Shown here in pieces: positions 1-64,000 of a stretch of 64,000 bases of DNA. Location: positions 34,038,001 through 34,102,000 of the forward strand of contig OX597815.1 of the NCBI GenBank assembly GCA_951406725.2. The letters are read 5' to 3'. Each line of letters begins with the position of its first letter. Positions within the stretch are counted from its first letter, which is position 1. The translations under genes and the position numbers were made by a program. The DNA is from Octopus vulgaris. Taxonomy: Eukaryota. The notes beneath the pieces were generated by a model that was not told where the DNA came from, did no database searches, and was given only the letters and a program-made list of their open reading frames with translations.

Positions 1-282
1 GAAAATCGGCCCCAGTACTTACGCTTTTTAAATAAAAAAAAAGTACGTCACTCATTCTATCGGTTTCTTTGACCGAACCGCTGAGTTATGGGAGCGTAAA
101 TGAATTAACACGTGTTATCAAGCGGTGAGGGTAGGAGTGATAAACAAAGACGCGCACACACACACACCGAACCGCTGAGTTATGGGAGCGTAAATGAATT
201 AACACGTGTTATCAAGCGGTGAGTGTAGGAGTGATAAACAAAGACGCGCGCGCGCACACGCACACACACATACACACTTACA

Positions 283-321
<39 letters not shown>

Positions 322-485
322 CCCCCCACACACACGCCGGGCTTTTACGAAATTTCTATTTGCCAAATTCAATCACAAGGCATTGGGGCTATAGCAGAAG
401 ACATTTGCTCAAGGTGCCGTGCTGTGGGACTGAACGAGGAACCAAGTGGCTGGAAAGCGAGCTTCTTAACCATATAACCATGTCC
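1..485 (-). mobile_element. SINE family B (tRNA-derived, internal microsatellite), with a 95 bp internal tandem duplication
   Basis: Reverse complement matches the copies at 27533, 39535 and 57398; 72-166 is repeated at 167-261. Confidence 0.8.
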
Positions 486-548
486 TACAGTATTGTGGGT
501 CACATTTAATCTTTCGGTTGGCTGATTACGTGCTATATTCTTCCTCAG

Positions 549-701
549 CCAATACTTTTATGTTAATTTCGCCCCAAATAACTCGAGATTACGCAAAATT
601 GGCACCAGCAGCAGACGTTACAGTAGCTAACGTATCTAAAGTTACACTAACAATCCTCATTGTCTTACATTTTCTGTTGGCGGTTCTGATTTTAGTATTT
701 A
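549..701 (+). CDS. Candidate coding exon with hydrophobic segment (xNTFMLISPQ...TLTILIVLHFLLAVLILVF); internal, or terminal if read to TAA at 712
   Basis: Acceptor ttcttcctcag ends 548; open frame in phase 1; weak phase-1 donor A|gtattt after 701; C-terminal hydrophobic run of ~18 aa. Confidence 0.45.
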
Positions 702-1171
702 GTATTTGTTAATTTTGAATTTAGATTTAATCGCTTTTGTCTTCTAAAAAGAACATTTAAGCAGCTTCTAGTAGAACTATCATATATTTCTTATAAACAC
801 TTGCTTTTCGTAATCCATTAGGTCATGTGCTAAGCACGAAACCATTTACAGTTAATGCAGTTTTTCTGATAAAACCAGTTTCCTTTCCATGATAAACTCT
901 TTCTGTTATCATTCTTTTACGAGTTTCAGTCATCAGGTTACAGTTATGAGCGGGTCACCACTTTCAAGTGTTTGAATCGATTGTAGCAACCCTGATACTT
1001 TTTGGGTTATTTATTTTATCGATCTCAGAGGTAGGAAATTCAACCTATACATAAAGCAACGTAACGTAAAACAACATAGTATAAAGTAATGCAAATAAAC
1101 ACCACAAACTATTATATTGGATGCTCTACCGATTCAGTCAATACTCCATCCTTAAAGAGCTATATTTTCAT

Positions 1172-1263
1172 TGTTGGATTGGAAAACAAGCTGAGCAATT
1201 TGAATAATGAAAAGGATATCATCGTCAAAAAAGGAAAAAAGAAAGCAAGAACTAAAAGCTGAA
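1172..1263 (+). pseudogene. Degenerate duplicate of the exon at 2100-2246 (pseudo-exon)
   Basis: ttggaaaacaagctgagcaatttgaataatgaaaaggatatcatcgtcaaa aligns to 2114-2164; internal deletion/frameshift; cut by a SINE at ~1264. Confidence 0.75.
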
Positions 1264-1480
1264 GGCGGTGATTTGGCGGAATCGTTAGCACATCGGACAA
1301 AATGATTTAGGGCATTTCTTCCGGCTCTTTATCTTCTGAGTTCAAATTCCGCTGAATCGACTTCGCCTTTCCTCGCTTCAGGGTTGATAAAATAGGTGCC
1401 GGTTGAGTCCTGTGGTCGATGAAATCGACTTGCTCGATCCATTAAAATGGCCGTCTTTGTACCAAAATATGAAACCGATA
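1264..1480 (+). mobile_element. SINE family A (diverged)
   Basis: ggcggtgatttggcggaatcgttagc...ttctgagttcaaattccgc (A/B-box-like head) plus the shared core gcctttc...gataaa. Confidence 0.8.
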
Positions 1481-1542
1481 TTAGCACAGCTATCCCGCAA
1501 GGATTGTTACAAATATTTTCTGCCTTCTGTGTGTGTGCGTAC

Positions 1543-1575
<33 letters not shown>

Positions 1576-2099
1576 TGTGTGTGTGTATGTGTGAGCATGT
1601 GTACGTGCGCGCGCACATACACATACACACACAAACTTCTTAACCACACGGTCACTCCCATGTAACGTACGTGGTTTAGTGAAAGGACCAGGGGTCGCAA
1701 ATATCGGAATTTGGCTTCATTTGGGAATCCTGGACCGGTATTCTAATCATGTAGTTACTAGAACATTCCATTCTATTCTTTACCCATTCCAGCAGAAAAA
1801 ACGCTATTTACTCATAATAACCCTGAAACGTCGTCTGTAGCTATCTGACTGGCAGGATGAAGCGGCTGACCTCCCTTGTTCGAAGGTTTAAAATGGACGC
1901 AGTTTGTGTGTCAAATAGCTAGCTTAAGGCGATGGCCTCATGGAGCTAATCAGCGACAGCTTTAGTCTTATATTCATAAGACTGCCATATTAGTATGGCG
2001 ATAACTATTAATTTCCAGTAACGCTGTCGTAATCTCCTTTAGAGAGACTTAGTAATTTTAATATTTCTATTATATTTAATTTTTCTTTTACGTTTTTAG

Positions 2100-2246
2100 A
2101 AGTTATTACTGCATTGGAAAATAAATTGAACAATTTGAATAATGAAAAGGACATTTTCGTCAAATATATAAAACAATTTAGAAAAAGAAAACAAGAACTC
2201 AAGGATGAAGAACATCGACTGCAACGGAAGCTGGAATCACTGAAAA
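2100..2246 (+). CDS. Coding exon, coiled-coil-like (VITALENKLNNLNNEKDIF...HRLQRKLESLK)
   Basis: Long polypyrimidine tract + tttag acceptor, A|gtaag donor, 147 nt, phase 1-1, heptad-like charged helix. Confidence 0.75.
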
Positions 2247-2272
2247 GTAAGAAAGTTAGGGTTTATAATAGA

Positions 2273-3513
2273 CTAGCAGTATCGCCCGGCGTTGCTCGGG
2301 TTTGTAAGGGAAATAACTATAAAGCATTTTTAGAGAGTTATAGCCAAAAAATAGCAAAAAAAAATGCATTAAAAATGGAAAAAAAATGATGGTAAATTTT
2401 TTTTAAATCGTTGACTCATCGTAGACATTTTTAGAGAGTTACTTCCCTTATATAATAGCGAAAAAATGCATTAAAATGGAAAAAAATGATGGTAATTTTT
2501 TTTAAAATCGTAGACTCATCGTAGACGCGTGCTAATACCCAGAAGGGCTCGATATGAATCACGACTATAAGATACCCGCTTTTGGTTAAACTGCACCGCA
2601 AAATGTGGGAGTAGTTAGGAATCTAAATCGTAGGAGACAGACACAACTTCACTTTTATATATAACTAGCAGTATCGCCCGGCGTTGCTCGGGTTTGTAAG
2701 GGAAATAACTATAAAGCATTTTTAGAGAGTTATCGCCAAAAATAGCAAAAAAATGCATTAAAAATGGAAAAAAAATGATGGTAAAGTTTTTTTTAAATCG
2801 TTGACTCATCGTAGACATTTTTAGAGAGTTACTTCCCTTATATAATAGCGAAAAAATGCGTTAAAATGGAAAAAAATGATGGTAATTTTTTTAAAAATCG
2901 TAGACTCATCGTAGACGCGCGCTAATACCCAGAAGGGCTCGATATGAATCACGACTCTAAGATACCCGGTTTTGGTTAAACTACACCGCAAAATGCGGGA
3001 GTAGTTAGGAATCTAAATCGTAGGAGACAGACACACAACTTCACTTTTATATATAAAGACTAGCAGTATCGCCCGGCGTTGCTCGGGTTTGTAAGGGAAA
3101 TAACTATATAAGCATTTTTAGAGAGTTATAGCCAAATAAATTCGGGCTTTCTTAAATTTCTGTTTTGGTGTCTTCAAGCCATGGTCAATTGTTCTAAAAG
3201 AACGCTGGTCTCCTTGACTCGCTTTACGACGTTGATTTCATTTTTCACGAGGGAGGGAAGAAGGGGGAGAAGCAAACCAGCTTAGCGTGGACGCCAATCC
3301 GCCGCCATCGACACACGAAAAATTATGCATTAAAATGGAATAAAAAATTATGTTAAATTATTTTAAAAATCGTAGACCCATCGTAGACGCGCGCTAATAC
3401 CCAGAAGGGCTCGATATGAATCACGACTATAAGATAAGATGCACCGCAAAATGTGGGAGTAGTTAGGTTAAATCGTGGAGACAGACACACAACTTCACTT
3501 TTATATATAAAGA
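2273..3513 (-). mobile_element. Head-to-tail trimer of a non-autonomous Helitron-like element (units start at 2273, 2665, 3060)
   Basis: On the minus strand the array begins TC(tttatatataaaag); each unit ends with hairpin cccgagcaacgccggg followed by CTAG; the array sits between A and T with no TSD. Confidence 0.8.
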
Positions 3514-3699
3514 TATAAGACTATATACAACATGGAGGAGGTGTTGAAGGATGTCTTTGTCTTTTATCTTTTACTTGTCTCAGCCATTGAATTGCGGCCA
3601 TGCTGACGCACATTCTTGAAGGAAGGGTTTTTAGTCGAACAAATCGACCTCAGCGTGGTAGGGTGTGTACAAGTACGCAGGTATCCCTTCAAATTTATA

Positions 3700-3930
3700 G
3701 GCGGTGAGCTAGCAGAAACGTTTGCACGCCGGGCGAAATGCTTAGCGGTATTTCGTCTGCCGTTACGTTGTGAGTTCAAATTCCGCCGAGGTCGACTTTG
3801 CCTTTCATCCTTTCGGGGTCGATAAATAAAGTACCAGTTACATACTGGGGTCGATATAATCGACTTAATCCGTTTGTATGTCCTTGTTTGTCCCCTCTGT
3901 GTTTAGCCCCTTGTGGGTAGTAAAGAAATA
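3700..3930 (+). mobile_element. SINE family A, full length with TSD
   Basis: Matches the window consensus; ggtatcccttcaaat(t/a)ta duplicated at 3680 and 3931. Confidence 0.9.
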
Positions 3931-4228
3931 GGTATCCCTTCAAATATATTTGCATACGTTTAGTTCTGTTCTTAACTTCACCTCCTGATAGCCAGATGCA
4001 ACGCATATGAACACCCACACACATGCACATACCGCGCACGTACTGACACAGACATGTGTATGCGCGCTAGATTATAAGGACATAAACCAAGCGAACAAAC
4101 ACAAACACACACACAAAGAAATACATACATGCACACTTACAAACATATAACTATATGCGGCCATACAAACATATAACCAGCTGCGGCCATGCTGATGCAT
4201 GCATCATATAAAACTATATATATATGTG

Positions 4229-4234
4229 TGTGTG

Positions 4235-4273
<39 letters not shown>

Positions 4274-4279
4274 TTTTTT

Positions 4280-4327
<48 letters not shown>

Positions 4328-4336
4328 TATCTATTA

Positions 4337-4401
<65 letters not shown>

Positions 4402-4435
4402 ACTGTCTGTCTATCTATCTATCTATCTATCTATC

Positions 4436-4478
<43 letters not shown>

Positions 4479-4505
4479 CTTATATACATACATCTCTCTC
4501 TCTCT
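4229..4505. repeat. Compound microsatellite (TA)n/(TG)n/(TATC)n
   Basis: Directly visible. Confidence 0.95.
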
Positions 4506-4521
4506 TCCTTTCTATTTACAG

Positions 4522-4701
4522 AATATTTAGCAAAAGATTCTAAATTGAATGTTTGTATAACGAAATGGAAACTAATTTGCACAAAGCTTTGTCTAGCAAT
4601 ACTAAATTTAATTCTGTCAACAGGAGAAATTGTAACAATCCTGCTTGCAATAAAGATGTTTACCAAGTATACACTTGTGGCTACAGAATTTGGAGCCAAG
4701 T
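4522..4701 (+). CDS. Coding exon with hydrophobic segment ([59 protein letters not shown])
   Basis: Acceptor tctatttacag; 180 nt open in phase 1; the only late phase-1 donor is non-canonical T|gcaagt at 4702. Confidence 0.6.
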
Positions 4702-4789
4702 GCAAGTCGTAGAGAACATTACGGCACAGAAAGAATTACCTTAGATTGATTCAACTTTTGCTTCCAAAACTTTATAATGAAACAAAATA

Positions 4790-5004
4790 TTGGTTTCAAA
4801 TTTTGGCATAATGCCCGAAATTTCGGAGAGGGAGTAATTCTTTAACATCGACCTCAGTGTTTAACTGACACTTATTTTATCGACTCCGAAAGGATGAAAA
4901 GCAAAGTCAACGTCGGTGGAAAAGGAACTCAGATCGTAAAAGACGGACGAAATACCTCTATGCACTTCGCCAGGCGTGCTAACGATTCTGCCAGCTCGCC
5001 GCCT
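4790..5004 (-). mobile_element. SINE family A
   Basis: aaggatgaaaagcaaagtcaac...ctgccagctcgccgcc is the reverse complement of the consensus. Confidence 0.85.
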
Positions 5005-5106
5005 TGTTTGCGAAACAAAATATTGTTATTACTTCTTTTGCCTTAATAAAAGCGTCAACCAGTAATCTTCATTGGAAACTAATTCTGTACGAATTATATA
5101 TTTCAG

Positions 5107-5265
5107 CTGAGTTCGATAAAGAAAAGGTCAACTTGGATGATTTAACGGAAGAAATGAGCGCCTTCTTAGCTATCAAGGCGGCCCAGTTATCAACAAATGA
5201 CGAAATGAGAGCTATGGCGACATCGCAACTGGAAAGCTTAAAGGAAATTGCGAAATCTTTGAAAA
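5107..5265 (+). CDS. Coding exon, helical (EFDKEKVNLDDLTEEMSAFLAIKAAQLSTNDEMRAMATSQLESLKEIAKSLK)
   Basis: tttcag acceptor, A|gtaagt donor, 159 nt, phase 1-1, protein-like composition. Confidence 0.8.
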
Positions 5266-5769
5266 GTAAGTGATATAAGTGTTTCTAATTTAGGCACAAT
5301 GCCAGTAATTTCAGAGGGGAGTAGTCGATTACATTGACTCGTATTTATTTTATTGACCCTGAAGGAATAAAGGCAAAGATGACTTCGGCAAGAAATTTTT
5401 TCCGACGCTTTAACATTTCCGGCAAATCACTGCATTAAGTAATGCGTTTACTATTCTGTTCTCTCGTTAGGAATTAACTACATTTAGTGTGAGACATGTC
5501 AGCTGGGTTGGATTGTAGGTTTGCTATACCAGTACTACTCCGGCAAGAATCTATCCACGATTATCGAGTTATCAAATACTATGTCAAATGCTTTGTCAGT
5601 TCTTCATTTAATATGCAAATAACTGAGTGGTAAAGAAGCTTGCTTAACTCGCTTAGGTTTCGGGTTCAGTCCTACTGTTCGGCACCTTACACAGACGTCT
5701 TCTTCTATAGTCCCTAACCAATCAATGCCTTGAGAGTGAATTTGGTAAAAAGAAAACTATGTGCAAGCC

Positions 5770-5842
<73 letters not shown>

Positions 5843-5911
5843 ATGATAGATCGTTAGCCACTACACACATTTTTTTTCTCTCCTTGTTTCTCTCCTTGTA
5901 TTTTCTGTGTC

Positions 5912-5948
5912 CCTATCTGTTGGAGAGCGTAGGCTCGAAACGTAAAAT
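5912..5948 (+). ncRNA. Degenerate minimal hammerhead-like motif in a (TA)n-embedded short repeat (~5841-6050)
   Basis: CTGTTGG-a-gagc gtag gctc-GAAA-CGTA; same family as 25358-25393; core deviates from CUGANGA. Confidence 0.4.
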
Positions 5949-6139
5949 AACTTTTTTCTTTTTCTTCCTGAGCGTTATACTAATACATGTGTTTTGTTTT
6001 GTATACCACCTGTCTTCGTCTTTTGTTTTTTTCGTAAACTCTCCTTATATATATATGTAAAGTTCCAAAATTTGAACAGAGACGCAACAAAGGAACAAAC
6101 GGAAAATTCACGCACGATGCACGGACATTGCTCATTCTT

Positions 6140-6303
6140 TTGGTAAGAAGCTCGCTTTTCAACCGCACGGTGCCGGGTTCAGTTCCACTGCGTGGAACCT
6201 TGGGCAAGTGTGTTTTACTACCCTCGGGCCAACCAAAGCCTTGTGAGTGAATTTTGTAGACGGAAACTGAAAGAAGTCCGTCGTAAATACATACATACAT
6301 ACA

Positions 6304-6339
<36 letters not shown>

Positions 6340-6605
6340 TACGTGTGTGTGTATGTGTGTGTATTATATGTAGGTATATATCTATATGTGTGTGTCTTTG
6401 TGTCTATGTTTGTTCCCCCATCACCGCCTGACAATCGACATTGGTGTGTTTACGTCCCCGTAACTTAACGGTTCGGCAAAAAAGACCGATACAATAAGCA
6501 TTTGGCTTACAAAGAATATGTCCAAAGAATTTGTTCGACTAAAAACCCCTTCAAGGCTGTGCTCCAGTATGGTTGCAGTCAAATTACTGAAACAAATAAA
6601 AGAAT
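6140..6605 (+). mobile_element. SINE family B
   Basis: ggtaagaagctcgc...ccttgggcaagtg...ggaaactgaaagaag...ctccagtatggttgcagtcaaattactgaaacaa. Confidence 0.85.
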
Positions 6606-6877
6606 ATATATATATATATACATATATATATAAAGAATATGAGGGGGTTTAGTTCACTTGTGATCTAAAACGAATAGGTACGCCAGTCAAGTGCTATACG
6701 TGGTCGACCATTAGGTTCCAAGATGACAGCTGAAGCTGAATCTAGGGACCCGTGTTAGGATTCCGTTATAACAGGTATATATTATATTAGAGGAAAAATC
6801 AAAAACAAGGCAGAACGAGTACCTCAAGTCACTTAGAATAATTTAATAAGGATAAGGTGAATTTAAGTGGGGTAAGG

Positions 6878-6953
6878 TGAATACAGCCGTTTCTGAGATA
6901 ACCCAAGTGGTAGGCTCGCATGTCCGTGCATTGGGTATGCCGTCATCAGAGAC
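6878..6953 (-). ncRNA. Minimal type I hammerhead-like motif (Penelope-like repeat relic), stem I broken
   Basis: Minus strand: gtct-CTGATGA...acccaa/ttgggt stem...GAAAC-GGCT-GTA; related to 24220 and 24938. Confidence 0.55.
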
Positions 6954-7427
6954 AAGGTATGAATATTTTAGACAGTGAAAATTTACAGTTTACAAGGAAG
7001 AAAATTCATAGTTTATAGGGAATAAAATAGAAAAATAAAGAGTAAAAGTAGTTTGAGGAACATAGGCAGAAGAATAATGTTCGCGGCTCGTCTTTTTCTA
7101 GGGAATATGGATGTTGGTCAGTATTTCCTTGGTACATCCACGAAGGTTTAGGGTTTTAGTTAAAACCCCACGTTTTCTCTAAACTATTGTCCTTATAACC
7201 GTAGCAAGATTAGCCTTCCGCCCCAACTCTACTGTAACTTTAACGTTTAACCTCTAACCCCCATACAATACTGACATATCTATATCGTTATTTTACTTTT
7301 ATTTATTCATTTTATTTTTTACTCTGTTACCTCTATCTTATTTTATTTTTATTCCCTTTCTCCTCTCTCCCATATACGCTCACTCACAAAACTCATTTAT
7401 GATAGATCTATCATAACTTTTTCTTTT

Positions 7428-7986
7428 ATTGAGTGAGAGAGCAGTGCATGCCATCAGAGTGATACTGGGGTAAAATATACGAAGCCCAGTATACCCATCA
7501 TGACTACGTGTCTGATAAGGGTACACCAAGCACATGCATCACAACCATATGTGCGCGACAAGGTGATCTTATATCACGATAAACAGCGCATGACCTTGCA
7601 GGTGGGGCCCAGTTAGAATTTTCTTCAGGTTGAGTAGCCCATGCCGCTCAAAAGGTCCCTGAAGAAGGTTTGTTAAAGGATGATGAACGAAACACCCATG
7701 TTTCCAAAGGTGAATTATCCAAACCCCAAAGAATTCCTCTCAACACATGGCTATGATGTTCCCCCACTACTTCTGCTCGTAATCAGAGATGCGCATATCA
7801 TCAGCCACTAAGGGACATGCTCAACTGGTTAAGGTCAAACAACTGACAAGCAAATCTGTGGTATTGAGCAGAATATTTGCTGTAGCCCATCTTTTATACC
7901 AAGACAAAACAATGTACATGATAGCACTTTCAATCAGTTAAGATCAGAAGCCACGAGAGCCACTGCCTGGTACTGCATCAGGGCAT
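7428..7986 (-). mobile_element. Family D ~560 bp non-coding element (normally embedded in (AAT)n)
   Basis: High identity to 22519-23074 and to the reverse complement of 50083-50586. Confidence 0.85.
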
Positions 7987-7999
7987 GGTGAAGTATCAA

Positions 8000-8110
8000 C
8001 GTGAAACAAAGTGTTTTGCTCAAGAACATAACGCATCGCCCGGTCCAGGAATCGAAACCACAATCTTACGATCATGATGCTACGCCCTAACCACTAAGCC
8101 ATGCGCCTCC
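8000..8110 (-). mobile_element. SINE family C, 5' part
   Basis: Reverse complement ggaggcgcatggcttagtggttagg...ggtttcgattcc...ttgagcaaaacactt matches the head at 31065. Confidence 0.75.
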
Positions 8111-8120
8111 ACAACTTTTC

Positions 8121-8155
<35 letters not shown>

Positions 8156-8409
8156 TTAAATTTTTCGTTTTTATTTTTATTTTTTACCCTTTTTACCACT
8201 GTTTTATTCCTTTATTCCTTTCTACTATCTCGCTTTCTCTCTTTCTTCTCTCACTTTCTCATACACCCACTCACAAAACGCATTTATGTCCATCATAATT
8301 TCTCGTTCTATTTACCCATTTACAATATGAATACATCATTCGGAATACTGCCAAAATACTGCCTGGATTTACCAAGGATTTTAACTAAAAACCTATAACA
8401 CATATATAT

Positions 8410-8641
8410 ATATTTCTTTACTACCCTCAAGGGGCTAAACACAGATGGGACAAACAAGGACAGACAAACGGATTAAGTCGTTTACATCGACCCTAGTGCG
8501 TAACTGGTACTTAATTTATCGACCCCGAAAGGATGAAAGGCAAAGTCGACCTCGGCGGAATTTGAACCCGAAACGTAACGACAGACGAAATACGGCTATG
8601 CATTTCGCCCGGCGTGCCAACGTTTCTGCCAGTTCACCGCC
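8410..8641 (-). mobile_element. SINE family A with TSD
   Basis: Consensus match; cctataacacatatatat at 8392 and 8640. Confidence 0.9.
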
Positions 8642-8759
8642 TATAACACATATATATGTGTGCATGTATGTGTGTGTGTGTGTGTGCGCGCGTGCACGCG
8701 TTTATGTTTATGTGTGGTGTAGGTATTTGTGTTTGTGTACACATATGTGTGCGTGTTTA

Positions 8760-9040
8760 TGTGTGTGTGTGTGTGTATGTGCGCGCGTGCGTGTGTGCGT
8801 CTTTGTCTCTGTGTTTGTTCTCTCCACCTCTTTAATACCGCTGTTGCTTTGTTTACGTACCTGTAACTTAGCGGTTCGGCAAATAGATACCGATAGAATA
8901 AGTGCCAGACTTTCAAAAAACAAAAAAAAAACAGGAAAAAAATCGAAGATAACTACTGGGGGTCAATCTATCCGACAAATACGCTTCAAGGTGCTACTCC
9001 AGCATGGCCGTAGTCCAATGCCTGAAGCAATTTAAAGAAA
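8760..9040 (+). mobile_element. SINE family B, 3' half
   Basis: gtaacttagcggttcggc...ctccagcatggccgtagtc. Confidence 0.75.
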
Positions 9041-9388
9041 GATCATAACGACAGCTGATTGCAAGGTAAATTCAGTACTTGGGGTTATCGGGTAGAAATA
9101 ACAAAAACCCAATTCTAAAGAATCACTTTTATACGCTGTGACAATTTCCAGGTGTATCCAAATGTCTTGAATTGCATCGGTGAAATCTTTTGATCATATA
9201 TGCATTTATTACCATGTCTGGTCGTACAGGTAAGCAGGTATTCGCTTAGTTACACACACACGCACACACACATATACTCACACACATATACACATACACA
9301 CACCACACCACGCACACACACACACATAGACACACACATAAACGGACATACATACATGTACAATTGTATGTGTGTGTTTATATGAATT

Positions 9389-9466
<78 letters not shown>

Positions 9467-9636
9467 AGAGAGAGATGTGTATGTGTGGGAGGTTTATATG
9501 AATTTATGAATATATAACTTTTTCCTTTCTTTGTTTCTTTGTTTCTCTTTTTTTCATTCATTCTTTCTTTCGTTCTTTTTCTTCCTTTCGTTATTTTCTT
9601 TTTTTCCTTCCTTCCTTCCTCCGTTCTCCCTACTTC

Positions 9637-9688
<52 letters not shown>

Positions 9689-10670
9689 TCCCTGTCTCCC
9701 CCACCCCACACAAACGCGCACATACACGTCTGTGTCAGTACGTGCGCGGTATGTGATAGTGCGTGGGTGTTTATCTGCGTTGCATCTGGCCATCAGGGGG
9801 GTGAAGTTAAGAATAGAACTAAACGTATGCAAATATATCTGAAGGAATACCTGCGTACTTGTACACACCTTACCACGCCCCCTCCACACACAGGTGTGTG
9901 TGCGTGTGAACGATGTTAGCTGCTCATACATAATTCACACAAACGCTTTCAAAATAAGAAATATCAACACAGAAAGGACATTCGGTCCAATCAGTGACTG
10001 CTTGATAGCCAAATCGTCATCAAATGCCTCGTGGATGAGAGCTTATTTCAATCCTAGTTCAATTAAATTATTATTATTAGACATAAAATACACCACCACC
10101 TGATGATGACAAAGGTGGATACGTTTGAAATGTATTAGTTAGGGTTATGAGATGTTTTGGCATAGCTGTTATGGCGTCGTGAATTTGGCGTCGTTGATTC
10201 GACGCAGATTTATTTGACATCAAGCATTTTAATGTTTACTTCGTCCCCTTTCTCCATTACTTCCCCCCGCTCGCTCCTCTCTCTTTCTCTATGTTTATGC
10301 ATTTGAGCATATTTCTCTATGTGTATGAGGAGAGAAAGAGAGAGAGAGAGAGAGAGGAGAGAGAGGGGTAAAAGAGAGAAAGTGTGTGTGTGTGTGTGTT
10401 TATATCAATAGTGTTCAATTAGCAAATTGTAATCCCTGCCCCTGTCTGTCTGTCTGTCTCTCTCATTCATTCACTCTGGATGTATATATATATTTTTGTG
10501 TGCACCTGTGAATGTGTTTACCCCTAGAGTTAAAAACAACTGTCGGCAAAATGGCTGAATGTCATGCCAGCCGTGTTAATGTCCAAGCAGCTGCGCCTAA
10601 TCGCCCCATTCCGTAGTACTACACCCTCCTCCATCTACTAGAAAAGATTTTAATATTTTTGTCATTCCTA

Positions 10671-10833
10671 GGGCGGCGAGCTGGCAGAATCGTTAGCACG
10701 CCGGGTATCCGTCATTACGTTCTGAGTTCAAATTCCGGGGTTGATAAAATAAGTACAAGTTGATCACTAGGGTCAATGTAATCGACTTATCCTCTCCCCT
10801 AAAATTGTTGGACTTGTGCCTAAATTTAAACCC
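10671..10833 (+). mobile_element. SINE family A, internally deleted
   Basis: ggcggcgagctggcagaatcgttagcacgccggg...ttctgagttcaaattcc. Confidence 0.8.
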
Positions 10834-11006
10834 AATATTTCTGTCATTCTTATCACTATTTATTTAAGACTATATTTATTTAAGAAAAGCAACGACATAG
10901 CAGTATGGTTAAAAAGTTCGTTGTGCGATCACTTGGTTCCGATTTCGATCACACGGTGCGGATTTCGGTTAACGCATGTCATGAAAATAGACTCTGCGGA
11001 AACTAG

Positions 11007-11040
<34 letters not shown>

Positions 11041-11642
11041 GTGTGTGTGCGCGTAGAAATGTGTTTGTGTGGTTGTGATATTTGCCAGTGTAAACTAATT
11101 TCGAGTCCTTTATGTAAGAAATGTAACCGTAGCCTAACCATTCGATAAATACAATGTATATATAATAATACCAAAGTACTTGAGTCGATATGATCCACCA
11201 TATTCTAAAGGCTGAAACCAAAGAATACAAAGGTAAACATAATTAACGTCTATTCTTTATAAATAAATATCAATTTCGTCTACACTGTTTAATTATTATG
11301 CAAAATAAACGGTGAAGAAAGTCAGTAAAGTCAGTTAACCCCATTCCGTCACACGGTGTAGTTCACCTCCAACGGAAACTATTACATATCTGATGTCGCT
11401 AAAATAACTAACCGACTCAACATGTTAACAAACAGACTGACTGCTCGCTGTTGTACATGATCTGGGCAAATCTTTGATTAAAACATATCTTAAATTAGAT
11501 CTAAGTACTCGAAAAAAATGCTTCCATACATACATACACACATACATACATACATACATACATACATACATACATACATAAATACATACATACATACATA
11601 CATACATACATACATACATACATACATACATACATACATACA

Positions 11643-11928
11643 TGATGGCTGCCCCCTCGTTATCGAGTATGCACGAAGCTTAACTGTTACTGGTGCTGTG
11701 ATCGAATGTGACTTTTTATTTGCTTTTTAAGGCTGACAGCCATTCATTTGAGACTCACAGCACCATCAACAATCATGAACAATGTTGTTATCGCGCAATG
11801 CCTGTGCAAGAAGATTTTTTTTAAAGCAAGCTTGGTGGGGTTGCCGGTTTAGTCGCCGACGACCCGACCATGCAACAGGTTGTACTAGGTTACATGTTAC
11901 CAGTAGCACTCGAAAGATTATCTTAGAG
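11643..11928 (-). mobile_element. Short non-autonomous RTE-like element flanked by (TACA)n
   Basis: Minus-strand 3' end ...cgataacgagggggcagccatc followed by (ATGT)n resembles recalled RTE termini; microsatellite on both sides. Confidence 0.5.
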
Positions 11929-12149
11929 ACATACATACATACATACATACATAGATACATTTCTGAGGAAGACATCACGATGATCAGCAACTGCCCCAAA
12001 ATGTCACGGTAATATGTCCCTATGCGGCCACGGCGTTGTCACTAAAAACAAAAAAATAATGCCATCCGAATAAAGAGTAAATGAAGCCTCTCAATAGATA
12101 TAGAGAACCCCACTGTATTCAATACATACGTAAGCATTAACAAGGAATT

Positions 12150-12450
12150 TTGGTGGAAGTTACCCATCAAAATTTCTATGAAGTGTAATTATATCGAGGC
12201 AGATATTTGTGTTTGGGACAATCGAAAATCTCAGAGAAAGAGAACTACGGGGAAGTTGCTTCGAAACCGCCTATTTCTATATCCACATTATGAATTCTAT
12301 TTTATGCCAATGATAATTGGTGCACTTGGTTTTGGTGAGTAAATACCTAAATGACAATATGGAAAATGCTAGGATTTTTAGAAAAAGAAATCGAGAAACC
12401 TGTAAGTAAAACAGTAAAAATATGCGAGACTTTTCTAAAGTTTAAAATGT
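12150..12450 (+). mobile_element. 3' fragment of an RLE-type (Dong/R4-like) non-LTR retrotransposon
   Basis: Degenerate translation ...LLRNRLFLYPHYEFYFMPMIIGALG...VKICETFLKFKM, typical of an RLE C-terminus. Confidence 0.55.
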
Positions 12451-14254
12451 GCATTTGTTTGTGTTATCTGCGTTCCAGTGATGGAGCTTTGTATTTTTGT
12501 TAGAAACTAGCTCCCTCTTTACAGGAACAATTCAAATAATTGAAAATGGTAGAGACTATACATACTTTCATAAGTACATGCATGCATACATACATGCATA
12601 CGTACATGCACGCACACATACATACACATAGAGTATCGTCTTTTGGAGAAGATGAAGCAACAAAATGAAGCCGATAAATAATATTTATATTTCCGAATCA
12701 CTACTATATAAATCATTGAAAGACCGGGTTCAGCTATTGCAAACAGCGGAAGTATCATGAGAAATCCCAGTAGATATGAGATTGAATAAAAATTTTGCAA
12801 AAATCCTGGAGGATTTCTATCGACTGAAGAAGATGAACATGACGAAGATCTACAGGGGCGGAATATATTCCCCAATACTTACATGTCAGGGAAAAGCAGT
12901 TACGTTAGAAAACAACGTATGTCTAAAAATTTTTTTACTGCTTTACATAGGAAAATATCTATCAGAAATGCACAGCAAATAATATCAGCAGGCCAATAGA
13001 TTCTGCTGTCCCCAAAACGTGAACTAAAGCAAAAATAACAGCTATAATTTAAGAAGCAAGTCTGATGTCATCAAACGTTTACGAACAAGCAGAAATGAGT
13101 AAGATACGACAATTCAAAGCACATCTCGTTGCAAGACTTGAGGCGAAGTTTACTGTTTACCCCCCCCCCCCCCCCCAAAAAAAAAAAGCTAAAAAAACAA
13201 CAACAAAAATAAACAGTAAATGATTGAACGATTATGAAATGAACCGATAGTAAATCTACTGACTTGATGTTATCTATGATATATCAAGCTGTTGAAGAAC
13301 ACCTAGCACAAAATTGAAACTTCCAGCTTTCGGGCATTGAATTTTCTAGTGTTCTGTGTTGCATTTAACATTTATCAAGAGGTGGGAGTAACAGAGATCG
13401 ATCGTAATGATAACACAGAACCAAACTAGATTACCACTTCGATAGAATAGGGGAAAAATGGACAATTCGATACTACCATAAGATGTAAAGGGAATAAAGA
13501 ATTCAGTAAGCTCAAGCTGCTAATCTATGGTAGATAATATCCAAAATAAATAGAACCTGTCGACAAAAGACTCACAAGCCAACTAATTGCCCTTAAATAC
13601 GGACTATGAGTAGTGTTCAAAAGTTTAGTTATCATAAGAGATTACAAAACGATAAAGGTATCAATTATAAGTTTTGCAGGAAACCTGCCAACTGTGTATC
13701 GCCGTATAAAGAGGTAATACCATCAAGGTTGTAAATACTTCTCAGAACGATCTGAAGTTATTTTGGAGGGATGAAACAAGGATATAAATAAACTGCACAA
13801 CTGCGATACAGTGAAATTAAAGGATGCATGGAGTAAGTATTATGCAAACGTCCCTCTTAAGATATATGTGAAACTCTCCGGACAGTTGTTGAAAATCTAT
13901 CAAATGGTAAGTCATCTGGAAGTGATTTGGTAATCGATTATACAGGGAAACTCTCACCAATCTGTTTAAAACAAAGCAACAATGGATGCCGAACATGACG
14001 TGTCAGATGGATTGACAGTTGTGCCTAAGGACCAAGAGAACAAATATAGCAAAATGCTACAAGCCCACATGATACTGAAATGTTATAAATAAACTTATAC
14101 GGGTTGTATGAACATGTTTCTCCAGGATCATAAAAAAAAAGGACAAATGAAAGAAAAAAGAATTTGGGTTTGGGTTGAACAGCTTCTCATCAACAAAATT
14201 GTTCTCAAGGAATTGAAACATGGTATCGAAATCTACAGACAGTACTGCTAAACT

Positions 14255-14657
14255 TATTTGTTTATTGCCTACAAGGGGTTAAACATAAATGTGACAAACA
14301 AGGACAGACAAGCGGATTAAGTTGATTACATCGACCCTGTACGTAACTGGTATTTAATTTATCGACCCCGAAAGGATGAAAGGCAAAGTCGACCTTGGCG
14401 GAATTTGAGCTCAGAACCTAAAGGCAGACGAAATACCTACTTCTTTATTACCCACAAGGGGCTTAACATAGAGGGGACAAACAAGGACAGACATAGGTAT
14501 TAAGTCGATTACATCGACCCAGTACGTAACTGGTACTTAATTTTATCGACCCCAAAAGGATGAAAGGCAAAGTCGACCTCGGCGAAATTTGAACTCAGAA
14601 CGTAGCGTCAGGCGAAATACCGCTAAGCATTTCGCCCGGCATGCTAACGATTCTACC
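14255..14657 (-). mobile_element. SINE family A dimer
   Basis: Two tandem core+tail units joined at gacgaaatacctac (~14427-14440). Confidence 0.85.
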
Positions 14658-15905
14658 ATGCTAAACTAAAGGAAGGTATTAGAATTTATCTCTCACTTAT
14701 TGCTACTAGAGTAATTACACCACGCCAAGGTTTCTTCTGCTACAGTTAATGCCGTTAACGACTGACTACTATATGATCCACAGCTAGCACTAAGAACTAA
14801 ATCAACTAACATGGGTATCTACAGAAATATTCTAAGAGAGGTTTTGTACTTGTGTTCATTATGGCAGTGTACTCCTTGTCAACATTATTGAGGAAATGCC
14901 AAGGTTACGTTAAGATCTGCGGAGTAAAGGAAATTAGTCACGCACATTGTTTGTGTCAATGACCAATAAGCTTTATTTAGTTACAATTCATAGCCCTAAC
15001 AAGATACAGGGCTGATCATAATATTTTTTACAGGACACAAGAATGGAGTTTGGTCCTACTTGTTTACACTTGTTCATATTCAGTAGTCAATCGAAGATTG
15101 TTGATCAGACGAGAAATATAGATGTCAGTAACCTATTTGCCTCCTATTTCCAAAGAGGAATGCTATAACTATCTTAGAATTGATTAGAATGTGGAACTTA
15201 CAGCTCTTGCAGCCATGCTACAGATTGTCATTTGAACCTATTATCAAGGTACACTGAACTATGTAACAACATATTGGCATAACAGCCTGGAAATGTGATT
15301 CTCCAAAAAAGAAGTAAACAAACTGACTTCGATCCTTTAAATCCAATCGATTAGTGATACTTGAAAATTTGTAAAACATTCCAAAGGCATCTTAGGACAA
15401 TAATGGTATATTTGAAGAGTATGTGTATACAATCGAGGAATAGGAAATACTAATAATATAGTTGATTGACAAAATAGATGGGGATACAGGGAAGACACCG
15501 ACAACCGATGCAGACTTTGTTGAATGAACACTGAAGACGTCACCCACATCATTGGCAGCCATCCGAGAATGCCATCACGGTGCAATTTACCTAAGGGGCA
15601 TAATGTCATGATTAAAACATGTATACAATACAATCTGTAGAAAAGATTATCTTAGAGACAAAAGTATAAGGAGTTGCAATAGTCAGAGTGCATTTTCATT
15701 CACAATATGAAAGAATACCTGTGAAATCTTCTTCTGAAAACCTTAGCAAAATATAAACGCAACTGACCAGACATAATGATCTAGGATAAGAAATTATATA
15801 TGATACTGAAAATTAGTTACGGAGATGTAGTTGCATAGCAAGTGACCTGATTTGAGATCGTGTGCTGGAACGAAAACAATTGCAGCGTGGAAGGTGTTTA
15901 TAAGC

Positions 15906-16146
15906 CATTTAAGAAACACACAAAAACCGTTAGATTCACTTCAACATTTAAGTTTAATTTGCCAAAATATTTTCGTTGCTTTGAGACTGCGACCTGATCA
16001 CTGACAAAATTCCGTGCAGCATCACGGAGATGCTGCACGGAATTTTGTCAGTGAACAGGTCGCAGTCTCAAAGCAACGAAAATATTTTGGCAAATTAAAT
16101 TTAAATGTTGAAGTGAATCTAACGGTTTTTGTGTGTTTCTTAAATG
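15906..16146. repeat. Long inverted repeat (~118 bp arms, 5 nt loop) in an insert bounded by an imperfect 12 bp direct repeat
   Basis: Arms nearly perfectly complementary around acgga (16024-16028); tgaaaattagtt at 15807 and tgaaaattactt at 16145. Confidence 0.9.
16044..16094 (+). ncRNA. Hammerhead-like motif with G3-C8 core variant (mirrored in the left arm)
   Basis: tttgtca-GTGAACA-g-gtcgc/gcaac-GAAA-atat-TT-tggcaaa. Confidence 0.55.
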
Positions 16147-16380
16147 AAAATTACTTGCCCAGCAGAAATTGATATAATACCGAAGAGAAAAAATATCTAT
16201 GTCAGGCAAAAGAGAAACAGAGTAAATGTATGCCGAAATTTGCACTACGAACCTCTGTAAGACTGAAATATGGTATATCAGTAACAACGGACCTGAGGAT
16301 TGTACAATGGATCTGAGGATTATCTTTGTGTCATAGATCTTGCCCGAGGATAGCTAAGCAGAGACATGACAACAGCAACA

Positions 16381-16580
16381 ATCCTTTCTACTATAGGCAC
16401 AAGGCCTGAAATGTGTCAATTAGATCGATCCCAGTATGCAACTGGTACTTAACTTATCGACTCTGAAAGGATGAAAGGCAAAGTCGACCTCGGTGAAATT
16501 TGAACTCAGAACGTAACGACGGGTGAAATACCGCTAAGCATTTAGCCCGGCATGCTAACGAGTCTGCCAGCTCGCTGCCT
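16381..16580 (-). mobile_element. SINE family A (short-tail type)
   Basis: Reverse complement of the consensus. Confidence 0.85.
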
Positions 16581-16732
16581 TCACAACAGCAATGATAATA
16601 ACACCATTTTTTGTCGTACTACACGATCTTTCAGTAATCCATACTAAAGATAGTATCCAATGAATAATTAGAGACTTTCTACGTGGTTCCTTGACATCAA
16701 AGACATTTTCGTCTTCTATGTTGGACATACTG

Positions 16733-16960
16733 AAGGCGGCGAGCTGGCAGAAACGTTAGCACGCCGGGCGAAATGCTTAGCGGTATTTCGTCTGCCGCTA
16801 CGTTCTGAGTTCAAATTCCGCCAAGATTGTCTTTGCCTTTCATCCTTTCGGGGTCGATTAAATAAGTACTAGTTACGCACTGGGGTCGATGTAATCGACT
16901 TAATCCGTTTGTCCTTGTTTGTCTCCTCTATGCTTAGCCCCTTGCGGGCAATAAAGAAAT
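16733..16960 (+). mobile_element. SINE family A with imperfect TSD
   Basis: Consensus match; tatgttggacatactg and tatattggacacactg flank it. Confidence 0.9.
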
Positions 16961-17183
16961 GTATATTGGACACACTGGATCGTGCTGTTTCTGAAAAAAG
17001 AAAAAGAAATGGTACAGCCATGGCTAGAATATTTTAGCAACAGTAGCAGCAACATCAAGAACAACAACAGCAACAACAACACTAACGCTACACTACACTA
17101 TGCACACTGCACAATGTTATTGTATACTGACAAAATACTAACTGAAATTAATGGTCACTATATTCAATTCCTCCCTTACGCAG

Positions 17184-17236
17184 CTTCAAGAAATGCCCAC
17201 GATGCTCTCTGCTTATTGAAAGACGAAATCCAAATA
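17184..17236 (+). CDS. Coding exon (SRNAHDALCLLKDEIQI)
   Basis: ctcccttacgcag acceptor, |gtaagt donor, phase 1 to 0, bridges the exons at 5107 and 20297 in frame. Confidence 0.65.
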
Positions 17237-17307
17237 GTAAGTAATCCTATATTCATATTCCACCACTTTAGGCTTCCGTGTCATAATCTCTTTTGGGAAC
17301 AGAAGGT

Positions 17308-17401
17308 TAGTAGTAGTAGTAGTAGCAACAACAGTAGTAGTAGTAGTAGTAGTAGTAGTTACAGCAGTAGAAACCGTAGCAGCAGCAGTATCTGCAGCAA
17401 C

Positions 17402-17467
<66 letters not shown>
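17308..17467. repeat. (AGT)n/(AGC)n microsatellite
   Basis: Directly visible. Confidence 0.95.
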
Positions 17468-18321
17468 CTCACAATGGTCTCTAGCTGTTCTTGAAATTCC
17501 ATCATTCTTATCTAACTTTATGCAATATCTCGTATTAATATCAATTCCATTATATAAAAGTCTGCCTTGTGTATATCGAACGGTGACTGCAGTTTTAAGT
17601 GGTGGTTCCTGTATGTCGGTAGTATCCTTCTTATAGAAATGCAGAGAAAGGAGGATATAGTTTAAGTTGAAGTAATAGTGTGTGATTCAAAATGCCTTAT
17701 TGTGTATTAAACCCGTGTATTAAACCTGGTTCCTTACCAATCCCAAAGAATGGTAAATAAGTTTAATTTGTAGAAATGTGCCGGACTAAAGGCCTTGTAG
17801 TAATATAGTATTGTGTCTTCATATTGTTTGAAATCATGCCACCGGTTTCAGCTTTGTGCTTCATTTATTCTGTTATTAACAGACTTAAGGGCCAGGGATG
17901 TATGATGACGTTCAGAACCCCCCAAAATTTGCGAGGGTTTTGTGTACATAACAATCAGGCCAATAACATCACGATTTTTCTCTATTCTGTATAGAAGAAT
18001 AAAAAGCTGAAATGTTAAAATTTTCATTCCTTACGACAAACTCATATGTAAATATATTGGTAATTTCTCCCACTTTTTCAATTATTGGCACCCACCCCCG
18101 CAAAAAAAAAAAAAGAATTCATCATTAGACGGAGATGAGAGAAATGGAAAACTCTGAGGTAACTCATAATCGAGATAAATGCTCGTACATCCAATATTCG
18201 CAATCAATTAACCTGCAACACTAAACAGCATTTAATTTCGAAAGATCAGACTTATCTCCCTTTCCTCCCTACATATCGCTTATTCCACAATTCGAACTGT
18301 TTGTATTATTATTTACCAATA

Positions 18322-18722
18322 AGGCGGCGGGCTGGCATTAACGTTAGCACGCCGGGCGAAATGCTTAGCAGTATTTCGTCTGTCTTTACGTTCTGAGTTC
18401 AAATTCTGCCAAGGTCGACTTTGCCTTTCATCCTTTCGGGGTCGATAAATTAAGTACCAGTTACGCACTGGAGTCGATGTAATCGACTTAATCTGTTTGT
18501 CTGTCCTTGTTTGTCCCCTATGTGTGTAGCCCCATTGTGGATAGTAAAGAAATAGGCATTTCGTCTTTCTTTACGTTCTGAACTCAAATTCCACCGAGGT
18601 TGACTTAGCCTTTCATCCTTTCGGAGTCGATTAATTAAGCACCAATGAAACACCGGGGTGGATGTAATCGACAAGTCCCTTCCCCACAAATTTGAGGCCT
18701 TGTGCCTCCAGTAGAAAGGATT
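18322..18722 (+). mobile_element. SINE family A dimer
   Basis: Head+core+long tail, then a second headless unit starting at aggcatttcgtc with a short tail. Confidence 0.85.
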
Positions 18723-19150
18723 ATTATTATTTGCCAACGTGGATCATCATCATTTCCTCAGATTCTTCTGTTTTACTAAATACCTTGCATGTGCAGTGTT
18801 CGCATGTCCTTTGCATGTCCAGTATTTAAATTCCAGCCATTCATCATTCGGAAGTCGATAAATAAAATATCAGTCTTGTACTTGGTTTGATTATATCGAT
18901 TCCATCCCATTTTTCTTGTGATCTTATGTTAATGTAATAAATCAGTAGCTGTTGGTTCCCCATGAGCTTCGGCGAAGAGAATTAATCACTTGTTCGATCA
19001 GCTGAATTCTTGCGAATATTAAATGTGTGGCTGGACATTCTATAGACATGTGTACTCTTAACTCAATGTAATTCTCAGGCAGAATCAAAGTGACATAGTA
19101 TGCGACAAGACTGGATCTTGAATTGCAGGTACATGAAACAGAGAGAGAGA

Positions 19151-19200
<50 letters not shown>

Positions 19201-20296
19201 GAAATGTACAGACAAAGAAAAGAATCGGCTTCAATGCTGGATTGATCGACCCGAAAAGATGAAAGCAAAGTTAACCTCGGAGGCGTTTGAGGTCAAAGTG
19301 CAGAGAACCGAGAGGGACACCGTTAGACATTTTATCCAGCACTCTTATAACTCGGCTAACTGGCTACCTTAATCAATAGTAAACAGATTAAGTTATTTAT
19401 CTTCAGGTTGTTATTTACTGATTTAAAATTTGTTAGAGTTGGCTTGTCTTTCTTCCGTCATATTATGGAATAAATCTTAATTGTCACTGTTCTGCCTCTC
19501 ACAAAATATGTGGCCTCCTACTAATGAAAGAAGTCGGTATACAAACAGATTCAAGTCATCCCTCAGCACATTAAAAAACAGAAGTAAATCGCTTTAATCT
19601 TTTGGCGCAAACTTAACATTGATCCACGGCGCCAACTACAATGCTAACGAACAAACGAGGGAGCTTCTATGTGATTGCTCGACCTGCTAGAAATAATAAC
19701 TGCACCTCCTTTTAATCATACCTCATTGTCTTCAAAGTAGGATATATTGGTTAATGATTTAACATTGACGGTATGGTCACGGATGGAAAATCTTTGATCA
19801 TAGGACTGCTCAATTAAATTTGAGCTGTGACCTTAGTGCTGAATCGAGGCATACTTGCAACTATGCGGTCACGAGTTCAACCACACAGCACGGCATTTTA
19901 GGCAGGTATCTTTTGTCACAGTTTTAGGTAAATCAAAGCCCTTTGAGTTAAATTTACTGAGCAGATACCGTGTGAACCCTCTTCTTGGGTAGTAGATTTA
20001 ATCTGTCTTTTGGTTTAATACCTCCACATGGCCGTTGGTTGCTTATAGCAGATCTACTCAGTTGAAAGCATCCAGATAAGACTTTATTTCTGAGCATAAT
20101 TCCTTTCCTTCGCAGAAAACTTTGAAAATAGTAATTTTTCTTCATATAACAGAACATTAAAGAACAGCGACAGCAGCAACAACAACAACGGCAATTATTA
20201 TAAATTGATAATAAAAAACATACTGTTTGATGCTCATTAATTTTGGTTTTACGTTTAATATTTAACTTGTCTTGTGCTCATATATTTTTTTGATAG

Positions 20297-20438
20297 AATC
20301 CCGAACCTACAGTAATAGAAATAAACAAAAGAAAGAAATCCAAGATGAAGCGTTTAAGCCAAAGTAGTTCGCCTATTTTGCATCGTGGTAACCGGAGTTT
20401 ATCTGTTTCTTCTTTAATATTGAAGTTAGTAAAATTTT
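20297..20438 (+). CDS. Coding exon (NPEPTVIEINKRKKSKMKRLSQSSSPILHR...), two alternative phase-1 donors after 20387 and 20438
   Basis: tttttttgatag acceptor; open in phase 0; donors G|gtaacc and T|gtaagc, both phase 1. Confidence 0.6.
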
Positions 20439-20492
20439 GTAAGCGTAGGAGATTTAATCTTGACAAGAGAGTCCAATAAACCACTGTGTTTG

Positions 20493-20583
<91 letters not shown>

Positions 20584-20588
20584 CATCC

Positions 20589-20632
<44 letters not shown>

Positions 20633-20633
20633 G

Positions 20634-20700
<67 letters not shown>
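20493..20700. repeat. (TATC)n microsatellite
   Basis: Directly visible. Confidence 0.95.
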
Positions 20701-20702
<2 letters not shown>

Positions 20703-22394
20703 ACACACACATATACACGTACGCACACACACACATTGTATATATCTACATATACATACAATGGTTTATATCCATATGTTATATAATACATTATATTTAT
20801 AATAATATACATATTGTATTATAAGTCCGTGTATTCTTACAGTTACATCGAATAAACACACAACATAGAAATACATTTATTGTATAACCTTGTATTTTAT
20901 TCCCTGACTTATGTATGAGTTTCTATACATTGTTGTTAGGCTAAAATTGTTTTTAATGCTTCCTCGCACGATTGCTCAATAGCTTTCTGTAATTATGTAT
21001 GCACAAAAAAATACTAATCTCTCAACTTGTTATTTTATAACCAGTCTTCAATGTTGGTAGCATCCACTGATTAGAGTTTGTCTACTGGGGATGTTCTCCA
21101 CTGACAGCTGGAACATTTGCAGTTCTTTCTGATCTATCATTTACGTAATAACTGTGATTTCCAATCATGGAAAATAAATATTTTCATACTAGGTTTTATT
21201 TTAGTTTATCTGATTTTTATCAAATCCTTCAAAAGGAAGAATAATATTACCAGGAAAATTTACTGATAAATTTTTATCAGTGAAAGTGAAATGGTTCACT
21301 TTCTCAGCATAATAAGAACCAATCTCTTTAGAACTCACACGATAGTGTGGATTAACCTTTATTTACAGATGATAAAGCACGTAGATAAAAGCCTCGTTCT
21401 ATTCATTCAGACGCTTTTTCTTTGGATAATGTCAAAAGGTTTTAATGTAAATGAAAACTGACAGATAAGCAGAAGTCTTTCTCAAAGCCAGGAAGAATTT
21501 TTAGTCTACACAAATAGAATACAACCATGTTTAATGTATCTGGTACTTCCTTTTGTCCACGAGACAGCAGCACTAAAGTGTGTAGCAAATATTTTGGATG
21601 TTCTCATTCTACCAGTTCAAGGTTATTAACATAAACTGAAAACATCTGTTTACAATTTATGTTAATGAGAACAAGAATGGTTTCTATTGCTGTTTTGGAT
21701 ACTACACTATATTGGTTTCCTTTTGTCTGTTTATTCGTTCGAAGCAGTTTGTATTTAAAATTGAGTAAAACGTTGGTGCGTTTAATACAATCGCAATGTG
21801 TTCAGTAAAGGAATGGTGTATTTAACGTAATAATATTCTCCAGACAGTAATACACTATGGCTGATGTGGTTTGATGTGTTCACTGCTTAATATGACTCTG
21901 ATTGGTCGCGTGGTTATGTGGTCTGGTGAAAAGATTTGGTGAAACGCTAGCGTGTTGTGTCGGCATCCCGAGGTGGAATGTTGCGGAGGAATAGTCTGTA
22001 GAATAGTAGTAGAAATGTACGGTAGAACATAGGATCGGAATAATGTAGAGGAGTATAACAGAAAAGTATAGAGGAGTAATACAGAGATGAACAGTGTCGA
22101 GGAATGATGAGTAGATTAGTAGAGTGGTGTAGTGCAGTGGAGAGATTTGATGGAGTGGTGTACTTGAATGTTGTGACGGATTGGTATGGTTATATAATGC
22201 TAGGGTGGATGATACGTAACAGAATGGAGTGGTGGTATAAGGAATGGTCTTTTGTTGTTGTTTATCACTAGGGTCAGTTCTGATGAAGCAAATCTGCACC
22301 ACGTTGGTTACTAAGTGAATGACTCGAAGCTACATACAGATCAATTGTTCCGAGTTCAATTCGTCTAAGTCGAATGACGCCTGCTGTTATGTCA

Positions 22395-22466
<72 letters not shown>

Positions 22467-22467
22467 G

Positions 22468-22518
<51 letters not shown>

Positions 22519-23072
22519 GAGTGAGAGAGCAGTGCATGCCATCAAAGTGACACTGGGGTAAAATATACGAAGCCCAGTATACCCATCATGACTACCCGTC
22601 TGATAAGAGTACACCAGGCACATGCATCACAACCATATGTGCGCGATATGGTGATCTCATATGAAGATAAACAGCACATAACCTTGCAGGTGTGGCCCAG
22701 TTAGAATTTTTTTCTGGTCGAGTAACCCATCCCACTCAAATTGTCCTTGAATGAGGGTTGTTTAAGGATGTTAAATGAAACACCCATGTTTCCAGAGGTT
22801 AATTATTTAAACCCCAAATAATCCCTCTCAACACATGGCTATGATGCTCCCCCACTACTTCTGCTCGTGATCAGAGATGCACATATCGTCAGTCACTAAG
22901 GGACATGCTCAACTGGTTAAGGTCAAACAACTGACAAGTAAATCTGTGGTATTGAGCAGAATATTTGCTGTAGCCCATCTTTTATACCAAGACAAAACAA
23001 TGTACATGATAACACTTCCAATCAGTTAAGATCAGAAGCCATGAGGGCCACTGACTGGCACTGCATCAGGGC

Positions 23073-23074
<2 letters not shown>
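22519..23074 (-). mobile_element. Family D element flanked on both sides by (ATT)n
   Basis: (ATT)n at 22396-22518 and 23075-23135; identity with the other copies. Confidence 0.9.
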
Positions 23075-23136
<62 letters not shown>

Positions 23137-24219
23137 GTTTTTTGTATTTATATTCATATTATCTTTTGTTTTTTGTATTTATATTCGTGTAACATCGTCC
23201 GTTTTTCTGTCCTTGTTTCGTATACATTCGATCCTTTTTCCAAGAAATCTAATGCTCGTAGCTTAGTTTTTCCTTGAGGCTGGCCAGATCGGAGCAATCT
23301 CAAGATTAATCAGCCGAAATTGCGAGGATGATCCGGTTCTTGACTGAAGATTAGAGGCTTTTTGTATCCTCTATTTGAATGTTTTGCGTTCTTGTCCCAT
23401 TTTGTATTTTCATATATATATATGAGAGACCCAAAGAGTGGCAGATAACGCTAAGTAAGTGCTATGGACAGACCGTGTACGTATGTCATTATGCCGTCTT
23501 TTCCTCTCTCTGATTTCTACCTTTCACACTAACCTATACAATCACATACGTCTATTTATAGAAATTTGACATTCTCGTATTCTTCCTTTCACTTTAAAAG
23601 TTACCACTAAAATTACTACTCACTTTCGTAACACCCCATCCATACCTTTTCTCTACCCTTCCCTTAATGCAGCTCTATCATATCACTCCTACTCACACAT
23701 CTCACTCCTTACCTTCTCATCTCTTCCTATCCCTCCCCACTCCTCTCCCTTCCTTCCCCTCACATTATCTTGACCACCATCTAACACTCCTTTTCACACT
23801 TTTCACCCTTTCCTCACTTTTCTTTTCACTCTTTTCACTTTTTCTCTCTTTCTTCCTCTCATTTTCTCTTCCTGTTTTCATTTTGAGCTATCTCCTCATT
23901 TTAAACATACACATCTCCGCCCCCTCCCGGCTATCCACAAATACTACCAATACATTCTCAAATTTTCATTTACACCACAAGACCCTTTCGAATAAGCAAC
24001 ACAGAATCCACGACTCCATACTTTGAAATGACTGAACCTGAACTACTATAGGCACTTACACACCATGCACAGGAAACTTTTTTACCACTTCTATACATCA
24101 CTTTCCTCGAATAATGGAACTGCAACTACAATATCTTTATATATTTTATATTTTTCTCTCTACTTTCATTGTCTTATTTCCCTCTATATTCCCTTACCTC
24201 TGTTTAACCATCTCACATC

Positions 24220-24267
24220 GTCTCTGATGAAGAGATATCCATAATATCCCAGAAACAGCTGTAAGGC
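24220..24267 (+). ncRNA. Minimal type I hammerhead ribozyme motif
   Basis: gtct-CTGATGA-a-gagata/tatccc-a-GAAA-C-AGCT-G-TA-aggc; palindromic stem III loop as in Penelope-like element hammerheads. Confidence 0.7.
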
Positions 24268-24937
24268 TATATGTATATCTTTTCCCTTGTAAATGTCTTG
24301 AAAACCCCTCACAGCCTTAGCCTTGTTATCTCATTTTGTCTAATATATACAGAGCCCCTCACTTAGGCTCTATCACTACATACCTGACACTCCTTTACTA
24401 TTTACCCTCTCATCTTTTTACACTCTCATATCTTTCTATCTCTATCACCCTCATCCCCCACTCCTTCTACCTGACACTCCTTTACTCTTTACACACTCAT
24501 ATCTTTCTCTCTCTATCACTCTCACCTCCTCATTCCTTCTATCAATTTATCCTGACTGACCACTAACCAGTACACTTTCCCTCTCTTCATTTCTCCATTA
24601 TCTCTCTCCCCGCCTTTACTTTTTCTTTTATCCTTTTTCCCCCTATCTTCCTGTTTTTGATGTGACTTTACAAACACACTCCCAACTTTTAAGTCACTTA
24701 AAAAAGACCTTCGATTCAATAATACCGTTTACAAATTCCGTGCTTGGAATGACCAATTTTGAATACTATTGAAACTTATTCACAGGGTACAGGAATCTTA
24801 TGTGTACCATTCTGCCTAAATAATGGAATTGAAGATACAATATCCCTGGATATCTCACGTCTATTTTCATTCCTCTACTTCACTCTCTATTTCATATCTT
24901 ATCAAGAATAAATAGTGCTTAACTATTTTCTCACACC

Positions 24938-24985
24938 GTCACCGATGAAGGGATATATAAAATATCCCGGAAACAGCTGTAAGAC
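24938..24985 (+). ncRNA. Minimal type I hammerhead ribozyme motif (U4C variant)
   Basis: gtca-CCGATGA-a-gggatat/atatccc-g-GAAA-C-AGCT-G-TA-agac. Confidence 0.65.
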
Positions 24986-25209
24986 CTATTTATAAATGTT
25001 CTGAAAGCTTTCATAGCCTTGGATTTTTATCTCATTCTGTTAATTTTTATATATATACACATGCTGATATATGACATACGTTGGACTCCTCATTCGCATA
25101 ATCACCGAACCTAGAGCTTAACTATAGTCTTCAATAGAACTTACTCGGCATTACCTGATACCTTTGGGTCTTCTTGACACTATTACCTCTCATAACCTCA
25201 ATTTCTCGT

Positions 25210-25254
<45 letters not shown>

Positions 25255-25357
25255 TTCAAACGCACAGAAAACAAAAGGCAGAGAGCGGCAGACAAGCGAA
25301 GGAACGAGGGAACAATAAGTATTTGTATTGGTTTGACGCTCGAAAAAAATGGAAAAA

Positions 25358-25393
25358 TTTTGACGTTTCGAGCCTATGCTCTTCGACAGAAAG
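25358..25393 (-). ncRNA. Ultra-minimal hammerhead-like motif in a (TA)n-embedded repeat (~25252-25527)
   Basis: Minus strand: cttt-CTGTCGA-a-gagc atag gctc-GAAA-CGTC-aaaa. Confidence 0.5.
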
Positions 25394-25938
25394 GGATGAG
25401 AGGAAAATAAATGAAGAGACAGGGGAGAGAGAGAGAGAGAAAGAAAGAGAAATAAAGAGAGAAAGAGCGAGAGAGAGAGAGAAATATATAGAGAAAAATG
25501 TGTCGGGATTAACAGTTTCACATGCTAGTATATATATATATATATATACATATATATGTGTGTGAGTGTGTGTGTTTGTATGTATATATGTATATATATA
25601 TATATATGTATTACCGTATAATGGCATCTATGCCTAACTGAATACCACAGTTTCTGTACAGCTGTAGATTCTGATGGTGGTCACAGAGATGGTAGTAAGT
25701 TTAGTTTTAGATATTGGTGAGTGCAGTAATTCCTTCTGGCCATGGGTATTTTAGGTGCGTAAATGTGATTTTGCTTTGCCTCGAGGCTTTTCAGTGGCTG
25801 CTATTTCTAGAAGGTCATGTGTAAGATTGTTGGGGATTGGCGTAAGTGAAGCAGTTATACATAAATATAATTTTTACTCAACTTCGCTTCTTCACAATTA
25901 AGATATTTATCTTTTCTCTAATATTTTTAAAATATCAG

Positions 25939-26012
25939 ATTCCAAAACAAAACACAATTCTATTCAGAAGACAGTGATTGAAAAAACTATTTCTTCCGAT
26001 ACAAAGTCAAAG
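25939..26012 (+). CDS. Coding exon (SKTKHNSIQKTVIEKTISSDTKSK)
   Basis: atatcag acceptor, AAG|gtaaat donor, phase 1 to 0, open frame. Confidence 0.65.
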
Positions 26013-26654
26013 GTAAATATGTCTTTATAATAACTTCACCATTCAATTTTGTTAGCTTTGATCAAGTTAATTCAGTAGAGTCGCAACTAAACGAATTAAT
26101 CGTCTTTCGATGACCGGTCAAACGTCTGTTTGTTCCAATGCGGCTATTACTTAAGACAAAGATATGTTACTCGCTTTGGTTTAATTCATTCAGCTGTAAA
26201 TAAGTTGTGAATAAGTGCAGCTTTATACGTGCAAGCAGCTGGTGCAGTGTGTTAATAAGCGAGTGTTTTATTCGTTTGGAGTTTTGAACTTGTATTGATA
26301 GATCTCTCAACGCAGCCTTATTCAGCAAATTTCTATCATCATAACAGCAAGCTAGGACTCTGATATCAAGAAATAATTATTCAAAGTCTTATTATACGTT
26401 TCTTGAAACTCTTGCATATTTTGAAACACGCTCGCGCTCACGCATCCAAACACACACACACACACACACATGCGCGCACACACACATTCACAGCACACAT
26501 AGATATGTTCAGAAAGAAGCACAGGTTCATAGACATATCTACCTACCTACCTACCTACCTACCTACCTACCTACCTACCTACCTACCAACCTACCTACCT
26601 ACCTACCTACCTACCTATCTACTTACCTACATACATACATACCATAATTCGGTG

Positions 26655-26698
26655 ACAATGACTTTGAAGTTTCAGTTCCCTCGTCTTCATCAGATTAT
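26655..26698 (-). ncRNA. Hammerhead-like motif with canonical core and weak stem II
   Basis: Minus strand: ataat-CTGATGA-agacgagggaact-GAAA-ctt ca aag-TC-attgt. Confidence 0.5.
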
Positions 26699-26720
26699 CT
26701 GATAAAGACAAGCAAAAAAT

Positions 26721-26775
<55 letters not shown>

Positions 26776-26879
26776 TTCAAAGTTGATTCTAAATAATCAT
26801 TTTACTCGGCAGTATTTAGTTTATATTGCAATTCACTTCAGAGTGAAACAGCAATCAACTCTCTCTTTCTTTCTTTCTT

Positions 26880-26948
<69 letters not shown>

Positions 26949-26950
26949 AT

Positions 26951-26997
<47 letters not shown>

Positions 26998-27056
26998 CAT
27001 ATGTACGAGTGTACACAGACATATCAAATGTAGTTGTACACGTTATATAATTTTGC

Positions 27057-27131
<75 letters not shown>

Positions 27132-27532
27132 TGTACTCCAACATATTAAATATGGTTGTACACGCTATATAATTTTGTGTATATATATATATATATATAT
27201 ATATGGAGAGATAGAATAGATAGACAGATATATATATAGAGAGAGATTGTGTGTTGATTACCGTTTCACGCTTAAGGGAATTGCAATAAAAACTAAATAC
27301 TGTTAAGTAGCGTGGAACAATTATTTACAGAAAGCTTTGAATAAATATTACTATATACACGCGCGCGCGCACACATACACACGCACATACATACACCCCT
27401 CTCTCTCAGCTCTCTTTCTCTCCTCTCTACGTATGTGCGTATGTAAGTTTTTTTAAGCCGAAATTACATAATTTTTGCCAATCTTCAAGTAATCAGTATA
27501 TCAAATGAAACAATTTTGTATTTATATATAAG

Positions 27533-27689
27533 AGTGGCTGTGTGGTAAGTATCTTGCTTACCAGCCACATGGTTCCGGGTTCATTCCTACTGCGTGGCAC
27601 CTTGGGCACGTGTCTTCTGCTATAGCCTCGAGCCGACCAAAGCCTTGCGAGTGGATTTGGTAGACGGAAACTGAAAGAAGCCTGCCGTA

Positions 27690-27762
<73 letters not shown>

Positions 27763-27975
27763 ATATGTTTGTGTGTCTGTGTTTGTCCCCCCAACATCAC
27801 TGACAACCGAAGGTGGTGTGTTTACGTCTCCATAACCTAGCAGTTTGGCAAAAGAGAACGATAGAATAAGTACTAGGTTTCCAAAGAATAAGTCCTGGGG
27901 TCGATTTGCTCGACTAAAGGCAGTGTTCCAGCATGGCCGCAGTCAAATGGCTGAAACAAGTAAAAAAGTAAAAAA
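27533..27975 (+). mobile_element. SINE family B, full length
   Basis: agtggctgtgtggtaag...gggttcattcct head, internal (TA)n, tail ccagcatggccgcagtcaaatggctgaaacaagtaaaa. Confidence 0.9.
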
Positions 27976-28241
27976 GGACAAATGATGCACACCGTTCATT
28001 AAACACGTTAAGAATAATACTTTCTGAATTAGTTAGAACGTTGTTTTATAAGGTTTTCAGGCAACAAATAAATACTTTTTAAGAAAAGAAATGGACAGTT
28101 GCAATACGTAAATTCAGCATGAAATCACTCGCATCTATATTTGATAAAGTAATGAAAAATGCTAGTATACGGTTATTCAATACAACATCAGATAGGTCTG
28201 TCAGCAAAGCAGGCCCTTGTTACAACGAAGCGTTAAATGAA

Positions 28242-28534
28242 ATAAAGTGATGGTATGTTGCCAACTTAAAGTGGCAGTCCCATGAAAGGGAAGAATGCTG
28301 CTGCTGTTTAGCCATAGGAAACACCGTTTCCAGTTGACCACGACACATTTTCTGTGTCCTTATGTTTTCAAAGGGGAGATAAGCACCTGAAAATTACCTC
28401 CCCTGTGAAAACATAAAGACATAAAAAATGTGTCGTGACCAATTGGAAACAGTGTTTCCTAGGGCTAAATAGCAGCAGCATTCTTCCTTTTCATAGGACT
28501 GCCACATTAAGTTGGCAACATACCATAACTTTAT
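28242..28534. repeat. Imperfect long inverted repeat (~140 bp arms), MITE/fold-back candidate
   Basis: ataaagtgatggtatgttgccaactt... pairs with ...aagttggcaacataccataactttat. Confidence 0.8.
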
Positions 28535-28985
28535 CGTGTTACTACTGTATAAATCTCTCTGAGAGATTTAGAAATGTAATATTTCAATTCAAATGAAATA
28601 GAAGACGTAAAAATCATTAAAACTACAAAAAAACACAAAAACCACTTGGTTCAATGCCTCGTTCAGAACATATTACAATGAAGCGTTAAAACTAAGCGGG
28701 TTTAAAGGAAACAAAAAGTTTTATATAGATATTATCAGTTTTTAGTCACATCAGAACAGAAAACGTAAAATCAATTTGACATTTGAATTTAATACTTAAA
28801 AGTTAATTTAATTTAATATTTCAACTAGCAGCCAAGGAAGTGTTAAATATGCAAATTCATTTATCCAGTTTACCTAAGCCCCTAATATCAGTGGTTTTTT
28901 TAGAAATGTATTCGCGGGTAGTTGAGGAAGGTGTTCTGCTGCTGTTGAGACGCTAAACAACTGTTCTGCCATTTTCTGTCCACAA

Positions 28986-29565
28986 GGGCGGTGAGCTGGT
29001 AGAATCGTTAGCATGCCAGGAGAAATGCTTAGCGGTATTTCGTGTCTTTACGTTCTGAGTTCAAATTCTGCCGAGGTCGACTTTGCCTTTCGTCCTTTCG
29101 GGGTCGATAAATTAAGTACCAGTTACGCACTGGGTTCGATGTAATCGACTTAATCCGTTTGTCTGTCCTTGTTTGTCCTCTCTGTGTTTAGCCTCTTGTG
29201 GGTAGTAAAGAAATAGGCATTTCGTCTGCCGCTACGTTCTGAGTTCAAATTCTGCCGAGGTCGACTTTGCCTTTCATCCTTTCGGGGTCAATTAAATAGG
29301 TACCAGTTACGTACTGGGTCGATGTAATCGACTTAATCCGTTTGTCTGTCCTTGTTTGTCCTCTCTGTGTTTAGCCCCTTGAGGGTAGTAAAGAAATAGG
29401 TATTTCGTCTGTCTTTAGGTTCTGAGTTCAAATTCCGCCGAGGTCGACGTTGCCTTTCATCCTTTCGGGGTCAATTAAATAGGTACCAGTTACGCACTGG
29501 GGTCGAAGTAATCGACTTAATCCCTTCCCCCAAATGTGAGACCTTGTGCTCCCAGCAGAAAGGAT
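28986..29565 (+). mobile_element. SINE family A trimer
   Basis: One head and three core units; junctions aaataggcatttcgtc (~29215) and aaataggtatttcgtc (~29398). Confidence 0.9.
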
Positions 29566-30438
29566 TTTCTGTCCACGATCATATTGCGGATATAGACATA
29601 ATATTTACAAACGTCATAACATACAGCATTGACTAAAAACCTGTAGACATGTTCTATTGTACATTAGCAATAAAAATCATTTGTTTCGACGCTTTATTCA
29701 GTCTCAATTTAAGTCGAGTACTAATAGCATTATGAATACATTTTACTTACTAGATATACATTGAGTATGGAATCAGAAATTTTTATAAATTTCTTAATAG
29801 AAATAATCTTAGATTTAGCCTTAAATGTGTACATAAATTTTGCAGTAGAAAACATCAGAAGTAGAGAGCTTAAGCAACCGTCTCCATCTAATACTTCCTA
29901 CTCGTGTGGCTGTATTTAAGCACTGTAAATTGTTCATTATTTAACTCATGTATTTTGAAATCATCAATTTATTGCCGAACTATATTCATAGCTGATAATT
30001 CGTTTATAAAACCTATACTTGTTTCAGTGAAAATAAAATTAAGAAATAATTTAATCAGTATCTACATTCTTTATGAAATCCCCAAAAAATGTTAAGAGAA
30101 AAATCTATCAAAATACATATGGACTTTGTAAAATAACAACGTTAAAAACTATAAAAAGAAGCTAGGAATATATTAAAACATGCCAAGCTAAGAAACTGGA
30201 TAGCTACGGTCGTGATCTTTGCCGTCTTGTCAAAATGAATGAATTATTTTTTTAAAGACACCATCTTAAACACCCTTTCAGAGTTGGTATGCTTTTGCTG
30301 TCAAAAATAAAATTATTTCAAATATTTTGAATAATTAGCTAATGACTGATAACCAAAATAGATACGAAATACATTCATCCCTATGTCCATATGGGTTGAG
30401 TGTTCTTTCTTCTTTTCCGTTCTTTACCAAGTGCATAT

Positions 30439-30532
<94 letters not shown>

Positions 30533-30656
30533 GCACGCACATACACACGCACCATATGCATGCGCACTCGCATATATTAGCATGCCCGCAGACAAATGAT
30601 TATATTATATACCTAGACATATAATACTGAACGTCTCCATATATATATATTTCCAG

Positions 30657-30714
30657 AATTGGGAATCGTCAGAAATGAGCAAAACAAGTCTCATTCAGTC
30701 TATTAGTGCAGACC
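30657..30714 (+). CDS. Coding exon (NWESSEMSKTSLIQSISAD)
   Basis: tttccag acceptor, C|gtaagt donor, phase 0 to 1, compatible with the previous exon. Confidence 0.65.
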
Positions 30715-31064
30715 GTAAGTATTCTTTATTTCATTTCCAAAACCATTACTACCCTTGGTAGGATCGTTATAGCGCCAGATAAAATGTCATACGGTAATAG
30801 CTTACGCTTCTAGTTGAAATCCAACCAAGGTCAACTTTGCCGATTACTGGGGTCGATATAATCGAACTGACAACACTCCTCAAATTTCAGGCCATGTGAC
30901 AATGGAAGATAGTATGATATTCATCATATTTCATTATCTTTGAGGCGAGTATCTACTGCACCGCAAGATGCTTCTCTTCTTCCTGGGACGTGTGCAGCAT
31001 CGTCTTTTGGGAATTCAGGTTCATATAAATTTTGCATTGTCGTGGGCTTTGTTTTATTTGTAGA

Positions 31065-31383
31065 AGGTGCGTGGCTTAGTGGTTAGGGTATTCGGATGAC
31101 GGTCATCAGGTTATGAGTTCGATTCTCGGCGGCGCGTTGTGTCCTTGAACAAGACACTATATTTTATGTTGCTCCAGTCCACTCAGCTGGCAAAAATGCG
31201 TAGTACCTGTACTTCACAGGGCTGTCCTCGTCACAGTCTGTGTCGTACTGAATCTCCCTGAGAACTATGTTAAGGGTATGCGTGTCTGTGGAATGCTCAG
31301 CCACTTGAACGTTAATTTCACGAACAGCCTGTTCCGTTGATCGGATCAACTGGAACCCTCGTCGTCGTAACCAACGGAGTACC
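31065..31383 (+). mobile_element. SINE family C, full length (tRNA-derived)
   Basis: A box tggcttagtgg, B box gagttcgattct, then gtccttgaacaagacact...gctccagtccactcagctg. Confidence 0.85.
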
Positions 31384-32819
31384 ACTTTTTTGTTTTTTGT
31401 ATCTGGTTATTTTAGTGTTTTATTTGTTGTATATAGTTCGTATAGCATGGGTTGTTTTTTGCTGTATAGTCTCAGGTGATTGCTTATTAAGCAGACCCAT
31501 GACTAAAGGATTTCTGATCGTGACCATTCCATCTAGGACTACGTTTTGCAATGTTTTTTTTTAACATATTAGGGTATGATTTGAGGAAATGATTAGGAAA
31601 TTTGGCTACTATCTGTAGAATGTTGAGCGAGGGCATAGAAGCGCCTTTGTTGGCTGTGAGCTGTACTATTTTGTTTGAAGGGGTGTTCGTATTTTGTATG
31701 TGATTCATGTCTTAATAGCAGGGATGGGGGGTGTAGGGTATATGGTATGTGAGTTGTGCGATATTATCGAGTAGTAACTGTTTACAATGTGAGTTGAGTG
31801 AGCCGTTGGTGTTATAATCGATTTCGTAAAAGTATGTGCTGTGTTATTTTATTGGGTGGAAATTGTGTAAGATTCAACGCCGTATCAGGGATGTCACTGC
31901 TTCCTGTGTCTCATTTTAAGAGGCAATCCTCTCGGTGCATTGGATATTCAATAAAGATTAAAGAGCCAAAATTTGTAAAGAAGTTTTGAAAAAGAGGACA
32001 CACCTGATAGACTGAGGACGTTATGTCAAGCGGCTCCGATAGAAGTTATTAAATCCTGGCCACCAAGCACTTGCCTTTTTATAATAGAAGACAACAAATT
32101 GATTACACCAAGCTACTGTACGTGCAATACATAAGTAAGTACATACATAAACAAACGCACGCACGTATTTGATAAATAAAAAGGATCCCTTAAAAATAAG
32201 GGACAACTTTTCTGAGAAGAACAGGATAGCCTCAAAATACAAGAAAGTCTTTGCCGTCACCAAGTAAATACATACTCACAGTTATTCCAAGTTCGGGGCA
32301 TTTATCTCTGACAAATTTGTCACTTTCTCACGATCTTATGCATTTTACTTGAAAATGTATCACTTTTCCCCTTACAATGACAAAATGATAATGATTTGTT
32401 AGTGAAGTAAAAGCGATTGTAAACAGCGGGTGAGACAAAAGGGAAAGATACTTTTTACAAATCTGTTGCATAAATAAATAATATATATACATAATATTGA
32501 TGCACCACAGTAACAAGAAAGACATTCACATGTATACGGATATGATACAAGAGATACACAATACAAAAGTTGTGTCTCTTCTACACACACACACACATAG
32601 AGGGCTAGCAACCGAACTTACACGAGAGCAGCCATATTGAAAAATGATGAACGGACATCAGAGTGTTTGATCTCTATGAGAGGTTCTTATATCTGGTTGA
32701 AATAAAATGTGAGTGATATGCCTTATTTCTTAAGATTTCTGCAAAGACACATTTAACTCTGCCATCAGTTTCGAAACCTCTCCACTTAATGTATATATAT
32801 CAAGTTATACTATATATAT

Positions 32820-33244
32820 ACAACTTATAAACAAGGGCAAAAGAAAAAAAGTTCCAATGCCAAATATGCTGAAAATAGACTTAAGTCGTCAATAACCATA
32901 TAATTTATCACTATAGGCACGCGTCTCAAAAGCAAGCCGACAGAAATTTCTAAAAAATTTTGTTGTTATCGGATCGGCCCTGATTTCCGAGTTTATCCAT
33001 TTAGAATTTTCTCGTCATCAGTGATAAATAGAATAAGACAATAAATGAGATCGCTGATGACGAGAAAATTCTAATCGGGACCAATCCGATAATAACGAAA
33101 TTTTTTAGAAATTTCTGTCGGCTTGCTTTCGAGACGCGTGCGCGTGCCTATAGTGATAAATTATATGGTTATTGACGACTTAAGTCTATTTTCAGCATAT
33201 TTGGCATTGGAATGTTTTTTCTTTTGCCCTTGTTTATAAGTTGT
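32820..33244. repeat. Long inverted repeat (~200 bp arms, 24 nt loop) inserted in the mariner 5' UTR
   Basis: acaacttataaacaagggcaaaag... pairs with ...cttttgcccttgtttataagttgt. Confidence 0.9.
32966..33027 (-). ncRNA. Type I hammerhead ribozyme motif, canonical core
   Basis: Minus strand: ttatca-CTGATGA-cgag...ctcg-GAAA-tc agggcc ga-TC-cgataa; the mirrored arm reads atcg-CTGATGA but lacks GAAA. Confidence 0.7.
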
Positions 33245-33270
33245 TTATAGATTTGTTACAATCATCTGAA

Positions 33271-34300
33271 ATGGAACTGTCAAAGCGCGATATTCGAACA
33301 ATTTTGTTACTCAACTTCAAACAAGGACGTAAATCAGCTGAAACTGCTCGCGATATCAACGAAGCGTTTAGTGAGGAAATTGATCAGTGAGTGGGCTGCT
33401 CAAAAATGGTTTAAACGATTTCGCAGTGGAGACTTGGGCCTTGAAGATCGTGAGCGTAGTGGACACCCATCCGTCATCGATGACACTCAATTAAAGACCG
33501 TCATTAAGAAAAATCCACGTAAAACCACTCGAGAACTGGCAAAAGAAAGTTAGCCAGAAATCTGTCTGCAACCATTTGCATGCGATCGGAAAATCAAAAA
33601 AAGCTCAACAAATGTGTAGCACACGATTTGAAAGAAAATCAGAAAATGTGCAGATATGAAATTTTCTCGTCGCTTATTCTCCGTAACTTGACCAATCCAC
33701 TTTCGGACGTTATTGTAACTTGCGATGAAAAGTGGAATCTGTACAGCAGTAAAAAACGTTCTTCGCAGTGGTTGGGCCAAAATGAAGCACCGAAAATCTT
33801 CCCTAAACCTGAGCTCTTCAGAAAGAAGGTTGTGGTGACTGTTTGGTGGTGTACTGCTGGACTCATACACTATAACTTCTTAAAACCCGGAAATACCATT
33901 ACTGCAGAAACATATTGCCATGAAATGGCCAAAATGAACAAAAAACTGCTACTCCTGTCCCAGACTGGTCAACAGAAGAGGGCCAATCATTCTTCATGAC
34001 AATGCTCGACTATACGTTTCACTAATGATACTCCAGAAGTTGAGAGAACTTGGTTACAAAGTTCTTTCCCCGCCCACCAGCTTATTCCACAGACCTTTTT
34101 CCTATTGACTACCACTTAAAAAAAAAAAACTTGATAGTTTCATGTGAGAGAAGGAATTAAAAATTCAAACCGATGCTGAAAGTGCATTCAAAGAGTTCAT
34201 CAGCTCTAAAACTCCAGATTTTTATGTCACCGGAATCAACAAACTTGTAACTCGTTGGCAAAAATATGTTGATTGTAATGGTACTTACTTTGATAAATAA
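33271..34300 (+). pseudogene. Mariner (Hsmar1/SETMAR-like DD34D) transposase pseudogene
   Basis: MELSKRDIR...KWFKRFRSGD...IVTCDEKW...HDNAR...YSTDLFPIDYH...RWQKYVDCNGTYFDK*; several frameshifts and a stop. Confidence 0.92.
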
Positions 34301-34375
34301 AATTTTCTGCATTCTTGAAATATATTGTGATAAATTTCATGTTTCAAAATGTTGCTTACTTTTTTATTCAGCCTG

Positions 34376-34411
<36 letters not shown>

Positions 34412-34442
34412 AAATACATGTGAGTGAATGTATGTGTATGTC

Positions 34443-34498
<56 letters not shown>

Positions 34499-34571
34499 TA
34501 AAACGGTAAGATAACAAAAGAAAGAAAGAGACCTCAATATTATGTAAATAGAGGAAATTTATCTATACAAT

Positions 34572-34767
34572 AATATGTTACATTACTCGATAGTCAAGAT
34601 AGAACTCCGAGTTTCAGATGCCGAAGTGGGAATCCACGACATCTCTTCGGTTATCTGGCTATTTGAAAACCTATTTCAAATAGCCAGATAACCGAAGAGA
34701 TGTCGTGGATTCCCACTTCGGCATCTGAAACTCAGAGTTTTATCTTGACTATCGAGTAATGTAACAT

Positions 34768-34770
<3 letters not shown>
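34572..34770. repeat. Long inverted repeat (~97 bp arms, 5 nt loop) between (TA)n tracts
   Basis: Near-perfect complementarity around accta (34669-34673). Confidence 0.9.
34686..34745 (+). ncRNA. Hammerhead-like motif (U4C variant), mirrored in the left arm
   Basis: agataa-CCGAAGA-gatgtcg...cggcatc-t-GAAA-ctc a gag-TT-ttatct. Confidence 0.6.
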
Positions 34771-34808
<38 letters not shown>

Positions 34809-35646
34809 TATATACCACCAAATAAGTTAGGGTTTGTGGATCCAACCCACTAAGGGATAATACTTATCCAATATACTGTTGGTATACTACCCAAATTATC
34901 AATACACAAGTGTTTTTAATTGCAATGCAATTAACTTTTTGTATTAAATGGGTGAAGGTAAAGAAATAAATATTTTACCATTAATTTATAATACAAATAA
35001 GAAAATGAAGAAATAATTTAGTTTGTTCATCAGCTAAATTATTTCTCCATTTTCTTATTTATATTATATACATATATACATATATACAGACAAGACCGCT
35101 GTGTGTGATGAGTAGACTTACATCTTTTAGCCATGGGGAGGTGAATTATTTAGAAGAGAGTTTCTCCAAACAAGAACCTGGTAGGTAGATCCAATATAAT
35201 ATTTGATCTGCAACCACTTATAGTTCATTGTCTTGATGTTTTTTTAAATATTTACACTGCACTGCTTAAAATACAATTTCATCTGCATAGCAAGAATATA
35301 ATTTCTATAGACTTGTATCACAAGAATATGTACTAAAATACGTTATATTTATATATAGCGGAAAACTTCTACATAAGTTCAAGGGTAAGCATCAAGACAA
35401 GGGACGAAGATGCGAGAAAGAAGCGAAGAAAAACAAATCAAAGAATGAATGAGACACGTTCCCCTCTAAACGGATAAAGAATGGAAACTTCAAGTGATAA
35501 CCAAGATTGATGGCAAAAAGACAAAGCAATTAAACATTTTCGAAACAGATTCACACATACCTATAAGCTGAAGAGGAAATAAATAAGAAGTCTGAGGCCT
35601 ATATGAATGTGCAATCGACTAAATTTCAAACAGTAACAATGAAATT

Positions 35647-35688
35647 GTACCAGTGACCAGGTCGCAGGAATGCGACGAAAATTTTGAC
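35647..35688 (+). ncRNA. Hammerhead-like motif with G3-C8 core variant
   Basis: ca-GTGACCA-g-gtcgc aggaat gcgac-GAAA-at-TT-tgac. Confidence 0.5.
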
Positions 35689-35776
35689 TGCTCAAGAAAT
35701 AAACGAAAAGTGAATATGTGAATTTATCAGTTTTTGTGTGTTGTTTTAGTTCGTTAAACTTTTCCTCGATGTAATT

Positions 35777-37020
<1,244 letters not shown>

Positions 37021-37149
37021 CCAGCCTTGGAATATACCCTACTTTAGAATATAATATGGTAGCCAAACAACGAAACAAGACCTTTTAAATGCACGTTGCA
37101 AGGTTTTCACCTGAATTATACGTATAATGTTATAGCTGGTGTGTCAGCT

Positions 37150-37800
37150 TTAGACAGATTTTTGCTAACTAGCATGCTCACGTGAAACTTCTAATGTGAA
37201 ATGTCTCTAACATTCCTATTAAATTTTTCTAGAATCTCTTTTCGGGTACGGATATCTTCAATAGAACAGCACGTTATTATAGTGATGCACTAACGGATAA
37301 GAACTAGGAAGAAGAAAGCATTTAAATTTAATCTGCCACATAACATAGAAGCTACTAGAAACATAGTCAGGAATTTCTTGAAACTAATAGATCATTTCCC
37401 CACAGAAATACAATTAGCTCTTTAGACCAACGTTTAAGTCAAATATTCAAATGTGTATGCTCAATATAACTTCACCACCAGTTCACCATCCCAACAACCA
37501 AACTTTATCAGTTAAGTCCATCCACATGTTTGCTCAGTCTCAGTGGGTCCTCAGTGGGTCTCAGTGGGTCCTGCATAGCAAAAGATATTTTGTGATCATT
37601 ATAATTCAGGACAGAAATGAAAGGGATTAAGAAGCCTAACAGAGATAACTTTCAAGGGTCGCTACCTTCGACATCTTTACAAAAACTTATCAAGCAACAG
37701 GAAAAATTCTACGATTTTGTCATAATTCATTTGGAACTTATGAGTTTGACAAACATCGTTGACCGGGCCTTATGAAACTTTAACCAGAGCTTAGAACCCT
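37150..37800 (+). mobile_element. Degenerate Penelope-like element fragment (region around the GIY-YIG endonuclease)
   Basis: Remnants FNLPHNIEATRNIVRNFLKLIDHFP (~37327) and LTEITFKGRYLRH...KNSTILS*FIWNL (~37636-37740). Confidence 0.6.
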
Positions 37801-38547
37801 AGATTAAGCTCGACTGAAAAGTTTTAATAAACTTCTAAGTAAAGGTTAACCATTTTCGGAATTACTGATAAACTAAAATATATCCATTCTTATTAAAAAT
37901 ATTATTCTATTCTGTTCTTATTGAAAATATTCTATTCTAAATTTCGAGCAATGCTAAAGATCAGAGCCATAATTTGTGTCTAAGACAGTATTGTTAATAG
38001 GAACCGTGATTCCTGGTGTATATAGAAAATTAAGATTATATTAATTAAAAGAATTGAAACTTCAGACATAATTTTTATTTAAGAATGTAAAGTTATTCAA
38101 AGACATTAAGTTAATTAGAATATGGAGTGAATTAATTGGAAAATCTTGATGTAATTTGGGCTTACCAAAGTCAGCTGATCAGAGGAACCGTAAAATAAGT
38201 TAAGTAAAGAGGAATGAACAGTCTTCCTTTATATATATTCATGCAGGAAATTTATATTATCAGAATAATAGAGTACGAGTAAAATTGGATTTATAGGAAT
38301 AAATAATTAAATAAATACTTAAATACAATTAAGTAAATAAGACTTGATAAATCAACAGTAAATAATTAATAGTGTAAATAGAAACTCATTGAATTTTGGA
38401 AATTTACAATTGAACATATCCTTATGGGAAATACACATACACACAACACACACACACACATACATACATACATACATACATACATACATACATACATACA
38501 TACATACATTCATTCATACATACATACATACACATACATACATACAT

Positions 38548-38578
<31 letters not shown>

Positions 38579-38708
38579 TGCATACATACATACATACATA
38601 CATACATACATACATACATACATACATACATACATACATACATACATACATAGAAGATTTCCATATGTATCTACATATGTACGAGATATCTTACATAGAT
38701 ATCTTACA

Positions 38709-39480
38709 TACGTAATCTGATCAATAAGTATCCGGACTGTTGCTATAGTAACGAAACTAAAGCACGCAGTGTAAAACCGCTTGGCACAGATTGACGTTGA
38801 ACTCTGTTATGAATGTGCACTAAGTGTTAACGTTCTTGCTCACTTCCACTGTTTACAGCAGTGCTTGGAAGGAAGGTGTGTAGTGTGTTATCGTCGCTTT
38901 GGTCATGACAAAGTTGAGCAGAGAATCTGCATCAAATTTTGCCAAAAGCTTGGCGATACCAGCTCAGTTTTCAAAAAGTCTTCATCGTTCTTGTGCAACT
39001 GAAACTTGAGTGTCTTTTTTGGTCAGCTGAAAGCAGTTTAGGCACAAACTTGACAGACACGCGTCTCATACTCAAATCTTCAGTGATAATGGACTAAACT
39101 GAACCGTAACTAATCTGCATATCCCTTGATAACTCACAGCTGCGATGTTATTCTCAGTTCTGTTGGTTGCGGGTCTCCCAGAACGTTCATCAATATCGAC
39201 ATTTTTTCGACTATCTTAGAAACATCTGAACCACGCATACACTTATGTGCGGCTCATATACTCCTCTCCATACATTGACTGCAACTTTGCGTAGGCCTCT
39301 GAGCAGGTATCGCCATGACAACGCTCTCTGTCATGGTCAATGCGACAATCACACACTACACACCTTTCCAAACGCTACTGTAAACAGCTGAAGTGAGCTA
39401 GAATGTTAAAACTTCGTGCGCATGTACAGCAGAGTTCAAGGTTAATCTTTGCCGAGCTGCATTACTGTGTGCAATCAGTG
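38709..39480. mobile_element. Rearranged mariner: two 5' ends facing each other (fold-back)
   Basis: TA + cgtaatctgatcaataagt end; + strand EQRICIKFCQKLG; minus strand ...DERSGRP...MRRVSVKFVPKLL; 38765-38895 is inverted at ~39345-39472. Confidence 0.8.
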
Positions 39481-39534
39481 TACAAACTACTTCCGTAACC
39501 CAAGAAAAATCCATGGACATTTCGCTTTCCATTT

Positions 39535-39765
39535 ACTCTTTTACTCTTTTACTTGTTTCAGTCATTTGACTGCGGCCATGCTGGACCACCGCCTTTAGTC
39601 GAACAAATCGACCCCAGGACTTATTCTTTGTAAGCCTAGTACTCATTCTGTCGGTCTCTTTTGTCGAACCACTAAGTTACGGGGACGTAAACACACCAGC
39701 ATCGGTTGTCAAGCGATGCTGGGGGGACAAGCACAGACACACAAACATACGCGCGCGCACACACA

Positions 39766-39824
<59 letters not shown>

Positions 39825-40000
39825 TCACACACACACACACATATACATATATACGACGGGCTCCTTTCAGTTTTCGTCTACCAAATCCACTCACAAGGCT
39901 TTGGTCGGCCTGAGTAGAAGACACTTGCCCAAGGTGCCACGTAGTGGGACTGAACCTGGAACTATGTGGTTCTTAAGCAAGCTACTTACCACACAGCCAC
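39535..40000 (-). mobile_element. SINE family B, full length
   Basis: Reverse complement of the consensus with (TTTTACTC)n tail. Confidence 0.9.
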
Positions 40001-40287
40001 TCAGAATTAAAATAATCACACATCTTTTGAATGAACATGGAAAATTCTAGCTGAGGCTAAGTGATATATTCGAAACAAGTGACTTTGGGATTTATGTACT
40101 ACGGAAAAGGAATAACTTTTTGTTGAAAATCCTCTTCTCAATATAAATTCGGAAAGAATCGCTCGGGAACTGCACAAATTTCTAAATGTTTTAGACATTA
40201 CCAACTGAACTTATATCCTGATAGAGAACCATCCTATATCTATGAATACAATCTGTACAAACGTTACTTATTTAAAGGCACATTTCT

Positions 40288-40345
<58 letters not shown>

Positions 40346-41993
40346 CACCCACACACGCATGCACACGCACAAATGTGTATGTATTTATATATATATATAT
40401 ATACATACACACACAAATATATGAATATTTCTCTGAATGTCACTTAATTTGAATCTTTCATTAATTCAATATATTTAGTTTTTACTTTATCCAATATGTC
40501 CAATTACCTGAATATAGATTTGCATTCCTCTTAATATAATGGAATATTACAAATCACTTCCTACTCACGTCCGCTTATTTATATTACTCGATATATCATA
40601 GTATATTTGATTTATATGATATGATATTTTCTCTGATATAGAATATATCGGATTTCATGTTATAACATTGAGATGTGCGCGTTAGCTTTTATTAATCTGT
40701 ATTTGTGTCCATTTTATATGCACGAGTTGTTATATACCAATAATCATAATTTTAAATATATTTTTTTCAATATTTATATCACATCGTATTCTTGTCTCAT
40801 TATACAGAGATGTGAATATGAATTTTTATGAATATTTATGTCTATTTATTATCATTGTTATATATTGTTCATGTGTTTTAAATAGTTTTATATATTTATT
40901 GAATTATTTATCTAAATATTAATCTTTCATTCAGTCAGTTATCGTTTTGTTGTTCTTGTCATATATTATTCGACGTTCTTTAAAAATTTATGTAAGCACA
41001 TAAATGCTTATTTGAAAGTGTTAGATCCATAAAGAATGCATTGTGTATGGGAGTTAAGATTTTCAGTTTTAAAACGGTGGTTTTTAATTCCTTTATACTT
41101 CATACATATAAAATATTCTTTAAAAATCATTCTTATTATATAAAACAAATGTATGAAGCTATTTTAGTATAAATAATCATTCACCCTTTTCGTCAGCGTT
41201 TTTCAATAAATTTAACCTAGATTTTGATTGACATAATGTATGTGAATAAACTTAATTCAATATCAATTCAATTAGCATACTCTTAAAGAGATATTAATCT
41301 GCAGACTTTATATTTTTAAATGATGTAAGCGTAGTTTTCTATACTTTTAAATAAACTAATAAAAACAATAATCATTGTTTATACTAAATCCATTGTTTTA
41401 CAGACTAAAAAATAACCTTGATTTAGTATACCCTTGAACTCTTATTTAAAAATATTTTATGTGTTTTAGCTAATCAGCGCTCGTTTTCATTTGTTTATTT
41501 AAACAATAGCTTTATTTGACTCGTTGAAATTCATAAACAAATTTAGCCTCTCTTTCAAGATTTCTTAACATAACGTTCTATCTTGCCTTCCTTCAGTTTT
41601 CCTCTACTCCACTGCTCACTATTCTTTCTTTTGTAGTCTTTCTTTTCGTCTCTTCGCTTCTATGTCTATTTTCTACTGATTACCTCTTTTTTGATATTCT
41701 CCCATTTCACCGTTTTATTTATTTTGCTCTTTCTGAATTGTTTTAAACGATAATATTTTCATTCGTTTCTCCTTTTCCTATTTTTTTTTTTTTAGATATG
41801 AGCAATAATACAGGAAAATGAGCTTAGTCGTGAAATGTTGTTTAGGCACATACATACACGCACACACATACACGCGCACACACACGCACACACACACACG
41901 TACACACACACGCACACATACATACACCAGTATATATATATATTGATTAAATAATACAAAAAATCGTAGGCACAATCACACACACCACACACA

Positions 41994-42057
<64 letters not shown>

Positions 42058-42532
42058 TCACGAATATATAGTAATATCGAACGAATGAGAGAGTAATACT
42101 CAATACATGTAGAGTTTATGGGTTATTGAAACTGAATGTTTATCTCATGATTGAAGTTTCCTGCCACTGCAGACTTCCGGTCTGAACTATTTCAACGTGG
42201 TTTTGTGGCATATTCATATTCATGAGTGTTTATTGCTTTGCACTTAGCGTTTGCTGATTGGCTGTTATTTTTCTACCTCTTCATTGGTTATTTTTCTAGC
42301 ATGATGTTTCTTATTCCTGTGATTGTTGATGATTAGGACGTATTCTTAATTTGTCTATTTGTTGGTTTTAGTACGTTCTCTTTCGATAAAGTTCTGTTTT
42401 CTATCATATTGTATATGTAAATGCTTCTGTTTTCGTCGCGTTTAGGAAATTGCAATATATTTGTGAGTGGACATATTTATTGTGCTATTTTCTGGTGAGT
42501 GACCATGCTGTGATACATAGAAAGTGTTAGAA

Positions 42533-42763
42533 GGCGGCGAGCTGGTAGAAACGTTAGCACGCCGGGCGAAATGCGTAGCTGTATTTCGTCTGCCGTTACG
42601 TTCTGAGTTCAAATTCCGCCGAGGTCGACTTTGCCTTTCATCCTTTCGGGGTCGATAAATTAAGTGCCAGTTACGCATTGTGGTCGATGTAATCGACTTA
42701 ATCCATTTGTCTGTCCTTGTTTATACCCCTCTATGTTTAGCCCCTTGTAGATAATAGAGAAAC
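42533..42763 (+). mobile_element. SINE family A with 18 bp TSD
   Basis: gatacatagaaagtgtta on both sides. Confidence 0.9.
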
Positions 42764-45700
42764 AGATACATAGAAAGTGTTAAGCCAGTCAAGGATTTTT
42801 TGTTCAATTCATTGAGGGATATGTATATTAAATCATAATTCTTTGGACGGGTTTGTATGTCTTTGTGGACATGAATGTGTGCATTGTGGTCAGGGATTTT
42901 GTTTCGAATTGTGCTTGTAAATATTATCGTTTTGATCAAGAATAGGGACTTTTGATACTTTCTTTGCTTGTGGGTGAGTTTAATTGTCGCTATTTGCAGT
43001 TTGTGATGGTCTTGGTGTGACTCGTAGAAAGTGTTTGTTAAATCAATTGAAGATTTTAGTTTGTTTCATTGGAAGATTATGTTTTGTTTCTTAAATTATA
43101 AGTCTTTATGTGTGCTTGTGTTTGTACTGAATATCTGATTTTAATTTTTGTTGGTGTGTGTATGCCATAGGTGATTGGTTATGACTAAAATGTTTGAGAC
43201 TATATTTTGGTCAGTGGGAAGGGTTTTCATTGATGGAAGGTTTGTAGCGGTTTGTTCACATTGTTTATGAAGCAAATTAAAAATTTTTGTTTAATTCAAT
43301 AAAAAGCATGTGTTGCTTGAATTGCAGGTTTCTAAATTTGTTTCTATGAGTGTATAGGTGTTTCTGTGTGTAATCTCTTTTGGCCAAGGCTTTTGTCTTC
43401 CCACGTGCTTGATTCGGTGTGATTGTTTATGTGTGTTCTTTGCTTTGCATTTTGGTAAAGACTTGTTTATATTCGTGGGCGTGTAATCGTCATGTACCGT
43501 ACCTTAATTTAATCAGTTGTTTATGGGTTAATTCTTGTGGATGTAACTTATTCTCGTATGTGTGTTGGGGATAGGGTGAGAGCTTAATGTATGCTTCATT
43601 CTGTTTGAAGTTAGGACCATTTTTTTACGATGAATCTATTTTGGTGTCTGCAGTGTGACATGAACTAATTTCCCACTATTAGAGGAAATTATGTATTGTG
43701 TGAATATATAGTTGTTTTCTTTCGTGCATAGGAGTAGATACAATAATAAATTTATGTGTGATATTGTGCAGTTCATCATTTCTTAGTTCAAGTTTGCGGT
43801 TATTTTGTTTCTTTCAATTTCTAAATGTATTTAGACAAAGTCGTTGCATTTCTTTTGGATAAATTCTGGAATGTGTGCGTGCGCGAGTACGCGCGTGTGT
43901 GCATGAGAGACGGAGAGATAGAGGGTGGTGTATTATGCTGTGTGGGTGCGTATTTGCACGCTCGCGTTTTAGACATTCGAAGAATAACTTTTCTATCGCA
44001 GAAAAGAATCATCACTCTTGACTGTCGGTGCTTTTTGTTTTGGAATATTCGGATGAAACAAAGCTTGTTAGCAAAAATTGATGGAGAAGAGTTGCGTAAT
44101 GTAGGATTAAGGAAGATTTATACGTTTAATCGACATATATGAAAATATAGGTAAGGGGTGATGGATGATGAAGAAAAGCATATAAGCTAGATTATTAAGG
44201 GGAGGAAAGAGGTTCAAAGAAGAAAAATGCCAAAGTAAAAAAGACGAAAGAAAAGTAATAACAAATGTATTACACATATGTAGTGATATGAGATGTTAAG
44301 TATCAGTCAAAAATAATATTCTCTTTACTCTCGCACCATTCCTAAAAAAAATGGCGCCGCAACATATGATCCATAGACTCCCCCTCTATCATAATGGCCA
44401 CATGCTCAAATGTTAGAATGAAAAAAAAAAAAAGAAATGATTAAAAAATGATAAAATTGAGATATCAAAGAAATTCAGAATGGTTCAAGACTTTGTGTAT
44501 GATTTGTTTCGGAGAGTGAAAGCAAGCAATGAAGTGGTCAGATAGTTAGAGGTGAATGAGATAATTTAGTGAAGATAAATATTCCATTTAATTTTGTAAA
44601 AGTTGAGGAAAGAAGTTTGTTACTAGAATAACTGAAATACTTAACAGATGATATTTTCCACATGCCTAGACACGTTTGAATTTGGTGAATAAATGAGATA
44701 GGCGATATATAAGTACTGCAACACATCTGTTGAAGCTAGACTGAAAAGTGGCGTCTATAACCGAGCAAGTTGAAACAGTTATATTATCTTTTACTAATGA
44801 TCGGAGTACCGCTATGACCCACAGACTTTTGCTGTTACTAGAGATGTCTGCTGGACGTGTTAAGCCCGACCAGTTCTATGCCAACGCCATCGTAAAGATT
44901 GATAATGTTTCTACACATGTATACACAGACCTGGGTAAAATTTTTCTGAGTAAGATTGATAATTGCACATTTATGAAAGTCTCTCCTCTCCCTGCAGCTG
45001 ATGTTTATCCGAGGGAAGGTTAGTTGAATTTGGAGCGATGCAGCTTGGTACTAGCTTGTCATTTCGGGGTTTGCTACTAGAACGGAAAAACCAGGGATGG
45101 ATATTGCAACGTAATCTTGCCCAACTTTCTAACGAATCCACTCACCCACTCTGAATTTTTATAGTTTTATCTGCCTTGAAAATATGAAAAGTATGAAAGG
45201 CAATGATGATTATGGCTGGATATGAACTCAGAGGGCAAAGATTCGTAACAAATACTGCTAGGCATTCTCTCCAACGCTCTAACGGTTCTACAAGTCCATC
45301 AGTCCTACTTACACTTATCAATGGCACAAAGGTAGCTGATCGAACTTCCAGAAGTAAGCCATAGGCTCAGTAGTCAGTATAGAGTCTCATTCTTGTCGGG
45401 GAACTCATATTTGTCTCCAACGGACGTTACAGCTCATACGTAGAACTTCTGCATAGCCAATCCTTGGAATAAAGAATGCATTGATTAATTCAATGACAAA
45501 TACAGCCGTTACAGTTACCACAAAACCACATTAATCTCTTAGCAACAACAACAAAACTAAGAGCTACCTTAAATTGATATCGAACCTTGATTATAGATTT
45601 TGGTCGTTAGTTACAAACAAGGCGATTAGTGTGTCTGTGTGTGTCGGAGGGTTGAATTATTGAAGATAAATTTATCAATGGCGGATAATATAGCTTATGT

Positions 45701-47347
45701 ATGATTTGGATAGAACGAAACTGTCAATGTTATTGGAGACTTAAACTCTACATAAACAGTAGGTGTCTTTTAGTTGATTACAAAAGATATTCACACTTCA
45801 GTTGATATCACCTTAGCTTCCAAAACTAACATGCGTACATTTACGACTGATTATGGCCATATAATAATATTAGTTTCCAGTAATAGTAAATTATATACAT
45901 ATACATGCTTTGTAGGAAGTCCTAGAAGACGATATTTAGAGTCAATTATTCTTTTCCTTTATTGGGCGGACAAATAATCCACTTTGTAAAATTATGCAAT
46001 TCAAAAGAGTCATCCACCTGTTTCATGCCATTGTCCATTTTGACTGATTCTGAATTATCATTCGGACTAGTGGTCGCTTTTGAAGATATCCAATAGTATC
46101 TATTTACTGCTAGTTCTCTGCTAATAATGAGATCCGTTACCGGAGATAGATAATTTCAATGAAGTTAATAGTATCGAAAAACCATCACAGTTACTGCGTA
46201 ATTTCACGTTTCTGATGTCGTTAACCTACATCAGTAAGTTTTACTGTAAAAGTTAAGCCTTTAAGTCTATATTACTCTACCTAAAACAATCACGTCATGT
46301 CTTTTTTATTATAGAAATGTAGGTCATATTGTAGAAGCAAGCTATTACTGTAATTTCTCCTTATGTACCATTCAAATATTCCCCATAAAATGAGTATATC
46401 AATCGTTCACCCAATTTTAAACTTCTCTACAATCATAGTCTACAAATAGTCCATATAGACATTTTAGTAGAAAGCTTAACAACCACGGTTGTAGTTTCAA
46501 CTTAGACTCACAGTCTTCTCAAGGTAGCAGTTAAATCTCTTTGAACATCGTTAAAGAGAAGATAGAATACTTAAATTCTAAATTTTAAAAAGACATGCTT
46601 GCTAATAAAGATGGAACCGTCATAGCGATCAACAAATTTGTTTTAATAAGCTACTAAATCATAAATATGCTCAGAGATTATTTAGGCTGGCCAACAACTA
46701 AAGAAATAATTAAATGGACATGCGCACGACGCTGGTTGTAATCAACTAAACAGCATTCAACAGCTTCCTGATGCACCCAACGGCGATGCATGGAGCTGCA
46801 AATAGTGGTGAAAGTGCGAACGAATGACTGAAGTTAGTGTGCCAACGTTTTCGACTTGCCTGCCATCTAAATATGCTAGCACTGAGAAAGTCCCTACACA
46901 AGAGGTCAAAAAACCCTTGCCCATAGGCGAAATTTTGCTTACATCCAAATTTGAAACCACTCATTGATGATGTTTCTTTAATTCATGTGAGCAAGTTTTA
47001 GTCTTGAAAGTAATTTAAGTTGCCTAACGATGAATTTGCAGATTTAAAGATTCATTGAATTAGCTAAATGTGCTTTCACGGTTCCTAAATTAGATGCAAT
47101 TCACATCTAACTGCAACAAATAACAATTAAGTATCCTTTAAACCACACCTTGTCGTTTTAAGAGAGGAAGAACATAGACTAACGAATTCACGGATTCTGA
47201 AAAGAAAAAAAAATGAAAATATGGATGGCCATGGCCGGAACATCATTCATTATAATTATGCTCAATACTTAACAAATAGATAATTTTATGCGTGCATATA
47301 GTGAATGTTTAATGTTCTTTCATACAATTTGTTTTTGCTTTTTGTAG

Positions 47348-47408
47348 ATTTTGACGACTCATTAACACCGATATCTTCCGACGACAGCATGCAGTCTATG
47401 CTAAAAAG
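47348..47408 (+). CDS. Coding exon (FDDSLTPISSDDSMQSMLK)
   Basis: Strong tttgtttttgctttttgtag acceptor, AAG|gtaacg donor, phase 1 to 2, open frame. Confidence 0.6.
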
Positions 47409-48945
47409 GTAACGTAGAAGATGTACATGAGAAACAAAATGGACAAATTTCGTGAAGAGTTTTACTTATTAATGAATATGTATATATAAAATGTTCTGGC
47501 TCTATTTTAATATATATATATATAGAACGACAATCAGCAGCAAGATTTTCTTCAAATCTTATAAATGCAAAATATTTGTAGTGAGTGTATGTCCGGATTA
47601 GATTATACACATGAAATTCTCGGGTGGAACGTCTCGATTCCCTTGACAGAGTGTCACTATTGGTCGTTGATCATTGATACGAAATAGACATTAGTTTATG
47701 TGGATGGAGGATCTACTAAAAGATATTCATCGTAACTGGAAGCATATGCTGCCTGATATTATTTTCTCTCATTCAAACTGCAAGAACTATTTTAAATGAG
47801 CTATCCGACCAGAATAAAAATATAGTGAAAGAAAGAAAAGAACAAAGCAAAAGGAAAGTACATTAAATAAAATATATATTTTAATTAATAATAATGGTTT
47901 CTTTACTGACTTCATATCCTCTCATTTATTAGGAAATTTGTCATACTGAAGGGTATATATAGAGTACATATAGAGAATGGAGTACATACAGAGTAAGCAG
48001 AGTGGGAACGTCATTTTTATAGACTGCATTCAAACAAAAATACCAACACACAGAAGGGTGGAAAACAATTACTGAGGGAGAACTTGTTGACTTTTATGAA
48101 TCCCACAACTTCAGTCACTCTTTGCCCTTGGCCGATTATCACCTACAAGCAGAATTCAATGATTGGTCCTCTCACTCATCGCTCTTCCGAAGTCAAACGT
48201 GATTGCCTTCGGCTTTGTCCAAATCTCTCCATGTCCCATGAGGCGTCCAAATCTCTCCATGTCCCATGGGGCGTGCTCTGTTAGTTGTTGATGGAAAACT
48301 GGCATCGTTTCACTGAATGGCTGGCTTTCTGCTCCTGCCACGTTCCAAATGTTGTGGTTATCAAGGAACATCAGTACTTGGATGTCTATGGATGTCTATG
48401 CAGACCTTTCCACCCGGTCACATGCTTTTATGAGCCATATTCAAGCTCAACACCTAAACTATAGTTCAGCGACAATGATAACGAATCAAATGACTACATC
48501 AGAACTTATACCTCGCATTTCTCTTGCCCATTAACTAAAGGTACAAATCCGTGGTCGATTGTAACACACGACCTTTACTTGCCTTATCCTCAGCCTTGAG
48601 CACCGTATATACCATTCCCTCTGGTCTTCCTCAGTAAGGTGAATGTACATCCTACAAGACATCCATCAGGGATCCTAACACCTCTTTCAGTGGCACATAG
48701 AAGCTCACATTATTGTTTTTTTTTAAACGGTGGTAATCACTTTCTTGTACAAAATTTTCGAGAAAAAGATACCCTTCTTTTGGGATACTTCCATTCAGGT
48801 TCTATTCTTTTCCTTTCCAGATGTTGGCTCATATCCAGTATTTGCCTGTTACCCACAACTTTGGCAGATTATACTCATTTCTTCATATTATAGTTCTCGC
48901 GACACTCTCGTCATTGTTTCTATTATTAGTAGTAGTGGTAATGAA

Positions 48946-49145
48946 GACGGCGAGCTGCCAGAATCGTTTGCACGCCGGGCAAAATGCTTTCCCGCATTTC
49001 GTCCGCCTTTACGCTGAGTTCAAATTCCGCCGCCTTTCATCCTTTCGGGGTCGATAAAATAAACACTAGTAAAACACTGGCGTCGATGTAATTGACTGAT
49101 ATACCCCACCGCCGAAATTTCTGGCCTTGTGCCAAACTTTGGAAT
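48946..49145 (+). mobile_element. SINE family A (short tail, small deletions)
   Basis: Consensus match. Confidence 0.8.
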
Positions 49146-49254
49146 TTTTACTAGTGATGATAAATGTATCTTCCACAGACTCGGCGATACGACAGCTGCT
49201 AACCATTCTTCAACTGTTCACGTTGTTTTCATTTTTTAATAAGGATCTTATGGG

Positions 49255-49636
49255 ACTTCCTCATTTAGTCTGACCGTACTGCATAGTGCCAAGGACTCCA
49301 AATTTGCCATCAAGATGTAGGACAAGATACTGCAACAGCCTGGGCTTCAGAGGTCCACAGTTCTTCAATATTCTCCCGAAGGACCTGAGAGACCTGCATG
49401 GGGTGGATGTAGGTGTCTTTAAAATAAAGCTGGACCTCTTGCTGTCGGGTGTCCCAGATGAACCAACTTCACGGCAGGAGGTGCAAATGAGGGCAGCTGC
49501 ATCAAACTCTCTCATGCACCAAATGTAAATTGCTAAAAAACATTCGTGAAGTAAAGTTATATAGCAACATCAAATGGCGGCGACCCAACATGGCCACAGC
49601 TCGTGAGCTGAAACTAGATGAAATAAAAAAAAAAAA
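49255..49636 (+). mobile_element. 3' end of a CR1-group LINE with A-rich tail
   Basis: NSLGFRGPQFFNILPKDLRDL...FKIKLDLLLSGVPDEP...AASNSL, typical CR1-group ORF2 C-terminus; 3' UTR then aaataaaaaaaa. Confidence 0.75.
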
Positions 49637-49638
49637 GT

Positions 49639-49990
49639 ACTATTGAAGCAAGAAGACCAAACATAATGACTGAGGACAAAATAAACAGCGTGAGATTATA
49701 GGTTTTGCAGTTCCCTATGATAGAAGAGTTGATAAAGAAATTGAAAAATATTGAGAAATACCAGGATTTAGCTAGAGAGCGGAAGAGACTGTAGAAGACC
49801 AAGACAGCAACTATTCCTGTAGTAACTGGTGCACTTGGCACACCGCTCAAAATTCTATCTGAAAAACTGAAAGAGACTGGAATTAAGACTCGTGTTGTCG
49901 ACCTGCAGAAAAAAATCCCAAGAAAAGCTTTTTAGATTCGAAGAAACTCGTTGTCACCAAAGATGAAATCTCCGCGAACTTAATTAGCAC
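49639..49990 (+). mobile_element. 3' RLE domain fragment of a Dong/R4-like non-LTR element followed by (TAA)n
   Basis: TIEARRPNIM...IIGFAVPYD...IEKYQDLARE...IPVVTGALG; (TAA)n from 50000. Confidence 0.75.
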
Positions 49991-50012
49991 GTTCTGGCTT
50001 AATAATAATAAC

Positions 50013-50080
<68 letters not shown>

Positions 50081-50082
50081 TA

Positions 50083-50586
50083 ATTGGAAGTGTTATCATG
50101 TACATTGTTTTGTCTTGGTATAAAAGATGGGCTACAGCAAATATTCTGCTCAATACCACAGATTTGCTTGTCAGTTCTTTGACCTTAACCAGTTGACCAT
50201 GTCCCTTAGTGGCTGACGATATGTGCATCTCTGATCACGAGCAGAAGTAGTGGGGGAGCATCATAGCCATGTGTTGAGAGGGATTCTTTGGGGTTTGAAT
50301 AGTTCACCTCTGGAAACATGGGTGGTTCTTTCAACATCCTTAAACAACCCTTATTCAGGGACCGTTTGAGCAGGATGGGCTACTCAACCTGAAGAAAATT
50401 CTAACTGGGCCCCACCTGCAAGGTCATGTGCTGTTTATCTTGATATGAGATCACCATGTCGCGCACATATGGTTGTGATGCATGTGCCTGGTGTACCCTT
50501 ATCAGACGGGTAGTCATGATGGGTATATTGGGCTTCGTATATTTTACCCCAGTGTCACTTTGATGGCATGAACTGCTCTCTCACTC
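50083..50586 (+). mobile_element. Family D element, 5'-truncated, in (AAT)n
   Basis: Reverse complement of the copies at 7428 and 22519. Confidence 0.9.
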
Positions 50587-50604
50587 AATAATAATGATAA
50601 TAAT

Positions 50605-50961
<357 letters not shown>

Positions 50962-50963
50962 AA

Positions 50964-51058
<95 letters not shown>

Positions 51059-51073
51059 ATGATGATGATGATA

Positions 51074-51112
<39 letters not shown>

Positions 51113-51917
51113 GTGATGGTGATGATAACCATAATAATAATATCTAAGAAGGTTTACGAGGATTTTACACCCATCTCTTTTATTGGCTAACGCTACAAAA
51201 TCTTCACATGTGTCTAAAATACAATTCCATTCTCCTCGAGTATTAAAGAACGTTCCCTCCTTCCATGTCCTAGTTTGGTAGCAACAAATATTACTTTAAA
51301 GGCACTGGTATTTGCTGCTACTCATATCGAGACTCACCTACTTATTCACTGGGTTCACAAAAATTATCTGCACCTCTAGATTCGAACATTTCCTAAAAAG
51401 TCCTCTTAATTTAGGCTGCCCCAAAATTGCCTTTACGCGCAGTTATCGAACGTGGGCATGGATTCTTGTATTCCATGAATCTTGGTTTCGGTAATGGCTG
51501 CCATTATTCATGTTGTGAAAACCATGATTATCTTACTTTCCTGTTCACCCTTTTCTAAATACCAAACCCTATAACAGTTGATAAGGATGGGTTCTAGTAA
51601 CTGTTGTTTTTATTAAAAGCAATTAAAAGCAAATATTTATAACTGTGTCAGTTTGCTTAAGGTTATATTTTCCAGCAATACAGAGAGGTAAGAGCCTTAG
51701 GTAACAGGAAAACTATTATAAAATAGTTACTGCAGGGCCACAGAAAATATCTAGTTAAGAATAATCGAAAATTAATATAAATAGGTACAAAACACCAACA
51801 AAATAGATTACTATTTTCTATTTTCAAAACAGCCAAAACAGAAGTGGAATGACAGTAGCTAATAGAAGCAGGCGTGGCTGTGTGGTAAAAAGCTTGTTTC
51901 CCCTCTGCGCATGTGCG

Positions 51918-53253
51918 AGTCAGTGTTGTGTTTGGCACTGAAGCTGTCAAAACGTACATTTGAAGCCGTCTTGAATTGAAGAATTTTGAAGCTCAGTTGT
52001 AAGGTAAGACTTTTGTTTTATGGGTCCAGTGGAGGTTTGTTGTTTGCGGCAATTATTTTTGTACAAGCAAGAAGTCCTCACTGGATTCTAAACTCTAGTC
52101 TGCCTGCAGTGGAGTGAACATTTTTTCTCACTTAATTGTGAGAATTATTGTTTGGGGGCGTATCCCGATTCCAAAATAGTGGTTCACGTTAAGTGAATGT
52201 TTTTTCTCACTTAATTGTGAGAATTGTTGCTTGGGGGCGTATCGTGCCTCCTAAAAATTTGTTCACGTTCTGTGAATTTCAAAAATAATTGTGAGAATTG
52301 CTGTTTTGGGGGAGCGTCTTTTTACCTCTGAAGATTGAACGACTCGTACAGCAGTCTTTGTGGAAGTTGTGGTCCAGTTGCGACGTTCAGGGTTTGACCT
52401 TGGCCGGGAGTACCTAGTGGCCGGAAGAGATTTTTTTGCTGTTTTTGAATTATTGACTTTCTTTCTTCTAAAACTTTTTTTGACTTTCTTTTTTCGTGAA
52501 TTGTTTCCTTTTCTTCCTTCCGATTTTTTGTGACTTTCTTGTGAATTCTTTCTTTTTCAGTTTTATTTTGAACTATTTTTTAACTGTTAATACAAAAAAA
52601 CAAACAAAAAAAACATGGCAATGAAAAAAGACAATGTTTTGGAGTGGGAAATTATACCACCCAAACAGTGGTTAAAAGACCGTGAAGAGAGGACGGTGGT
52701 GTTGAGGACTTACTCCAAGTCGCTGGACACCATCGTCCTATTTGAAAAGACTGTAATTGAAAAGGAGTTGGCAGAGTATCTGCCAACTATTAAATTCATT
52801 TCCAGTGGGGTCAAATACGCAACGCTGTGGTTGCTATTTGACACCTCAGAAGAGGCTCGCAAATTTGCGAGCCAGCCCTAAGAGGGCAAAGAAATTTTGT
52901 TTTTTCTCACGTATTGTGGGAAGAGGTTGACAAAAGCTTGGGTCTGCGGGTTGCCACCCGGGATAAAACCCGAATGAATAGCGGAGACTATCCGCAGAGG
53001 ACTGGGTGGCAGCGGCGCCGATCTCCTTAATGTGAAAATTCTTCCAGCGGCTGATTGGGTTGGGTTAAAAGCTGTTTTGACCTTGTGGACCCAATCATCC
53101 ATGAATCTGGTTTTTCTATACTTTTTGATTCTTGAGGGTCACCCCCACCAGGTATCATCGGTGCCTGGAGCCTGGACATATAAAGAAAAACTGTCTCCAG
53201 GAACAAAGTAAAGTCCTGGAACAGTTGGTTGAGGCCGTTGTAGATGAGGGAAC
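51918..53253 (+). mobile_element. 5' UTR and disrupted ORF1 of a Tx1/L1-like LINE
   Basis: ATG at 52615; frame continues through stops to AWVCGLPPGIKPE*IAETI; zinc-knuckle remnant YHRCLEPGHIKKNC at 53153-53194. Confidence 0.6.
52114..52340 (+). repeat. Three tandem ~79 bp structured repeats
   Basis: Units at 52114, 52193 and 52272, each gtgaa...taattgtgagaatt...tggggg. Confidence 0.85.
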
Positions 53254-53255
53254 GA

Positions 53256-53460
53256 AGGCGGTGAGCTGGCAGAAATGTTAGCAACCCGGGCGAAATGCTT
53301 AGCGGTATTTCGTCTGTCGTTACGTTCTGAGTTCAAATTCTGCCGAGGTCGACTTCGCCTTTCATCCTTTCGGGGTCAATAAATAAAGTACCAGTTAATA
53401 CCTTTGTCTGTCCTTGTTTGACCCCTCTATATTTAGCCCCTTGTGGGCAATAAAGAAATA
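53256..53460 (+). mobile_element. SINE family A
   Basis: Consensus match. Confidence 0.9.
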
Positions 53461-55789
53461 TATATGAAAGACTATTGCTGGAAAGTAAAATGACTAGACA
53501 TAGTGATCTGAATCAGAGAAATAAGAGAGTATATAATCGTAGAAAGCATTTGTTCAGTGGAACCTATCATTATGATAAAGATAAAAGAGTATATCTTTGT
53601 GATCTAATGAGAAATCTGAATATACTCTTGTCAACTACAGATTTAAATTTTTACCTACGCTTGTACGTACACCTGGTTACATAACTACCTGCCTCAATCC
53701 CAATCCTGAGGAACTAGGTTTCACAAAATTAGAAAGGATACTCTTAATTAAGAAATTATAATTATGGTTCAATAATTGAACTGAAGATAAGGGATTTAGC
53801 TTGTAGTGAGTACATTTGCATATGAATAGACCTGTAAACACGAACACATAAATATTTATGTTTATATACATACCTAGATGCACACATATACATACATACA
53901 CTGATAGCAATACCACCAGTACCGACACCAACAGTACTACCAAATCCCAAATGGCATAAGTATTCTTCTAGCTTCACCTTTCTTCTCATTTAAATCGAGA
54001 ATTATTCTTGTGCTATAAAACAGCCCGTGAAAATCCTTCTACAGGCAACGGAAAAGCGTTGAAAAATTATTGCGACATAATCAACCCGCAAAAGCATTTC
54101 ACGGCTTCGACAGCAAGCAGCTTTCGTTGCTCGGAAATGGCTATCACAGACAACAATTGTTTTTTCTAACTCCTGTGTTGTTACTCTATTTTCTGAAGAG
54201 AATCAAAACCACTCTGTAGAAGAGAGCAAATAAACAGTAAACCAGCTATCGACTTCATCGCCATCAGTATCACTGTTACTCAACACCTGTGGGTCTCATA
54301 AAACCAACTCGATATATCTGACTGTAGAATTTGCACAGCTCAAAAACGATTTAAAACCACGCTTGGAGAAGAATTTTTTCCAATTCCTGAGTGTCGTGTT
54401 TAAAAAACAGCAGCAGGGAAAAAAACGCCACCAAAAAGGAAAAAGAAAATACAGCCGCTCTGAAAGTTGAATGTTATTTACGATATGGCTGGAAACATAT
54501 ATGAAAATATGCAACAAAAGTACTGGATAATCAATAATACTTTCTTGTATACAGCTGCTATCACTCAAGAAGAACACCTAGGAGATATCTGCAGTGTACA
54601 TGGTAATGAAATAATGGAAGCAACCTAAATGGATAACGAAACTAGAAGAAAACATCAACAACCTGCGCCACTGAATTCAGACACTTAAATACCATCGTAA
54701 GGTGTAAGGTGAACAGTAAGTTCGCAAGACATAAACCACATCCTAGGGGAAAAATGAGTAAAAAGTAGAGAGATTCTGTACACCAAACTTTTGAGAAGAA
54801 ATTAATCACTTTCAAACACGAATCAATGACGCTGAGCGAAAAATTTTGTTATCGGAGAAAGAGAAAAAGAGAGAAAACTTCAATGGGGCTAACATTAAGC
54901 ACAGATACCTTCTACTATACAAGATGTATGCCGAAAGATAAAGTGAAAGAATAGCTATGTGAAAAGATGGTCTTTCATAGGAAAAACTTTAAATCTTTTT
55001 AGTATAAAGTTCTGCGATGTGTAAAAGGGATTTCATAAAGAATGCATCAGAGTAGCTTTACACTGTCAACATCAACAGTAAAACGTACACAATTAACTTC
55101 AAATTTTTTTTACTAGAGCTGTGTGAAAGCTGTAGCACCATAGATAGACCTGGAACCATAGACAGACGTACGAGTTGGATATAGGTACAAGATATCGACA
55201 TTCTACAAAAAGTCACTATGTATATCTGAAAGAACTACTGTAGTCCAGGCTGAAACAGTAAATTCTAATGTCCATTTAAATAGTAATGACAAATCTTGTA
55301 GCCCGGAATGGAAACACTAAATTGGCAGAAAACTGAAAACCGATTTCTTGCTTAAACATTATGTATAAACTTAATATAAACTGTCTCGACCGATTCTTCA
55401 AAGAACACTACGTGTTCAAAATAGCAATGATGGAATTCAAAGGCAAGGAGGAAGAAATATTGTTTCGAAACGTGTCGAGCAACTTGTGATAATTAAAGCT
55501 TGGTTGTCTGAAGTAAGGAAATATAGATGAAATTTTGTGACAAAATGACTAGATTGCAGAACACGATTTAATTCTGTTTTCCACACAAGTAATGGTAAAA
55601 GTACTCGCTACCTTAGCTGCTGCCATTAAAATGCTCACACACATGTGGTTAACTATCCCCATCCTTGTAACTGAAAACAGAACGATTGCCTCCGCTATTA
55701 GAAATCGTTTCAAAAGGAATCAACCAGTCTGTGACTCTGCTTAACTTTTGATATTAAATCGACTGTCATTTCTTTAACAGAAATTCAAA

Positions 55790-56003
55790 GGGGGTCGGTT
55801 GGCAGAATCATTAATGCATTGGACAAAATGTGTCGCAGCGTTTCTTCCGACTTTGCATTCTGTGTATAAATGCTACCGGGGTCGACCGTGTCTTTCATCT
55901 TCTCGGGGTTGATAAAGTAAATACTAGTTGAACACTGGATCCAATGTAATCGACTAGACCCTTCCTACGAAATTGCTGGTCCTGTGCCAAAATTTGAAAC
56001 CAA
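55790..56003 (+). mobile_element. SINE family A, old copy
   Basis: ttggcagaatcattaatgc...gtctttcatcttctcggggttgataaa...tgtgccaaaatttgaaacc. Confidence 0.7.
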
Positions 56004-56626
56004 TATTTTTATAATTCAACAGGATACAAATTAGCGAAGAAATGGTATAATCAATGTATATATCTCGGTACTTGACTGACACTTGTTTTATCGCCCTGTA
56101 GGAGGATAAAATGTATAATCCATTTTCACTTAGAACGTACTGGTATCTGCCTAAGTGCCTGAAAGCATTTTATCCAGCAATCTACTATTTCTAAAACTCC
56201 ACCTTCTCAATACCAATATTAATAATAATGATATCTAACATAGACATAAAGGCAGGCATTTTTTGAGATGAAGCATCTGATCCCAGAAACTGACTGCTAC
56301 GTATTTTTTCGACTCTCAGAAGGATTAAACACAAAATCAACTTCGGTGGGATTTCAAGTCAGAAGGCAAAGAAATGTTATCGCATTTGTACCGATTCTGC
56401 AGAAGAATTTTGATTATACATGGTACCACTGGGGTGAGAGCACCACGACAATAAGTAAGTTTTAAGTGAAGTGGTTGAAACCATTCTCGGTTGAAACCAT
56501 TTAATTTCACTTAGGATTCTAATGTAATGCATTTCGATGAGCTATGGACATTATATCTTTTCATTCTTTTACTCGAAAAGGTTCTTAGTTCAAAGAATCT
56601 TATAATAATTCTGCTTGCCACCCGTT

Positions 56627-57123
56627 ACTTAGCCCGTCCGTAACGCTTCCACGTGATTAGTTGAAGGGGAGATTAGATGAGGATGGGAGGGGAGGGGTGA
56701 GGGAGAGGGGTGGAAGAGGTGGTAATGGTGAGTGAAGTGCGTAATCTTTTCTGAACTAAGTATTTTTTTCCTCTGTTGCTTAGCCAGTCTGTAACGCTTT
56801 CACGTGACTAGTTGAAGGGAAAGGCGAAGAGCGAAAGAAAAAGGAGACAGAAGAAGAGAGAAAGGTGAAGAGTGAGAGAGAAAGAGGGAGAGTACTGTGT
56901 ATTAAGTCTCTAAAATTGTGCATAAAGTATATAAAGTGTATATATAAAGTGCGATAAGTAATCATCGTTTTCTAGTTTCCTTCACTTTTCAATGATTAGA
57001 TGAGCGACCATCTTTTGATACAGACACAACTCAGGTTATGCTTTCAGGTTTTTTGGACAAAACTTTCTGAAATAACTCAATAAATTTACCATTCATTCCG
57101 TGAAATATTCACGGGTCCGCTAG
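56627..57123 (+). mobile_element. Helitron-like 3' region (hairpin + CTAG) with internal 42 bp direct repeats; 5' boundary uncertain
   Basis: ccgtgaaatattcacgg hairpin, then ccgCTAG|T at 57120-57123; repeats at 56629 and 56780. Confidence 0.5.
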
Positions 57124-57397
57124 TTATTATAATTATGAATCAGTGAAGATTTCTGGTCAGTCTTCTGGCAACATTCAGATTTTTGTATCTATTAATTTTT
57201 TTCAGCCTTTCTTTAAGTCCTTTGGTAAATGGATTGCTTGTACGTGAACCTGAAAAAGTACAGGTATATCAACCATGGGACGAAATACGTCAAGGAAAAC
57301 CCATATGATCGTTCTATATGCAAGAAATAACAGCCAGATCTTTCTCAAAACTAATCTTGCTATTTTGTAAAGATAATATAATCCTGGATATAGAATA

Positions 57398-57797
57398 CTC
57401 TTACTCTTTACTCTTTTACTTGCTTCAGTCATTTGACTGCGGCCATGCTGGAGCAACTCGACCCCGGGACTTATTCTTTGTAAGCCCAGTACTTATTCTA
57501 TCGGTCTCTTTTGCCGAACCGCTAATTGACGGGGACATAAACACACTAGCATCGGTTGTCAAGCAATGCTAAGGGGACAAACACAGACACACAAACATAC
57601 ATGCACACACACACATATATATATACATATATACGACGGGCTTCTTTCAGTTTCCGTCTACCAAATCCACTCTCAAGGCTTTGGTCGGCCCGAGGCTATA
57701 GTAGAAGACACTTGCCAAAGGTGCCACGCAGTGGGACTGAACCCGGAATCATGTGGTTGGTAAGTAAGCTACTTACCACATAGCCACTCCTACGCCT
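57398..57797 (-). mobile_element. SINE family B
   Basis: Reverse complement of the consensus. Confidence 0.9.
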
Positions 57798-58339
57798 GAA
57801 ATAAATGATGGAATGGGCATGGCCGGAATCCTATGTCTGCTTGATCAGAGATGAGTGAGAGCTTAACAACAGGAACAACAATCATGTGTGTAGCAGTGAC
57901 ATATTAAGATCTTGTCAAAAAGATAGCGAACTTTATATTTATCAATAATGAGTTTGCATTTTGAAAAACAGGAATTGTAAGAAATTTTACTTCTCATACA
58001 GTGTTGAAGTACTTTAAGAAAAGGCATGAATATCACATAGTCTCATTCCTTCTCAAAATATCTCAGGTTGTGATCCTAAGTTAAGATACGAATATTATAT
58101 GGCACAGTTTATTGGAGGTTCTGTCGAGTTAGAGGTCATCTCTCCTCGAATGGAAACCACCAATTTCAACGTCTGATAAAGTCAGCGATACTGCTAACAT
58201 TTGAGAAAAGCATATCCCAATCGGGGGAGAATTTTGACTCTGGAAGGCCATACGCCATGGAATCATGCTGAAAATAAAGAAAATAACAAGAAAATCTAGT
58301 AAGAATTGATATTTAAACAAAACTATAAAAAATTATGTG

Positions 58340-58730
58340 TGGGTGTGGCTGTGTGGTACGAGGTTTACTTCCCAACCACATGGTATCATTGCGTGGCACC
58401 TTGGGCCAGTGCGGGCAAGTGCCTTCTATTATAGCTTCGGGTCGACCAAAGCCTTGTAGGTGGATTTGGTAATTGGAAACTGAAAGAAGCCCTGTGTATG
58501 TGTATGTGTATGTGTATGTGTGTGTGGTTGTTTCCCACCATAACCGCTAGACAACCAGTGTTGATGTGTTTGTGTCTCCGTAACTTAGTGGCTGAACAAA
58601 AACGAACGATAGACTATGTACCAGGCTTTAAAAGAAAATAACTCCTGAGGTTGATTAGTTCGACTAAAATTCGTGATGGCGGTACCCCAGCATGGCTGCA
58701 GTTTAATGACTGAAACAAGTAAAAGATAAA
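58340..58730 (+). mobile_element. SINE family B, diverged
   Basis: gtggctgtgtggta...ccccagcatggctgcagtttaatgactgaaacaagtaaaaga. Confidence 0.85.
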
Positions 58731-59967
58731 AAAATACTACAAACTTGTGTAACTAACGATGTGTAACATGGTCACAGGTTTATGGTGGATGAAATCGTCG
58801 ATAAAATCGATACCCATCCAGTTTTTGCTTAGTATTTTATTTATCGACCCAGAAAGATGACGGGTTAAAATTGATCTCGGCAGCATTTGAACTCAGAACG
58901 TAAGAGACTGGAATAACTACTACATGGTATTTTGTTCGATGGTCTAATGACTTTGCCCACCTACCTCCCTAAATTTATTGGAAAATGAACTGTTGAGTCT
59001 ATTTCGTTAATGTTACTTATTAATTTGGCTAATTGGGTTAAATTATCATTTAAATATAAATTATGATAAAATATTAACGAATGAAAAATGTATAACATTT
59101 TGAGAGGCTCCTTCAAAGTTTAGTTTATTCCTAAATTCAGTCCAGGTCACACGGCTTCCTTTACTCACCGCCCCATAATTATAAAACTTTTATTCATTAT
59201 GAAAAAGAAGCTACGGTATAAATATTAATTTATGGCTCTATTGACTTCGTCTGTTTTCCGTTTTTGTTTGTCTAATTAACTTTCTTCGAAACGACGTTAA
59301 TAAACTCTTTCTTGGCTAGAATATTTCAAGGTTCGTGCCTCATAATATAGAACTTTCTCAATACTCAATTACACGTTCTTCAGCCTTCATTAGCTCTTCC
59401 ACCTCTGACAGCACCAACCCTACGCACAGGGAACTCATTTCATCCGAAACCCATTATATGACATCCCAAAAGCTATTAAGCTTAACCACATGGAAAATAA
59501 CATCTAATTTAATCTCTAAAGGGACCTCGAAACCTTGCCTGTGGAATGGTTAATATTTAGCTGCGCGTTGAGCAGTGAGTTAGCAGTAAAACTATTTAGT
59601 TCATATATAAATAAGAATGTGCTGAAGTTAATTCCACCAATTATACTTCCTCCTTACAGAAAATGATTTATTTTTCCCATTTAAATCTAGAATTATTCTT
59701 GTGCTAATAAAACAGCCCGTGAAAATCCTTCTACAGGCAACGTAAATGCGCTGAGAAACTACTAATGTATTCGAGAAAGGCATAAACGTAATTTAATATC
59801 ATTCCACACTGCAAAAGCTCTATTTCAAGTTTTCCATGAGAAATTATTTTAGCACAACACTGCAAACTTATACAGAATCTCGTAGTACTTAGGGTTTGTA
59901 AGTTAAATATGATTGTCATAGTCAGTGCAGTTCTAATGAGAACGCCCAATTCTAGATTTCTTATCCG

Positions 59968-60225
59968 ACTAAGTTAAGTTAATTTTTTTGTCTCAAAAAG
60001 CAAAAAGCAAGGCCATGTAGGGGGACATGGAGTTATGTACAGGGAGGGTGTTCATGCAAAGAGTTCAGGCCATTTCTAGTCAAGAGAGACTTTGAACCGA
60101 GCGGTCGTCGGCATCTTCACTATCTCGTCCAGCAGCTTATCCACGGATCCGTAACCCGGACAGAGAAAGCCCCTCTTCTTCGATTGAGATGAAATCGTCG
60201 GCCAACTCTTTAACGAATTGTCCGG
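59968..60225 (-). mobile_element. 3' end of a CR1-like LINE
   Basis: Minus strand RRRGAFSVRVTDPW.KLLDEIVKMPTTARFKVSLD*KWPELFA*, with a short-repeat tail (taact). Confidence 0.7.
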
Positions 60226-60692
60226 TCGTGAATCAAGTATATATCTTTTCCACAAAGATTATGATGGAATATTATCATACAGAAAGAAACTGATACACGA
60301 GCTGCCCATACCACTATATAATAAAATGTTATTTAAGACGCTTTTAGCTTCCATTTTGTGGATCCGAACCTGCAAAAGAAGCTGTCCATGTTAAAGAATT
60401 GTCTACTGGATCCGAAGAATGCTCTTTGGAACATGTAATCGTTGATGAAATCTCAAAGCAGAAATTTTAGTTTTCGTTACGTTCGTGTGATATATGTTAC
60501 AGCTAGACATTAGTAGACCTGTGTACTACACATCTTCAACGTAGGCTGTTTAGACACTGCAGATAAGTCGACATTATACAGGCATCGGTTTTTCTGTAAT
60601 ATCAGAAGTAACTAAATTGAAATTGTTAACGAGATGCCTGCTCCATTTGAAATTTCTTGCTTTATACTGACAGTAAAGGGATGGATATCATA

Positions 60693-61087
60693 ATCTCTCT
60701 CTATATAAAGCTGAAGTTGTCTGTGTATGGCAGGTTTAGTAGCCTTCAACTAATACTATCTCCTCCGAGACCTTGCGGCGCAAGTTGACCAAAATTGAGA
60801 GTATGATAGAAGAAGGTTTGCTCTTCTTTCCGTTGAATAAAAATTTCAAATCGGACCATGTTAACACCAAAAATTATTTACATCAAAAAGGTGCATTTTT
60901 GCTATGAAACTTCCTATTTTTTTACGATTTTTTGACTGCTGTGTCGCCATTTTTCGGTGTATTTCAACCAGAAAAATGTTCACTTAAAGAGAATGACAAG
61001 CTACATAATGCAAAATTTTTACTTTTCAAAAACTCCAATTCTAAAGGGTCGAAACAAACCCGAGCAACGCTGGGCGATACTGTTAGT
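60693..61087 (+). mobile_element. Non-autonomous Helitron-like element related to the 2273-3513 array
   Basis: A|TCtctctctatataaagctgaagttgt start; end acaaacccgagcaacgctgggcgatactgttag|t; interior differs from the array. Confidence 0.75.
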
Positions 61088-61519
61088 TCGTATTAAAAAT
61101 ATCATTTGGTCTAAAGAGGGTGGTAAGAGTAATGAATTAATAGAATCAGTAGCGTGATCGAAAGAAAAAAAACAAATGTTTTGTAATATTTAGTCATGTT
61201 CCTAGATGCTTTGTGTTCAAATCTTGCAGAGATGATTTTTGCGTTTTTATTCTCATGAGATCAATAAAATAAGATCTAATAGACTATACTACCATCACCA
61301 AATTTACAGGTACTACCAGACTGACGAGTCGATGTAGTCGATATATTATCACGCTAGACGTATCAGTTAATCATATAGACACGCTTCAACGATTTTATAT
61401 TTGTACATTATGTAAATATGTATAAATGTAAAATTTTATAATTGAAAGTAATCCAAGATTATACTTATTGAAGAGCTAAATGTGTACCATAAATGTAAAA
61501 AGAAAAAAAAAGAGAATGA

Positions 61520-62800
61520 AGCTATTTAAATTCAATAGACAAAACAATATATTTCCTCTCCATCGCCGTAATCTTCTCCACCGTATTCCCAAAGCTGCTT
61601 CTCCCGAAAGAAACATCTATTGTTATTAATCATCATTAATTCAACGTAGAGCTTTAACAATAGTTTAGTGTCATCACCCCAATTTAAACAATTCATGTAG
61701 AAATTAGGTCACCGAGCTAACTGAACTAGCAATCTACGAACAAGATATTCCCCATTAATATTATTTAGTTATAGTGACATTTCGTTTCCAATATATTTAG
61801 ATAATGATCTCATTAACTCCGACATCCTTTTTATAAATGGACACCAGAAGCCATATGGTGCAGACATTACATGCTGTATTTTATATTCAGTACTGTGAAA
61901 TACAGATACAGTGGATGTAGATGGATACACGATACTTCCAGTACAATGTTCCGACGATATCGGCCCTATATCACTCTCTAGAGATGAAATCACCAACTCC
62001 ATTTTGTACATCAACATGTTCCACTTGATATCTCTCTTGTCTTTCATAACCAGAATTAATAATTAGGTTAACGAACATTTCTATTCACTACGTGCGTAAT
62101 TCTTATTAACTGAAATTTCTTGTCTCACAACATTACGTATATCAGCCACCAAACTCCAATTGGCTTAAAGATTTCTCTACCGTTTCCTACAATTCAATCA
62201 CTTCGGTCGATACCTTCGATATTATTGGCAATTCTCAACTTTCTACCTCCGTCTATATCAAACCTAAAAGCTTATATTGTTACTAACACTGTATTAATTT
62301 CTCTAAATCTGTATTTTTCAATGGCCTCTATTCATTTTATGGCTTCTTATCAAAAATATTTTTTCAAATGATCTAACGACTTTATAACGATATATAAATT
62401 TATGCATCAAACTAAAAGTAAGAAAATGTGGAATTTTGAAAGATCCTGTGTAAGATTGTTACAATTTTAATTATTTCAGGTGTGAGAAATACGTCAAGAG
62501 TCTCTTTTCCTAAAACATGAATTAGGTACATCTAGGAAAACATGTATTAAAGTGTTTGAATCTAACAAAAATGTTGACAGTTAACAAATGTCAAGTGAGA
62601 ATGTCCAAACGATATTAACAGATCTTTATCTATCTTTAAAGATATCGAAGGTATCGACTGAAGTGATTAAATTGTAGGAAACGGTAGAGAATTCTTAAGC
62701 CAATTGGGGTGGGGTGGCTAATATAAGCAATCTGTCTAATTACCTCAACTGACCTTTTTCTCAATCCGAGTGACTTGGACTTAGAAATTTTGACACCAGT
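61520..62800 (-). mobile_element. Possible highly degenerate Gypsy-like LTR retrotransposon internal region
   Basis: PBS-like tggtgtcaaaa (reverse complement of 62788-62798); integrase-like SDIGP...YKIQHVMSAPY in ORF 61769-62047. Confidence 0.3.
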
Positions 62801-64000
62801 TCCTTCAGATTTTGCTTCTTCTCACATCACACAGTCCTCACACCATTCACGTCACTTCTCATTGATTTCCTCATCCTTTTCTACACATCAACCATCACCT
62901 CGCCACTCATTTGCTTTATACATTTTCTCTTTCACAAATTTGCATCATAAGCATCATACTGTACTTCTTTATATTCTCTCTCACACAGTCTCCCACTCTC
63001 TTTATCTTTCTCACACGCTCAAGATGGACAAGTGTCTCAGACGTTAGATTATTTCATTCAAGTCACCCCACCGAACTCTTCTATGAACTTTATTCACAGA
63101 AATCGCTGTTTCATTAGTCAAGCTAATTACTAATTAGACGATAGACACACGCCACATTCGCTATTTAATTTCCATAATATTTATAATTCAGAAGCTAAGT
63201 TAGTACAGCTCCTCAGTTTATCAGCTCGCTTCTGTATGTAATTATAACGATTTAGTATTGCTTTGCCGATGATTAATATTGTATCGTCATTTTTGTAATG
63301 GAAAATCATGTCAGACATACTACACGTCATCTGATTTTCACTTTGTCATTTTATAAGTCAGCTGGATGTTGATACAACTACCTCAAGACTTTTTCTACCA
63401 GCAACTGGCATCTGATGACAAGGCTTTTTACTGAGTCATTGTGTCTTCAATAATATTTTATCAGAGCTAGTGTGGGACGTCTGGATACATTGTGGGGTTG
63501 TATTTCAGAGAATACAACACACAGGTAACAGATTTTATCTAAATCAGAATTGTAAACGCTGTGGGACATTATATAGGGTAAGAATATAAGAAACATTCAA
63601 ATCTTATAGTAAAATGGATAACCCGGATGAATCAGGATTTTTCAAGAACGAGATTTGTTTCTTGTCTCAACCCAGATAAATGTTGCGGGTTAACTTTTGG
63701 TGCACTATGATCCAGTTTATAACAACAAAAATACTCTCGTTTAGCTACATCTTGTGTATCTTGTTTATAGATAAACGAAAAGAGTATGCGAGAAGCAACT
63801 CCGAAACACTGATTTAAGCTGTCAGAGAAGAGGAGAAAGCTACGGAGACGGCAACGGAATACAAGAAAAGAAAAAAAAAAACAGGAGCGAGAAAATAATG
63901 TGAGGAAAAGAACTATAGGATTAGCATTTCAGACGAACGTCGGGCGTCACAGCAGAGGAGTCTTGATTATGGCCGAAGAATAGCGACCGCAAGACTCATA

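What the first reader, a model, noticed from the sequence alone, without database searches (positions are those of the whole stretch)
34495..34772. Third hammerhead-bearing fold-back, between (TA)n tracts: a recurring architecture
Seen: 97 bp arms, a 5 nt loop and a one-sided extension (34495-34571), with motif agataa-CCGAAGA-stem II-GAAA-cuc/gag-UU-uuaucu. In all three long hairpins (15.9k, 32.8k, 34.6k) the ribozyme 5' end lies within about 20 nt of the loop and reads outward. Inference: one mechanism (self-priming or template switching near the ribozyme) produces these palindromes in three unrelated sequence families.
Basis: partly seen in the sequence, partly recalled or inferred. Interest (0 to 1): 0.75.

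Follow-up and report, generated by a model that had tools for sequence, protein, structure and literature searches.

The report
Head-to-head Penelope retrotransposon end pair
This hairpin is two mirror-image stubs of the end of a common jumping gene (a Penelope-like retrotransposon) sitting in a TA repeat; it likely formed when both cut DNA ends copied the element's RNA from two fixed start points, and its predicted self-cutting RNA lies next to the loop likely only because the copied RNA begins there.

Summary
The hairpin is real (97-bp arms, 2 mismatches, 5-nt loop, TA tracts). It is the 3' end (pseudo-LTR plus tail) of a Hydra-clade Penelope-like retrotransposon, inserted twice head to head; 4,411 exact core matches exist in this genome. 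That shape is published, including for this clade. Junctions are new at nearly every insertion (45 distinct in 46 copies). The proposed ribozyme-linked self-priming fits poorly. One arm carries the tail and the other does not (50 of 52; 32 of 33), yet either arm can reach further 5' (18 vs 21). Some pairs join two subfamilies (3 of 70), and unpaired copies stop at the same place (7 of 12). Twin priming from both target ends fits better. Arms do stop just 5' of the ribozyme in this family, its sister and the 15.9k family, likely at the RNA start. They do not in the 32.8k family, and only 6 of 29 core-selected pairs have a short loop. The core is a U4C variant, so cleavage is doubtful. This scan reached the same reading in at least 11 genomes; I saw those notes only after my main tests.

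The parts
34451..34494 (.). (TA)n target, left side
   Evidence: TA on both sides in 48 of 52 two-arm copies
34495..34556 (-). PLE tail (element positions -1 to -62); in tandem copies it runs on into the 5' leader and ORF
   Evidence: L046, L068, L154; L419; 422 exact junctions with this tail variant, 1,325 with a second variant
34557..34670 (-). tail-bearing pLTR arm, 5'-truncated at about -179
   Evidence: L001
34597..34656 (-). type I hammerhead-like motif, minus-strand copy; the change at 34602 breaks the first pair of stem I
   Evidence: the ends are mirrored from the plus-strand copy
34671..34673 (.). 3 untemplated bases at the arm junction (inside the 34669-34673 loop)
   Evidence: L001; 45 distinct junctions in 46 copies
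34674..34772 (+). tail-less pLTR arm (-177 to about -70), ending in TTGT then (TA)n
34686..34745 (+). type I hammerhead-like motif of Hydra-clade form: CCGAAGA core (U4C), stem II, pyrimidine + GAAA, 1-nt-loop palindromic stem III, predicted cut after 34739
   Evidence: activity untested
34773..34814 (.). (TA)n target, right side
15817..16146 (.). second family, same architecture; G3-C8 swapped core; no arm seen beyond about 15 nt 5' of stem I
32812..33252 (.). third family, same architecture; canonical CUGAUGA core in a 480-nt tandem unit (retrozyme-like); junctions scattered

Best explanation
The hairpin is two 5'-truncated copies of the end of a Hydra-clade Penelope-like retrotransposon joined head to head in a TA repeat, likely built at insertion by twin priming, and the loop lies beside the hammerhead motif likely because the template RNA starts 10-40 nt upstream of it. 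Inferred steps: the GIY-YIG endonuclease cuts both strands of (TA)n. One DNA end primes reverse transcription at the tail end (-1) and the other at the tail-less site (about -70, where TATAGATA resembles the target). Both cDNAs are antisense and grow towards the RNA 5' end. Most use one source, probably the same RNA, and about one in ten or more use two. Each stops at the RNA start, earlier, or (if primed in the downstream pLTR) inside the ORF. Their ends are then joined through microhomology, untemplated bases or a template jump. Ribozyme cleavage is not needed.
For: Shown here: (1) Copies selected by the tail alone continue into an RT + GIY-YIG ORF with the Hydra motifs RWK, DKT, CxCX5C, CxxC and CxH. 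(2) 45 distinct junctions in 46 copies. (3) Strict pairing of ends: the partner is tail-less in 50 of 52 tail-selected pairs and tailed in 32 of 33 resolved tail-less-selected pairs (20 of 20, 12 of 13; 11 insertions are shared between the two samples). One exact tail match in 21 of 29 core-selected pairs, two in 0, none in 8. (4) The tail arm reaches further 5' in 18, the tail-less arm in 21, and 13 are equal within 5 nt. Extremes have no overlap at all (L158 -28/-1040, L186 -46/-989, L417 -61/-1551). (5) Arms match at subfamily sites (67 of 70, 35 expected by permutation), but L012, L029 and L071 pair two subfamilies, and 5 of 102 differ at -96. (6) Private changes sit on one arm 75 times and on both 8 times, so later arm-to-arm correction is not the rule. 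(7) 63 of 86 arms that reach -163 end by -201, about five times the hazard of neighbouring windows; 7 of 12 unpaired copies that reach it do the same (my count after removing copies with decayed partners); so do 15 of 20 sister-family copies (my count). From papers: a purified PLE cuts and extends both target strands, starts at two sites that bracket the tail, is predicted to be a dimer, and inserts with dead ribozyme mutants (PMC11167929); the D. virilis promoter and start site lie in the pLTR region (PMC2377424); Naiads make the same inverted inserts without canonical hammerheads (PMC8557442).
Against: No intermediate was seen and no RNA 5' end was mapped; only contigs were served. The pile-up is broad (-163 to -201), and its mode at -173 may reflect T/A microhomology. 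The detailed sample is one tail variant (422 of at least 1,747 exact junctions). In it 18 of 23 pairs with both cores are short, against 4 of 19 in the larger variant; this difference is unexplained and could mean that long inserts collapse or are lost later. Mixed arms could be ectopic gene conversion. No excess of mirrored A-to-G changes (1 of 8 and 1 of 4), so use of one RNA molecule is not shown. 24 of 79 tail-selected copies had no inverted partner by the script (20 after manual review).
Confidence: 0.62

Rival explanations
1. Self-priming fold-back: one cDNA (or an antisense RNA, as Arkhipova et al. 2013 proposed) folds back near the ribozyme and copies itself, and the new strand joins the target at the TATAGATA microhomology.
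For: Explains tail/tail-less pairing and matching arms. Many junctions are small palindromes or have microhomology. It is the published hypothesis (PMC3846280).
Against: Predicts that the tail arm always reaches at least as far 5'. The opposite holds in 21 of 52 pairs, by more than 20 nt in 16, and some pairs do not overlap at all. It cannot give arms of two subfamilies (L012, L029, L071) without later conversion, and does not explain unpaired copies ending at the same site.
Confidence: 0.15
2. Inserts were longer inverted pairs (made by either route), and the short hairpins arose later by deletion of the centre or spacer; the loop then marks where arm homology ended.
For: Short pairs are 18 of 23 in the window's tail variant but 4 of 19 in the larger variant. 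13 of 52 pairs are symmetric within 5 nt. Central deletions of long palindromes are known (recalled, no call).
Against: Still needs one arm to end at the hot spot. Unpaired copies end there too. Junctions contain element leader sequence that a deletion would not supply. Arm-to-arm divergence is only 1-2% in all subfamily groups that could be typed.
Confidence: 0.13
3. The ribozyme or its fold sets the junction: reverse transcriptase stops at the self-cleavage site or falls off after the structure or at the U-runs just 5' of it.
For: Small excess of ends at -107 to -123 (26 of 198 arms), with four or five ends at -107/-108 next to the predicted cut. A-run slippage at the U-tract in L015 and L143.
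Against: The main pile-up is on the 5' side of the motif, 55-90 nt past the cut site. The -120 excess coincides with the 13-15-nt stem III palindrome, which favours joining by itself. The 32.8k family, with a canonical core, has no pile-up (3 independent pairs of about 18). This family's core is U4C, and in the window copy CCGAAG pairs with CUUCGG in the minimum-energy fold. Longer U-runs further upstream show low hazard.
Confidence: 0.07
4. A palindromic master element is copied as a unit (hairpin RNA or MITE-like DNA element).
For: At least 40 copies match the whole 278-nt palindrome at 92-100%.
Against: Junctions are almost all unique, sizes form a series from under 100 bp to several kb, and the same ends belong to an ORF-bearing element.
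Confidence: 0.03

Closest known systems
Hydra clade of Penelope-like elements (Craig et al. 2021, PMC8557442), incl. Hydra-1_Obim and Penelope-13_HM
   Same: RT + C-terminal GIY-YIG; RWK, DKT, CxCX5C, CxxC, CxH; unit of about 2.6 kb (core spacing); (TA)n target; hammerheads with a pyrimidine before GAA and stem III actc-a-gagt-t (Penelope-3_HM). Penelope-13_HM is listed with a 5'-truncated inverted copy and a hammerhead on each strand.
   Different: A different family from Hydra-1_Obim (its hammerhead differs; my motif strings were not in the supplement). U4C core. Tail of 62-70 nt rather than 30-40.
EN+ PLE insertions with inverted pLTR and one-sided tail (Arkhipova et al. 2013, PMC3846280)
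   Same: Head-to-head pLTRs of about 200 bp, palindromic junction, tail at one end.
   Different: They propose self-priming on an antisense template; arm lengths and mixed arms here argue for two primed cDNAs. A TSD cannot be read in (TA)n.
Dual minimal hammerheads on opposite strands in Schistosoma (Cervera and de la Pena 2014, PMC4209133)
   Same: Two type I motifs 100-700 bp apart on opposite strands, ascribed to truncated PLEs; palindromic stem III.
   Different: No mechanism for the inversion was given in the parts read.
L1 twin priming (recalled, no call)
   Same: Second target strand primes internally on the RNA; inversion joined by microhomology.
   Different: L1 arms do not overlap and the second site is variable; here both sites are fixed and the arms usually duplicate 50-130 nt or more.
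Non-LTR retrozymes (bioRxiv 10.64898/2026.07.22.740005)
   Same: The 32.8k family is a 480-nt tandem unit with a canonical type I core.
   Different: The 34.6k family is the end of a coding element, not a non-coding tandem.

Membership tests
Hydra-clade PLE | single ORF, RT then C-terminal GIY-YIG | tested here: met
   407-aa open frame in L059 with GSYDG, YKDD and YVGLTE; Pfam GIY-YIG only at E 0.034; 37 longer homologues of 714-970 aa. No single intact full ORF was read; parts come from L046 and L059.
Hydra-clade PLE | RWK, DKT, CxCX5C linker, CxxC and CxH | tested here: met
   against the definition; no tree was built
Hydra-clade PLE | (TA)n target | tested here: met
   48 of 52 two-arm copies with TA on both sides; that sample was selected with TA at the tail end, but 28 of the 30 tail matches, selected without flank, also sit on TA at the tail (the other two are tandem junctions)
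EN+ PLE insertion | partial tandem pLTR, inverted 5'-truncated copy, tail at one end | tested here: met
   L046, L068, L154, L419 tandems; 52 of 79 inverted pairs
EN+ PLE insertion | target-site duplication | not testable with these tools
   unreadable inside (TA)n
type I hammerhead ribozyme | three stems around the core | tested here: met
   95% of cells paired in 27 family and sister copies against 33-55% for slid controls; covariation is slight (4 cells), and 18 rows were selected by a pattern that fixes part of the motif
type I hammerhead ribozyme | core C3 U4 G5 A6 N7 G8 A9 | tested here: not met
   C at position 4 in 94 of the first 100 listed matches; the sister family keeps U4; U4C lowers activity in vitro but occurs in an infectious viroid (PMC3088659)
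type I hammerhead ribozyme | self-cleavage | not testable with these tools
   the monomer fold is 4-5 kcal/mol above the ensemble in this family and in the sister alike; the genomic sign at the cut site is inconclusive
non-LTR retrozyme | non-coding tandem monomers each with a hammerhead | tested here: not met
   for the 34.6k family the tandem unit is the coding element; for the 32.8k family a 480-nt tandem unit was seen (L245, L247)
mir-9 precursor (Rfam hit at 34635-34707) | strand-specific conserved miRNA | tested here: not met
   equal score on both strands of a perfect hairpin; the sequence is a repeat of thousands of copies

The most novel reading that the evidence does not exclude
Penelope-like elements insert by a coupled twin-priming reaction: a dimer primes both strands of one break at two fixed RNA sites (tail and tail-less), sometimes on two different RNAs, and the ~200-bp pLTR and its short palindromes are run-off copies of the RNA 5' end. 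A family with a crippled U4C ribozyme spread to thousands of copies this way, so cleavage is dispensable in vivo.
Probability: 0.5. Interest if true: 0.62.

Novelty: new member of a known kind. Interest (0 to 1): 0.38.

Why it matters
The shape is known, but how PLEs make inverted ends and a one-sided tail is described as undefined (PMC8557442), and the published guess is self-priming (PMC3846280). The copy statistics here give sharp predictions for the existing in vitro system (PMC11167929): one tailed and one tail-less end per event, either arm longer, mixed arms from mixed templates, and no dependence on the ribozyme. Such inserts also load this genome with long perfect hairpins that are possible substrates for RNA editing and small-RNA pathways. 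The locus itself is an ordinary young repeat copy.

Tried and rejected
Rfam: no hammerhead family reached threshold; the miRNA hits are hairpin artefacts. Expression and RNA start: no RNA holder listed on record, only contigs were served, so start, cut and strand could not be read. A TATA (-203) / initiator (-174) pair matches the modal end at -173, but ends spread to -201 and microhomology blurs the mode; not accepted as a mapped start. A cap-derived extra base and splice-type jumps at the AG sites near -186 and -168: looked for by eye and not evident. Mirrored A-to-G test for a single RNA: negative or underpowered. ORFs for the 15.9k and 32.8k families: tblastn with this family's protein on loci L191-L320 gave hits only in L218, L294 and L308, none tied to those families. 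The junction count failed (bad regular expression) and was redone. The subfamily labels printed are swapped (the row 'A/C' is type B). The test used 31 instead of 32 tailed partners and overlapping samples, so its p-values are not quoted. The constrained fold for the 32.8k motif and for L311 was mis-specified and is not used. Twenty further planned loci and the 30 loci of the larger tail variant could not be obtained, so that variant was judged from coordinates only. Literature searches for a twin-priming account of PLE inversions and for octopus PLE hammerheads returned nothing to the point; the library lacks most subscription papers, and bioRxiv supplements were closed.

Full report
Observation. 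The window holds an inverted repeat with arms 34572-34668 and 34674-34770 (97 bp, 2 mismatches, 5-nt loop) between (TA)n tracts. The one-sided extension is 34495-34556. The host genome has 2.8 Gb in 227 contigs. It is likely an octopus; this is inferred from the related Hydra-1_Obim protein and from earlier scan notes on this genome.

What it is. The whole palindrome recurs (40 of 1,567 candidates scored, 92-100% identity). Copies picked by the extension alone often run on into an ORF. The ORF has RT motifs, a C-terminal GIY-YIG region and the features that Craig et al. give for the Hydra clade: RWK, DKT, CxCX5C, CxxC and CxH. Tandem copies read ORF end - hammerhead repeat - extension - leader - ORF start (L046, L419), so the arms are pseudo-LTRs and the extension is the PLE tail. 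There are 4,411 exact matches to the core region, and 422 and 1,325 exact tail-(TA)n junctions for two tail variants. Positions below count back from the tail end (-1): tail-less end about -70 to -63, predicted cut -109, core C3 -159, stem I -165.

How the pairs are built. I took every exact junction of the window's tail variant from the start of C1 to C3:107.8 Mb (79 loci after dropping 2 duplicates). 52 have an inverted partner, 24 have none by script (20 after manual review) and 3 run off the locus. The partner lacks the tail in 50 of 52. In the reverse sample, picked by the tail-less junction, the partner has the tail in 20 of 20 resolved cases among 30 loci and in 12 of 13 among 20 more (these 20 were chosen from listed places I did not yet hold); 11 insertions are in both samples. 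Coordinates alone give one exact tail in 21 of 29 head-to-head pairs, two in none and no exact match in 8. Yet the tail arm reaches further 5' in 18 pairs and the tail-less arm in 21 (13 equal), and some pairs do not overlap (L158, L186, L417). A strand that folds back and copies itself must yield one arm nested in the other, so it cannot give a tail on the shorter arm. Junctions are individual (45 distinct in 46 copies with both stems) and show microhomology, untemplated bases, or pieces of the element's own leader (L032, L095, L114, L139). Across 102 pairs the arms agree at subfamily sites (67 of 70 at a 3-nt indel, 35 expected; 97 of 102 at -96, 78.5 expected), but L012, L029 and L071 join two subfamilies. 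Private changes are on one arm 75 times and mirrored 8 times in 128 pairs. So arms were alike at birth, mostly from one source and sometimes from two. Frangieh et al. (PMC11167929, parts 1-2 of 4 read) report that a purified PLE cuts and extends both target strands, starts at two sites that bracket the tail, is predicted to dimerise, and inserts with dead ribozyme mutants; in the parts read they do not address inverted ends. Twin priming is my inference from these together.

Why the loop is near the ribozyme. Of 86 arms that reach -163, 63 end by -201 (hazard 0.019 per nt against 0.004 before and 0.001-0.002 after). A wider set of 220 arms gives the same picture. Unpaired copies do it too (7 of 12 that reach it; my count), as do 15 of 20 copies of a sister family picked by its core (my count). 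In the 15.9k family no arm was seen beyond about 15 nt 5' of stem I; 21 of 30 loci have a tailed partner and 1 a tail-less one (the reference stops there, so the absence of shared upstream sequence was judged by eye). The 32.8k family is a 480-nt tandem unit with a canonical core, and its junctions scatter, with 3 independent pairs of about 18 near the ribozyme. A fixed template 5' end explains all four; a tandem or circular template has none. The D. virilis start site lies in the pLTR region, upstream of the intron whose end abuts the hammerhead (PMC2377424 passages; PMC4209133). Against generality: among 29 core-selected pairs only 6 have a gap of 30 nt or less and 21 have more than 130. Short pairs are 18 of 23 in the window's tail variant but 4 of 19 in the larger one, which I cannot explain. 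In 800 kb of evenly spaced genome, 2 of 20 descriptor hits fell in short-loop inverted repeats covering 1.7% of the sequence, and 42 of 44 repeat rows (a loose list with some duplicates) had no hit; 14 of 41 family arms had a head-to-head partner.

The ribozyme. The fold matches Hydra-clade hammerheads in File S2 of PMC8557442 (pyrimidine before GAA, stem III actc-a-gagt-t), and the stems hold across 27 family and sister copies with little covariation. This family has C4 (94 of the first 100 matches), whereas the sister (1,794 matches) has U4. U4C lowers activity in vitro (PMC3088659 passage). In the window copy the core pairs with CUUCGG in the minimum-energy fold, and a read-through transcript would form a -180 kcal/mol hairpin that buries both motifs. 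Ends at the predicted cut are too few, and too confounded by the stem III palindrome, to show cleavage.

Comparison with what is known. Inverted 5'-truncated copies with a tail at one end are the textbook PLE arrangement (PMC8557442 passages). Arkhipova et al. describe head-to-head pLTRs with palindromic junctions and propose self-priming (PMC3846280 passages). Opposite-strand hammerhead pairs were noted in Schistosoma (PMC4209133, parts 1-2 of 4). Penelope-13_HM of this clade is listed with an inverted copy and a hammerhead on each strand. Of bioRxiv 10.64898/2026.07.22.740005 I read part 1 of 5 (supplements closed); PMC6962438 passages added nothing. Searches found no twin-priming account for PLEs in the held library. 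The scan's own notes list 23 findings in at least 11 genomes with this reading and many in this genome. I opened them; they are not independent support. Two of their leads (ends at the cut site, mirrored A-to-G changes) were tested here and were inconclusive or negative.

Verdict. A real, ordinary young copy of a new Hydra-clade PLE family in a known arrangement. The value lies in the copy statistics, which favour twin priming over self-priming and remove the ribozyme from the cause. Interest 0.38.

Noticed in passing
   Followed up: partly
window 7426-7986, 22397-23075, 50083-50898: A dispersed 94-95% identical repeat lying between (TTA)n tracts.
   Followed up: no
G000 C1:57208925-57222489: Six cores spaced about 2,580 nt apart, four on one strand and two on the other: a palindromic array of full-length units, a candidate for an intact ORF.
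   Followed up: no
L059:2373-2458, run X4 record 31: One contig that joins opposite strands carries 17 listed T>C differences (A>G on the sense strand), mostly absent from the DNA-like run X15; looks like hyper-editing of an inverted PLE transcript, but it is one contig and RNA status is a guess.
   Followed up: no
L338:6717-8327, L383, L351: Another hammerhead family with a U3-A8 core in tandem and inverted arrays; together with G3-C8 (15.9k) and C3-G8, three core pairs coexist in this genome.
   Followed up: partly
L397:3687-3802: A further family with head-to-head hammerheads 25 nt apart in (TA)n.
   Followed up: no
L332, L371, L380: A family of inverted inserts between (TA)n tracts with no descriptor hit; a possible ribozyme-free control.
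   Followed up: no
L325, L336, L362, L366, L367, L375, L384, L391, L392: An abundant hammerhead-like family (GACAC-CTGATGA) mostly without inverted partners, 1 of 9 arms paired.
   Followed up: no
window 34772, 32812 and L271-L300: All three families end their tail-less arm in TTGT followed by (TA)n or TATATA, a possible shared start signal.
   Followed up: partly

What the first reader, a model, noticed from the sequence alone, without database searches (positions are those of the whole stretch)
35647..35688. Second, diverged G3-C8 hammerhead-like motif
Seen: GUGACCA-g-gucgc/gcgac-GAAA-AU-UU-ugac. It shares core, stem II and GAAA with 16044 but has a different loop II, a shorter palindrome (AAAUUU) and flanks with no obvious similarity. 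Only N7 varies among the three cores (A, U, C), as expected for a hammerhead. Inference: conservation limited to the catalytic elements points to selection on a variant ribozyme family. Stem I is only 2 bp in this copy.
Basis: partly seen in the sequence, partly recalled or inferred. Interest (0 to 1): 0.75.

Follow-up and report, generated by a model that had tools for sequence, protein, structure and literature searches.

The report
Decayed swapped-core hammerhead, Penelope retroelement
This is one worn-out copy of the end of an old Penelope-type jumping gene, likely in an octopus, carrying a hammerhead-shaped RNA motif whose paired core letters are swapped (G-C for C-G); the motif is predicted, not shown, to have cut its RNA slowly in the active element, and this copy is likely dead.

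Summary
The motif is real (core 35653-35659). It is a minimal type I hammerhead in the leader of a Penelope-like element (PLE). The window holds a decayed, 5'-truncated end piece (about 35266-35778) of an old subfamily, next to (TA)n.

The flank is homologous to the 16044 element (72% over 103 nt) and is the PLE 5'UTR plus ORF start. Among genomic copies the core is about as decayed as the flanks, so this copy shows no selection. Two of the 'three cores' are arms of one inversion.

Selection shows between families instead. Homologous PLE families carry G3-C8, C3-G8 or U3-A8, always Watson-Crick, and 7 of 8 other core positions are invariant across five lineages. A young family with ORFs up to 1025 aa (RT plus GIY-YIG) has G3-C8 92 nt before its ATG.

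Cleavage is untested. Only 3 of 90 copies start at the predicted cut, and a sister family has A9C. I found natural G3-C8 in no paper searched, but could not read Lunse 2017. This scan reported the swap before on other DNA (15 findings).

The parts
35266..35616 (+). Upstream part of the element (pLTR, putative intron); 5' boundary uncertain
   Evidence: 60% over 384 columns to L002 (E 3e-11), shorter hits to L006, L020 and L326
35617..35633 (+). Putative branch point and 3' splice site about 20 nt before the core (inferred from sequence; no splice joint seen)
   Evidence: shared by B1 copies; family A has a branch-point/pyrimidine/AG motif at the same place, 967 pattern hits
35647..35652 (+). 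Stem I, 5' strand, decayed (2 bp left; family consensus 6 bp)
35653..35660 (+). Core G3-U4-G5-A6-C7-C8-A9 plus inserted G between positions 9 and 10.1
35661..35676 (+). Stem-loop II, 6 bp, closed by G10.1-C11.1
35677..35684 (+). G12-A13-A14-A15.1, palindromic AAUU (stem III only as a dimer) and U17; predicted cut between 35684 and 35685
   Evidence: sequence; same layout as the Crassostrea min-HHR row in Cervera 2014 Fig. S3
35685..35690 (+). Stem I, 3' strand, decayed
35691..35778 (+). PLE 5'UTR and decayed first codons of the ORF; ends where tail-less PLE ends stop
   Evidence: homologous to the family A leader and its MAYKHLPRCN start; 26 of 40 inverted family A ends stop at the matching position
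35779..36260 (.). (TA)n microsatellite, likely the insertion target
   Evidence: tail-less ends of intact family A copies also abut (TA)n
15817..16146 (-).

Best explanation
The motif is a minimal type I hammerhead with a swapped G3-C8 core pair in the leader of a Penelope-like retrotransposon, and 35266-35778 is one 5'-truncated, decaying end piece of an old subfamily (B1) that is likely inactive. In the active element the RNA runs: putative intron end, hammerhead, about 90 nt of UTR, ATG of the RT/GIY-YIG ORF (order shown for sister family A; intron inferred). Reverse transcription likely starts about 30 codons into the ORF and often stops early, which leaves thousands of short copies with a fixed 3' end, 5' inversions and target duplications (pattern shown; mechanism inferred from the Anolis PLE work). 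The G3-C8 swap keeps the Watson-Crick 3-8 pair that positions the ribose of nucleotide 8. The master ribozyme is therefore predicted to have cut after U17, slowly, and only as a dimer or with help from the ORF protein. Most of the RNA that was copied into the genome was uncut.
For: Identity: family A G3-C8 motif about 1 kb after the stop of RT+GIY-YIG ORFs in 6 of 7 family A loci fetched (PF01541 at 25.4 bits), and 92 nt before the ORF's ATG in L340 and L356. A B1 copy (L326) carries RT and EN remnants 32-54% identical to that protein, with an inverted B1 copy at the truncation point. PLE insertion marks in 90 tail-anchored copies: 63 end at the same base, 40 have 5' inversions, and duplications of 7 bp or more flank 32 of 65 non-microsatellite sites against 4 of 65 controls. 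Selection in masters: position 3-8 is GC, CG or UA in 10 of 10 representative rows; 7 of 8 other core positions are invariant across five lineages against 9 of 48 UTR positions; pattern hits are 24 G3-C8, 5 C3-G8 and 3 mismatched of 32. Intact A and consensus B2 fold into stems I and II with the core unpaired (P 0.95-1.0; z -2.7). C3G/G8C partly restores cleavage in a PLE hammerhead, which needs the ORF protein (PMC11167929, passages). This copy: stem I broken, competing hairpin in the MFE, no other B-type copy in the window.
Against: No cleavage data. Only 3 of 90 family A copies start at the predicted cut (positions 61-62; two are inversion junctions, one an internal deletion), while 40 start upstream at positions 1-12. 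The intact sister family D has C at position 9 in 8 of 8 motif copies seen, so the core can slip in a mobile family. Predicted B1 and window homodimers bury the core in a competing duplex. G3-C8 is one evolutionary event shared by A and B, so covariation rests on two changes. The B1-ORF link rests on one locus. The C family consensus does not form stem I in the predicted fold. No splice joint was seen in contigs.
Confidence: 0.65

Rival explanations
1. Same element, but the hammerhead fold is no longer catalytic in this clade. It is kept as a structure for binding the PLE protein, for splicing or for translation of the ORF that follows.
For: No pile-up of 5' ends at the cut site. A9C is fixed in the intact, high-copy family D. 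In Anolis, cleavage mutants insert normally in vitro and no RNA-seq reads end at the cut. min-HHRs cleave poorly in vitro (PMC4209133).
Against: The 3-8 pair forms in the catalytic fold, and it stays Watson-Crick through two double changes; G12, A13, A14, U4, G5 and A6 are invariant across five lineages.
Confidence: 0.28
2. This copy is itself under selection as a working or domesticated ribozyme.
For: It is one of only 3 of 19 spanning B1 copies that keep core plus GAAA, with a perfect stem II including its CpGs.
Against: Stem I is down to 2 bp, there is no partner for a dimer, and the ORF start is lost. The copy was picked because it looks intact.
Confidence: 0.04
3. A chance look-alike inside a DNA-transposon (MITE) palindrome or other repeat.
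For: The 16044 relative sits in a 241-nt palindrome; shuffle expectation is 0.067 per window; no Rfam hit over threshold.
Against: One fixed end, variable 5' truncation, and direct linkage to RT/GIY-YIG ORFs; covariation at 3-8.
Confidence: 0.02

Closest known systems
Minimal type I hammerheads (min-HHR) of metazoan PLEs, Cervera and de la Pena 2014 (PMC4209133; parts 1-2 of 4 of the text and parts 1-2 of 3 of supplement 2 read)
   Same: Inserted nucleotide between 9 and 10.1, long helix II, G10.1-C11.1, palindromic 15.2-16.2 without loop 3, U17 allowed, position in the pLTR, mostly single truncated copies, inverted pairs, intron end next to helix I.
   Different: Core is G3-C8. Their Fig. S3 rows show only C3-G8, U3-A8 and one U3-G8. 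The inserted nucleotide is G (their consensus H, one G row).
Natural U3-A8 hammerheads (Perreault 2011, PMC3088659, passages; Schistosoma PLEs in PMC4209133)
   Same: Compensatory change at the 3-8 pair; U3-A8 also occurs here in homologous family E and in an unrelated 781-aa PLE.
   Different: G3-C8 needs two transversions and is not among the variants in the passages read.
Poseidon PAc hammerhead of Anolis and its C3G/G8C mutant (Frangieh 2024, PMC11167929, passages)
   Same: Same core swap, partly active; hammerhead near the ORF start; insertion 3' end inside the ORF.
   Different: There it is an engineered mutant and the ATG lies in stem II. Here it is natural and the ATG is about 90 nt downstream.
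EN+ PLEs with C-terminal GIY-YIG and CxxC linker (Neptune/Nematis type; Craig 2021, PMC8557442, passages and supplement hits)
   Same: RT then GIY-YIG with a CxxC linker, inverted 5'-truncated copy, tail at one end only, (TA)n targets.
   Different: Clade not assigned here. RT motif A-B spacing is 133 aa against 64 in another PLE of this genome. The element does not match the Hydra-1_Obim hammerhead listed there.

Membership tests
PLE min-HHR (type I hammerhead) | Core U4 G5 A6 N7, A9, G12 A13 A14, A15.1-U16.1, H17 | tested here: met
   sequence
PLE min-HHR (type I hammerhead) | Canonical C3-G8 identity (CUGANGA) | tested here: not met
   G3-C8 in window, A and B
PLE min-HHR (type I hammerhead) | Watson-Crick 3-8 pair | tested here: met
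   GC 5, CG 3, UA 2 of 10 rows; two independent changes on the tree
PLE min-HHR (type I hammerhead) | Helix II with G10.1-C11.1 and an insert after position 9 | tested here: met
PLE min-HHR (type I hammerhead) | Helix I of 3 bp or more (family consensus and intact copies) | tested here: met
   6-8 bp in A, B1 and B2 consensus folds
PLE min-HHR (type I hammerhead) | Helix I of 3 bp or more (this copy) | tested here: not met
   2 bp, P about 0.25
PLE min-HHR (type I hammerhead) | Palindromic 15.2-16.2 allowing dimers | tested here: inconclusive
   palindrome present, but predicted cofolds do not form stem III and in B1/window bury the core
PLE min-HHR (type I hammerhead) | Site-specific self-cleavage after N17 | not testable with these tools
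   no raw RNA reads offered; genomic proxy negative, 3 of 90
EN+ Penelope-like element | Linked ORF with PLE RT and C-terminal GIY-YIG | tested here: met
   family A; subfamily B1: remnants in one locus; none in the window itself
EN+ Penelope-like element | 5' truncation, inverted 5' copy, tail at one end, target duplication | tested here: met
   (family A); window copy ends at the tail-less position; its own duplication was not determined
EN+ Penelope-like element | Spliceosomal intron in the leader | tested here: inconclusive
   3' splice-like motif and 5' ends piling at it; no joint in contigs
Non-LTR retrozyme | Non-coding tandem unit with one hammerhead per repeat | tested here: not met
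   copies are dispersed ends of a coding element; the one tandem array seen (L077) includes non-element DNA in its unit
Named PLE clade (Neptune, Nematis, Poseidon, Hydra) | RT phylogeny with reference elements | not tested
   no named reference proteins were available as tool sequences

The most novel reading that the evidence does not exclude
A recently mobile, protein-coding PLE lineage uses a naturally swapped G3-C8 hammerhead that does cut in vivo with help from its ORF protein. One clade in one genome then samples C3-G8, G3-C8, U3-A8 and an A9C core, and G3-C8 hammerheads that CUGANGA searches miss are common in animal PLEs.
Probability: 0.35. Interest if true: 0.55.

Novelty: new variant of a known kind. 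Interest (0 to 1): 0.38.

Why it matters
G3-C8 is known as a partly active laboratory rescue mutant. Here it is fixed in thousands of copies and in near-identical coding elements, and searches for CUGANGA or UUGANAA miss it. Homologous families with different cores give a ready series for the open question of whether PLEs need hammerhead cleavage at all. The locus itself is a fossil copy and adds only that the swap is older than the A/B split.

Tried and rejected
Rfam: no hammerhead among the best 150 of 198 whole-window hits; none over threshold in short stretches.

GIY-YIG family search: found other PLEs, with U3-A8 or C3-G8 hammerheads, that are not the partner of A or B. Close pairs of family A hits (L157, L158, L283) held no PLE ORF. 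No PLE ORF remnant was found in the window.

Sequencing runs: no RNA holder listed, contigs only; no splice joint and no end pile-up. These are not evidence either way.

Metagenome scan: 2 related loci, one with an ordinary C3-G8 motif behind the ORF, no G3-C8. One search's pattern was one base off for family B and returned families E and F instead.

MITE reading of the 16044 palindrome: rejected (one fixed end, variable inversions). 'N7 varies among three cores': rejected as evidence (two cores are one inversion; N7 is A in 49 of 50 family A copies).

Literature for natural G3-C8: 'hammerhead'+'G3-C8' gave 1 paper, on a lab variant; 'C3G'+'G8C'+'natural' gave 2; 'G3C8' had no occurrence in the 20 of 27 listed; 'G3 C8'+retrotransposon 0; GUGANCA/GTGANCA 0. 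Not held, so not read: Lunse 2017, Przybilski and Hammann 2007, Hammann 2012, Martick and Scott 2006, Nelson and Uhlenbeck 2008. Lunse 2017 lists many PLE hammerhead variants (recalled) and may already include G3-C8.

Full report
Observation. On its own this is marginal. The claim of unrelated flanks is wrong: 35643-35742 aligns to both arms of the 16044 palindrome at 71-72% over 103 nt.

Genome and families. The window lies in a 2.8-Gb assembly. The best protein hit of the linked ORF is named Octopus vulgaris by its source, so the host is likely an octopus. The region has 39 other matches at 68-89% identity among the 40 of 65 candidates scored. A pattern with free positions 3 and 8 gave 32 hits: 24 G3-C8, 5 C3-G8, 2 C3-C8, 1 G3-G8, with 0 in the reversed control. 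I call the 16044 type family A (1946 exact hits to a 27-nt pattern; 98 of the first 100 listed are G3-C8), the window type B (subfamilies B1 and B2), and the C3-G8 type C. Consensuses of A (28 copies), B1 (26), B2 (22) and C (8) are collinear over about 200 nt. Near-identical family A sequence is held by runs of six coded organisms.

It is the end of a Penelope-like element. In 90 family A copies chosen by their 3' tail (90 of 1005 hits), 63 end at the same base and 5' ends vary. Forty carry an inverted 5' copy, and 26 of these stop at consensus 150-154, short of the tail. Duplications of 7 bp or more flank 32 of 65 non-microsatellite insertions against 4 of 65 controls. Craig 2021 describes inverted 5'-truncated copies and a tail at one end only as PLE marks (PMC8557442, passages). 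Four copies kept an upstream branch-point/pyrimidine/AG motif. [quoted passage not shown] In 6 of 7 family A loci fetched whole, the G3-C8 motif lies about 1 kb after the stop codon; ORFs reach 1025 aa and repeated parts are 96-99.8% identical (PF01541). In L340 and L356 the G3-C8 motif is followed after 92 nt by the ATG of that ORF (20 loci examined, most were truncated before the leader).

The window copy. One B1 locus (L326) has RT and EN remnants 32-54% identical to the family A protein, 1.1-2 kb upstream, and an inverted B1 copy at its truncation point. The window copy is homologous to other B1 copies from about 35266, keeps the splice-like motif at 35617-35633, and stops at 35778, the tail-less position, against (TA)n. 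It has lost the ATG, has no ORF remnant or second B-type copy in the window, and its predicted fold replaces stem I with another hairpin.

Is the core selected? Not in the copies. Of 26 hits anchored downstream of the motif (they include the window itself and two arms of one locus), 19 span it (7 dropped, under 50% identity there). Identity to consensus is 0.75 for core 3-9, 0.67-0.73 for the stems, 0.68 downstream and 0.61 upstream; A13-15 and stem III are higher (0.84, 0.91) but are A/T runs close to the anchor. G12 is mostly lost, and 3 of 19 keep core plus GAAA. In family A, core and flank are both 0.966 (p=1.0). Between families it is selected. A second intact PLE (D, 1312 aa, about 59% identical in RT) and an older family E share the leader and N-terminal peptide. 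Position 3-8 is G-C in A and B, C-G in C and D, and U-A in E. Seven of 8 other core positions are invariant across five lineages against 9 of 48 UTR and 18 of 57 ORF positions. The p of 4e-5 in that call includes an upstream flank that is partly non-homologous, and lineages are related, so it overstates. The tree (C,D,(E,(A,(B1,B2)))) makes G3-C8 a single event.

Mechanism. Shown: anatomy, linkage, insertion pattern, predicted fold of intact copies. From papers: min-HHRs with an insert after position 9 and a palindromic stem III cut weakly and only as dimers or with a forced helix III (PMC4209133). In the Anolis PLE, single G8C or C3G mutants are dead, the double mutant is partly restored, cleavage needs the ORF protein and is not needed for insertion (PMC11167929). 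G8C costs about 10^5-fold and C3G partly rescues it (PMC8495972, passage). Inferred: the G3-C8 master cut slowly after U17. Against: only 3 of 90 copies begin at the cut while 40 begin at positions 1-12; family D has C at position 9; predicted B1 dimers bury the core. I put slow assisted cleavage at about 0.65 and a non-catalytic role at about 0.28.

Novelty. The kind is known since 2014. Natural covariation in the texts I read is U3-A8 only (PMC3088659 passages; PMC4209133 Fig. S3 rows; its supplement file 1 and part 3 of file 2 were not seen). Five searches found G3-C8 only as a laboratory variant. Lunse 2017 was not available and its alignments may hold it. Of the 2026 retrozyme preprint I read part 1 of 5; of PMC6765202 one section; of PMC6155905, PMC3884650 and PMC10085705 passages only. 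This scan's earlier notes report the same swap in 15 findings. I saw them after reaching my reading and do not count them as support.

Verdict. A real, inherited but decayed copy of a swapped-core PLE hammerhead. New variant of a known kind; the interest lies in the family, not in this locus. Interest 0.38.

Noticed in passing
L320:6391-6430 (also L321-L323): Intact 1312-aa PLE family D has C at hammerhead position 9 in 8 of 8 motif copies seen; contigs of public runs mostly read C at position 17 where L320 has T.
   Followed up: partly
L317:2971-6045 (-), L320:1942-5877: RT motif A-B spacing is 133 aa against 64 in the 781-aa PLE (L121): a large fingers insertion in a C-terminal-EN PLE. Craig 2021 describes such an insertion for N-terminal-EN PLEs and telomerase. 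303 relatives at E<=1e-20; clade unnamed.
   Followed up: partly
family A copies L159-L248, consensus positions 1-12: 40 of 90 5' ends pile up at the putative 3' splice site, often beginning with a short GAG that also matches the reverse complement of the tail; a very short exon 1 or microhomology priming could explain it.
   Followed up: partly
L121:779 and 5566, L123: An unrelated active PLE (781-aa ORF plus an upstream ORF, direct pLTRs) carries a U3-A8 hammerhead without the 9a insert.
   Followed up: partly
L124, L125 (about 500 nt after the stop): Another PLE family has a hammerhead with U4C (CCGAAGA) where its older relative L129 has CTGAAGA.
   Followed up: no
family A and B1 consensus: Predicted long-range helix between the 5' end of the leader and the ORF start region, enclosing the hammerhead, with different sequence in A and B1; covariation not tested.
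   Followed up: no
window 34496-34771: Large inverted repeat between (TA)n tracts; its centre passes the Rfam mir-9 threshold on both strands, probably because it is a perfect hairpin. The same sequence follows a family A copy in L251.
   Followed up: no
L077: Tandem array of six or more 425-nt units, each a family A end piece plus flanking DNA and a SINE fragment.
   Followed up: no
window 42499: Second G3-C8-like pattern hit with a long loop and weak stem inside a SINE-like stretch; probably chance.
   Followed up: no
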